A DNA stretch of 63,362 nt, the filler included, from Atractiella rhizophila (taxonomy: Eukaryota): the NCBI GenBank assembly GCA_021432655.1. It is 9 parts of 9 records of this genome, joined end to end, with 100 filler letters (N's around TTAATTAATTAA, not from the genome) between each part and the next. Parts side by side here need not be neighbours in the genome. Positions count along the whole stretch, not along the records: positions 10,467 to 20,821 come from MU272080.1; 8 more parts are not named here. The stretch is one strand, 5' to 3'. Below, one piece after another: positions 1 to 63,362 of the stretch (its first letter is position 1; the number at the start of each line of letters is the position of its first letter). The notes under the pieces were generated by a model. That model was not told where the DNA came from and did no database searches. It saw only the letters and a list, made by a program, of their open reading frames with translations. The translations under genes and the position numbers were made by a program.

Positions 1-1899
1 CACACTGATAACAATACAAACCGTTCATTAATTCGAATGGAACAAAGGAAAGAGACACAGAGAACAAACAGGGTAGACGATTGGCACATTTCGGGGAAGT
101 TGGGTGAAGCGAGAGATCGTTTTATTGTGGTGCCCACTACCTGTCTTATCAGTTTTGACAAGCTTGACCGATTGCGAAGTGAAGCGAGCTTAGAAATGCA
201 CCGATACAAAGAGGAACTTGTTCCATGATCACAAGCTAACATTCAGCTAGTACTATCGCAACGAAATGCATGCAAGAGTACTGGAGGTGGTGGGCAAAAG
301 CGGTGAGCAGACTTACCGCAATGACGCGAAGATTACATCAAGAGAAGGAGCCGGGACATTGCCAGGAAAGGGCTTCTCGGGGAATGTTACAGTGGTTTGG
401 GTTGGAGATATTGCTTTGGTTTGTACTCACTTTATCGCAATTTCATTTTTCCTACAGCTACCTTCGCGACACTTCAATCTCTTCATAGCTATCCTGAACG
501 CAGAGCATGTAGAGGGACAGTATGATGGTCAAAACGCTTCCTTGTGGCGTGAGCTATCACTCTCTCTCAAAGAAACCGTTGCTGTTTTCCTCGAAAGACG
601 GTTAGCTGAACGGTTGTTTTAGGCTTGTTTCTTTGGGGTATCAAGTTAGGAGAGCAGTTCTACATTATCCTAGAGTGAAAACCGGACGGAGGAGTGGGGA
701 GGACGAGGGATGGTGCCAGTGATGGACGATGGACTCGGCGAGCTTGGGGCTCAGTCATGAACGAGAACCTAAATGATGCCCACTTGACAAGGTACAAATA
801 AATCGACAGAATCTGGAGGTTAGGTACCTCCAGGGCACGCACGACTGGGCCAGACACCACCAAATTAAGCTGATAACCTGCGATATAACTTCTACTAGTG
901 GAATAGATGCCGTTAATACGCAGGAATCATTCTTGATCACGCTGCTCTCCAGCTTTGGGCGAAGTCTATCAAGGAAGAGAAGGAACGAGCTGGGGAGCCA
1001 GTCGAATGGAATGACTTCAGCTATGCCCTGCTCCCTTGGAATGAACTGCGATCGTTCCCAAAACCTTTGCAAATCAAACCCTTGGCGAAACCTCGAGGTT
1101 CACCTCTGGAGACGGGGCGCTACGTTAGCCCTTGCACCACCCCTTCGTTCAGCATGAACAACAGCCAATTTCAAAGTATGGAGTTCGATCAAGATAGTCT
1201 ACCCAAGTGTAAACCGTCCAACAAGACAGCCCCGAAAGTTATTGAAATGCTTGACCGACGTGGTGAGTTCAATCATTATCATATGGTAAGCAAAATTGAT
1301 GAAGGTTCAGGTGTTCCACTTCATGGCTTGAAGACGGCTTATGTTTGGGATGTGGAATAAGAATTTATGTTCTCTCTTATAATTGACCAGATATTATTCC
1401 TTGATTCAATGAAATGGGAATGCTATATGTAGTCTGATATGCTGTGCGCTATGTTACACTAACATTGTATTTCGAAACGGCTAAGGATCAGTTAAATCCA
1501 AGACGTCACTGGCGACTTGGAAGCGCGAGAGAAACCTTCAAAAAGTGTCAACCGCCTTCGATTTCCTGGTTGCTTTCTAACTTAAGCTGAACTTGAAACA
1601 CCCGCCTGCTCTTGATCTTGTCTCTCTGCAAATAGGAAGGCAATCCACCGATCTTAACCCGAAGGAGAGAGGTGGGACAGTTGACAAGACAAGTATGAAA
1701 CCAACTATTCTGTTGAAGGAAAGGCATCACTGCTGCATTTGAGAGAGGAACTGCAATCTCCCCCTCCTGCGCTCTGCACTATTTACTGCACAAATTGTCA
1801 CCGATTACAACCTAGATTCCTGGATAATACCTTTGAATTGTCGTTGAAAGTCACGGAACAGAAAGACGAGCCTCTAACCTGCCTATAGCATACGACCTA

Positions 1900-3803
1900 T
1901 TATTTTGCCCCTTGATCTTCCTCCCTCTTCGTTTTGAACGACCACCTTTGATAAGCCTCTGAATAACCATACATTATCTCAACTGATTGAGATTCTTCAG
2001 TCAATTCTATCCCGAAGGTCTTGCTCTCGAGGCCTTCCAAGTCCGGATTTCGAGTCGCGAGCAGGAATTGGATGAAGTTAAGTTGCAATGCGCTTCGATT
2101 GCGAATGACAGATAGGAGACTAACGAAGGAAATTGCGAGCGTGACAATAAATCCAGCGAGATAAGCCAAGAGGAGCGTTCGTTGATTATACGCATAGCGG
2201 ATGAAGGACGAGGTCTGGAAGCACTGCGTTGTTGTAGATTGATTGAGAACGAGGGAGAGGACGCTAACTATCCCAGAATCAGAACTGCATGTTGCTCATG
2301 AATATACCGACTACTGAGATTATTCATGAGCTCCGGGAGAGCAGCCGAGAGTCCTTCAAACGTGGGACGGGTTGTGGAGTTTGAATTCTAGAAGCGAGAA
2401 TCCGATGAAAACGTTATCAAAGTGTCGTTGCTGGCCAACACTTGCTCTTCATCAATATCACTCGAATTTCCATGCACCCAATGAAGGAAAACAGAGCCAT
2501 CAAGCATTTGAAAGACGCTATCTGAGATCCCGATCATGTTTAGCATCCCCCAAGACACGAAGTTCTCTCCAATCCCTTGAATGGCGCCTACGACTTCGGA
2601 GTTGTTCAAAATACCTCTAGCAGCGTTGGCAGAAGCTATCGGTGCACCAATTTGAAGAGCAGTGGAGGTTATGGCGAGTGAATCGCCAGTTTGAATCACA
2701 TGGATGGTATAATCGCCAACGTAGGGATTGTAAGTCAAGTTCCCGCTCATATCTTCTCCGAAGCGAATCTGAAGCTCATCGAGGGTCGCGCTGCGAAATG
2801 ATTGGGCTGACCAGTAATAATCGGAAGACCCGACTTGATAGGTGTCTGAGTCTACGCCATGCCATGCTGATGCTGTACCGTTTGAGCATTGAAAAGCAGG
2901 TGCCTGAAAGCTCGTAGAAAATGTGCAGTTTGTGGATTGACAGTCTGCCTTCCAGTTTGCGAAAGGAGAGCCGGTAACGAGGACTCTGACGATTTCTTAG
3001 TTGGATAACTCGAGGAGGGGTTTGAACTCACCGTGAAGCGAGGCGTTTGATATCAAACGCAGGTCCTAAGTAAACTTCCGCATGAAGTTCATCAGGAAAG
3101 CCAGGAACACTATAATAAGTGCTTTGGGTCTTTGCAATTTGCTGAAGGCTAGCAGGAACGGTGTATCCGGCCGCATTGGCCTGGTCGTCGAACTGGGCCA
3201 GAGAAACGGTTGGTACAGAACACATAACAATTTGAGAAGACTCTGTAAATGTTGTCGTAAGAGTCGCTGGGGTCACGATTCCCGGCAAGCTGGCGAGGCG
3301 AAAGATGATCGAAATAGCGATGACCAATTTGGCAGTTCTCAGAAGAGTGAAGTTCAAAAACGACGTCGCTGAATCCTTCAGCTGAAACAGGTCGTTGACT
3401 TGGTCAATTGTCATCCACTTTCGCTTCACAGTGTCCCTTGTAGCTTCGCGTCATTCCTCCTCCTGGTAGAAAGTAAGACAACGAACCAACACAGCTGTCC
3501 AAAAGCAAGCGAGATCGCAGCTCCCGCAAAGTTTTGCCATAAGAAAGCTAGCACACTACCGATGCGAATCGACCATTCCTGCGAGACAGGGAAGTCGGTA
3601 GTGGCATGGCCATTGGCGTATGCGTAGAAGAAATGATGTCCCAGCGCCACGAGCACACAACCAAGCAGCCAGGAGGAGGAGAAGATGATCCACTTGAGCA
3701 TCGGACGAGACTTGGTAGGACCTTGTGGTGCCCTGTAGGCGATCAAGTGGTTGACCATGACACCTTCGTCTGGGTGGTTGGTAGCAAGTGAGTCGTAAGG
3801 CAT
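1900..3803 (-). CDS. Multi-exon conserved fungal transmembrane protein of unknown function (family often auto-annotated 'formylmethionine deformylase-like')
   Basis: ORFs 3426-3803, 3028-3429, 2388-2750 and 1900-2169 are colinear on the minus strand. N-terminal ALGHHFFYAYANG..QEWSIRIGSVLAFL and C-terminal TM LLLAYLAGFIVTL..NFIQFLLATRNPDL match the family pattern as recalled. Confidence 0.7.
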
Positions 3804-4018
3804 TGGACCAGCGGCTGTGGAGAGACAGAGAGGTTTTTAAGAGGGTTGTGAGAGGGCGATGCAAGTAACATTCGGGACAGCCACCTGGATTCAGAGAATT
3901 GGAATCTGGCCAAAGGTATATTCGATGTTGGCCCGTTCTTGTGAGATTTCCAAGCTGCAGGAAGAACGACCACCATCTTCAAGTTTAGCTTTCGCTTTAT
4001 TTCTTAACTACTGTGGCC

Positions 4019-4918
4019 ATGAGGTTTTTCCTCTTCTTCCTAGCTTATCTCGTACTCCTTGCTGGAGCTCAACCAAACCAAGGAACGATGGTCAGTCCCT
4101 ATGAAGTAGATTGCGATTTCAGCTGTTGTTCCCAATTCTACCCAAATCCTTGTGAGTCTCGCCTTTTATTACGATGACCATGGAGCTGACATTGTCAGTG
4201 GTGGCATGTCAGACTGCTATCATCGTCGTGAACGGCACGGCACCGCCTTGTATGCACTATGAGTTCCTCTCCTTTCAACTCTTCTGAAGCATAGTGGCAT
4301 AGTCTCCAATTTCGAACTGGACATAGTCAACGGCACAAGCTTAGAATGGCCCTATTCCTTCTTTCTCGATGGCCCAGGCTACTTCAATTGGACTGTGAGT
4401 CCCGTTCTTGCCCTCCCAATCACAAGACCTTGATACGGTGAATACCACCAGGTCATCGCTCCCCCAGGGTCCACCCTCGAGTTCACAGCATATGGCGCTG
4501 GAGGTCCTCACGGTGGGATCTGCACCAATACGCTCGAGGTCATATCGTTTGTCTTCTCTGTTCTTCCTGCGTACCAAGCCCATGAAAGATTTCGCAGGGG
4601 AGATGATCAGAGCTGCCTAAACCAACCTTTTTCGTACGTAGGACCGTCGAGTGGACCCTCGTACTCATTCACGAGGTATGTTGTGGTTCAATGTCGTCAC
4701 TGTCGTTTTGAACAGAAAGTAGCATCTCAAAAGTGACCAGCGTATCAGTGTCGCTAAAGCCAACTTCTGTAGAAGCGGCAACAACTCCAGCATTCTCTCT
4801 TGTTCCAACAACGACAAGTGCGTCAGCGCCAACTGCAAGTTCCAACGCAAAAACAATGATCGTTCCTTGGCTTTTGATTATGGGTGGAGTGGGAGCTTGG
4901 ATGATAGCTTCACTTTAG
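4019..4918 (+). CDS. Secreted, probably GPI-anchored Ser/Thr-rich cell-surface protein (multi-exon)
   Basis: ATG at 4019 gives signal peptide MRFFLFFLAYLVLLAGA. Internal exons read ELDIVNGTSLEWPYSFFLDGPGYFNWT and VIAPPGSTLEFTAYG. An S/T-rich stretch precedes a hydrophobic C-terminus (SSNAKTMIVPWLLIMGGVGAWMIASL*). Confidence 0.65.
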
Positions 4919-7900
4919 ACTGACATAAACTCTGATTGATCATAATCTTGCCCAATTAATCGTTGCAAGGCATCCGATTGAACGAAAAGCTTGTCCTTAA
5001 GTAGGGAGGACGCTGCAAGAAGGGTTCACCTCTCAAAGAGGCAACAAAGAAAGCGCATACACATCGTCTGTTTTGCCAGTATACAAATATCCGTCCTGGA
5101 TGAGCTGTTCAACTTCCTGGCGAACACTCGAGAGAGAAAGTGTGGAAGGAGGTCAGAAGCTATTGTCCTCAAAGGGAAGCCAGCATCAGGAATAGTGTCA
5201 TGCAGGGCTTCGAGGAACTCCATGATTTGTTTCTAGGTGTCGTTGCGACAGGAGGTGTGCGGGGAGTCAAAAGCAGCGATCGAAGGTACGACCCATAATT
5301 GTCTACTTCGAGAGGTCAGCTGGTGGCTCTTCTCATAGAACTTTGACCCAGGAGCTTGGTGCAGGTGCCACCATCGAGGGACGTGCTAGTGGCTCTCACA
5401 TGTTCTTCTCGTCTTCCCGCTTCATCACAGAGGAGAGACATACCTCTTCCTGGCTTAAAACAGCCACCCATTCCACGCATGAATAAGCTTCGTCGCTGAA
5501 ATTATCTCCTTCCAGTCCCAGCCTGGCGAGAGCTCTTCTAAGCGCTTGAGTGCTTGTTCCCATCAGCAGCTGGTCCTCGAATCCGGCGTTCGTCGTGTAA
5601 CGAAATGATAGTTGAAATAAGGCTCCACTTCATGAAAGCTGAGGTGCTCATGGAAAGATTTCATTCATGAGCTTAAGAGTTTGTAGGCTGATGTCGTGCT
5701 ATTGGGGAAGTGCTGCAATTGCATCTTGGAGGATTTGAAACTTCTGAGTTGCTCGAGCGAGAGCAGAGATGTTGTGAGAGGCGACTGCGGGGCTCATGTT
5801 GTATTCTCAGCGACACGCGTTCCTCCACCAGCGACGAATCGGGATCCACCATCCATTCCTTCTTCGCCATCAAGTTATCGTCCAGATCCTCCAACAATCG
5901 CGTTTCCACTGCAGTCTCGAGATTCCGACGAATGAAGGACATAACGGCCCCCTTCAGAGGCAGGAGATCGAAGGGATCAGCGTCAGCCAGAATCGAAACT
6001 GTGAGATGCGTACCTTAAGACAAAGGATTCCGCAGCGTTTCCTATTTCGGAAGCGGGAACCTTAAAGCAAAAAACATCGAAATAAGCCTTTTTCGGCCCC
6101 CCTCCACTTTCCAAGTCAGATAATCTGGGGAGTCCCTGTATGTGCATTAAGTGTTGTACCTCGAAAGTACAGATATTCTCTCACTATGAAGGAACATAAC
6201 GACCCCCTATACTACTAGGCATGGAAAGATCGCTAAGGTATTACAGCGTAAGACGTTCAGTTTGTGAGATTGAGAGAGAACCAAGCACCAATCAGCCTGC
6301 ACCCTTGAAATTGTCGAGCAGCAACTTGTTAGCGATAGAGAGCATATCCAGTACACTGGACGGGGCGCATATAGGTGAGAGAAATACTGAAACAAACTCA
6401 CAAAGCAACACCAGGCGTAAATGAAAACTAATCCGCGGTTACGCCGTAACAGAGTTCCAACGAGGTACCTCCTTGGAGGCGAGGTTGCGAAACGGCTCCT
6501 TCATTTCGAAAGAATCAAATGGGAGTCAGCTGAAGGTACATCCATTACAACCCGCGTGCTCCCGCGGAAAGCTACCAACTGTTCCTCCATCGTCCATCAA
6601 ATCAACTGATCCCTCTGCCGTCCACGTCGCATTCCGAGTAATAGGTCGATCGAACCCGACTTACAGATACGGCTGGCGGATATCAAGAAGGTTAATGCAA
6701 AATGTCTACGAATCCCCTCCATCGACAATGGAGGCGTCTGTGCCTTCTCTTACCTTTACATGCTTGTGGGCACTTCGACCGGAGGATGGGTTGCTTTGAT
6801 GGAAATTACACCACACAGTTCGAAAGATGGCGATGACTCGCCGGGAGTGTATGTACGCTTTCAATGAGATCATAAAGCAAGTTTTCTCGCAGAAGACGCT
6901 ATGTACAGATGGCTACCCGCTTATTCCGACAGAGCTTTTGAACACGTTTTCGAGAAGATTGTTGGAGATTACACCACACAGCTCGAAAGATCGATGCTCG
7001 CCACCTTGGACGACGCGAGCCTGGTGGTGGTACGTGAAAGCGAAACTTGTGGCGACGGCGGAGGAGGCGGAGACGACATTCGAGTGAAGTAAGAAGTAAG
7101 GGCCGCGCTGTCTATGATATAAAGGTGCCATTTNNNNNNNNNNNNNNNNNNNNNNNNNNTAGTTCGGACAGACTCGCCCGGTACGTATCTGGTGCCTCCT
7201 CTTTGTTTGTACAAGAGAAAGAAGGTGAAGGGTCGTGTTGCCACACCGTTGTTGGATTGTAAAGGTAGGCCGAACAGTTTCTTGAGGTATGACTCCCTAG
7301 CCATATTAAGAGGAAGTTCATCGGTAGGGTCTGACATCACGCCGAAGGGTCTCGAGGTTGAACGCTGTCCGCCTCCTAAAAAAGGTCAGTTCCTATCAAA
7401 CTTTTAGTAGACTATAACGAGATCGGGGAAACGCCGCCCAGTTTTGTCGAATGCTTCGTCTTCCCGAGTGTGTAGGTACGTCGGAGAGTAAGTGCTCGCT
7501 CAGAGCTCCCTCCCCGACACCACAACAACCCTATGAGGACTGCCACGAAATGCCAAGTGCTGCAGGGAAGGCCCATTGGGAGGCTTTTACTTCCGCAAGG
7601 ATGGTGTCTCGAAACCTGTGCTCACTATTGCGCTGAGCACCTCAAATAATTTGTTAAACACAGCAATGGATGAAGCGTATGTCGAACAAGCGAAGAGAGT
7701 GTTTGGGATAAAGGAAGATCCGAAATGGTATTGGGTTGGTGGAAGACACTTCTAGTCCCTGAGTATACCTGATGTAGAGAGGAATAATCAATGTGGTCGA
7801 CTCACGAATGTGATGCCATTCAAGTTATAGAAAACAGGTACATGAGTGGAACTGTCTAAATGAAGACAGAGTGATATGAGCACTGAAGTTGAGGCACCAT

Positions 7901-10035
7901 CTTCTCCAGGCTCTTCTCCTAACCAACCGGGATGCGCTGTCACCATATATGGTATTGGTGTGGCAAGTCTGCAACGCCATGACTTCTTCGATCCACATGG
8001 TGGATGGATGAATGCCGATCACCGAAAATGTGCCATGGTCTGGGAGCGGCGAGAAAGTGTTCCCAAATGGACGGCGCGTAAACGCCAATTTTGTAGTGGA
8101 ATGCGGACGGAGCACGTCGAACGTCGTGGTTAGGATTTCTCTGTTCTTCCTCCGGTTTTTGGGGATCAAATTCCCCTGCTTGAAGCCTCCCGCGGTTGAT
8201 CCTACTTTTTATACTTCGTTCTTGCGGGGAAATAGCGAGAAGTAGCTGAAAAGTAGGTAGTTGTTTAGAGAGAGAATGTGACAATAAAGGAGATGACAGG
8301 TGGGATTCTTCCAAGAAGGCGTGACGTCGACGCGGTGCGAGAGGGAGAAACAGTTCATTGAAAGTATCATCGCACCTGCATCTCCTGCGTTCCAACTTCA
8401 TTGCTCCATATCGTGATACTGGTGAGACTTCCGCCATGCAGTGTTGACAAATAGTTAGAAGGATTGTGGCATCCAGGCAATCACGTACTATCCCCTACAA
8501 GAACTTTGTCAGCAATCAGTTCAAAAATTCCTTTTCTTGAGATGGACAACCCACTATGGCGAGCATTTTTCAGTTTTAAACGAGGAGATTTTTGTGCAAG
8601 TAGGCTTTAGAAATGATGGAGCCGATGAAGATTAGTCCGGACCATCCGATCGTTGGCTCTGCAGGGTGCACATTGTCTTTCGATGACGTTCTGTTAGATC
8701 AACGTCGCCCGCATAAGAGGCCAGTGAGAACTTGGCATTCCCAAAGTAGGTTCTTGTGAGGCATTTCCAGCTCCAGAATTCCCAGCTGCTGCGATGAGGA
8801 GAACTTCATCCTGAGACACGTATGGAGTGGTTGAGAATAAGCATAGAACCTGATCCGCAACTTGCGCTCGAGCAGATTCCATTTTTCGTCTGTGGCTTCG
8901 AACGAACTTTTAATTGACCCAGATCTCGTTGGTCGTTTTCAATCCTTACGATCTTTACGAGAAGCGGCACCACAAGAGAAGTAATGCGAAATTTTTATTC
9001 GTCCACATGTCGGTGATGTTGGGGGGGGGATTAGAACTTTTCTAGCCAGGCTCGCCCCGGATAGTCAGGGTAAAGTCAACGCGAGCAGTCTTGTCCGGGA
9101 TAGTGTCGAAACTGTGGTGTCCACCTCCTCCCCAGACCTGCACCAACATCCCTCTGTAGGGACTGATTCTCTCAGCGACCTTTCGAAATGCCACCCATTG
9201 GAATGATAAAGTGCCTGAGTTTATGCCGATGTTATCCAAGTCTTTGTGCTGGAGAGATGAGAAGGCTATTTTCTGGAAAGATCAGCGCAAGACAGCATGG
9301 TGAATAAATTAATACATCTCTCGGAGTCTGCTCTGACATGCTTTCCAGCGTCTTGATCTCGAAGGCATTGATGCGACAACTTCTACCCTTAAGTGCTCCG
9401 TCCGCCCCTTCGACTTCCCAACACATGTCGATCAGTCTTGGATCCCTGATGGTCTTGTTCGCGATTGGCGAGCGGAGAAAAAGTTGGAGGGGCACAAACA
9501 GCGTGGCATAACAGCATGGCACACTGGTCGCCTGCGCATCCAAATAGTTTTGCCCATCTTGGGCCTCGCTTTTTTGGTGACGGATAGTTCCGACAGACGG
9601 TAAAGTCGTGTGCCATCGTTGGCTGACAAAGTTCTTTAAGCTGAGACTGGTCAGGCTGCTGTCAATAGAGGGCTATAGTCATTGTATTCGACTGAAGTGG
9701 AAGGAGGAGCTGTATGTCCTCCGCCAAACGGCCAACTTTCAAAGCCCCTGTTCAAATGCCGATTCCTCAGAGCACTACAAGTGGGATCGTCCAGCGAAAG
9801 CTCCATGGAGCAACCCAACTGCTCGCCCTTCGCCCATTATGTACACCGCAGCGTAAAAGCTCGTTCCGCGATTCCCTATGTGGCCGCTCGCACTTCGCCA
9901 CTTCGCTTTGTTCACCTTGGTTCCTCGAAACTCTAACGAGGTATAAAGTGTGGCGGCAGACGTCTGTTTTACGCTCCTTCATTTACCAGCCTCTTTTCGC
10001 TCTACCATCCCTGGATCTATCCTTTGAGCCAGCAA

Positions 10036-10366
10036 ATGGCCAACTCAACCCTCTCTCCAAAAGAGCAGAAAGATATTTTTTGTCAGGAACAGGCAAAGCT
10101 CAAGCCTTGGAACCAGCCTGGTTATGATGCACACGGAGACGAATGCGGGCAATATGGATATGTCCCATCTATCTACCTCGGCATCGGTTTCACTGCGGCT
10201 TTGTTCGTCATGGTCTTACTCCTCGGTTAGTAACGAAAAGCACTGATTTGGGTATATTTAGCGGTATCCTAACCCTTCTGCATACTGGTTTTGTGTTCTA
10301 CTCAAGGCGATGGAGCTTGTTTACCATTACGGTTGGAGGAATAAGTCGGTCTCCTTTATGTTAGCG
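10036..10366 (+). CDS. RTA1-like multi-pass membrane protein, 5' part (truncated by spacer)
   Basis: YGYVPSIYLGIGF..., intron, then ILTLLHTGFVFYSRRWSLFTITVGGI: the typical RTA1 N-terminus and first TM helices. Confidence 0.7.
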
Positions 10367-10466
10367 NNNNNNNNNNNNNNNNNNNNNNNNNNNNNNNNNN
10401 NNNNNNNNNNTTAATTAATTAANNNNNNNNNNNNNNNNNNNNNNNNNNNNNNNNNNNNNNNNNNNN
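10367..10466. other. Artificial contig spacer 44N-TTAATTAATTAA-44N (also 20822-20921, 31218-31317, 37377-37476, 47637-47736, 57894-57993, 60196-60295, 62129-62228)
   Basis: The same 100-nt structure occurs eight times. The 12-mer encodes stops in all six frames, and flanking genes are unrelated and truncated. Confidence 0.97.
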
Positions 10467-11454
10467 ACATGGAACTTCATATCTGCTCGACGTACACCAG
10501 TCAGTTGCGCCACTCTTCAGCTGTGCAATGGACGTACCCAAAGCAGTGATATAACTTCCTCGAAGAGCTCCGCCGCACTTTGCGCATAGAAGATTGAGTC
10601 TCCGAAAGTAGTCGGTCTCGCAGAGCGGGTATTGCTTTCCTTCTGGGCCATCGATCGGAAAAAACTTGGCAGCGACGACTTTGTTGCAATCCTACACCAA
10701 GTGCATGTGGTTCGTTCACCAATCTTCTGTGTTCCGAGTAAGAGAGAAGACGCACCTGACACCTGAAGCAATCAAGATGATACACTGTCCCCAGAGCCCT
10801 CACAAATTGTCCTTGCATCGGCTGTTCACACTTTGCACATATCTGGGTGGGCTGAGTAGATGTCGAAGTCGAAGGAGGGCCCATAGATCCAGATGGGGTA
10901 GGTCCTGTGTCGGAAGGAGGAGGGGATCGAGTTGTGGAGATTTGGGAGGGAGCAACAGAGGATCCGGATCCCTGACGGTGTGGCATCGGACTAAGCGGTT
11001 TCGAGGAAACCAGAGATGGAGCTGTTTGGATGGATCCGGTGTCTAGCTGAGGGAGTACTGAGCCCTTTCGAGTTGGAGAGGGCACGGTAATCGTCCTCCC
11101 ACCCGAATACCCAGCAACAACCTTTCGCTCACCGTCATCAGTCGATCCACCCCAATCTGACCCTAATTGCATATCGTGGAATGACTGACTTCCGTTCGAG
11201 TTCGCTCTCGGGATAGGACTCTGAAAGTTACTTGGCAGCCTAGGGGAGGTCCTACCAGATCCCCCGAAATGATCGTGACCGTCATTACTTCCTCCGCCAA
11301 GATGATTCGAGTTTGCCCTGTCCCTCTTGATTCCGTCTGGTAAACTGAGTTCGTTAGGGTCTTGCTGGAGATCAGCTCTCCTGAGATCGTTGGAAGGGGG
11401 GAATATGGGCGAGGGCGGAATGGGGGAGGGCGAGAGTGGCGGCGGTGTCGACAT
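10467..11454 (-). CDS. LRG1: LIM-domain Rho GTPase-activating protein (Lrg1/Rga1-like), 5' part
   Basis: Pro/Ser-rich N-terminus, then LIM CAKCEQPMQGQFVRALGTVYHLDCFRCQ|DCNKVVAAKFFPIDG..PLCETDYFRRLNLLCAKCGGALRGSYITAL. The GAP domain is not in this contig. Confidence 0.85.
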
Positions 11455-11857
11455 GGCGGGTGAGCGGGGTGGATTGGAGGGTATCAGCGGTTAGTGTGAC
11501 GCCTCAGAGGGCTGCTGTGTCTCCTGTCGCAAGGTGAGTTGAGTGCTGATCCCTGGACAGTTGGCCGTTCTTTGCGACTGAGTCGTTTCTGGTCACGAGT
11601 TTCATACTCAGTTGACAAATCCACGACACCTTCCGCTTTGACCTTGAACCTTGCTTTTGTGTCGTCACTCTAATCGTCATGCTGAAGAGCATTACTCTCA
11701 TATACTCACGCACATTCGAACAGGGAGAGCTTTCGCTCAGAGCAATGTTGGTGATCACATTTACACTACCGTACACTCTACACAGCACTTCTACGGAGAA
11801 TAGAACTGATTTAAAGCATCCACAAAGAAGTGTTAAACGCAACTGAGTAGATGATAA

Positions 11858-14064
11858 TTAGAAGACAAGGTAGCTGTTACTGTGATCAGCCACGCTTCGG
11901 AGAATATGAACGATCACGTACCAAACGGCAAGGAGAGGGAATCCGCTAAGCAGGCCGAACCAGAACGTGATCTGAAACATCCACGCATCAATTCAAACCC
12001 ACAATGTAAGGAGTGCAGGAAAGGGGCTCACATTCCCCAAAGCCGGATTCTCCCTCATGAGCTTTATCCTACCCATAGCAATGAGGGGTAACTGGGCCAT
12101 CTGCATGAAGAAGAGGTACATCCTAATCTTCTTCGTGACGACGGCCATGACGAGTTCGTGGAAACAAGCGGATAAGAAAAAGGTGACGAAAGCCGCCGAA
12201 CCTCGAGATATGCCGTACGTAGAACGAGTGGAGGCGTAGACGTGCTTCATGAGGAAGGAGTGCACCGGTTTGTTCCATCGACGCGCAAATTGGTCCCACG
12301 TCACTGAGTTCCACCAGTCTTGATAGAACTCTCGGTCCGCAAACATCGTCAACTTTATCCATCCATCAGTCTCGAATGCTGAAAGTGAGGGGAACCTGAC
12401 AAACCTCAGCAAAAGCGTTGCAGATGCACTCGAAAATGATGTAGAAAATGAGAAGGTATTGTACCATAAAAGGAATGGCTAGATCGAGAGCGACATCTAT
12501 AAAAGATTTGTATTCTCCAGGAGATGGAGCGATGGGATAAATGTAAAATTCAGTGATCATGATAATGAGCGAAAAGGTTCCGAACGTCGCAAGGACCTTT
12601 TCAAAAACATAAACAGGTCGAATTCTATCTCCCCATCAGGTTTGATTAACAGATGTCTAAGGGGAGACGACGAACCGGTTTGTCCTGGGATACTCTAGTT
12701 CGTAAACTAAGGTTGGGACGAGCAGGTAGTCGACAAAATTGAGCATTGTAATGTTCGCGGGCCATCGAACCTTCTTCACTCCATCACTAGTGAGAGCTTC
12801 TTCCAAATCAATTGCTTCATTCGCCAGCTTGGAAAGGCTCTCGTCAGGATGCCAAGAAAGGAGCTCGAGAGAAGCGGTCGGAAGATCAGGCTCAAGTTTA
12901 TGTCCCGCGGTAAGAGGAGAACGAAGAGAAGAGGACGTAGTTCGCCGACGTTGGTGCATGGTGGCATCAATGCTGACTGGTCCTGGAGCACTCTTCGACT
13001 TGGTTGGCACGGCGGGGACCTCCGCGGAGGATTCTCGTCGTCGTTCCTCCTCGTCCCGATCAGTATTCGTGGGTTTGGACTCCGTCGCAGCTTGCAGTCG
13101 CTTCATCATCTCCTCCTCCCTCAAATATTTTTCCACCTCAACTCTCGCTGTTCGCCCGACGACAGCCGTGCCACCGAGTTCTTCGACCACTTGCTCCAAC
13201 TTGGCGCGCTTTTTGTCCAACGATATCTTCTTCGAAGACATCAGACCGTTGACGGCAAGGTAAGAGTGGATCTTCATCAACATTGCGATGGTGTGAAGAG
13301 TCAGGAATCCCGATTGGACCCAGTACCAGTTCCTGGCTTACATCAGCTGACGTTCAAATTCCAAGTTGTTGGCACACCTCTTGAAGGTCCACAGAATGGC
13401 AACTCCTACAAAAGCGGCCTGCCAAAAATGTTGTATGATGTTTCCTGTCCAGTAATAACGCAGCCAGCCTTTCTCTATCATCTGCTCACCCAATACGTAA
13501 CCGTGGTGAACAGCAGAAGCAGAAGCTCACCTTCATGAATGGCACACATAACAGCGTGCTACCAACCATAAGACCATCGCTGATAGCCAAATGCAAGGCG
13601 TCTGCGCTGATCAAAGACCAAAACTTCCACCCCTCCAGACTGAGGGGTTCACCGTTCCTGAACGTTCGTAGACCTTGAATGAGAAGGAAAATCCAAAAGA
13701 GAGTGTAGAAGCCTCTGAAAGGGTCGACTTGAGAGTTAGGATTGAACCTATCGAAAGCGGAGAATCTCGGTTGGAAGGTGATGACATGCTTGACCTTGAC
13801 TTTTTGGCCCCTTGCAGATGCTTTAGAAGGTATCTTTGCGTCCAGTGGACGAATATAGAGCGACCCGTCCTCCTGTACTTCATGGGTCACCCTGGAAGCT
13901 CCCAGATGAGTTATCTTTGTTGTTCCCTGCTGGTAGGGAGTGTCGGAGTCGTCCATGTTGTCAGAAGAGACGATTTCTGTTGTTCCAACTGGCAAACCAG
14001 GGGTCGAAATGCCAGAGGAAGAAGAGGATGTGTTCCCTCGAGGGAGTGCGAGCGGGGTGGTCAT
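11858..14064 (-). CDS. ARE2: MBOAT-family sterol O-acyltransferase (Are1/Are2-like), multi-exon
   Basis: Motifs FRGFYTLFW, MKIHSY, PTLVYELEYPRT, FADREFYQDWWNS, WNKPVH and SACFHE (catalytic His). Ends FWFGLLSGFPLLAV|CYLVF*. Confidence 0.92.
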
Positions 14065-15468
14065 TTTGAAGAGGGAGAGAGTGCAGCCCGGGCTGTTTAT
14101 TGAAAAGCGAGCTTCGAAGGACGTCCAACGAAAACACCAACCAATCCCAGTAGTGTAACACGAGGAGCTAACGATCTCGCACCTTGTTCCCGTTAATATG
14201 TCTTCTGCTATGTGCTTATTGCCTGCTCGCTACAGACCTGAGGCTGTTAGAGGCCTATCGTTGTGGATGTCGTGAGTTTCTGGTGGCGATTTTGTAGCTC
14301 TATAATTGCCGGAAAGCCGTGGAGCTGATCCCTGTTACGTCACCAGGCAACATCAAACCTGTGAATCATGTTATGTTCTTGTTCTCTTCTCGCGAGCCAA
14401 AACAACGAAGTTATCGGAAATCCCAAAGGAAGTTTTGACGATTTCAGGGCAATGTGCCAAGACATTGTAGCGCATCAACTGAGGCAGGAGAAAGAGAAGA
14501 TGTGTTTTGTTTCCGGATAGGTAGTTTACACCTTTCCTCTTTCAAGTTCTCGCTTTCGCTTTAACGGCTTGGACCGTTTTCTTCCACCCGTGACGGTTGG
14601 ACCATGAAGTCCTGAAAACTTGATGGTGACTGTGGAAAGTTGAACATTGATCATGAAAGGTCATGTACTTAGTTTTGATGTGCGCGATTTTGAAGTGGCA
14701 ACTTGGCACCTAAAATCCATAGAATGCGACATATTTATCAAGCCTACAAGTATAGTGGAATGTTCTGCTTCGCCTAGGTGAGGTACATATTTTTCCAAAC
14801 ACCAGAAAGCAAGTCGTTCACAAAATTTATTGCTTTTGGAGTATCATTGGGAGGGCGCGTTTGCCAAATTTCCTGAAGGTTTTTAACTTCTTCTTCTTGA
14901 GAGCATCTCTTCAAAGCAAAGTATGGAACGACCATGCTTTTTGCGCCATGTCTCGAGACTGGTAGTAGGACCGGTCCAAATCCACGTCTCACCGCCTGCT
15001 GCCACACTTCACCTTTTCTGATTGCACAAACCAAGGATCCTTTCTGACATTTGAGCCTATCGGACCCTAGGTGCTTGGATGTACGTCATGTTGTCTGACC
15101 AGGCAAAATATGATGATGCAGAGGAAGGAGGACTCTGTCGCTACCTACATATATCCTCGTCACCCGCTTGATCACATCCGGTCAGCACGAAAGGGATTGA
15201 CGATATCTAGCAAAGGGGAGGTTCATATCTCGCTAGCCTAAATCATACAGTCCACCCTGTTCCCTGTGCTTAAACGAGCATGTAGATATGAACATGTGTG
15301 GCTGCCTTGTTGGAAAATCGTGCTCAGTTCTCCTTCTTTCCTTGTATCAGGAGTGTTGTCAAAGGATATTGTCAACATGACATCCCGTCTGTGGTTGGGG
15401 AGATATCTAACCTGATCGATTTGTAAAGGGAACTTCCTCGAACGGCCCCGCCATGACCCCTCCATTTC

Positions 15469-15476
15469 CTATAAAG
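15469..15476 (+). promoter_or_regulatory. Candidate TATA box of the small secreted protein gene
   Basis: CTATAAAG about 80 nt upstream of ATG 15550, followed by a CT-rich leader. Confidence 0.5.
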
Positions 15477-15549
15477 CCAGCAGGATTTTCTGCATGAGGC
15501 AACAAGTAGTTTAATCTCTTTCCTTCATCTCTAAGTCGCTGACGGGAAA

Positions 15550-16080
15550 ATGCTCGCTAAATCTGTCATCATCTCTGCCCTCGCCCTTCTGGCTTCCGCA
15601 TCCGACTTTGAGAAAGTCAAACGTGGAAACTGCCCCGACACTCTTGTCTGGGATACCGCGAACGGAAACGTTATCCCTCATGAAGACGGCTGCTGGGCTT
15701 TAGCGACTCAGGGGATCCGCTTCCCAGTTGGAAAGACCAAGGCGACATACACAGTTGTGGTTCGTCATCCTCTGGTGTGCATTCACGCTCTGAACCTCCA
15801 TCAGGACGCCGCTACTTGTGCTGAAGTCGCTCTTCCGAACGGGATTGGGATTCGGCGAGGTTTCTGCTATGGCGACTGGTGCAATTGTGGAGCCGTCAGT
15901 CCCACCTGTCCTATCACTGTCGGGGCTAGCGGTACTGGAGCTGTTTCCATTACTGCTCCCAGCGAGTACCAGAGCGACAGCTTATGGAGTTCCATCTCTA
16001 TGAGTACGACGACGACTACGGCCGAATTCAGTTGTGACAACATAAAAAATCTTTACCTCCCAAAACTTGTTTTCGAATGA
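15550..16080 (+). CDS. Small secreted cysteine-rich protein (about 161 aa after a probable 45-nt intron at 15760-15804)
   Basis: Signal peptide MLAKSVIISALALLASA, dibasic KR at the end of a short propeptide, 8 Cys in the spliced product. Confidence 0.8.
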   Translation: MLAKSVIISALALLASASDFEKVKRGNCPDTLVWDTANGNVIPHEDGCWALATQGIRFPVGKTKATYTVVVRHPLVCIHALNLHQDAATCAEVALPNGIGIRRGFCYGDWCNCGAVSPTCPITVGASGTGAVSITAPSEYQSDSLWSSISMSTTTTTAEFSCDNIKNLYLPKLVFE

Positions 16081-16270
16081 GTGAGCTTTTCACCCAGCAA
16101 GCTTCCTTACTTTACTCACATTAGCGTAAAAGGACATGCTATTACGCAGCCATCCCTCGTTTTGAGCAGAATAACCTGCTGTCACTGGCTCTCTGTTTAG
16201 CGCAAGGATCTCTATATTATTGCATTTCTACGTTCAATTACCCAATTGTAAACCCTATCGAACTCTGGAA

Positions 16271-17994
16271 TCACATGATGAACAACAAATCTGTGTCGAT
16301 TGGATGACAAGCCGAAAGCTGAGGCTTCTGACTATACTTCTCCTTGAGTTCCTCCCTGATCGTCTTGAGCAATTGCAAGTAGCTCTGCTGGGGATACTTG
16401 GTCAAACTGGCAATGAATGCGTAGCTGTTCCCCTTGTTGAGCTCCGTGAGAAAGAACGAGCTGTGGAACACGAACCTCATAGCTCCAGTAGCCTCTCCTT
16501 GAACCTGGGTATCCGCGCTCGTCTGATCGTCCCTGCAGCCGCTAAACATGATTACCTTTCACACCTGTCAATCACGGCTTTCGTTTAAGGGGGGGGGGAA
16601 ATACGTCAGCAGGAGAAGTATTGTTTTTGATCGTTGCCTCGTGCGCCTTATCTGCCTTCTCTGCCATCATGGTGATCTGTTTCATAGTCTCTAAAGCTCC
16701 TCTGGCGTCGCCAGCAAGATAGCTCTTCAGAGCCTCCATGGCCCCGCCTCCTGTTTGATCAAGGACATGACCGTAGGGTTCTTTGATCTTGCCCTCAGTA
16801 GAATACATGTACGGCAGGTCGAGGGCAGAACCAGAGTGACAGCAGTCGAAGAGCCTGCCAGAAACTTAAGAAGATTGCCCAGTGAACGTACTTAGGACGA
16901 TGCGTACGCAGTAAGACGACAACCAGCAGGAAGTGGTCTAACGAGCAGGTCGTGAATCATGTCGTCGACGATTTGCCCCTCTTCGATGTAGTCAACAGGA
17001 CAAATGGTCTCATCAGCACCTGAGACCAGAATTGTGAGGCTACGGTCTATCACGTTGGAATGAGACGAACCATCATGCTCATCACCGTCCCCTGCGCCAC
17101 CACGCTCGTCGGGAACTTGACCTCCATGCCCAGAATAATGAAATACCAGACTGTCGTTCGGCTGAGCATCTTGTACCAACCACCTAGATGCACGTTAGCC
17201 GAACACTTCGGGGTGTCCACAACGTACTTCATAGCTAGGATAATATTCTTTCCAGTAGGTCGGAAATTTTCTTCCGTCCCTGGTTTATCCAGGAGTACCA
17301 AAATGTCATCGTCTTTAAAATCGTAGCCTTCTATCAAAAATCTAATCCCCCAGAGTTAGACATCGTCTGATGCCCCGAATTGACCAACCTTTTCACGTTT
17401 TCGGCATCATTCCAACATCCGCGCAACTCAGCCTTCGTTCCCACATAGTTAATGCCAACGCAAACTGCCTTCTTCTTGCCACTAGATAAAGGGGCATTAA
17501 ATCTTCTCCTCGAGCAGGGAGTGCGGCGAGCCTACCTGCAGTCGGAGTATGTCCACCAATCGTCCGCCCCTTTCTCCGGAGAAAGATGGAGCGCGCCGAC
17601 GTCGGGAGGTTCCAATGCACCTGGCGGTTTTGGGTCGAGCGGCCCGCCATAGTGGTGCGGGTGAGGAGGAGCGGGAGGAGGCGTGAAGGTGTCCGCGGGG
17701 TACGGGTGCTCATGTTCTGCTTCTTGTTAGAGTGGAGGGCGTTGCAGATCATTACTGACCCTCAACCTCCTCGCTGTCTGACTTCTTCTCAGCTTCATCC
17801 TCCTCCTTTTCTTCCTCCTCTTCTGCCTTCTCGGACTTTTCCTCTTCCTCTTCTTCATTACCATTCTCGTTATCTTCTGCATTCTCTTCCTCGTTTTCCT
17901 CCTCGTCGACAGATTTTTCGTCTTCGTTTTCATCCTCTTCTTCATGGTGTACGTTCTCCTCCTCTGACTCAGGATCGGAATGGTGACGAGGCAT
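16271..17994 (-). CDS. MCA1: Type I metacaspase (peptidase C14), multi-exon
   Basis: [24 protein letters not shown] (catalytic His), [22 protein letters not shown] (catalytic Cys), [26 protein letters not shown]. Confidence 0.95.
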
Positions 17995-18338
17995 TTTGAT
18001 TGATTTGCACTGTAAACAACACAATCACTACTCCTCCAACGAATGATGTTGAGAATGGGAGTTGGTATACCTTTTGAATTTCAAGCCTTTCTTGTTACCG
18101 AGAAGAAATTCTGCAGTATTTTGAAAAGAGACGCTGATGTTGTGAGCTTTTAAAGAGCTGAGGGCTGCGACTTGGAGTGTTGCACATTGAACGTTCACAG
18201 GGACGTCACTCGACAGAAGCAAGTTGGCTGTAGAATGATTGCTTTGCATATACATACTATACATGCCCACAACAACCTGTTCTTCCGTCAACCAACTTCG
18301 GAAACCCCGGAGACGACTTACAAGTCGGTGTCTTATCA

Positions 18339-19842
18339 CTACTCATAGAACGCGCCCCACAGCTCAGTCTGCTGCTGCCTACTTTCCAACCTGATTTCTG
18401 TTCCTGCTTTCAGGAAGATGCTGTGGCCTATTCCTAACTCCATCCTCTCTCCTGTGTCCATCTTGTTTTCAATCGCAGCCGAACCTTTGAGCACGAGGAG
18501 GACGAGCGGGCCGCCGAACTGGAGCAGCTCAGATTCACATCCTGAGAGGGAGGTATGCAGAAGATTGAATTCAGGTATCGGAGGTGAGTAGATAGTCGTG
18601 AATGAGGTCCCGGGGCGGCACGAGCGGTTTAGGCGGAGAGAAGAGGCTGGGACGTGGCGATAAGAGAGCTGGTAAAGAGGTCAGATCAGACGGATTGAGA
18701 CACAGAAGATCAAAACCATGTCAACGAATGTCCGCACTCCGCCTGCTTCTTGGCCTAAACCATGGCACACCATGTTATCGCTGTTTGCCATGCATTCTAC
18801 ACAATCTCCTTCAACATAAGCTGATGCCCAGCAGGTCAGTCCACTTCTACCTCCTGAAGGAACTTGTTACCGTGTATATCATCTGCCAGGATCCACATTC
18901 CTTCTCCTTCCTTCACGTTTACCAAATTCATCATAAACGTTGTCACTAGTAAGCCCACGTCTTTCCCGTAAACGTCCCTACACTTGTTCCAGATAATCAT
19001 GGAGCCTTGAGGCAAAGATTGCTCTCCTTCCTTCTCGATAGCTTCGATGGACTCTGCAATATCATCCGCAGTAAGGGTGATAAGACGTTGGAAGATTGCT
19101 CTGATCCCCGCCTTCTGCTCCTGGTCGCTTGAACTGGGATTGTGCTGGGATCTGAGGAGCGGCAAATCAGGAAGGAGTCGTTTCATTGTATTCGAACGGT
19201 CGAGATTTGCGTAGATCTCTTCAAGTGGACAAAATCCAACGAAGGCCGTGAAGTCCGCCAGTGCTACAAAACATTCTGGCTTCGCGTTGGCGTCTACTTC
19301 CAGTCAGATAAATGTGATGTGAATGAGAGGCGTAGTTCGCACCAACAAACTCTCCTCCGCCGCCGGTGACGCGTTTTGCAATGTCGGAGAGCCACAATTT
19401 TGTACCGAGACTCTTGTCAGGGTGAGCTTGAAGAGGCAACGCTTTGTCGAAAGAGAGCACTTTGAAAAGAAAAGGAAGCCAAAGACCCCCCGCGTATGGT
19501 TGAAGAGCCGCCGCTTTCTCCCCCAAGAATTCGACTGGATTGGAGCTGATAAGTTCGTGCAACGTTTTGGATGAAGAATAGAGTGTGGAGGATCCATTGG
19601 GATGCGTGGAACCGATCCAGATTTCACCGTATGCTTCAATGGCCATGCTCGTCAACATAATGCGTGGTAAGAACACGAAACTGCGTACGTTGCTTAGGAT
19701 CAATGGACACCTCTTCACCCAAAGCTGATTTGGCAAGCTGTGCGGCAAGCGACTTTTCACCTTCCTTCCCGTATGGAAACGGTTGAAGCACTGGCTTCAA
19801 GAGAAAGATTGTGGGAGAGGAGTTCACCGTGGTGCTGGTCAT
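18339..19842 (-). CDS. Type I phosphomannose-isomerase-like cupin protein (divergent)
   Basis: YGEIWIGSTHPNG, LPFLFKVLSFDKALPLQAHPDK, DANAKPE, ADDIHAYVEGDCVECMANSDN, IYSPPIPEF. Ends WGAFYE*. Confidence 0.9.
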
Positions 19843-20921
19843 AATGCGCACAGATTCTCTGAAGCTGCCTTGAATCTGCTCTGACCTGCTCGTGGTTGAA
19901 TATTGAATTCTGGGATCAATCAGATCCTGGGATTCGTTATCAAAAATTATAACCGGTCAAGGTGGTCAACGGCGGGACGACATTTCACGTCATCGTTCGA
20001 GCTGCTTCAGAAACGAGTTGACTTTATGGGTTGGGCTATCAGCAAGTTTGACCGTATTGTCACAGGCGGCCAGCCTCAAAACTCGAGCGATTCTAGTTGA
20101 AACAGTCAGATTCAACTGGCTGAGCTCTAAAAGAGACAGTAAAAAGAACACAGCGCGGTGATATCGACAGACTTGAGCGTTGCCGTATGATAGTAGGCTC
20201 ACCTTTCTTTTGCCCATCTTCACCATACTTTGCCGCATCAAATTTTCAAATCAGCAAAAATGATGCTAACAAACTCGTCGAAGATACCACCTCTCTTCAC
20301 AAAATCAGCTCAGTACTACACAACATCATGGTTGCAATTCTTGTCGAAGTTAGCAAATCGGGACAAGTTGGAATAGAGAGATTCGAAAACGGCGCTTTTA
20401 TTTCATTTCGAAAGGATGCACTGGTGTTCTATATCTGATGATTGGATATTATTTGAGGAATGTAGGTTATAATGAGGACTTGCAATGTTTTTGATCTCCT
20501 TCCTTTCGGCCGAGCTTCTTTTTGTCTCCAGCTCCGGTCGAGCACATAAAAAACGCCGGGGCGCCTTGATCACTTTTTGTCCTTGTCCTTTTCTGAAAGG
20601 CGCGCACGGATGTTGAGTTGTTGAGATGACGGATTATTGGGTCTCAAAGGGCAATTACTGGTGCAAGGCGCGTCACTGTCACTTTCTTACGTGATCTTGG
20701 AGAAATTACCCTGAAAAATCCCACTAGTTCTGCGAACAGTTCATCAGGGACGATGCTCCGTCGAGGCAGCAGCACGAGAGTGGTCTCAAGCATAAAGAGA
20801 GGCAAAGGACTTTCGTGAACANNNNNNNNNNNNNNNNNNNNNNNNNNNNNNNNNNNNNNNNNNNNTTAATTAATTAANNNNNNNNNNNNNNNNNNNNNNN
20901 NNNNNNNNNNNNNNNNNNNNN

Positions 20922-22252
20922 CCTACCATATCCCAAAAAGTACTCTTCGAAGAAGAAGTTTAGACCAGTGAAGGTCGTCCATGATGAGGATATCATTCGG
21001 AGAGCGTATTTTAGGGATAGACCTTGGGAGGGGTACAGGACGAGGAGCTTGGTGGAAGGGGAGAAGGTGGGTGAGATGGAGACTACGGCTGGAGCTTGGT
21101 TGGATAGGATGAGGGATATGGAGGTGGTGAAGCTTGAAAAATTGTCTTTGAAGCCAGGACCTGAGCTGTACGTTTTTCTTCATACCTCTGGATCTTTTTG
21201 GTTGAAAGGTTTGTTGCATGGCTAGTACCATCGCCTACGCTCTCTATTTACACAAACACTCGCCCTCTCCTCTCTCCCTGAACGCAGCCTACCGAAAAGC
21301 GATGGACGACTCCAACGCTCTCCTCGTCTCTCAATCCCTCAGCTCCATCTACTCACAAATGGAAGCCGAATCCTACGGCGTCGTCTTCTCCTCGCCCATC
21401 GACCGTTTCGTTCGCGCCGAAGACCGTGGTCTCGCTCAATGGGAAGGCAAGGTTATTTCCGCCTCGGGTGTGGTTACAGAGAAAGGGAAGCGGTCGAGGA
21501 GCTTGTTGGACGAGACGGAGAAGGAGAGGGTGTCGGTGGACGAGTATTTGGAGAGGGGGAAGATGAGGGGGTATGATAGGAGGAGGGATTATAAGGTGTT
21601 GGAAGAGGAGGCGAGAGAGAGAGGAGAGGATCCGATGATGCTTATGGGGATGGCGGAGGAGGATAGGAAGGCATTAGAGGCTCAGAGGGGTGCGGTGGAG
21701 GATGGATTAGAAGCAGAGCAAAGGGAGAGAACGGATGCACAGGTTGGTGAACAGGTTTCCCTCGCTCAAAGTATGGAAGACGACTTGGAACAAGCATGGT
21801 CGTTCGAGGAAGGCCAACCATTCGACTCCAACGACGAGATGGGAACACCCATCCCTCCTATCCCCGCACAATCTTCCATCAATACGGCAGATACGGACGC
21901 GCCAGCCTCTCTCCTATCATCTGACGTTGTACGCGAAACCGCTCCAAAGCCAGATGGATACCCGACCCCAGCTTCCATACCTTCCGAAAAATCATCCATC
22001 GAACCCGTACAGTCCGCTGCATCAGATGCCACCACGGAAGTTGAAGCTGAGGGAGGAGAAGCGGACGACCTCCTCTCCATGGACGTGGACTTCTCGAAGC
22101 CCCGACCGAGGGAGATTGCAGAGGAGGAGGCGGAGGAGGTGTTGTTGCAGGAGGCGTGGGAGAAGGAGGGTGCGGTGGACGAGGGGAAGAAGAGGGTGCC
22201 GAAACATGAGCTGGTTAAGAGGGCCAGGGCGAAGAAGAGTCAGGTGGAGTAG
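20922..22252 (+). CDS. RSM25: Mitochondrial small ribosomal subunit protein mS23/Rsm25, 5'-truncated, with long acidic C-terminal extension
   Basis: FRPVKVVHDEDIIRRAYFRDRPWEGYRTRSLVE, then after an intron TIAYALYLH..LSLNAAYRKA..EAESYG. Confidence 0.75.
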
Positions 22253-23214
22253 TCCCGTAGTGGGAGACGATAGATGCTTATAATTTTACGGAGCCTAAAA
22301 TTTGGGACAAGAGTGACATGTCAATTTGTCAACCACCTTTCCTGGGTTAAGTTATCTTGAACCCGTAGTTTGGGGTGAACTATCTCGAATTTGCTGCTGC
22401 AGACAGCTTAATAAATACGCTTTGCTGCGAGATTTGAATGTCTGCAAGGAAACAAAAAGTTCGACCCGGATCTTCCGAGTTACGTCCACAGGAAGTTGTA
22501 CTATGTAGGATTCACTGTAAGTGTGGTGTGAATTCCGTGTTGTGAGTACTCAAGAGTCAATATTGCACACTTGTCTGTTTCTCCAGTGCAATACGGTTAA
22601 TCGAGCTTGAGCTGCCTAGAAATCTGCAGACGGCCACCTTTCATCTTTGCAATCAAGCTACTGCGTTTAAAAATGCAGTGAATTATCTTTCAGGCTCCTC
22701 AGGCCAGTTTTCCACATGCAGAAATCATGGATGAGACAATAGTTTATGACTGAAGAAAATTACCAATAGTATTGATTCAGTGGAACATGTAATCACACCT
22801 GGATGATGGGCTTCGACCTACCTGCAGACGATGGTGGAACTGGGAAAATTTACGACGACAAAGTTGTCGCAAAAGTTGTGTTTTGAAGTTTCGCCTTCCA
22901 CAGTACATGCCAGAGCCGAACAAACATGATTCTTTCTTAGAACGTCGCTCTCCACTCATATCAAGCGGAGACAGGAAGATGACCACCGACACATGCTTAG
23001 AGTCTAGGGCCGGTTGTTGAAAGCCATGAGAATTTTTGTTTGTAATGGCAGGTTGCCCATACCAAGATACTAATTACAGTAACATGCAGAAAGTCGAAAT
23101 AGAAGTCCATGATGGGATACTGGATTGCTGGTACCTATAAGAACCCCAGCAGACAACTCGCTATCCCATCCACATCTACTTTGCTCCAATCAACCGCACT
23201 CGAGCGAATTCCAG

Positions 23215-24075
23215 ATGGCAGCCATCAGTACTTTTCCACAGGACATTTTGAATGCAAATCAGAAGTACGCAGAGAACGAGCACCGTCAAAGGACGGCTGG
23301 CAAGTTGGATAGTATACCTCCGTCTAAGCAACTTATTGTTCTCACTTGTGAGCGTTTTGTCACTCATAGTATGAGAAGGCTAACGAGAGGTGGCAGGCAT
23401 GGATGCTCGCCTCGATCCACTCGCGAGTAAGTTTGACATCTGTGAATAAACAAAGCCTGACTGCAGCCGTAATCAGATCTGGGACTTGTCGAAGGCGAAG
23501 CACATATCATTAGAAATGCTGGAGGGTTAGCTAAAGATGCCATAAGGTCTATAGTCCTCTCTCAACTTTTGGGTGAGTCTCCTGTCCCTCTCTCTCCCAC
23601 TCTGGTATTTATTGAACCTGAATCCGGCACCAAGGTGCACGTAAAATTGCTATTTTCCGTCACTCGGGTTCGTCTTTTATCTTTAAATTCTCGAAAAATT
23701 CAAATTGAGGATGGTTGAAAAAGATTGCGGGATGGTACGTTTTTGGTATCATTCTCCTGTGAACCTCTAAAGAAGGCTTGGGACCGGCTAGCTGACGTTC
23801 GAAGAACCTCAAGCGAAGGACTTACTCGTCCAGAGGTTGGGATCGGCGGCCGAAGAGAACTTAAAGGAACTCGCGTTGCTTCCTTTTTCTAATCTGGAGG
23901 AGAGTCTGAAGGAGGACGCGGCCTTCTTGAAAGCCCATCCGCTCGTGGACCCAGAAACGGAGATTGTGGGATTCATTTATCAGGTCCGTTTTTTCGATTG
24001 TTTCTTTATCTTGTCAAGAACTATTGCTGACGGTTAATTTAGCTCCAGGATGGGAGAGTCAAACAAGTTTTGTAA
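23215..24075 (+). CDS. Small beta-class carbonic anhydrase (clade D-like), multi-exon
   Basis: Spliced motifs VLTCMDARLDP, EAHIIRNAGG and RHSDCGM (Zn ligands Cys, His, Cys). Ends GFIYQLQDGRVKQVL*. Confidence 0.9.
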
Positions 24076-24586
24076 CTATTTAGAGGATCTTACATTGACC
24101 TCAAACAGTAGCGGAAAGCGGAAGAAAGAAATTATCAATGACGGAATCAAATAAATAACGTAGTAGTAATATTGCCTTGAAACCTTGAGCAGACATCAAG
24201 CACCAGACAGCACGACATCTCTTCTTCTCTACCGTTGCATATATTGGCGACGCAATGAGCCAACACTCCCTGATATTAATCACTGCAGTGAATTCTGAAT
24301 CAGGCCGTAAAACTTCGCTAACGTGGATTGAATAGTAATATTGAACATTGCCTTTGGGACTCGAATCCAGCCCGCCCCACTTCAATCCTCAAAGTTTGAG
24401 GGAGTAGCAGCTAGAAGCAAGCACAAGGGGAAAGGAAAACAACGGATGTAGAGGGTCACAAAGCATGGATGCGCTTGGATACCATGACAGGAGGTGGTAT
24501 GACCCCGAACAGACTTTGCAATTCTGAGTGTGCTACAACAAAATCCCATTTGACAGTTTTGTTAACTTTACAACCATTGTCGGCAT

Positions 24587-25652
24587 CTAAATCTTCTGCA
24601 TAGCCTGTTCGCGACGCAAAGAAAAATCAGTCAAAATCTTATCTCTGCATCAGTAAAAATAGGGAGGCGACGTACTTGGATGTCCGAGCTTTGAACGTAA
24701 TCCTCAAACTCTGCGATCTGCTCCTGAAGTTCGTCCAAGGACACCTTCTCGTCTTCGACGACGAGGGAGATCTGCAGCTTGCTCACTCCGTATCCGACGG
24801 GGACTGTAGTCCATGCCATCGTATGAGCTCGATGGGCGAGTCAGCAAGGGTAAGTGACGAGCGTACCAAGTTTGGAGAGACCCCAGACCAAACCGTCCTT
24901 TTGGACGGATCGCACAGCTGCCTCCAACTTGTCCATCGGGGTCTCATCGTCCCAGGGCTTTACGTCCAGAGTGACCAAGCTCTAACGGACGCCATTTCAT
25001 CAGATCATGCTCACATTCTTAGAGGCAACGCAACGAGAAACAAACCTTAGCGACAGGCTTAACCTTGCCCGCCTTCTTCGCCGCATACTCTTCCAACCTC
25101 TTCTTCTTCAACGCCTCCGCCTCCTCATCGACCTCCTCATCGTCAGATCCAAAGAAAGTCCATGTCGTCGTCGTCTCCTCCTTCAGCTGCAGCGGCGGGA
25201 GCAGCGGAGGAAGAGGGGATGTAGGATTCGCCAGATTTTTTGCTGTCGCCAGGGAAAGAACCGAATTCGCTCTCGTACGACGCGATGTGGTTGTACCACC
25301 TCAATGCGTTTTGCGTCTTCGGAGCGCTCCCAAGAGCTTTGAAGACTGCTACATCGGCCTGAGAGGGCTGGAAGCTATCCAACCAAGATGAAAGATCAGC
25401 TGGATTTCACTTGATGCTTTGGATATTTGTGGTGAAAAAAGCAGAGAGGAGTATTGGAAGAATCAGAGGGCTTGGTATACTTTTTCTTCAATTTTTGACG
25501 GGCGTCTTACTTCCCAATCAGAAACACGGACCAAAGCTTCATCTCATCATTTCATCTCCTCTAGCTCGCTCCAGATTTAATGAAAAAACATACCCTTCGA
25601 TGTAAGACTTGTCAGCGAGGAAGGATTCAAGGGCAGCAACGTCGATCGCCAT
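24587..25652 (-). CDS. EFB1: Translation elongation factor 1-beta (apparent 1-nt frameshift near 25155)
   Basis: [29 protein letters not shown], acidic D-x-[48 protein letters not shown]. Confidence 0.95.
25458..25555 (-). ncRNA. snR18: Box C/D snoRNA U18/snR18 inside EF-1beta intron 1
   Basis: Minus strand: box C ATGATGA (25550-25544), guide TTTGGTCCGTGTTT antisense to the conserved LSU rRNA AAACACGGACCAA, D' CTGA (25521-25518), C'-like TGAAGA, box D CTGA (25466-25463), flanking AGGAG/CTCCT stem. Yeast snR18 is known to lie in the EFB1 intron. Confidence 0.9.
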
Positions 25653-25844
25653 TTCTTAAGAGGAATCGAAGCTATTCAGACGAAAGCAGATGGCAGTTTA
25701 TAAAATTTTGTGGCTTTTCAAGACGTTGAGGATGGTTAATGCGGTTGATGCCTTGTTAATGATCTCCGCATTTGTTTCTTGCATCAACTTCGTCGAAAAG
25801 TTCCACGCACGCGTTTGACTTTCACGCAGAAGGCGACAAGAAAG

Positions 25845-27590
25845 ATGCTGCAGCTGAAGAGTATCTGGGTTGCTTTATGGCTTGTAGCCTTCTTGGGGCT
25901 GTCGGGCGTCTCAAACGGGCAGGCAGTCGTGTCTCCAGGTGAGTGCAACCTTCTCGTACATTTGCAAATAGGACTGGGTTGTGACCTTGGATGCAGTAGA
26001 CGAAGCCCCAGCCGCGCCTGTTTCACCCCCTGCTGTTGCCTCTGGAGCGTCCGACCCGTTCGGTGAAGACGACAATGTCCCTCCGCCGTCCCCGATTCCG
26101 TTCTCGAGCTCGAACGGTGCTGGAGAAGCAGAGGAACCTGTTGCTACTTCTGAGCCCTACGAGGGGTACGAATATCGATGGAAGAACTTGTATGTCTCAT
26201 TGTACTTACTTCGGAGGAACTCTCTGAGAAAAGAACTGCAGCCTGGTCCGGCCAGGACTGTTCAAGCAAGAAGGTCTTGCACTCCTCGCTATGGGTTTCT
26301 ACCTCCTCCTCACTCGCTATGGGACGTCCATCAACAGCAAGAAGGCCACGACGTGGGTAGAAGGACACGGAAAGTACCTCAAGACTCAATTTGCAGCTAT
26401 TGGGGTCGGGAAGCTCGAGAGCGGAATGTGGAAGGGAGGCGACAATGCGATCATGCAGGATTCGTCGAGCAAGTATGTCTCTTGGGCTACGGGGAGGAGA
26501 GGGTGCGATGGCCTCCTCATTGAGGTCGAACTGAAGCCGAGAGATGATCTCCTCACGCTGGCGTATGAGACGCTGAGGAGTGTTTTGGATTTTTCGTTTG
26601 AGGGAACGAAGGATAAAGTCGTACGTTTTCCTTCATTGCCGTGATCCATGAGCAGTAATTGAAGTAAATTGCGCAGATTTTGACCTTTAAATTGAAGCCG
26701 TCCGCTCTTGAAACTGGTTTCGTATGGGGAATCGTGAATAAGAACAACATTACACTGACGCGTGACGAGAGGTACGATCTCGTAAGTCGTCTTCACGTCT
26801 TTTCCTGTTGGATTCTTTGCTGACGAAGGGACAGAGAGCTCTGGCGACGAAAGAGACGGAAGCGACGTTCAACAATCAGCTCATGATCTTCTCGGAGCAC
26901 GGAGACATTGTTAACTCTTTCATCCATCCCAACAAAGCTCAAAACGTCGGCATCCTCGAAGTGTTCTCCAAAATCTCCCTCGACTACTTCGAGAGCTTGG
27001 TGCGTCTCCCTCCCATTCCCTCTTCACCTTGCTGACCGATTGCTTGTCCGGGAGTAGATCATCTCAGATGTAGGCCCGGTAGAACCAAAAGGAGAAGAAC
27101 CCGTCCTCCCTCGCGACCTTCGAACTCTCACGCTCACTTTACGCCTTCCTCCCTCCTCCGCCACTCTGGACACCTTACCTTTCGTCCAGCTCGCATGCAA
27201 CCTCGTCGATGTCATTGATCGCATGCGTCTCACCCCAGAATCCGTGAAGAAATTGGTATGTTCTCGCTATCTCTCTGTTTTTCTGATGTGGTTAACGACG
27301 GAAATTTGTTTGTTTGTAGAAGGAGAACAGGGCAGAGGCGGAAGAGGAATTGCAGGCTGAAAATAAGAAATATGCGAAGGAAGAAGCGGATGAGAAGAAG
27401 CGAGCGGATAGGAAGAGTGCGCTTTTCCTTACCTCTATTTCTGTTGACTCAAGATTGTCGCTTCACGTTCTCAGAAGCGGAGGAAGATAGGTATAATGCC
27501 ATGAGCCCGGCTCAGCAGAAGAAGTTTGATGAGAAGAAGAAGGCGAAGGATATGAAGAAGGCTCAGAGTAAGATGGTCAAGAGGAGATAA
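25845..27590 (+). CDS. CCDC47/DUF1682 ER membrane protein (PAT complex subunit-like), multi-exon
   Basis: Signal peptide; TM followed by GTSINSKKATTWV..LKTQFAAIG; WATGRRGC..ELKPRDDLL; AVLKLVSYGESIRTTL-region exon; basic coiled-coil C-terminus MSPAQQKKFDEKKKAKDMKK. Confidence 0.8.
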
Positions 27591-27808
27591 ACACCTGCGT
27601 ACTTCGTCCCTTCCTCTTCTCGGGCTGCAAGGTGGGGTGGAGAAGCGGATCATCAAAAGTAGCTTATGGATATTATTTATGGGGAGTGGCAGTGGTAGCT
27701 GCAGGAAGGAGGGGTAATGAAAATGGAATGTGATCGTGAGGATTCATTTTTTGGTTCAATCAGATGCCAGACATGGTGGGCTGTTCAAGGGACCCTTGTA
27801 TCTTCAAT

Positions 27809-29676
27809 TCAAGCCAGCTCTGCTTCGGCTGTCATGGGGAAAGCTCTATGCTCCCACATCCTTACCAAGCGGAATCCAGCCTGTTGTAGCAACTCTTCCA
27901 CTTGCTGTCGAGTTCGTTGTATTCCTCCAAGGAGAGTACTGACAATGTGCGGCATCAACCCCGTTTTTCTTTGAATGTTACGGCGAACTTACCTGCAAGC
28001 GCGTTCCATGGTGTGACAGCCCTATTTTTTCCTCCAATCAGTCTTTGCAAGAGGGGATGTGATGCCTTACCAGTATCCAGCCTGGCTGAGGATCTGCGTT
28101 TATATTAGCAGACAACACAAGATGATGGTTGTGCATACCTTGCACCACGTTTGTGGAGATGGGAGATGGGTCTTCCTACTCCACCGGCGTGGAAGTTTAT
28201 TTCTTCTGTCGAAGGCATTGAGCTGCTTTTACCAGCCGTTGGGAACAATTCGTTGAGAAGTAGTCTTGTCTTATGCCGCCCAAGGTGCTCTCGGCCCTTG
28301 AACGCGGGATACAAAGCTTTGAAAAATGATATAACTTCTTCATCCCTCAAGTCAGAAATGATGGCCCGGCAAAAGTAGATAACGGTATCTTCTTCGCTTG
28401 TCAACAAAGGCAGTCTGTTTCCTGCGGCTGGTGTTGCCGAAGCTGAGAAAGTGAGGACTGGTTGAGGTTGGAAATAGTCGTGTTGATGTGTCACCACTTG
28501 TTTGTTCGCGACACCATCTGCCCATACTTCTTGCATCGTCGACATGCATCGATCGAGCGCTTTCTCATCTATGTCTTGCAAAATGATGCGCTTAATCGTA
28601 CTGTTGCCGTACATCGGTCCCACCTGGTTTTATTCCAGTGAATTTAGCTTTTCATTGGAAGGGAAAGAGGAAGTCGTGTGACCCACCTTAGACATCCTCT
28701 CAGCATCTCCCGTCCCGACGTCGACAATGACGAGAGAGTCTCCCCAGGTCTTCTCCCATTCCAGATCTTTGGCTACTCCAAACATTGTCAATGTGACCAG
28801 CCAAGCAGGACCAACTTCCACCCTTTCTTTCTCCTGGGTGGTTCTTTTAGGGTCCAGCCACCACTCCCAGATGGATTGGCCTTTCGCCAGACCAAACGGT
28901 GCGTCCCGAGCCGCAACGGAAGCATTGGTCGATGATGATTTTAACATTGGCACAAGGGATGGACCGCACGAACTTGTATCGAAGAGGCCAGCGGTCAGAT
29001 ACGGCTTCGCAGGGAAAGGGGCATGCGGATTGTTGGTGAGCAAGCCGAGCGAGTGTCTGTTGTTTGAATATTTGTGCGGCTCAGGAGCGGTGAAGATGTG
29101 GATTTGAGTCAGCAGCGACATTACCGGGTCTATCTCGTTCTTTTCTTTCTGCATCTACCGAGTTTAGAGATTGCTCACCGAGTTTCATCCTGGTTGTTCC
29201 ACATTCTTTCGCTAGATCCTCGATCCTAATACCTCGCTCTCCAGATGCTGCCTCAAGTTCTCGGATCTTGTCTGCAACGTCTAATTCAGCGACAACCCCC
29301 AACGAGAATGTCTCATGGATTTTATGCGCTAAACATGACGCTTTAATCCTCCCCAACCTTTGGACGGAAAATATCACCTACCAATGTTAAATAAATGAAA
29401 CTTTGTTGGTGTAACAGTTGCCTCGAGGGCTCTAGTTGATGTGATGAGATTCTGGATGGCGGTCCAGGTCTTCCAGTCTGGGGTGTCGATATCCCATTCT
29501 AGACTAGGGAACAATGAGTTGTTTGAAACTGCTTCCAAGTTGCTCACAATACTTCAGCCTCATCAAGGTGCGGTTCTTTCTCTAAAGCAGATAGTACTAT
29601 TGCTGACTGCTTCTGAATATCCTTGATCAGATTCGAGAGTAAACCCATGACTGTTGACGACTTCGACGGGTGCCAT
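27809..29676 (-). CDS. O-methyltransferase-fold protein (Methyltransf_2-like) with altered catalytic motifs
   Basis: Winged-helix-like VAELDVADKI..IEDLAKECG; IVDVGTG; IILQD; HDYFQPQPV; IYFCRAIISDL; C-terminus GGIQRTRQQVEELLQQAGFRLVRMW..EAELA*. The exact start is uncertain. Confidence 0.82.
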
Positions 29677-29844
29677 CTCATACCAATCGCAATCTTAAGC
29701 CTAAGCACAGTGCCCCGCATCAGCAGCAGAGTTCCACCAATTCATTACAAAGCTAAAACCTATGTACCGCATCGTCACTCAGGTCGAGAGCATTTATGAG
29801 TGCGTAGGTCCAGCGAGAATCCTTAGGAGTCCTCGCGCATCAAA

Positions 29845-31217
29845 ATGCCTCTATCCGTGCTCGTCGTTGGAGCAGGTTTTGGAGGGCTTTCAGCCGCCAT
29901 CTCCTGCCGCCGTCAGGGGATGGATGTTACACTTCTGGAACGATTGATATCAGGTGTTTCTCCGTATGGAGACGCCATAGGTTTCGGCGTATGTTATTTG
30001 CTTACGCGACATTTCCGACGTTGACAATGAATCTCAAGGCAAACGCGGTGAAAGTGCTTTATCGATGGGATATTGGAGATGTAGGTCTACTGCAATACCA
30101 ATAGTAGAGGATGGGGCTAACTTCATTTCAGGATATGTACAAGATCAGGTGCGTAGATTTGAGCTCGCCACTGAATGCTGCTAAATTCGTCCAGTGCAAA
30201 GGGAGGTTGGTGGACTACGAAAGGTAGGATTTGAACTTGGAAAGAGTATTGACTGAAGCGCACTTCAGATTTACACGGCAAGATATTGGTTCAAGAGGAT
30301 AATCGAAACATGTTAGTTGATTTGTATTTGGTGCCGTTTGTATCTGACCTGTTTCTAGAGCGATTGAGGTAAGTAAGGCTGGCAGCATTAGACAGATACT
30401 CAAGTCAGGCTAGTTCGGAGCACCCATATGCCCTGGTCATAGAGCTGGTAAGCTTGAGCCCTCATTTCGTGCGCATCCGCAACTGACCGCATTGCACTGA
30501 AGAGTTTCAAAGGATCTGGTTCAATAAAGCAAAGGAGATTGGCGTGAAAATTCTTACTGGCGTTCGCGTTGAGCAGTATTTCGATGGTGAAGATGGAATC
30601 CCAGGTTCTCGACCATGGGTCATCACAAAACGGGGGGACAGAATCGAAGCAGATGTGAGCTGCCAATTTCTCTCTTACTACGTCATGTAATGCACCAACA
30701 GGTCATATTAGCGGCTGATGGCATCAAAAGTCGTGCAAAGGAGGTCGTGCTTGATTTTCCAGACGCTCCTCAGGTCAGCCTTCTCCGCCATTATTTCCGT
30801 CTTCAGACGTTTGAACTTTGGTTTGCAGTCCTCGGGCTATGCAGCTTACAGGGCAGCCATGCCAATCAAAGAGCTCATGGAAGACCCAGCTTGTCGGCAT
30901 TTGATAGATGAGACTGGTCGTGCCTGGATTGGACCAGATGTACACGCAGTTGGTGAGTTCCATGCCAGGCAACTTCTGACTGATATATCAAAATGCTCTC
31001 AGCGGCGAGTTTCAACGGGAGTTGCTCATTCGTCCGTCATCTTCTCCAAAAACAATCGGTTTCTGACTAGTGATGCTAGGCGGTAACCCATAAAGAGGAA
31101 GGCAGTGAAAATGCGGCAGAAAATTGGAATAAACCTTGCAAGGTGAGATAGGACGTCATGTACACTTTCGCGCTAATCTGACAGGTAGGCTGACGATGTC
31201 CTCAAGCACATCGAGGG
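29845..31217 (+). CDS. FAD-dependent monooxygenase (salicylate hydroxylase-like), 5' part, many short exons
   Basis: MPLSVLVVGAGFGGLSAAI (GxGxxG), ADVILAADGIKS (DG motif), SSGYAAYRA, AWIGPDVH. Truncated by spacer. Confidence 0.9.
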
Positions 31218-31317
31218 NNNNNNNNNNNNNNNNNNNNNNNNNNNNNNNNNNNNNNNNNNNNTTAATTAATTAANNNNNNNNNNNNNNNNNNNNNNNNNNN
31301 NNNNNNNNNNNNNNNNN

Positions 31318-34300
31318 TAAACTGGAATGAGAAGGGAAGAGCCGCGAGAGATGGTTGTCGTCTGAGCGAGGGTCGTGAAGTACATCTCGTTCAAAAAGCA
31401 TAAGGTCGGTGCTAAGACAACCGTCGGTTCGCTGGTCCACTATGGTCAGTTTTGCCATAGAAAGCATCTGAGCATCCAGTTCAGCCTGTGTCAAAGCTGC
31501 AGGACTGGAAAAAGTGATCGCGTCTTCTGTGTCGTCGCTGAACTCCTCATCCTCGCTTTCATCAAGCTGCAGACTGCCAACGCCGATGATAAGTTCCCTT
31601 TGCTTCTGTTCTAAATGCTTCCGATCTTCGACTCGTTGCCTCCGCATATCCAACTCATCCATCCCCCTAACTGCTGTATTCCAACTCGGCTGCCTTGAGA
31701 AAGTCACTCTTGTGTTGCCGTTCACAACAGGATCACGCCTCTGCATGGACATCCCTCCGTGCGTTATTTTCTGAACCTTCCTCCCACCATTTTCTCTCAA
31801 ATTCTCACGTTCTCGTAAGCCATTCGCTCTAGTCCATTTTGGGTCTGTGAACGAAACGGGAGATGGCCCAAAGTGGCCTTGTCGGAAAACAGGGTATTCT
31901 TGATTTCGTGGAGGGCTGAAGGTAATCGGAAATCGTGGTTTAGATAACGGAAGTCGGCCGTCGGTGGACGATGCTCTCTTCCGGATTTGACGATTTGGAC
32001 TGATGTGGAATAATCCATTTGCGTTGGGAAGATACCCATTAGCTTTGTCCGAGTATGGGGCATCCTGCTTCCGATTTTTGATTGGGATCTCCTCCTTGGA
32101 TGAAGGAATGGATGCTGGAGAGGGATCTACTGGAATCGAGGATGGCAGGTCAGAAATGACGATCTCCGCCAAATCGTCGGTGACCTTCTCCAAAGGCGCA
32201 GGCGGGACCTGCGGGAGATATTGCATGGATGAGTCCATACCTGGGTGATGAGCGAGGGCCAAATGTGTGGCTCTGGTGCCATCGTGAGCGAAAGTAAAGG
32301 TAGTTGGGGAAGGAAGTAGTTCTTTCGACGCGATCGAAGAAGGAATCGACGGCGAGTTGGGTAACATTGGCGTTGGAGGCAGTGGATGCGAGACCGGTTG
32401 AGAAATGTCCATCTCATCCCTAGAGGGATCAAAGTTCCCATCGATCCCTTTCTCGTCATTGTAGAAATCAAAATCGGCATCTTCCAGCCCAGTGAACTCC
32501 TTCATCATATCTACATCCCCATCCATCCAGTAACCTGCACTAAACCCCAAGCCCATGAATGAATCACCGCCATCCACTCCGTTTGATTTCGGTAGATCGT
32601 TAGTGCTGGCAGCCATGACGACGTCTGGACTATCAGTGAGGGAGAGTGGAGTGATACTGACCACACCATTCACAACTCCCTGTGAAGGTGTCTTCTTCCT
32701 CCCGGACTTCACTCTAACGACAGATTCCTTCTCACACTCCCTCTCACGTTCCTTTTCTCGCATCAGATATTCAATGTACCCGCCCCCAGCGTCCATCAAT
32801 CTCTCGACCGGATCCTGAGGTACTTCCTTCGAAAGCGAGGATCTATGAAGACGTTGGACTAATATCTTCCGCGTCCCTTTTGATGTGCGCTCCCGCAACG
32901 GGAAACCCGATCCTTCGGCCCGACGACCGCTTGACGCAGCCAAACTCGAAGGCTCTGTCCCAGGGTCAGGGCCGTTGACATCGCGATCCTTCAATGGTTC
33001 CGGCTCTTTTTGGTCCAAATCACACTCGATGACGCAGAGCTCTGCCGGCCAAACAACGTTGGTTGTCCTCCCGTCTCCACTCAGCTCCACCTCAACAACG
33101 CACCATTTTCCCTCGCTCTCCTCATCGGGCCAAATTGACTTCACCTCATCCTTCTCCCCATCTCCCATCTTTCCTTCCAACGCTCTCTTCCATTTCGGCC
33201 TCAATATGTCCCTCACCTCCTTTCTCTCGTTTATGATATGCCGATCGCGTTCTGTCATATTCATCAAGGGGGCTTCCAACCGGGCGAACGCGCTGTTGTA
33301 CATCGCGCTCGCGTCTCCGTAGTATCGTACGAATTGTCCCTTGATGCCTTTAGGTCGGAGGAGAATAGGTGTACCCTTCGTGACTGATAGAGACCGGTGC
33401 AAAGATGGGGCGAGAGGGTATAGCTTGCGGTCTCGACAGCGCGTGAGGGTGATTGACAGGCCGTGAGGATCTAGCGAAAGGCGGAAGGAGGCTTCGATTA
33501 CTTCTGGGACGAGGGAAGAGAGAGAAGGCGAAGCTCTCGCTTTTCCCTTCCCTTTTCGATCGGAGCGGCGTATGCGCTCCTTATCCTCGCTTCCAGCCAA
33601 GTAATAACCCTCGACCTCCTCCACAGTCCTCTCCTCGTCTTGTGGTGCAATGGGAGGGAAAAGGAGCAGGGTAAATTCGCCTGCCCTCTCTCCGGCATAT
33701 ACCACCCTCCCCTTCCTTCTTTCTTGTGTCCCCGCCTCCTCCCCGCCCCCTCCACCGAATATCTTCCCAACTCTTTCTCCGAGCGACTGAGTGAATGCAT
33801 TCCAGACTCCTCCATTGACAGTGTCTGGATTCAAGAGCTCCGAAAGTTCGATGACGGACAACGAGTTGGTGTATGCCCTATTGAGAGGGGATTGGAAGAG
33901 GTTGAAAGGGTCCTGTCGAGGCGGTGGCGGTTTGTCATCGGGGGGAGAGTCGGTTGATAGAGGTGTGAGAGGGGAATCTGGAGGCTTGAGGAGATTCGGG
34001 TAGAGGGGAGCAAACAGCGTGGAATGGGTCAATTGTCCCTGTCCGATTTCTATCCATCGTTATCATCAGCTCCACAATCAGACATAAGCAGGCAAAAACG
34101 AACGTTCGAACCCTTCTCCTGCCTGCCACTCCATGAAGAGCTTGAACCTCTTCCTATCCTCCTCCCGCACCTCGTTTCCAAAAGCCCAAAAGGTATAAAG
34201 CACCCTGCGTATCGCGCCAGCACAGGTCCCCTTCGCCTTTTCTTCCTCCTTCCAACACCTAATATGCGCCCACACGCCACCCCAACCTTCTCCATCATTT

Positions 34301-34815
34301 TCAAGATGGGGGAACAAAGCGAGGAACTCCCCCCTCTTTCTTTCGACGACGTCGTCCAATTCCGCCGCGACAGGATTCGAGGAGGAAGATGGGTCCACGT
34401 CCATCTCAATTCGGATGGGTGATGCCAGTTGTCCCTCTCCACCTGTTACAACGGTGTTTTCTGTCGCCATGACCGTGGCTAAGGCAGCGGCGGAGGTGGA
34501 AGGTGTTATCGTCGCCGTTGTTGGAGGAGGTACGGGGGTAAGGGCGGGCAAAGTTTCCGAAATCCTCTGCCTCTTCGCCGGCCTGACGCTATCCACCGTA
34601 TCCGTCCTATGCTTCTCTTTCCCTCCCACCGAGGGCGAAGTATGCATCATCTGAGACTGGGGAATTGGTGGAGGAGCACGAGGAGAATCAGGGTCAAGGT
34701 CTACGACCTCCAATTCCTTTCCTTTTCCTTTTGCCTTCTCTCTCTCTTCCTCCTTCTGCTCCTCCTTCTGTTCTTTAGCTCCTTCCTTCAAAGGTACCGA
34801 AACCTCCACCCCCCA
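31318..34815 (-). CDS. SSN2: Mediator kinase-module subunit Med13 (Srb9/Ssn2)-like, internal fragment
   Basis: 920-aa ORF joined to an upstream exon by an intron near 34050-34105. Segments GTPILLRPKG..YYG, WCVVEV..VVWPAELC and LEDADFDFY resemble basidiomycete Med13 as recalled. Confidence 0.6.
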
Positions 34816-36586
34816 NNNNNNNNNNNNNNNNNNNNNNNNNNNNNNNNNNNNNNNNNNNNNNNNNNNNNNNNNNNNNNNNNNNNNNNNNNNNNNNNNNNNN
34901 NNNNNNNNNNNNNNNNNNNNNNNNNNNNNNNNNNNNNNNNNNNNNNNNNNNNNNNNNNNNNNNNNNNNNNNNNNNNNNNNNNNNNNNNNNNNNNNNNNNG
35001 GGGAGGGGGAGTTGGAACGGCGCGAGAGCGGGTTGGGGGGAGCTCGTCGTCGCTGGTCCGTGACGAGTGAAGGTCGAGTGTGGGGAGGTGCCGGTGGGTG
35101 CGCGTGTACATGATGATCTGTCAGCGGTGGTAGGGTCAGCAATGCAGTCCGGAAGGGGGCAGCGCACACAAAGCAACCATTCCAGAGCAATAAATGGATA
35201 AGTGCAGACCGTGCGCAAAAGTAAGAAGTGCCGAATCACACGAGTTGACAGCACTTCTGTCACACTGTTTAACGAAAACAAGGTCGTACTGAGCAGATGT
35301 GGATGTCGGCGGAAGGCCGCGCACAGCCCTTCTCACTGTCAGTGGACCTCCATACATGGAAGAAACGGACAATTTGGAGGAGATAGAATTGAGCCGTTTC
35401 GGTTAGAACATTTGGTGTTAGAGACAAATTCGTGTCTTGATTAAGGGAGGTGCGAACACGAAGGACAGAAGACTGGTGAGATCTCAACTCACTACTGCTC
35501 GTCTAAGATACCACTTGAAACACAAGTTACGGTATCGCAAGAAAGATTATGAAAGCTTCATGGGACGAAGGTGCCTCTGTTCTCGCTTCTATCACCTGGG
35601 ATAGATCGAAGGGCTTAGATCAATGATAAGATGCTGAAAGAAGCTGTGCGGAGAAGAACAGTGAAAAGTAAAATATACATATGATTTACTCCATTTCCAC
35701 GACAACCCGAGGTGGACGAGCATCCTGTTCATGTGGGCCACAATCTTCTCATCCCAGAGCATGGAAGAAGAGAAGCTCACAGGAGAGCCAGGTTCCCTAG
35801 ACAGAAAGGAAACAGATAGGTTTGAAGTCACAAAGAGGTCATATTGTTCCGCGAACCCTAGATGCTTAGCGTTCCCATCTACAACCCATTGGTGTCTGCT
35901 CTTTCAAAAAGCGAGTAAGACGAGGTAGGGGAAGGAAGCTCGATGCAGATGGGCCTCTAGCCTGGACACGAAGCACAACCCAACACAGCTAGTGCAACTC
36001 ATCAACCTCCTAAGCGAGTTGGGTCGATATAGACGTATTCCTGGGAAGTAGACAAGCCGAGCGAGGCGGAGCAGGAATGGACGTTGCAATGAATGAATGC
36101 AGCACACCAGCAAAAGGGATACAATGACACAGATAGAATGCTGGAGAACGAAGAAGGAAAGGAAAAGACACACTCCCCACCCGATCGCAGAGGAAAGAGC
36201 GCACCTTGATTCACACTTTCTTCGGATGTCGAATGTGACTACGAGGTCATGTCCCTCTGCTTAGTTTTTGGCTTGAGTTCGTTCTCGGATTGGGTTGGTG
36301 CTTGACTTGCTTGATGATGCCTTGCCTGTGTCTTTGCTGAACTTGGTGGCTGTTGAGTGGTTGAGTGTCAGGTCGGTGGTCTTTGACTTTGCATGCGTCG
36401 ATCACTTTGTGGCTTTGCGTTCCGCTGTTCTGTTTTGTTTTCTGCTCACTCAAGCTGGCGAGTTCGTTCGTCGCTAAGACTATTTCTGCCTTGCATAATG
36501 GGTAATGGCATAGATGGGACCATCATAATGGACTGATAATTGCTAGGATGACGGCCAGTCCAAATGACATTCAAATAGACTAGCGA

Positions 36587-37376
36587 TTAACCTCTTCCCC
36601 TTCCTCTCTTCTTATTCCTATTCCCTCTATTGGCTTTCATACCTCCACGCTTAGCATTCGCCACCTCGATCTCCTCCAAATTTCCAATCTGAAACTCTCC
36701 CTTCTCCCTGCCCGTCAAACTCACTCCCTTGTAGCTCTTCACGCCATCGCTCCTCCGCTGCTCTTTCTTCTCTGACTTCTGTCCCATCTGCATGTCCCCA
36801 GGCGCCTCACGCAAGCCAAATGACTTCGCCAGGTGTCCTAAATGCAGATTCCGTATGTGAAAGAACTCTTTTTCCTTGGATGGATGCGTCGAGTACGCCC
36901 GTAGATGAGATGTGAACGCCCGCTTCGACAATTCCGTATTCTGCTCGACGACGCACGTCAGTCCTCCAGATCTTCGCGCTTTTACGGCGTGACATGAACG
37001 GAAGGAAACGTACGGACGAAGAAGCGACTACCCAACGCTCGAACCCCATCTGTACGTCCGTCGCCCTCTTTTCCCACTCTGCCCTACTCTCGCCACCATA
37101 TCCACCCCTTAACACGTCCCCTATCCCCTCTTCCTCCCCGAGCGACACCTCTATCTCTTCCTCACATTGCTTGATCCACTCCCTCTCTTTTCCGGGAAGC
37201 ACAAAAGTGTAACTCTCCCCCTTCCTTCCCATTCGAGCAGTGCGGCCGATGCGATGGATGTATTCTGTTATTCCATCCTGCCAAAGGAGAACATATCAGA
37301 CACCATGAAATAAATAAGTTAAAGCGTAAGAAAATGCACGAACCTCAGTAGGCAGATCCCACTGCACCACCACTCC
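36587..37376 (-). CDS. DBP7: DEAD-box RNA helicase Dbp7, C-terminal part
   Basis: [20 protein letters not shown] (motif VI), [42 protein letters not shown]. Confidence 0.92.
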
Positions 37377-37476
37377 NNNNNNNNNNNNNNNNNNNNNNNN
37401 NNNNNNNNNNNNNNNNNNNNTTAATTAATTAANNNNNNNNNNNNNNNNNNNNNNNNNNNNNNNNNNNNNNNNNNNN

Positions 37477-38894
37477 TCGGGACAGTTGAGGAAGATGTAT
37501 TGCCCAGCTCTTGTCTAACCCATCCAATACAAGCATCAGCAATCATTCCACCATGCACAGCCATGAGATTAGAGCGGAAGCTCGAGACAGACCGTGGTTT
37601 TCTCCTTCTTGATTTGAACTTCCACCACCTTTCCAGGATGCTGGATAACCTTGGAGACGTAGGTCTTGTGTCTCGCGCGAACTTCCCTCAATATCCTCTC
37701 ATAGATGAAGATGGCACCGCCAACGATCCAATACTTCCAGAAAACACCGATCTGGTTCGCAGAGCAGTAAGGAGGTCTGTCAGGCTTGATCATACAGAAC
37801 ATTCTGTCAAACCGCAGGAGAATCAGCTACGACGGCACAGGAAGGGAGGAGAGGGGAAGACGAACCCGTGAAGCTGCCAACAGATGAAGAAGATGATGAA
37901 CAAATGATGAGAATACCAAAACTTCTCGAATCCTCCGTTCGGCGCTCTCCTTCTCTTCTCGATCGCGAAATAGACCATCACTCCGAGGGCAGCGTTCATG
38001 ATCCAACCCGTCACTCCTGGTCCGGTCAAGAAGTTGGCACCGATGAAACCAACCACGCCAGTCTTGGTCTTGATGGCCAATAGAGTGAAGTTTGACATGT
38101 GGGCAAGGGTGTGGACGGTGGTGAAGAAGACAATGGACCACGCAACTTGCTTGTCTATTAGTCCACTCAGTCGTCAGTCTCTGGCGCTCATTTTCGTGAT
38201 GATAGGAAGATGAAAAGAACGCACGGAAAGTAATGTTCTTCTCAAACGGGATGATGGCGTTGAGGGGTCCCCTTCGCAGGATGGAAATGAAGTTCCTGCA
38301 AATGGGAAGGAGGATGAAAGCCACGTCAACGTGGAGACAGAGGGCAGCAGCACGAGCGATGGGGTAGCCGTAAGAGAAAGTGTCTCGCGCATTCTGAAGG
38401 TTGTCTACCGCGCAGCGTTTCTATTTTAGAAAATGCTGCTGACGCAAGAAGGAAGCCAAGGAAGACGCACCCTTGAATTGGTAGTTGAAGAAACCAAAGG
38501 TGAAGACGAGGATGTGGAGGAGGATCCAGACTCCCATGAAGATTCGCCTCCCTCCTTCATTAACCATCCACGCCTTAAACTTCTCATATCCCTCCAGAAC
38601 GGGTATTCCTGTGGGCTTTGATTCTACATCGATCAGCCCCTCCGTCTTCATCAACCCCTGCAGCCTCCTGCGGTCCGTCTTCTTCCTCTGCAGATGTACG
38701 GACCCCATGGAGGCGCCTTCTGGGTTCTTCTCCGCCAACCCCTTCTCCTTTTCGACGCTCCTGATGCTCACGCTTCTTCCCATCGGAGCAGCGTGTGGGG
38801 TCAGAGGCACATTCTGGCCGTCGCTAAAGTCCAATCCTGAGGTACGAGGACCGCGGGTCATGCGCTTGGGGACGAAATTGGAGAAGTTTGGCAT
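37477..38894 (-). CDS. noxB: NADPH oxidase, NoxB/Nox2 type, 5' part
   Basis: N-terminal extension, WMVNEGGRR, ARAAALCLH..LPICRNFIS, heme histidines FHKQVAW..HTLAH and FWYSHHLF..WQLHG, IYERILRE, YIFLNCP. Confidence 0.92.
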
Positions 38895-41800
38895 GTCGTA
38901 TTAGTGTGAATACCGAGGTGTGTTAGGTAGATAGAGGAGACCGAAGAAAGAAAAGGAAGGAATGAAGTGGACAGGTCTGTGCTGTTCCGCTCGGCGGTAT
39001 CGATCAACGAAAAGGGGATGTTGATGAGACTCTTCTGTCAACAATATTAGACCATCAGACACCTTTCTTCCTTGACACCTTTCCCTCATGATATGATAAG
39101 GATAAAGCTACGCACCTATAAGTATAAGATGGCCCTTCCCAGCCCAGTGCCCAACGCAGAAAGCAGGCGTGAGTGGGTTGAAAGTTGAAGGAGTGAGTTG
39201 GAAGGGGAAGAGTTTTGAAGCCTGTGCCGCACAATCGCAGTTCCTTGACAACTTCACGGCACCGATATGTCTGCGACTCCGGACGGAACGGATATTGGTC
39301 GGATGTTGCGAAGCAGTAGAAGTAACCAGCAGGTTGGCTTTTCTGGACTCTCTTCAACGTTCTCAGCTTCCCGAGCTCCTTTTTTGGCCCAAGCTACATC
39401 AGAGGCGACAGCTTAGGATTTAGATGGACTCCCATGCAGAAGCTAGTCCAGCATGACGACGCTGCTGCATACAAATTGCAATCTGCTTTGGTCTCTCTCT
39501 CAGCATATGGTCACAGTTGTCAGATCAGCTATGCAGTATCGCACGGTTTGGGAGGAAGGCTCCATGGTATTTAATTTGTGAAGGAGGCACAGAATAATAT
39601 CTGCTGTCTCCTGCATCTCGCTCTTCGCATCGCATGCTCGCCTTTTCTTCCAGCTTCAAGTTGTTAGGCACTATTTGCTCCAAAAATACCATTCACATCA
39701 TCTCCAACACTGTTTTGCAACGGTTTTGTCTTGTTGCCATGATTATTGTCCCATTTTAGAAACTGGCAATCGTCCAGTCAAACAGTCAAACATCTCCATA
39801 TTATATCGGGAAGAGCCATCAATTTAAGCTTACCACCAAACGTGATACTTCCCGTCATGATTCTTATCCCAGTCCCAATGTCTTCCTCACAATCCAATCC
39901 CTCCCCTCCCTCATTTGTGCCACCATAATGCGACTCGCAGCATATCAGGCCGGCATCAACGTTTCGTTTCAATCGCCCGTGGTGACCCTCTGCGCGCAAT
40001 TGGGTCATCCGCATAGAGACTCCCTCTGCCATACCGCCCAAAGCGGGAATACGAAAAGGCGATCTGCTCTTCGACGACCTCGAGACGGATTGGCCGTGAG
40101 GAGGGGATAACAAGTGGCAACGGGTCATCCTCAGAATTGTCGGCTTGCATGGGAGCTGAAGGGGTCCTGCCAGCGTGATGTGAAAGGAACGGTCGAGATA
40201 CAGTGCTCTTAAGATTCGGGAGGAACGGCCGTTAGATCAGATTCTGTAGCCTTGACACATAAAGGATAACGGGGGGACGACGATGAAAGCTATTCTCTCC
40301 CTCATCGGCATCCATGGACCCAAAGCGATCATCAGAGTAACCGAGCAGCTTACAATAAGAGAGATTTTAAAAAAATACTACCCAACACTGAACATTGCAC
40401 CATGAGGTCTCTCAAACACATTATAATCCCGAACAATCGAGGAGCGATTAAAGTGTAGCCAGTCACATCTTCACCTTGCGATGTTCTCACTCACAAGAAC
40501 CAATACCTGCCATAGAAGGCAGGCTAACGCGATAGACATTCTGCCAGAACTGGGTTCTTCTCACGACAGTCGGATGTCGCAAGCTTAACCCTTACGAACC
40601 CCTTGACAAAATTCAAAGCAAACGACGAAATCACCGCGAACGCGGCAGGAATACGCGTTAAACCATCTTTAGGCATCGTCTGGGGATAAATGAGGGGAGG
40701 GGTTAACGGTGACGGCGTAGGGATTTCGCACCTGAAGGATGACAACATCGAGGATGGCTTCGTCCAATGAATCGCGGTACCCTCTTCTGCTGAACCGCCT
40801 CACGTCTTTCCCTTCCGTCAATCTATAAAATAGGGAGGCTGGAGCGTAAACTTCATAGCACACGTGTCTGGTAGGACATAGAGAGAACTTGACTTCCCCA
40901 ACAACCATAGCAAGCGATCGGCTCTCGCTTAGCAGCTCGCTAATCTCGCGAAGTCCTGCGCCTCCCTGAGCACTGGACCAGGGCAGACCTGAGCGCCCTG
41001 AGAAACAGTTCTAGGGGTTCAATTTACAAGGAGGCAGGGGTAGCAAAAACGTGTGCTCTCGAGCTCTTTCCCCTTTCCACGTATCGCTGAGCGCGGTCCA
41101 ACGTTTCCGTCAGAATTGGACCATATTTTCACGCCGATCCATTTCGAGATGATCGACAAATTTCAGCTGATCGAGCAATCATGAAGTCTGAAAGGTTCGT
41201 CTGTGCCATAGTGTATCCTTGGACTCGGCGTCGCACCAAAACGATTTCAGGTTCGGAATTCAGGGAGTCACGGTCAAACCACACCATGAGCAAGAACATT
41301 TAGACATGGAGAGTCTTGCTTCAAGTTGAAATTTCATCGCCAACGGTGCCAAACTTGCACCGTAATTGGAAGAAAACACATCATCTTCGAGGAGAGGTTA
41401 TCACGAACTTTCGATTTCAGTGATCACCGTTTCTTTTGATTGAAAGCGTTAGCATCACATTCATCGTGAAGACTCTCACGTCTCACTTCTCCTTCCTGAT
41501 TTGCATTGTAGCATCCATTCCTACTTCTCGACACAGATTAAAGTAGAATGAAACGGAGAGAGAGGTTTCCAGATGCACTAGTACAGATATGCATGTCTAG
41601 CCTTCCTGAAGAAGGTGAGATTCCGAAGACGGGATTTTGTTGTACAAATCTCTCGGCCCAATTCAACAGTTGATTGGGTCATTGATGGCCATTATTGCTC
41701 GATAACACATGATCACACATTGCCAGTGGGGAAGTCGGAAGTGGATGAATGTTACTGCGCATGAAGCGACAACTGTCCCAACCTCACAACCTATGCTCCT

Positions 41801-42126
41801 TCCAGGCTCTAGTCTCTTCCAGAGCGACAATACAGCGAGATATTCGAGGGCAGAAACATGCAAATAGGATCGACGGCGACCCGGAGATCATTCGAAGGAT
41901 CACAGCGTACCAACAACAAAATACACTAGCGCAATAGCTTGCGCACTAATGCCCACTCATCCCGCTCATCAGCAACGACGACGAATGCCACTCCGGCTGC
42001 TCCTCCCTTTATAAGCATCAAGCTGGTTCACCCTCAAGCACCAAAGCTGATTTCAGCGTCAAAGCAGGTGAGACTCGGTCGTTTGTTGATCGAGGTGGCT
42101 GAGCGGAAGTTAGTTTAGTCGGCAGC

Positions 42127-42585
42127 ATGACCCTCCCTTCCCAAGCTTTTCCTCGTCCCCCATCCCCTTCGCCGCCACCTCCCCACGCTTCACATCCCAC
42201 AACTCCCCAAACGAATGCCGCGCTCGAGAAAGAGCGAGAAGCAATGGACGAGACTCATTACCACGCGAGGACAATGTCCGACGCACCACCTCCTCCCTAT
42301 GCGAGCGAGAGGGACATAGAGAACAAGCCACTCCCACTCCCACCCCAATCCGACCCCAACAATAACGCTAGTACCAGCGCAAGGGCAACATGGGGTAGGC
42401 GAAGTCGAAATACGGAGGGGAAGAGTGGAGCCGGAAGCGGAAGTACCAGCAGTGCAAGTGAAGAGGAAGGAAGGGATAGATCGCGGGAGCGGAGGGAAGA
42501 GAAGAAACACGTACACGTCGTCGTGGGTGGGAAGGTGTTCAGGGTAGTGAAAGAGGGCAAATTCAGAGCTGGCATCGTTCGTTAA
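42127..42585 (+). CDS. Hypothetical 152-aa low-complexity protein with PPPPY motif
   Basis: Single ORF, upstream TATAA at about 42010 and a probable 5'-UTR intron (GTGAGA 42068..TTTAG 42118). Confidence 0.55.
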   Translation: MTLPSQAFPRPPSPSPPPPHASHPTTPQTNAALEKEREAMDETHYHARTMSDAPPPPYASERDIENKPLPLPPQSDPNNNASTSARATWGRRSRNTEGKSGAGSGSTSSASEEEGRDRSRERREEKKHVHVVVGGKVFRVVKEGKFRAGIVR

Positions 42586-44535
42586 GTTTCGTTTCTTCTC
42601 TTTCGAAAATGGCGTGGTGCAGAATGTTCGTTCAGCTTTTATCTTACATTCTCCCTTTCCCTCGCCCAGACAGAAGTGTAATCCTTAGACCACACGGACT
42701 GTGTATATTATTTATTCGATCCTTCGCCTTTTACCTCAGCTTATTTGATTGATTCAGTGTGGTTGTCAAGAAGTGAGAAGTGAGAAGTGCATTCATTGGT
42801 TCCATTTCACCATTTACATAAAGATGCAATCTACCTTCATTCATTACTCCTCGAGTGACACAGAATGCCTGAGTTCACACCATTTAGCAAGCTTTTTCTC
42901 TCAAATACTTGTAATGGTTAAATGATTTCAGGCTTCATTGGCATCGTGTCGAAGTAACGACTCGTCGGTACAGAATACAGCAAGCTAACTTTTTGTTTGA
43001 ATAAATCCTCATCAACATTAAACCAACTCTGATCGAAATATGTCGTTGTATACTGTCCCGGTTCATAACAACTTAGAATGATGCTTTTGTCGGGATGAAC
43101 GAGGAATACATACTGAATTCGTCAAATACTGAACAAAACCAAAATCGGGAGCGGGAGGATCAAGGCTTGCAGCTTCCGTTTTTGCATCCTTTGCAGTCTA
43201 TCAAGAAGCGAGGTATTAAGCATATCATGATGGAAAGAAGATACGATAAGCGCACTGGAATTACAGCTGCAGGATGGGCTGCAAGAAGAAGACCTTCCCA
43301 TCTTCCCCTTGCAGCCTTGAGTGGTGCAGGGCGTTTGATGTCTCTCGTTCTCGGTATGTAAAGGTCAGCCAAACGTATAGAAGCTGATTATTTTAAATTT
43401 TCCAGGCTTGAAACAAGGCGAGAGACGAGGAGCAGAGAACCGACAGAAGGTCGCCTTTTATGATATCAGAGCCTGTGAGCAGACCGATCTTTCTTTGAGC
43501 GACTGGACTGGTGACCATGGCACCAATAGGGCTCGAATGAAGACGCAGTGCGGGACTGAGATGAGATGTGGAGACAGGGGTCTCACTTCAAACTTGATGC
43601 TATTTGTTCGGACGCCAGCTCAGGAAGGAAAGGAAAACCAACAATTGCTTGAAGGTCACCCACTAGCGCGTAGGTTGTCCATCAGCAAAATAGAAGCATG
43701 TAGACAAACATCGCTTCGTTCGTATTTCTCCTTTTTCCCGGAGAACCCCGCATATCCAAATATGAATAGTAGACCATCCAAAGTCAGGCGAAGAAATCAT
43801 GATCATCCCTTGTTCACACTCGCCCAAGTAGAATTTAGAAATCGGTGTCGTCTTTTAAGACATCGTGATCCTCTTTTATCATATGTCCATCATGTTTTGA
43901 CGTGATGCATGATGCGTGACGTTGAGGCATCAACTGGGCTGGTCAAACGACGATAAGTAGAACTCAAAAGTCGAAAGCTCTCATTCTCTTCAATAGACAC
44001 CACTGACTTCGCAATGGCGAAGAGCTATTTTCAATTTGGCTACTGAGAAACTACGGCCTTAATTGACATTTCCCTTATTTTGAGTCAGATAGGTGATTGA
44101 ACATGCCTTCTGCAAAAAGCACACATTGCTGGCCGTATGGTTCCTGCTAGCTCTGCCAGCAGCCCGGACATTTTAGTGCACACCATTGCCCATGCGTGAC
44201 AATTGATTCCAGTTGCATTGTAGCTTATGTACTCATTCGAGTTTTCAAGATCTGTATGTGAGTAGACGCTTGCTGCCCAGGAAAGCAAGCAACAACTGGT
44301 GTGTGCAACAATGCTACCACCGGCCATGTGCTTAGCTCATGAACTCATACGAACTTTCACACTCTGTATGTTAGTAGACGAGACGCTTGCTGTTCAGAAA
44401 GCAAGCAACAAGTGGTGTGCTCAATAATGCTAACACTGACCGTGTGCTCAGCAACACCGCTACAATCGTAAACTGCATCAAATTGGAGGGGAAAGTGTAT
44501 CTGAGCCATGAGCACCTCTGGCCTCTTTGGGAAGT

Positions 44536-45573
44536 TCACTGAAGACTCAGCTCATCGTCCTCGCTGAAGCTTGGGGGATAGACACAGCTGTCTCTCCCTC
44601 TCCAAAATCGCTTTCTTGTAGCACCAACTGTTCTCCTTTCCTTAATCAAATCCAAAGGATCTGACTCACTCGACATCGGCGGCCGTTTATCGGGACTGTG
44701 GTGGGAAATGTTTGGTGGACGTTCCCTGGGACGATTGGAGGTAGAGGAGCTGGTCCGATTGATCACATCTCTCATAGTTGACTGCAGAGGAAGAGAGACG
44801 GAATGGCGTTCTTGATCCTGCAGTGGAGAAGCCGACGAGCTGACATCAGAAGAATAGTCCCTGTCGTCGTGGTCGGGTAAATGATCTGTGGAATCTTCTT
44901 CGAAATGTTCTGAACTTTGGGAATTTTCCTCATCAGAAGGGAATGGCTCGTTTTCTTCATCTGATTCGACGACCATATAGTTCTTCGTTTTGCGAGGTGA
45001 ACGCTTGAAAAGGTAGTGCTCGACAAGCTCCTCATCCTCTGATACATCGTCTGCAACAGACTTGGTTGGTTCTTCATCTTCACGAGCCGAATCAGTCATA
45101 GTCGAAAGTGATCGCTCGAGAGTCTGACCGCCCACCGAGGCTAGAACTTTCGAATAAATATCGTTCCAGTTCCTATGCTTCAGTATGCGAAGCACCTCTC
45201 CAATGTTCGTGTCCCCGAGATCCTTGAGCACATCCTGAAGATCGGATACTCCAAATGCCAACAAATCGCAAATGACGTCTAACCGCTCGGCATCCACAGC
45301 ACAGTCCACAGCAAACTGCTTTATGGTAATGTTCTGAGGATTCTCAAAGGCCCAATCCAAGGCGCAATTAGGGAAGCCTTCTAATGCTTCCTCCACGTCT
45401 TCTCTCAATGAAGGAGGCAGGGGGAATGGCAAGCATAGAGTGAGTTCGGTATCGCACTTGAGGAGAGAAGCGACAACTGGTCCGATTTTGTCGACTGGGT
45501 GATCGTGGCAGGTTCGATAAACCGTCTCGGCGAATTGAAAACAATCTTGACGAGAGGTATACCGAGATCTCAA
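44536..45573 (-). CDS. Orphan ORF of about 345 codons (globular N-part plus acidic/Ser-rich part); gene boundaries unclear
   Basis: Long open frame with protein-like composition and no recognisable family motif. Confidence 0.5.
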   Translation of the reverse strand: MRSRYTSRQDCFQFAETVYRTCHDHPVDKIGPVVASLLKCDTELTLCLPFPLPPSLREDVEEALEGFPNCALDWAFENPQNITIKQFAVDCAVDAERLDVICDLLAFGVSDLQDVLKDLGDTNIGEVLRILKHRNWNDIYSKVLASVGGQTLERSLSTMTDSAREDEEPTKSVADDVSEDEELVEHYLFKRSPRKTKNYMVVESDEENEPFPSDEENSQSSEHFEEDSTDHLPDHDDRDYSSDVSSSASPLQDQERHSVSLPLQSTMRDVINRTSSSTSNRPRERPPNISHHSPDKRPPMSSESDPLDLIKERRTVGATRKRFWRGRDSCVYPPSFSEDDELSLQ

Positions 45574-45688
45574 TGACGGAAGGAGATGGGGGAAGATGGT
45601 AAATATTGAGAGTTTGGCTGAAGTAGGACTGGATTGCTCCCGAAGGAGCGGGTATGGGAGAAGATGCGATAAAATGCTGAGAGCCTAT

Positions 45689-46869
45689 GAGTATTTCGTT
45701 AGTATATGCTCCCTTGCGCTTGAATTCCAATCACAAGACAATAGAGAGTGACACTACGGAGCAATTGTAGAAGAAGGAAAGCGGAAACTGAAATTAAAGG
45801 AGTGACAGCGTCGTTTGGGAATCTGGATGACTCTGCAACAAGAGAAGGCCAGATTTGGGCAAATTCGCATTTCTTCAGTTCATAATAGCAGAATAATAGT
45901 ATAAGCCTTGAAATGCAGGGGGATAGTAAAACAATGCCATGTCAGCATATGGAGGAGGAAGGGTTTCCACGAGAGGATGAAAGATCCGTAGGTACACCGC
46001 TGCGTCCGCCTCTCGTCTGGTTCTTGCACCTTCACAACCAAAAACGATGCCTGCGAAGGTGAAATTCCTCACGCGTTTCAAGACCGCGTAAAAGAACAGT
46101 GATAGTTGCAACCACTCAATGAGACCTGCGGGCCCGCTCAAGAGCGTGATGTTTATCTTTCTCATATGCACTCTACCAGTTGTGTAGATGACGGAGGATA
46201 CTGACGTGAGTAGAAGACAAACTAATATCTGCAAGAGGAGGGCTGACGGAAGCAGGAACGGCGGCAGGCAAGAAGGCAAGAAGAGAGACCAAGTTCATCA
46301 TAAGAGTATTTCGTTAGTATATGTTCCCTTGCAATTACGTTATATCACAAGATAATGGAGAGCAATTGTAGAAGAAGGAAAGCGGAAACTGTAATTCAAG
46401 GAGTGACAATGTCGTTTAGGAATCTGGATGACTCTGCAACAAGGAAAGACCAGATTTTGGGCAGATGTGCATTTCTTCGGTTCATGACGGCAGAATAATA
46501 GTAATATAAGTCCTGAAATGCAGGGGATAGGAAAACAATGCCATGTCAGCAGACGGAGGAAGGGTTTCCACGAGAGGTTGAATGATCCGGAGGTACACCG
46601 CTGCGTCCGCCTCTCGTCTGGTTCTTGCACCTTCACAACCAAAAACGATGGCGAAATTTCCTCGTGCGTTTCAAGGCCGCGTAAAGAATAGTGATAGTTG
46701 AAGAGCGTGATGTTTATCTTTCTTATATGCACTCTCCCATTTGTGTACTATTATTGATGACGGATCATACTGACGTGAGTAGCAGACAAACTAATATCTG
46801 CAAGAGGATGGCAGACGAAAGCCGGAAAGGTGGCAGGCAAGAAGGCGGGAAGAGAGACCCAGTTCATCA
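45689..46869. repeat. Diverged head-to-tail duplication: 45689-46300 and 46304-46869
   Basis: Both copies begin GAGTATTTCGTTAGTATATG, end AGTTCATCA and align throughout with substitutions and indels. Confidence 0.92.
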
Positions 46870-47145
46870 ATTGAGTTCTGCCTCGCAGACCGTCCCAAGT
46901 CCGTCTTTCTCGCTCTCTCCAACGAAACAGTGTATGAAGGCGTATCAAGCAGAGGATACAGACAAAGCAACGGGTCAGTTGTAGAAAATTGAGTGTTCCA
47001 TGAGGGAAGAAGGGAGGATGTAGTCACGCTTAGGAATGTTATGCCAGACGCAGCGCTTCTTGCGATGTCATAACAAGAGGTGACTATGTCCAGCACCGTC
47101 ACTAGTCGGAGAATTGCTTCGGACCTGTGTGCTTCATCGCAACAT

Positions 47146-47636
47146 TCAAGACCGTAAACCAGGGAATGAAACCGCCGATGAGGAGAGAGAAGTCCCAGTA
47201 CTCGTAAGACATGTCAAGCAGATGATTTCAGGAGCATGCAGCGACTTTGGAACAGATATTCGAATGAAACGTTGATTAAATGGAGAGTAACGCACCTCTT
47301 CCTTCCATCCTCCCTCTCTCAGCGCTCCTTCAACTTCCCTCAGAACATACACCCATTCTACCATACCCTTCCTCCTCCCCCGCTCCCTCCTCCTTCTTCC
47401 ACCCAAACCCAAACCGAGACTGGCTCTACACACCATCTCTACTGCCAATCCCACCACCAACTTCCTCCACTCCTTCAACGGTATCCTCTCCAACCAAGGC
47501 GCGAGGTCCAAAGCTCTCTCCTTCGTGGATTCTTCGTCAGAGGAGCATGAGGGGTCGTCGTCTTTGTTCGACGGATGGGTGAGGAGAGAATTGGTCATAG
47601 AGGATGAGGACATGAGGATGGAGCGTGAAGGAGGAG
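47146..47636 (-). CDS. Hypothetical protein fragment abutting a spacer
   Basis: Open frame with helical-looking LDLAPWLERIPLKEWRKLVVGLAVE..EWVYVLREVEGAL; no family recognised. Confidence 0.35.
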
Positions 47637-48468
47637 NNNNNNNNNNNNNNNNNNNNNNNNNNNNNNNNNNNNNNNNNNNNTTAATTAATTAANNNNNNNN
47701 NNNNNNNNNNNNNNNNNNNNNNNNNNNNNNNNNNNNGATGACTTTGGCGCATTCTTCTTCTTGGAAGATTTTTGAGCGGATTTCGGCGCTTTAGTTTGCG
47801 AGCGAAGATCTCGCAAAAGGTCGGCGGAACTCGAGTACGCCTCCTCTTTCAGATAAACGAGATCGACTCTACCAAATTTTGCCTGATTCAGCATTATCCC
47901 TACAATCAAAAAGGAAAGAATACCCCTCCCGACTCCAAGTTGAAGTTTTCGGTCCCATGCCTTTGAAGACGGTTGAGCACCTGAGGTTGAAGCAGAATTA
48001 ATTCCAGATAAGTGGTAAAGAGCAGACCCACTTGACACCTTCTTTCCTGCACGCGTCGCATCCTATCACTCCAGGACTTCGCGTGCATGTTCTTCGACCT
48101 CTAGCGCATCTTTCGCACGCTTGCTCAAAGTCTTTTGAGGACATTTCATAACTCAGTCAAGCTCAGAATGAAAGTGTATGGTCTCTTGTAGTCGCGTTCG
48201 TCTGCCTGTCACAGCACAGCACGGATACCATGTAGACCCGAGAATGTGTTCTTTCCTGTATTCAATAACGTGACTATGAAAGCCACATAGAACTGTCGAA
48301 GATCATCTCGATCTGCTTAGCGGAGCATTTCGAAGAGCTAAGCGAAAAAGATTGCACACCCGATTAATGGAATTTCACGTTGATCATGGACATTGGATCC
48401 AAGTAAATTGACAGTGTTTAATGTGTTGAAACAACGGAGAATGGAGCAAAACGACAGTTAGCTCCCAT

Positions 48469-48531
48469 CAAAAATGCAACAGGCAAAGCCTCAACAAAAA
48501 TGCAACATACAAAACCTCAACAATATGCAGC
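48469..48531. repeat. 26-bp minisatellite, about 2.4 imperfect copies
   Basis: CAAAAATGCAACAGGCAAAGCCTCAA / CAAAAATGCAACATACAAAACCTCAA / CAATATGCAGC. Confidence 0.7.
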
Positions 48532-49583
48532 TGCCCGGGCTACGTCGGACATCGTAGTACACGGCTTGAAACTTCGCAACGAAGAGTAGTTTGCAACTGT
48601 GCTCTTTCCAGCAAGCTCCTTCAAGTTGCGATCATGTATTATCTAACCTGCTTCGAAAATATTGCATCATTTGGTATTTATTCCTGATCGCACTTCGAAA
48701 AAAGCAGTCACAGGCATCAACTATTTTTTGCATGGAGCGAAGCAGGTAAGAGTTGGTACTGTTCGGTACCGTTGGAAATCGTTGGAAGACATCACACAGC
48801 TGAGAAGCTGGACAGGACATGGGAAGATACTGTGGCTGTGGGTATTATAAAAGCTGCTGCTTCGAGATCACCAACATGATGCAGACAGACACTAGCTTTG
48901 CAACTAGATCCTCCCGCGAACACTCAAAATAATGAGGGAATAGACGTCAACATATGGACAACGGTGTTCGAAGATAACCATCAATACTTTCTTCACCCTC
49001 ACGCCATTGCTGTGCGCAATCAACCCTTTGCTTACTGCCAAACGGAAGCATTACGTACTTGGAAAAGGTGAAGGTCTTGAATTCGCGAAATAAGGATGGC
49101 TCCTTGGCTAGCAAGGTAAGTACTGAGAAGCACTGAGTTCTCCAGGAGGGCCGAAATTCTCCCATCTCTTTGACACTCAGTGACTGACCTGTTTGGCGCT
49201 GATGACCACTGCCCAGTCTGACGTTCTTTGCACGCCGAATTCTCCCAGCATCCCGAGCGAACATCTCACCATTGCGTGGCCCATCCAACTACTATCATTT
49301 CCGAAGCATTGCTATACCTGGTTATACAGTTTTCCATTGGTTCTCGGAGCGCCACTGGAGTCTCGTCGTCTTTGAGAAGTTTCGCATTCCGCATTCCACA
49401 CGGGCTGTGCCCACGCGAGCCTCCAAGCAGTGCAACAGCGGTGTCTACAAAACATCCAACATACCTCGAATTCCACCTCCCTTCCCCTACTCCCTCCCGC
49501 TATCTTACCCTATTCCTCACAATCCGACTCCCCCGAAAACGGACATTTTTGCTGCTTTACGATCGAATAATTTGGAATGAACA

Positions 49584-52500
49584 ATGTTGAGTTTTGGGAT
49601 CTGGAATTACTTTTTGCTGTCGTGGGTTGTGTTTGAGATTGTGAGGGCCGATGCTGGGTAGGTATCTCTTGCCCTCTGAACAATTTGGGATGACTGGTGT
49701 CTGGTGTTAAAGTGTACGGCAAGCTCAAGAGGTCGACGGGGAACATGAGGAGATGAAGCAGAGGGCGGCGGACGAAGCTTGTGCGTCTTCTTTCTTCGGC
49801 GCTATGAGAACCTTGGAGCTAATGGAGGGGGAAAAGATCGGGAAGAGAAGCGACAGTTGCAACAGTTCACGCAATACAACCCTTTCGCCTGGATCTCAGG
49901 TATCCCTCCGGTCGAACAGAACAACCGAGTTGTTGGAGCGGATGGGAAGACGTACACCTTTACACAATACGACCCCTACCCCTTCACACCTATCGCTGCT
50001 CCAACTCCAACGTCTCAATCTTCCTCCCTAACCCCACAGACAACTTCGTCCAGAACGCCAATCGCAATTCCAAGTGCTTCGAGTTCACCAGGCAAGGTAG
50101 CGCAGCCTGCCATTCAATCGAGCATCTCTTTCACTCAGTACGACCCGTTCCCATTCACGCCGGGTGCTACCATTCGTGTCGGTTCAGCAACGAGCATCTC
50201 TTTTACTCAATACGACCCGTTTCCCTTCACACCGGGTATGACCATTGTTGTTGGCCCGACATCGAGTCCAAGCTCGCCTTCGGTTGCTACGGTGTCCAGC
50301 CCTTCCCGTCCAGCAACAACTTCGAGTCGCTCTCCCCCTCAAATGCAAGGAACGACGAGTCTGCCAAACTACAACCCCACGTTTCCCCTGCCATCTTCAC
50401 GTTCCCCTCTTCCTCCTCCGGCGAGCATGTCTCAGTCGACTCGTGCGAGTGTGAGCGTGGTGCAGAGTCCGCGGCCGACCAGTACAAGCTTGCCCAATTA
50501 CAATCCAAGCTTTTCCTCCTACGTAAGACCCACGTCCTCCTCCACCCCGCCCGTGGTAGTGCCCGTCCCAACTCCGAGCTCGAGCTTGGCTCAGAATTCA
50601 AGACCGACCAGCACGAATTTGCCGAACTACAATCCTAGCTTCTCCCCCTACGTTCCTCCTACCTCTCTATCCTCCACTCCTCCTGTGATGCCAAGCTTCG
50701 TAACAGTCAGTCAGCTCCCGAGTCCGAGTTCTCGCTCCAATTCCATTGTTACGCCATGGGTCATGCCATCCTTGAGCGCAACAAAATCGAGCTGGAGTCC
50801 AAGTCCGACGGTAACCACGAGCGTAACAGGCCTGATCCAGACTGGAGTGACGCTCAGCACCTACCTCATTTCTGGAGTTCCCAGTAGCGCGATCCCATCT
50901 ATCTCCTCGGTTCCTGCAGTGGTCGTTGCTCCTCCATCTAGTACACGTCTACCGGTTGTTGTAGGAGGTAATTCTACGTCGAGTGCATTGCCCACCACCA
51001 CTCCATTCGTCGTGATTGGGGGAAACTCTACCTCCCTCACCACCTTACCAACGAGTACCCCTCTCCCAGCTCTCGGTGGTAACTCGACGTCTGCTAAACC
51101 CAGCTTCTTCACCAACACAGGAGCGTTTAATGGCACTTCATCGCGTGCCCCCTTACCAGTTCCCACCAGTTTTAATTTCACCAGAACGTTTACTCCCACG
51201 AGTGGGTTCATGACCAATGGGATCGGAAATACCACTGCTACTCCTACAACGTTGATCACTTCCACGACAGCATTCGTTATGAATTCCGGCATGTTCAATG
51301 GCACAACCACTTCGAGGGTGCTGACTTCGTTTTCGAGCCTTACGAGAACGTTTCTTCCTACCAGTGGCTTTATGACCAATGGAGGATTAAATGTCACATC
51401 CACATCGTCATTTTTGGGCACCGTTATTCCCCTGAGCTCATCTACAAGCTCCCTGTCACGGATCTCGAGCTCAAGCTCTTCCTCACCTTCCTCTTCACTG
51501 ACTGTCACTTCCTCCTCTTCAACACTCCCGCCCCGTCCCACTACCACTTCATCCCCTCCGCCTCAGCAGCAGCCTGCCACTACGCCATCCCCACCTCAAG
51601 CCCCTCCGTCGTCCGTGTCGCCCGCATCCTCGACACTCTCGACTTCAACTGGAACCACACCAGTTTTGATGGACAGCCAATCTACCGCGGCTGGACAACA
51701 AGGGGCGACATCAGCAGGCGGCACACAAGACACCAAGCTGGTCGTCGCGCTGTCCGTCACATTTGTTGGTATCGCAATTGTCCTTGGTGTGGCGACTTTC
51801 TTCTTCCTCCGATACCGTCGGCGACGACGAAAGGCTAATGCTGTCACTGCTAACTCTATGGAGAAAGGAGGAGATGGAGGTGGAGCAGGGAAGAGCGAGG
51901 GTAGCGCATTGCTCGGTGGGGCTGCCACTGCGATTGGATCAGGGGCCGCTAGAAGGGGCACCGTGAGGACCATGCGCGATATGACCGGTCGTGATGGCGG
52001 AGCTGGCGGAGGAGCTGGTGGAGCTGGAGCTGGAGCTGGAGGGGGTGTGATGAGGGTGATGAGCGGAATGTTTGGTGGAGGTCGAAGTCGAGAAGGCGAG
52101 AGGACGAGGAGAAGTAGAGAGAGGAGGCAGGATATGATGGATGGAGAAATGACGCCGAGAGATCGTGACGACGACGACGATGATGACGAAGAAGATATGA
52201 TGAGGAGACAAACCGAGAGAAGAGGTATTGCGGCCGCGACTTATGGAGCGAATGGGAGCACTCAACAGCTCCTAAATTACGGTTCTACTTCGAGGGGTCC
52301 GGAAAGGCGGATGGACGAGGAGGAGGAGGAAGGAAGGAGTTCGAATGAAACGGTTCGTGACTCGCATGGTCATGAGAGTGGGCGTACCCGGTCCAGGAGC
52401 GATCCAGACGCAGCTTCGATCGACAGTTGGGACCGAACATCTGAAGGTGAACCGTTGCCATTCCCCGGAACGCCAATCATTCGGATGCCTCGTCCTCAAC

Positions 52501-53447
52501 TCGAGGTCAGAGGTGCCCCCCAGATTCCAAGGGGTAATTACGCGGTTACAACATACAGTGATCCGTTCGAGCCTGGGCCAACCTCTCCAGTGCCTCAATC
52601 TCCTAGCACTCCAACTCAACCTTTGGCAGGTTCTTCGACGCTCCGCCATCATCCTACGAGCAAATCTATGCCAGGAAACCGAAACGTCCCTCCAGCCTCC
52701 CCCATCCTTTCTCCCAGCACCGCCTCTCTCTATGGGTCCAATTTCCGCCAAAATTCAATGGGACCCGAACCACCCATGTCTCCCGAAGAAGCGCAAAGAC
52801 TTGGATTCGCCTCTTTCCTTCCTCCCATCCGTAATCCGTTTAGGAGAGACTCCGGCGCCTCGAGAAAAATGCCTGAGGCTATTCGTGACCCGCGGCCACC
52901 TCCCACCATGACTGTAGAGGATGATCCTTTCGATGATGATGCCAGAGGACCACCCGATGTTCCACTACCAGCGTCAAGTGATGGTCACGGCTCTGCCATT
53001 TCTGCTCCGCGATTGGTTGAACCACAAGACGAAAACCGAGGAATTCTTTCCGGCCTCATCAGCGTCTTCCGTTCGCCATCAATGGATAGCCTTGTGGATG
53101 ATGTGAACACAGACGAAAGCCCAGCACGGCTTTCCACCGAGACGCGCACGAGCGCAGATCGTCTCTCGTTACCTCGGCTCCAACCCCCAACACAGCGAAG
53201 GTTTGATCCATGGGAGACAGACTACGGAACATCTCAGGATGCCTCACCAATCGATCCTTACGGACGATTCGATATTCCCGGCTTCCGACCGCCTACTCAG
53301 TCGACTTCATACCCTAAAACACCTTTAGATCCTCGTCAGAATCCTTTCAGGAGGGGAAGTCAAGATAGCTTCTACGATTCGGAAGCAGGATCACTACCTC
53401 CTGGCGGTGGAACCCTCTTCGTGGCCAATGATCCCTCTAGGCGGTAG
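49584..53447 (+). CDS. Large mucin-like type I membrane protein (signal peptide, S/T/P-rich ectodomain with peptide repeats, one TM, long cytosolic tail)
   Basis: ATG 49584 MLSFGIWNYFLLSWVVFEIVRA joins the 1222-aa ORF via two short introns. EKR|Q dibasic site, many NxS/T sequons, TM LVVALSVTFVGIAIVLGVATFFFL followed by RYRRRRRK. Confidence 0.85.
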
Positions 53448-53862
53448 ATACCTTGCCTGTATCGTCAGACTCTGCGTTTCTATGGATAATATTATTGCAC
53501 CTTTTCTGTATTTCCCCGCTTGAACAAGAGAATCAGTAAGCTACCCAGAATCACTAGTCAAAACTGATAAGTATACATTCTTGAGGAACTCTACGCATTC
53601 ACAGAAAGACCACGTGACTGAAGCGTCGCGTACGCCAAGTGCACGTGCTGTACATTTTCCCATAAAAGCGGGAAGAAGTGATTTCATGAACTTCAGCACG
53701 AACCACCATTCGCGCTTCCCCAAAAGTTCCTCCACAGCATTCCAAAGCCCTTCAGCATTCCACAAATTCCTCAAACCCGCCAATTACAACCGCAAACAAT
53801 TTCCAAACGTTTTCTGACTGTTTCCAGCTCTTAAAACCTCGCCACCAACACGAATAATCAGG

Positions 53863-54879
53863 ATGTATTCCCAAATTGTCCATATTATTCTCACCAACAA
53901 GACCTCTGTGGTTCCGTATCTTCTCTCCTACGAGAATGTTCGGTTGAGCGAGTATATGGCTGTACAGAAGGTTGAAGTCGACGCGTCTTTGCCCTGCGGC
54001 AAAGTAAACAACATCAGCACTGATCCAGCTTTCTCTCCCTGCTGTCTCTGTTGTTGATGGATTTAGGTCTCATTTTGTGTCTAATTCGGAGAATACTCTC
54101 GTGGCAGACCTTTCCACCGAATTCGATCCAGATATTTTGCAGCCTTCAAGAGCGAGTCCCCTCCGTTTGTAAAACTGCGCTAGGGGAGAGGATTGGAAGG
54201 ACGAGATGACAGATAGACAAGCTCTTTGACGAATACACTCGAGACTGGCTCGTGAGTCGTATTCTCGTCTACAGGAGTTATCTGCTGACAGCGCTCATAG
54301 GTTGAATACTGAACCTACAACGACTCGACCGTCAAGCTTCGATAGCACCTGGTCTGGAACTGGGCAGATTCCTTCTCTCTGCGGTGTAATGTACATCGTC
54401 TTTGCTTTAAGTAGGCAAGGAACTGACTTTGGCTATGTGATGGGAAGCATGGATGAGAATATCGACGACGATATTGACCTAGACGTTGATGAAGGCAACC
54501 TGTTCTTAAACCCAGAAGCGTTGAAGATCAACTTCATATCCATCAACTGGAAAGAACGCAAGTATGTGATGGTGAATCAATGGAACGAATGTTGCTGACA
54601 ACAATGTAGGGATCTCTTTGCGAAGTTCTCTGCCACGAACGCTGTGTCAAAATCCACGGACAGGTCTATGGACGAAGTCGCCCCAATTTCTGCTCTAGGA
54701 AAGGCGAAGATGAGAAGAAGAAAGAAGCATCCCTCCTGAAGAATATAAACGGCTTCGTCGTCTCGCCCACTCCTCCGCTGACTCGTCCACTCAAGCACTC
54801 TCTCCGGTCTGCTCTTCGACAAAAGGCAAGGAAATATGTTTCCAGGATCATGCGCACCTTCAAGACTTCCTCACGTTAA
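53863..54879 (+). pseudogene. Frameshifted copy of the duplicated orphan gene
   Basis: Same exons as the second copy, but a 1-nt deletion near 54700 (CTAGGAAAGGC vs CTAGGGGGAGGC) gives KHPS* instead of the longer C-terminus. Confidence 0.5.
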
Positions 54880-55476
54880 TTAACTGTATCCCGCTATGGT
54901 ATCTTCGAATCCGCTCTTGCTGTGCACAACGAGCTATCAGTCACATTTGGTTTCTGTTATGACCTACTCGCCCAAGGAATAGGTACCGATGTCCTTGAAC
55001 ATGTTTTCTTATGAGTTTTGTCTCCTTGCCTTATTACTCTTTGTCTAATTCTATGCAGCTCTTGGTGATACCCCTCATTCCAATCCAATGGCTTTGGGAA
55101 GTACTCAACTTTCCGTCCTCCTCAAACTGATATTGTTTTTAGGCATGCGGGTCTCGAAATCCTAGGCTCATTTGCCTTTAATATCCCGTCATACATTCTT
55201 GAGGAACTCTACGCATTCACAGAAAGACCACGTGACTGAAGCGTCGCGTACGCCAAGTGCACGTGCTGTACATTTTCCCATAAAAGCGGGAAGAAGTGAT
55301 TTCATGAACTTCAGCACGAACCACCATCGCGCTTTCCCAAAAGTTCCTCCACAGCATTCCAAAGCCTTTCAGCAATCCACAAATTCCTCAAACCCTCCAA
55401 ACACAACTGTAAACAATTTCCAAACGTTTTCTGACTGTTTCCAGCTCTATCTCGCCACCAACACGAGTAATTAGGA

Positions 55477-56527
55477 TGTATTCCCGAATTGTCTGTATTA
55501 TTCTCACCAACAAGACCTCTGTGGTTCGTATCTTCTCTCCTACGAGAATGTTGGTTGAGCGAGTATATGGCTTTGCAGAAGGTTGAAGTCGCCGCGTCTT
55601 TGCCCTGCGGCAAAGTAAACAACATCAGGACTGATCCAGTTTCTCTCCCTTCTGTGTCTGTTGTTGATGGATTTAGGTCTCATTTTGTGTCTAATTCGGA
55701 GAATACTCTCGTGGCAGACCTTTGCACCGAATTCGATGCAGATATTTTGGAGCTTCAAGTGCTAGTCCCCTTCGTTTGTAGAACTGAAACGTTTGCTGAG
55801 AGTGTGGTAGGAGAGAGGATCGGAAAGACGAGACGACAGATTCAGAGACAAGCTCATTGACGAACACATTCGAGACTGCCTCGTGAGTCGTATTCTCGTC
55901 TCCAGGAGTTATCTGCTGACAGCGCTCATAGGTTGAATACTGAACCTACTACGACTCGACCGTCAAGCTTCGATAGCACCTGCTTTGGAACTGGGGAGGC
56001 AGAAAGTGGGCTGAGTCCTTCTCTCTGCGCTGCAATGTACGTCGTCTTTGCTTTAAGTAGGCAAGGAATTGACTTTGGCTATGCGATGGGAAGCATGAAC
56101 GACGATACAGACGACGATATTGACATCGGCGTTGATGAAGACAACCTGTTCTTAAACCCAGAAGCGTTGAAGATCACCTTCATATCCATCAACTGGAAAG
56201 AACGCAAGTATGTGATGGTGAATCAATGGAACGAACTGTTGCTGACAAGAATGTAGGGAGCTCTTTGCGAAGTTCTCTGCCACGAACGCTGTGTCAAAAT
56301 CCACGGACAGGTCTATAGACGAAGGCGTTCCAGTTTCTGCTCTAGGGGGAGGCGAAGATGAATTGAAGAAAGAAGCATCCCTCCTGAAGAATATAAACAG
56401 CTACGTCGTCTCGCCCACTCCTCCACTGACTCATCCCCTAAAGCGCTCTCTCCATTCTGCTCTTCGTCAAAAGGCAAAGAAATATGTTTCCAGGATCATG
56501 CGCACCTTCAAGACTTCCGCGCGTTAA
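55477..56527 (+). CDS. Spliced orphan gene in the second copy of the 1.6-kb unit
   Basis: Canonical introns (GTGAGT..GCTGAC..TAG; GTATGT..GCTGAC..TAG) join LNTEPTTTRP..INWKERK to ELFAKFSATN..RIMRTFKTSAR*. The 5' exons were not fully resolved. Confidence 0.5.
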
Positions 56528-56840
56528 TTAACTGTATCTCGCTCAGGTATCTTCGAATCCGCTCTCGTTGCGCACAACGAGCTATCAGTCACACTTGGTT
56601 TCTGCTATCAGAGACCTCTGTCCTACTCGCCGAAGGAATAGGTACTGATGTCCTTGGACATGTTTTCTTATGAGTTTTGTCTCCTTGCCTTATTACTTTT
56701 TGTCTAATGCTATGCAGCTCTAGGTGATACCCCTCATTCCAATCCAATGGCTTTGGGAAGTACTCAACTCTCCGTCCTCCTCAAACTGATATTGTTTTTA
56801 GGCATGCGGGTCTCGAAATCCTAGGCTCATTTGCCTTTAA

Positions 56841-56944
56841 TATCCCGTCACTCGACATGCATAGCAATTCGAGACAATAGATAGATTTCTCTTTTATATC
56901 CCGTCACTCGACATGCATCGCAATTTGCGACAATAGATTTCTCT
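56841..56944. repeat. Short ~50-bp tandem duplication overlapping the end of the 1.6-kb unit
   Basis: TATCCCGTCACTCGACATGCAT..GCAATT..GACAATAGAT occurs at 56841 and 56897. Confidence 0.85.
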
Positions 56945-57122
56945 GATTTTTGGTGTATCTGTCTATTTGTTTACTACAGACTGTTGTATATATATATGGA
57001 GATATGCTCTTGCATGCAATGTAACATGAATTACGGTTGTTCAAATGACTTATGTGCGGTCTCGGAAGGATTCGTAAACAGAGGAGACTCTGTTAAACCC
57101 CACACTTTGTCGTTGTAGCCGT

Positions 57123-57683
57123 TTCCCCTTGAAGCGAGACTCATGGCCCCACGGATCTCTGTGGAAACGAGTTGGGCTTTTAGAATGTCCAACAGTATCA
57201 CACTTAGTAGAAGAAGAAAATGATTGTGTGACCTCTGAGGTTATGTAGGCGGTGCATGAGGACTCACTGAAAGGAATGATATATTAATGATATCTCATAC
57301 GATGTTCATATTCAACAGTCTCGAATCCCTCTTTCAGATTTTGTAAGCATAGATTACAGACTAACTTGATGGCTGTCCTGTCCATGCTCCACGCCGAAGT
57401 CGAGTGCTTCCACAAGTTCATGCGACTGATCAAAGAGGAATATTACTTGAAACACCACTTGGATCACTAAGAAAGAAAAGTCAAGGTGGAGTTCACGGCC
57501 GTAGAAATCATAGGCAATCCTGATCATCATGATTTCTAGAACAACAAGGTGGTGCGGGGCGGGGAAATGGATCGCTGTTACGAATTTAATGGTAATTATC
57601 AACATTACTTGCCCGCGTCACAAAACGCTCAGAGCACAGATGGAAAGAAGGCCCTGACGCTCTGTCGACGAACGCAGGCTGAG
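57123..57683 (+). pseudogene. Decayed reading frame of unknown family
   Basis: One frame reads as protein for about 185 codons (FPLKRDSWPHGSLWKRVG..MLHAEVECFHKFMRLIKEEYYL..KVKVEFTAVEII) with five scattered in-frame stops. Confidence 0.35.
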
Positions 57684-57993
57684 GTAAGAGCGATCACCAC
57701 GTCAATGCGTCATGAAAGCGCTTTTCGCACCGCCGTCGCGTTCGGTCTGTGATGGCATATGGCTGGTGAGCCTCGGGTGAACTGAGGAGGAAAGCTTGCA
57801 AAGATTGTGGGAAGACGACGCGTCCCGGGGTAAAACTCTGTGATTGGCAAACGACCCCCCACAGTTTCAAGTTGAGGAACACACCGTGAGCAANNNNNNN
57901 NNNNNNNNNNNNNNNNNNNNNNNNNNNNNNNNNNNNNTTAATTAATTAANNNNNNNNNNNNNNNNNNNNNNNNNNNNNNNNNNNNNNNNNNNN

Positions 57994-58241
57994 AAGGTCA
58001 AGGAAGGCAGGGATTCGAGGCGAACAGTGCCCTCTGGCACGACGGCGGATTGGGGAGCTGGAACTCGACCTTGTGGAATGGGCGGAAGGAGGGGCGGGAG
58101 GAAAGCTGAGGACCGTCGGCTTGGAGGGTTAGATTTTTGAGTGGACGGCTTGAGGATGGACGGCGGAGTGGATGAGTCGTGGATTGACGATGTAGCGTTG
58201 AAGGACACCCTGCGTGGTTGGGTGTTTTGCGTAGCCATGAT
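57994..58241 (-). CDS. N-terminal fragment of a Pro/Ser-rich hypothetical protein
   Basis: MATQNTQPRRVSF..PSILKP open up to the spacer; divergent from SYM1. Confidence 0.45.
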
Positions 58242-58514
58242 GCTCGTGTTTTCGTTTGGTCGTCGTCGTTTTGTTGCGGAGAAGAGAGCCGTTTTGGAGG
58301 CGATCGTCCTTTTGTAGCTTGCTGGCTCATGCAACTTTAGAGCAGCTACGTCATCGCACATGTCGATCGCTTTCCTCTTTCAGATGCTTCATTATTTCAA
58401 ATTGAGTTGATGCCCTCAATTTCAATTTGCAAACGATTACATGAGCAGCTGATGACTCGCTAGAAAACAACAGACCCAAGTATCATCAATATACACTAAT
58501 CATTAATAGACGAA

Positions 58515-59883
58515 ATGCTCTCCCTCTACCTCCGTCTCCTGCGTTCCCACACCCTCCTGACTCAAATGGCAACTGGTGCAACAACGTCTTCCTTGGGCGA
58601 CGCATTATCCCAGCATTGGATCGAAGATCGTCCTTTTTCAGAGCACGACTGGATGCGCACTCTCCGGTTTGGAGTTTACAGTGGACTCATCTTTGCGCCG
58701 ACGGCGAATAGATGGTGCGTTTCGCTTCAGTCTTTGTCATTTCCTTTTTTCAGTGGCGCCGACTACCACTGACGGAAGCTCCGTTGCATTTGGAAATGGC
58801 CGGGAGATGTGCTCTTCCGTTTCTACTGCTTTTGTCTACCTTACTTTTGTCGATTGAGGTACTTCAGTTCGAAAGCCAACGTTGTCTTCTCACAAGTGTT
58901 TATCCAACAAAAGATGAGTTTATATGCTTTCTAATAAGCAAATAGGGCATGATTGCCGCATGCTTACAAAGTGACACGGCACCATTCATTGTGAACACTG
59001 GCCATCATCAGCCATTATCCTTCTACAGTCTTTTATGAAGCGGTTTATGTCTCGCCAGGTGAGGACAGCTAATTGTCGACCCAGTGAATCATTTACCACG
59101 CCATTGATGATTTCGTCAATAAACGGTAAAGTAGAGCTCACGATACAACATATTATGCCTTCATTAATACAATCAACGTGAAAAAAAATTTGCTTATCTC
59201 TTAAATCCAACGCGTTCCGCGCCTCCTTGGAGTTCAGTAATTTCTTATCATTGATTACTCTGTACGGTTATATCATGACGAGAAAAAAAATTGACCAATG
59301 TTCACGTATAGGCACGCACTTCTAAATCGGATCCAATATCCATCCATGGCAAAAAGTACGTCCTCTCTCCCTCGACAGCGAACTATTAATTGACGCTCCT
59401 TCGGAACAGCTTTAGTAGTCCGATTGATTCCGGACGCCTTGATTTTCTCCCCTCTGGCCACCACCATGTTCTTCTACGGGATGGGGACACTCGAGGGGCG
59501 TAAATGGGGTGACATCCAACGGCGGCTTTCAGAGGTCCGTTCTATCCCTTTTTTTGAATGTTCATCGCAACTAATGAGAAATGGAAGAATATGATCCCGC
59601 TGATACAAAAACAATGGATCGTCTTCGGACCAGCCGTCTGCATCAATTTCACGTCCGTATCTTTCATCACAGTATCCGAATCCAACTGATGGTCCATTCG
59701 CGACGGATCAGAGTGGTGCCTCTCTATGCACGACCGCCTTTCATGAATCTCATAGGCCTCTTGTGGATGACCTATCTCGCTTCTGTCAACTCGGCAGAAA
59801 CGAAACAGGACTCTGAACTTGGCCTAGTGGAGGCTGCACTGGAAAAGGTGAGGGATGACGAACCGATTACGCAGGTTCGGTGA
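58515..59883 (+). CDS. SYM1: Mpv17/PMP22 family protein (Sym1-like)
   Basis: LLTQMATG..GDALSQ..HDWMRTLRF..FAP..W|HALLNRI, FSPLATTMFFYGMGTLEG, QWIVFGPAVCINF|..VPLYARPPFMNLIGLLWMTYLASVN. Confidence 0.88.
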
Positions 59884-60295
59884 GCTGCAGTGCTTGGAGG
59901 TAGAGACGGAGGGGAGATGTTGCATAGATCCATTCCTGTATAGGCTTTAGATGGTAGAGACACCACTCATCTCATTGTCACGGTTTTCCTCTCGAAAGAA
60001 GACTCGGCTCAATGATCCGCAAGTACTTCCAATTGAAGCAGTGATGTTGCAAAAGTTCAAGTACTCTTCTATCATTTTATCGCATTAGATTTCCCGCCGC
60101 GCAGATTTTATTGTACAACACACACTCAAATTATTCACGACCTTGCAGCCTGTTCGCATTGTACCCGGTGAGATTTTTGAAATGGAATTTCAAGGNNNNN
60201 NNNNNNNNNNNNNNNNNNNNNNNNNNNNNNNNNNNNNNNTTAATTAATTAANNNNNNNNNNNNNNNNNNNNNNNNNNNNNNNNNNNNNNNNNNNN

Positions 60296-61291
60296 ACGAT
60301 AGCTATGCTCGTGTTTTGGGTGTTCAATTCCTTGTCCTGTTGCAGGGTATCGCGTAAGGCATGCAAGCCATGCTTGATCAACCCATTTAAGTCGCCTGTC
60401 CGGTCCATAAGTTACTCAAGCGAGGAATGGAGAAGCAGACCCACATGACTCAAAGGACTCATAATGGGTTTCGAGATACGTCTTGGCTGATTGTGAACGA
60501 GCCCCGATGGACATGGCGTAGAACTCAAAGCAAGTCCCAGTCAGTGCGAATTCAAACAGATGTGGCCCCGTCTCCTGTTCACCATCTCTCAGTTGTGAGA
60601 CAAAGAAGGGTTAGGGAGGGAAGACTGACGTCGTGTCCAGCCACAAGAAAACCGACACCGTAGGGCCGTCGTCCTGTAAAGATTAAGATTTAGTCAGAGT
60701 TCCTAGCTTCGACAATGACGCGGTGCGCACCGTAGAACTGAGTGTTAACCTGCGCCTCTGCTCCACTGAGTTCCGTCAACCCAACCACAGAGATTGTACA
60801 TACTGTCTGCAATCCCACCGACAACGCGATTGACAGGCAAGGGACGGCCATAGAGCATGCGGCTGCCCATCGCCTGCTGCCTCATGAAGTTGGACAACAC
60901 CCTCGCGTCGCTAGTCAGGCCAGCGAGAGCGAGGCCAATGTGGTCATCGATCCGCAGAATTTTTTGCTGGTAGCTCGCGAGAGAGCCGGGAGAACGCTGC
61001 CTCCCACACGCTTAACCCAAGCTGCACTGAGATTCGATCAAAGACGCACCTTGAGAGCGAGGAGAACTACGTGTTTCTTTGAGCGCAGGCCTACGGCTGC
61101 AGACCCCAGCTTTACTGCTTCGAGCGCATATTCAACCTGATGCAGACGGCCTTGTGGGGAGAAGACGGTGTTGCTGGGCGAAGTGAGGGTTGATGCATAA
61201 ACTAGATGAGACGCTTACTCGGAATCGTAGCTGCAGTTATCGAATCAGCAGTATCTACCGGGATGAGATGCACTCACTTGTTCCTGAACAT
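60296..61291 (-). CDS. PRE5: 20S proteasome subunit alpha-6, 3'-truncated
   Basis: [65 protein letters not shown]-like, [27 protein letters not shown]. Confidence 0.95.
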
Positions 61292-62228
61292 GTTGGCTGT
61301 TTTGGTGGGCAAAGGATGGAAAGCGAATCGTTCGCCTGAACTGACGCGTCGTGATTAGATTGGCGAACATGTACGTACTACTCGTCAACTTGCCAGTGCT
61401 TAGAACCACACTTTGGAATTAAAATGCAATCCAGTTTGTCCAAAATCAAAGGCGTAAGGCATGGCAATTCGTTTCACGTAGGTATTAGGAACTATAGGAA
61501 GGTATTATCGTAGTAGAAAGGTTGACACTGAAACGTCATGCCAAAGATTCGAGAAATTGCAACAACTTTGGGTATTCATCATGAGTAGGGGATAGCAAGC
61601 AAAGACATTTCTTTGTCAGTATGCGAACCACTTAAAGCAGCGACTTTTGAACCAACCATAAAAGAACAGGACACGGTATATTGAATCGGACAGCGAAAAA
61701 AGATATTAGCAAGAAAATTTAGACCTATAACGAATACGACGACTGAGTTGGCACATATTTCGATTAGAAAACACGCCACAGAGTGTTTCCTGCAACGGGT
61801 ATCTTGATAACGGTTAAGCGCTGAGCTTTCTTGTTACGGAGAATTAGGAGACCAATGAAGTATAGGAGCTGATCATCATTTGACTCAGTCTCTTGTGGAG
61901 GAAAAGGAAGGACAGGCGTACGGTGGTAATTCTGATATCCTGGTGCGATGCATGCCCTCAATCTGTCGAAGCATGTCAATGTCTCGATTGTCAACCAAGA
62001 AATTGATCGCGACTCCGGGCCTGACATGGCCAGCGGATGTGGCACAAGCAACCCGATGAACGTAGTCTTCTGGTGCTCTCGGTAAATCAAAATCTACGTC
62101 AGCTCATCAGTATTTAGCGCTTGTGTTGNNNNNNNNNNNNNNNNNNNNNNNNNNNNNNNNNNNNNNNNNNNNTTAATTAATTAANNNNNNNNNNNNNNNN
62201 NNNNNNNNNNNNNNNNNNNNNNNNNNNN

Positions 62229-62508
62229 CATTCGAGTCTCTGATCGCGTCGTGCACTCTGATGAAGTCACGCGAACGTCGCCAGTCCCTCGTACAAACAG
62301 CCATATGATGGCACGGTCCGAATCCTAGAATCTCCAGGGCCACCTTCAGTGAAGAAGTCCCTGACCGCGGTGGAGTTGCGCCAATGACACGAAGAGTGGA
62401 AGGAGACGCGGCATGATCGTATGGAGGAACTTGTTCTGGCTCTGCCAGAGGAGTCCAAAACCGGTATGGGGCTGCTGGCACCGTTGATGAACAAGCAGTC
62501 AAAGGCAT
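62229..62508 (-). CDS. Sulfotransferase-family (Sulfotransfer_4-like P-loop) protein, 5' fragment
   Basis: LRVIGATPPRSGTSSLKVALEILGFGPCHHM matches the family N-terminal motif VIGAG.PRTGT.SL..ALE.LG.GPC.HM. Confidence 0.8.
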
Positions 62509-63362
62509 GTTTCTGCCCCAGATTCAGGCATAACTCAAGGCAGCCTCTGGCTTATAATGACGAGTTTCAACAACGGCCTTCGGATACGGAAATAGAGGCG
62601 AAAGACTAGGACTACATGGATTCAGAGCGCTCTTCTACAGGGAAGAAGAACTGCGACCGATGCCCATTGTAAACTAAACAAAACTGGAACCTGCAAAGGT
62701 AGACCGGCCTAAGGAGCATCAAGGATTTTGATGGCGACGAAGTATCAGAGGCGAGAATACGGAGAGCAAGACTCAGAGTTGTAGACTGACTTACAAAGCC
62801 CAAACGGGATCGCTAAACAATAATTTCTCACCGCTCAATTTCCTAGTTTACGGAATATAAATGTCACCCGTACTTTGACATTCCTTCTCTCGTTGTGCCA
62901 GTGCTCTTTAGCAATCCAGACATTATTTTGTGGCCCGCAACGTTGACCCTTGACCTGCAGTTCAACTTTGGTGCAAATAGGGACAACCCCAGAGAGAAGA
63001 CGCTGGTGTTTATAGGGATACTGTATCTCTGGGGGCATCCAATTCTAAGTGTACGGTACATATCTTTTAGCATTTCCGGTTTGGTTGTTCATTTTGTAGC
63101 CGCATACTTGCTATATCAGCAAGGCTGCTTGGGGCGCTGCCTGCTTTCAAGGATCTGCAAAATCTGTTCAGGAATACCCGTACAACCCTACAACGGAGGA
63201 CATGCTTAACTATGTGTTTCCAGTTACGCACAAGCAGACGTCAGTTCTCTCACTGTGGACAAAATTCTGGTATGATTTTTTACCTCAGCAGGAATGTGTC
63301 GCACTATCGACGATGCTCCTGGTGAACCAATCGAGCACCAACATAGCTTCTCTTCCTTCCCA

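Follow-up and report, generated by a model that had tools for sequence, protein, structure and literature searches.

A transcribed paralog of type I phosphomannose isomerase in Atractiella rhizophila, with retained zinc ligands and replaced putative phosphate-binding residues, as a candidate isomerase for a non-6-phosphorylated carbohydrate

The minus strand of the window (the whole 63,362-nt stretch of Atractiella rhizophila DNA that was analyzed) carries a five-exon gene, at positions 19842..18339, for a 433-aa protein with the fold of type I phosphomannose isomerase (PMI). We take the gene, which is transcribed and probably functional, to belong to an old clade of type I PMI paralogs that spans the Dikarya, and the reading we favor, with a probability of roughly 0.6, is that it encodes a zinc-dependent aldose-ketose isomerase for a non-6-phosphorylated carbohydrate. 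Such an enzyme would have kept the PMI fold and all four zinc ligands, along with the residues that would act as acid and base in the C1-C2 proton shift (Glu48, Lys100, Tyr287, Glu294, and the Lys of NxKPE), and would have lost the positive clamp for the 6-phosphate of mannose-6-phosphate (M6P) or fructose-6-phosphate (F6P) through the replacements S109P, R304C, T308G, and K310E. The same cis-enediol chemistry, zinc-dependent as before, would then act on a carbohydrate without a 6-phosphate. Our best guess at this substrate is a neutral sugar with a mannose-like C2/C3 configuration, and GDP-mannose synthesis would be supplied by a separate canonical PMI. The residue observation is solid and the functional claim is a prediction: we infer that the protein is catalytic, that it no longer acts on M6P, and what kind of substrate it uses.

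Gene structure and transcription

The gene model was built from minus-strand stop-to-stop open reading frames with PMI pieces (18339-19842), joined at GT..AG sites, and all features given below lie on that strand. The coding sequence as a whole (18339..19842, with the ATG at 19842-19840 and the stop codon at 18341-18339) is drawn from this model together with spliced contigs. Exon 1 (19689..19842) covers the N-terminus up to ...SIDPKQ and ends in phase 1, followed by a 55-nt intron 1 (19634..19688, GT..AG) that a contig skips in full, with CT..AC ends on the plus strand. The core of the catalytic domain is encoded by exon 2 (19343..19633; PF20511, E = 4.9e-15), which includes FLFKVL, with the equivalent of K100, and the motif LPLQAHPD (19439-19416). 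Intron 2 (19294..19342) is 49 nt long, and use of a second, in-frame acceptor in tandem with the first, 3 nt upstream at 19296, would add one Val and give a 434-aa product. Exon 3 (18871..19293) runs from (D)ANAKPE through a divergent helical domain to DDIH and scores 85.8 bits against a canonical-PMI HMM; the motif DANAKPE is encoded by 19343 plus 19293-19274, its codons being split by intron 2. The motif HAY likewise spans intron 3 (18821..18870, 50 nt), which splits its Ala codon. Exon 4 (18717..18820) reads AYVEGDCVECMANSDNMVCHGLGQEAGGVRTFVDM, aligned to 1PMI residues 285-322, and contains the motif SDNMVCHGLGQE (18782-18747). Beyond the 48-nt intron 4 (18669..18716), exon 5 (18339..18668) encodes the C-terminal jelly-roll and the stop codon, with a match to PF01238 (E = 4.3e-4) of 20.8 bits against a cut-off of 21.

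The PMI-like gene is transcribed and is spliced as modeled. RNA-derived contigs of the public run X10 contain the exact joints 19633/19689, 19293/19343 (seen in two contigs), and 18668/18717, where a contig skips the 48 nt of intron 4. For intron 3 the contig joint reads 18815/18871 with five letters between, and there are two synonymous differences from the window; the contig piece 18717-18815, which contains SDNMVCHGLGQE, shows 0 differences. Since the spliced contigs match the model, splicing creates no RAGLTPK-like motif, and the possibility considered in the initial annotation, that RNA splicing might restore one, can be set aside. The frame described there as running without gaps to VRTFVDM and on to LSY proved continuous across intron 4. 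Only small parts of the PMI-like gene are covered by the soil metatranscriptome contigs X1 and X4 and by run X2.

A protein of 433 aa deposited as "RmlC-like cupin [Atractiella rhizophila]" (hereafter P0001) has the same exon structure, uses the intron 2 acceptor at 19293, and is 98% identical to the window product. Seven of the 433 residues differ, which indicates that the window and the deposited protein stem from different strains or haplotypes. A sequencing or assembly artifact, or a pseudogene, was considered and rejected on the grounds of the intact frame, the same motif in the independent allele P0001, and the clade-wide pattern described below. The neighboring genes in the window (LIM, MBOAT, an acidic protein, and MRP-S25) form no sugar cluster and give no metabolic context.

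Domain architecture and active-site residues

Only the catalytic domain of P0001 passes its Pfam cut-off: PF20511 (PMI_typeI_cat) scores 86.3 bits where the cut-off is 22 and canonical PMIs reach 145-151 (exon 2 alone gives 56.3), the helical PF20512 gives no match, and the C-terminal model stays below its cut-off. No families other than PMI were matched by P0001 in Pfam at E values up to 0.01. Exon 3 used alone as a query returned a single match, the Atractiella protein, a result of the strong divergence of the helical domain. The ESM Atlas model of the protein (pTM 0.90, pLDDT 0.88) nonetheless compares with PMI clusters at TM 0.82-0.89 over residues ~5-433, with predicted models on both sides, and as far as such models tell, the whole three-domain PMI architecture is retained. 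P0001 scores 196.9 bits on the NCBIfam equivalog TIGR00218 ("manA"), which has its cut-off at 116.2 and gives 262 for canonical fungal PMIs. With a score above this cut-off, pipelines name the paralog a PMI, as the initial annotation had anticipated, and the names under which clade members have been deposited include "Mannose-6-phosphate isomerase" and "class I mannose-6-phosphate isomerase." Passing TIGR00218 does not count as evidence of activity.

Residues are numbered after Candida albicans PMI (1PMI and 5NW7; the chain index equals the published numbering minus one), with which single exons were aligned by phmmer at E values of 1.3e-15 and 1.6e-3, both motif regions being free of gaps. 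The zinc ligands of PMI are Gln111, His113, Glu138, and His285 (PMC4865823; PMC10069634), and all four are retained in the Atractiella protein, with Gln at 19430-19428 and His at 19424-19422 in exon 2, and Glu at 19276-19274 and the His285 equivalent at 18874-18872 in exon 3. K136 (the Lys of AKPE, 19282-19280, also in exon 3), K100, E294, and Y287 are retained as well; the catalytic Lys and Glu of PMI and the cis-enediol mechanism are summarized in PMC4718643. Where LPLQAHPD aligns on LSIQAHPD, Q111 and H113 are kept and S109 is replaced by Pro (19436-19434). The stretch HAYVEGDCVECMANSDNMVCHGLGQE, aligned to 1PMI, keeps H285, Y287, E294, D300, and N301 and has Cys in place of R304 (18767-18765), Gly in place of T308 (18755-18753), Gln in place of P309 (18752-18750), and Glu in place of K310 (18749-18747), all four within exon 4. 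In DANAKPE, K136 and E138 are retained and H135 is replaced by Ala. The eukaryotic PMI consensus is YxDxNHKPE (PMC4865823), for which the window has FVDANAKPE; the consensus Tyr is Phe in 85% of the paralog clade, and the His is Ala in the Pucciniomycotina rows. The initial annotation had described intact metal-ligand positions, a change from LSIQAHP to LPLQAHP, an altered motif at about 18745-18785, and Pro, Cys, and Glu in place of Ser109, Arg304, and Lys310, and the alignments to 1PMI and 5NW7 bear this description out.

Thr308 is presumably among the residues that bind the 6-phosphate, as are S109, R304, and K310, which we take to be the 6-phosphate binders of type I PMI (Cleasby 1996; Roux 2011; Ahmad 2018). 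Within the literature that our search covered, no paper naming Arg304 or Lys310 in phosphomannose isomerase was found, and the phosphate role of these two residues is backed here by invariance only, both being present in 268 of 268 canonical rows of the comparison that follows.

Searching with P0001 found 1366 proteins among 8000 scored candidates, and the best 120 of these 1366 fall into two types: 47 have S109, R304, T308, and K310 together, the remaining 73 have none of S109, R304, and K310 (T308 occurs in 2 of the 73), and mixed rows number 0. An exhaustive representative search gave 5063 proteins at E ≤ 0.001, of which the best 150 were examined. The set used for position-by-position comparison, drawn from these searches together with a profile search for canonical basidiomycete PMIs, holds 88 paralog-clade rows and 268 canonical rows, the latter from bacteria, plants, animals, and fungi; the first tree was limited to rows of 370-520 aa and the added canonical set to rows of 380-480 aa. 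Canonical rows have R304 and K310 without exception (268 of 268 for each) and S109 and T308 in 266 of 268, whereas R304 occurs in 0 of 88 paralog rows (N 45, A 32, S 6, C 2, gap 3), S109 in 0 (P in 85), K310 in 1, and T308 in 4. The paralogs have further lost D313 and the basic residues equivalent to K131 and K312, and the mean net charge of segment 304-316 is -1.39 in the paralogs vs. +1.74 in the canonical rows. The coordinated loss that had been proposed from a single protein thus holds across the clade, and the 304-316 loop passes from net positive to net negative.

The catalytic center has a different record in the same 88 paralog rows, with H113, K136, and K100 retained in all 88, Q111, E138, H285, and E294 in 87, and E48 in 84; position 287 is Tyr in 80 rows and Trp in 8. 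By its residues the Atractiella protein belongs to this LPLQxHP-type clade, having Pro109 and Leu110, neither Arg304 nor Lys310, and the zinc and catalytic residues. That the metal site and the acid/base residues are conserved in two phyla speaks for a working catalyst, and that the basic clamp is entirely gone from the whole clade, with nothing in its place, speaks for a substrate that has no 6-phosphate. To judge from the residues alone, a non-phosphorylated sugar would be such a substrate.

The protein might still isomerize M6P and F6P as an additional isozyme, possibly of low affinity or under different regulation, with the phosphate held by other residues or by water and the metal. The full PMI fold, the retention of all catalytic and zinc residues, and the TIGR00218 score above cut-off are compatible with such an isozyme, and His305, present in all Pucciniomycotina paralog rows among the best 120 homologs and conserved in that subgroup, could bind phosphate. 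Short bacterial type I PMIs have their phosphate binders at other positions, so that phosphate binding by other means is possible, and other PMI subfamilies use binders that are not homologous. We nevertheless consider continued M6P activity unlikely: R304 and K310, found in every canonical row, are absent from 87-88 of the 88 paralog rows, the 304-316 loop has turned acidic, and comparison of the 88 paralog with the 268 canonical rows revealed no newly clade-conserved Lys or Arg that is also present in the Atractiella protein.

A net negative loop suits a cationic or neutral ligand rather than an anionic one, and Glu stands at position 289 in nearly all paralog rows among the best 120 homologs. 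Both observations would agree with a charged substrate that is not phosphorylated at position 6, for instance a sugar acid, an amino sugar, or a sugar with its phosphate at another position, with Glu at the S289 and K310 positions binding a cationic group. Against this, positions 308-310 vary widely within the paralog clade, so Glu310 is not a feature of the clade; their variability fits a lost constraint and does not point to any new ligand. We regard a charged substrate as rather improbable.

Sequence change is faster in the paralog than in the canonical enzyme: mean pairwise identity across 300 species pairs is 0.51 for the paralog vs. 0.64 for the canonical protein, and in 14 of the pairs the paralog is the better conserved protein. 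Faster evolution would be in keeping with a non-catalytic protein, be it a sugar or metal sensor, a pseudo-enzyme, or a slowly decaying duplicate, and so would the Pfam helical and C-terminal models below their cut-offs and the reading FVDANAKPE for YxDxNHKPE in the Pucciniomycotina subgroup. Near-total conservation of four metal ligands and five catalytic residues in 88 rows from two phyla, an intact frame in all members listed, and a gene that is transcribed and correctly spliced make a non-catalytic role very improbable in our estimation.

Phylogeny and co-existence with canonical PMI

The LPLQxHP-type fungal proteins are monophyletic. In a FastTree analysis of 248 rows, the LPLQ-type rows form one clade of 88 with support 97, and a single state change is enough between the paralog and canonical types. 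An IQ-TREE analysis of 65 chosen rows (LG+C20, with the trait columns removed) placed all 29 paralog rows on the same side of one branch (SH-aLRT 89), with a 22-row paralog core at support 95. The paralog clade lies within the Dikarya PMIs (85) and adjoins canonical Ascomycota PMIs (88), its exact sister group being unsure because of long branches in the 65-row set. The Atractiella protein groups with the Cystobasidium, Sporobolomyces, and Rhodotorula (Pucciniomycotina) paralogs at support 99, and with LPLQ-type proteins of other phyla rather than with the canonical Pucciniomycotina PMIs (P0135, P0275, P0276, and P0302).

Among the matches listed, the paralog occurs within Pucciniomycotina in Atractiella, Cystobasidium, Sporobolomyces, Rhodotorula, and Rhodosporidiobolus, and beyond it in many Agaricomycetes, in Dacrymycetes (Calocera), and in Pezizomycetes (Morchella, Geopyxis, and Ascodesmis). 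Rhodotorula toruloides is represented by P0012 and P0019. The best 120 of the 1366 matches name at least about 60 species that have it. For Pucciniales, Tremellomycetes, Ustilaginomycotina, and Saccharomycotina, the matches listed were all of the canonical type. A 742-aa form (P0189) has no Pfam domain within its extra 350 residues. A literature search, with subscription journals mostly outside its scope, found no description of the paralog clade.

At least 25 named species have both the paralog and a canonical PMI (canonical rows taken from the best 120 of 7979 matches). The canonical partner has LSIQxHP and SDN..R.G.T.K in all 25 of these species, and within-species identity between paralog and canonical protein is 0.35-0.40. 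Microbotryomycetes, the nearest named relatives of the Atractiella query, account for eleven of the 25. The separate clade, together with the co-existence of its members with a canonical LSIQAHP/RAGLTPK PMI, upholds the initial view of the gene as a paralog and not the housekeeping PMI, and the keeping of a canonical enzyme alongside it in so many species also speaks against a second M6P isozyme.

A profile search for canonical Pucciniomycotina PMIs found them in Puccinia, Rhodotorula, Sporobolomyces, Microbotryum, Mixia, and others; none of the best 120 of 7979 matches was a canonical PMI labeled Atractiella. When the canonical-PMI HMM was run against the six frames of the 63-kb window, it matched only the five exons of the PMI-like gene. 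Deletion of PMI is described as making Aspergillus dependent on added mannose (PMC9603912), and by this phenotype a fungus without a working PMI would be unusual.

Predicted function and known systems

Taken further, an isomerase for a non-6-phosphorylated carbohydrate might be typical of the whole LPLQxHP clade. We suggest tentatively, as a possibility on which we would put less than even odds, that these proteins are eukaryotic zinc isomerases for free mannose-type sugars, which arose from a clamp-less PMI duplicate and give Dikarya a kinase-independent entry or exit for sugars. Candidate free sugars would be D-mannose/D-fructose, D-lyxose/D-xylulose, ribose/ribulose, or a 6-deoxy sugar.

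The paralog is ~33-36% identical to canonical fungal PMIs and resembles C. albicans PMI (1PMI, 5NW7) and yeast PMI40 in its three-domain fold, PF20511 domain, zinc ligands, K136, E294, Y287, and K100. It differs from both in the replacement of S109, R304, T308, P309, and K310, in FVDANAKPE, in a helical domain beyond the reach of PF20512, and in its placement in a separate clade. A precedent for PMI chemistry that isomerizes non-phosphorylated aldoses and ketoses, poorly, is found in bacterial type I M6P isomerases (M6PIs), where the Bacillus amyloliquefaciens enzyme acts on free sugars at 1-31 U/mg vs. 81,000 U/mg on M6P (PMC4718643, Table 1). These bacterial M6PIs are short and have M6P still as their main substrate, whereas in the fungal clade the phosphate site appears to have been lost naturally and clade-wide. 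Side activity on free sugars is also indicated, by their titles, in papers on the M6PIs of B. subtilis and of Thermus thermophilus, the latter including an R142N mutant, and the title of Yeom et al. 2011 reports that an Arg-to-Asn mutant yields more L-ribose. In the paralog clade, Asn is what most often stands in place of R304 (45 of 88), a position that may or may not correspond to R142. Bacterial cupin-type D-lyxose/D-mannose isomerases, described as metal-dependent and as acting on free mannose or lyxose (PMC6746899), are a possible functional analog, with no sequence relation to P0001 in Pfam at E values up to 0.01.

In red yeasts, wood-decay fungi, morels, and others, the clade probably bears the name of an essential enzyme wrongly, and as a consequence genome-scale metabolic models may include a false second PMI. 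Arguments for PMI as an antifungal target may presume a redundancy that is absent. If the prediction of an isomerase for non-6-phosphorylated carbohydrates holds, the clade would be a natural case of new function gained through loss of a phosphate site with the catalytic metal center kept, and, if its members act on free sugars, it would supply rare-sugar isomerases from a new eukaryotic source and fill in a missing step of fungal sugar metabolism.

A eukaryotic PMI homolog kept beside active PMIs is also seen in rice, where OsPMI3, which is without the PMI consensus, is reported to have no detectable PMI activity (PMC4865823). According to the same source OsPMI3 is also without the zinc ligands, which the fungal clade retains.

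Placement within the paralogue clade

In the paralogue tree (IQ-TREE, LG+C20, 65 chosen rows, trait columns removed), three Pezizomycetes proteins (P0031, P0038, and P0075) were nested among a few Agaricales paralogues from Paramarasmius, Cyathus, and Schizophyllum (P0029, P0041, and P0052), and together these formed the sister of the Pucciniomycotina group. The resulting assemblage was separate from the main Agaricomycete/Dacrymycete subclade. This topology suggests either that the paralogue clade underwent a second old duplication or that a gene passed from one phylum to another.

The Aspergillus flavus PMI paper (PMC9603912) reports an identity of only 35% between the A. flavus PMI and "Fusarium oxysporum PMI," the same level as that found between canonical and paralogue proteins in the present analysis. 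The Fusarium sequence used there may be a paralogue.

Neighboring open reading frames

Directly downstream of the PMI-like gene, the minus strand also carries an ORF (window 17752–17994) whose product is very acidic and rich in Glu and Asp; the ATG of this ORF is about 345 bp from the PMI-like stop codon, and no Pfam family was found for it. Other neighboring ORFs in the window match mitochondrial ribosomal protein S25 (20878–22252, plus strand; PF13741), an MBOAT acyltransferase (11993–12478, minus strand; PF03062), and a LIM-domain protein (10501–11490, minus strand; PF00412), and none of the three is connected with sugar metabolism.

Allelic differences, transcripts, and splicing

Across window 18339–19842, seven amino-acid differences (L79I, Q240K, I248S, R319Q, C341S, A389V, and L410V) and about 15 base differences were observed in comparison with the deposited Atractiella rhizophila protein P0001 and the public sequencing run X10, which argues that the window derives from a different strain or haplotype than the deposited protein. 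None of these differences touches an active-site motif.

Contigs from two soil metatranscriptome RNA libraries (runs X1 and X4) matched the gene in part, at 19383–19597 and 19693–19892 with 0–1 differences, a coverage too small for inference of habitat or expression. Intron 2 ends in a tandem NAGNAG-type acceptor (19293–19296), and the frame is preserved with either site, acceptor 19296 yielding 434 aa and 19293 yielding 433 aa; the spliced contigs, like the deposited protein, use the latter.
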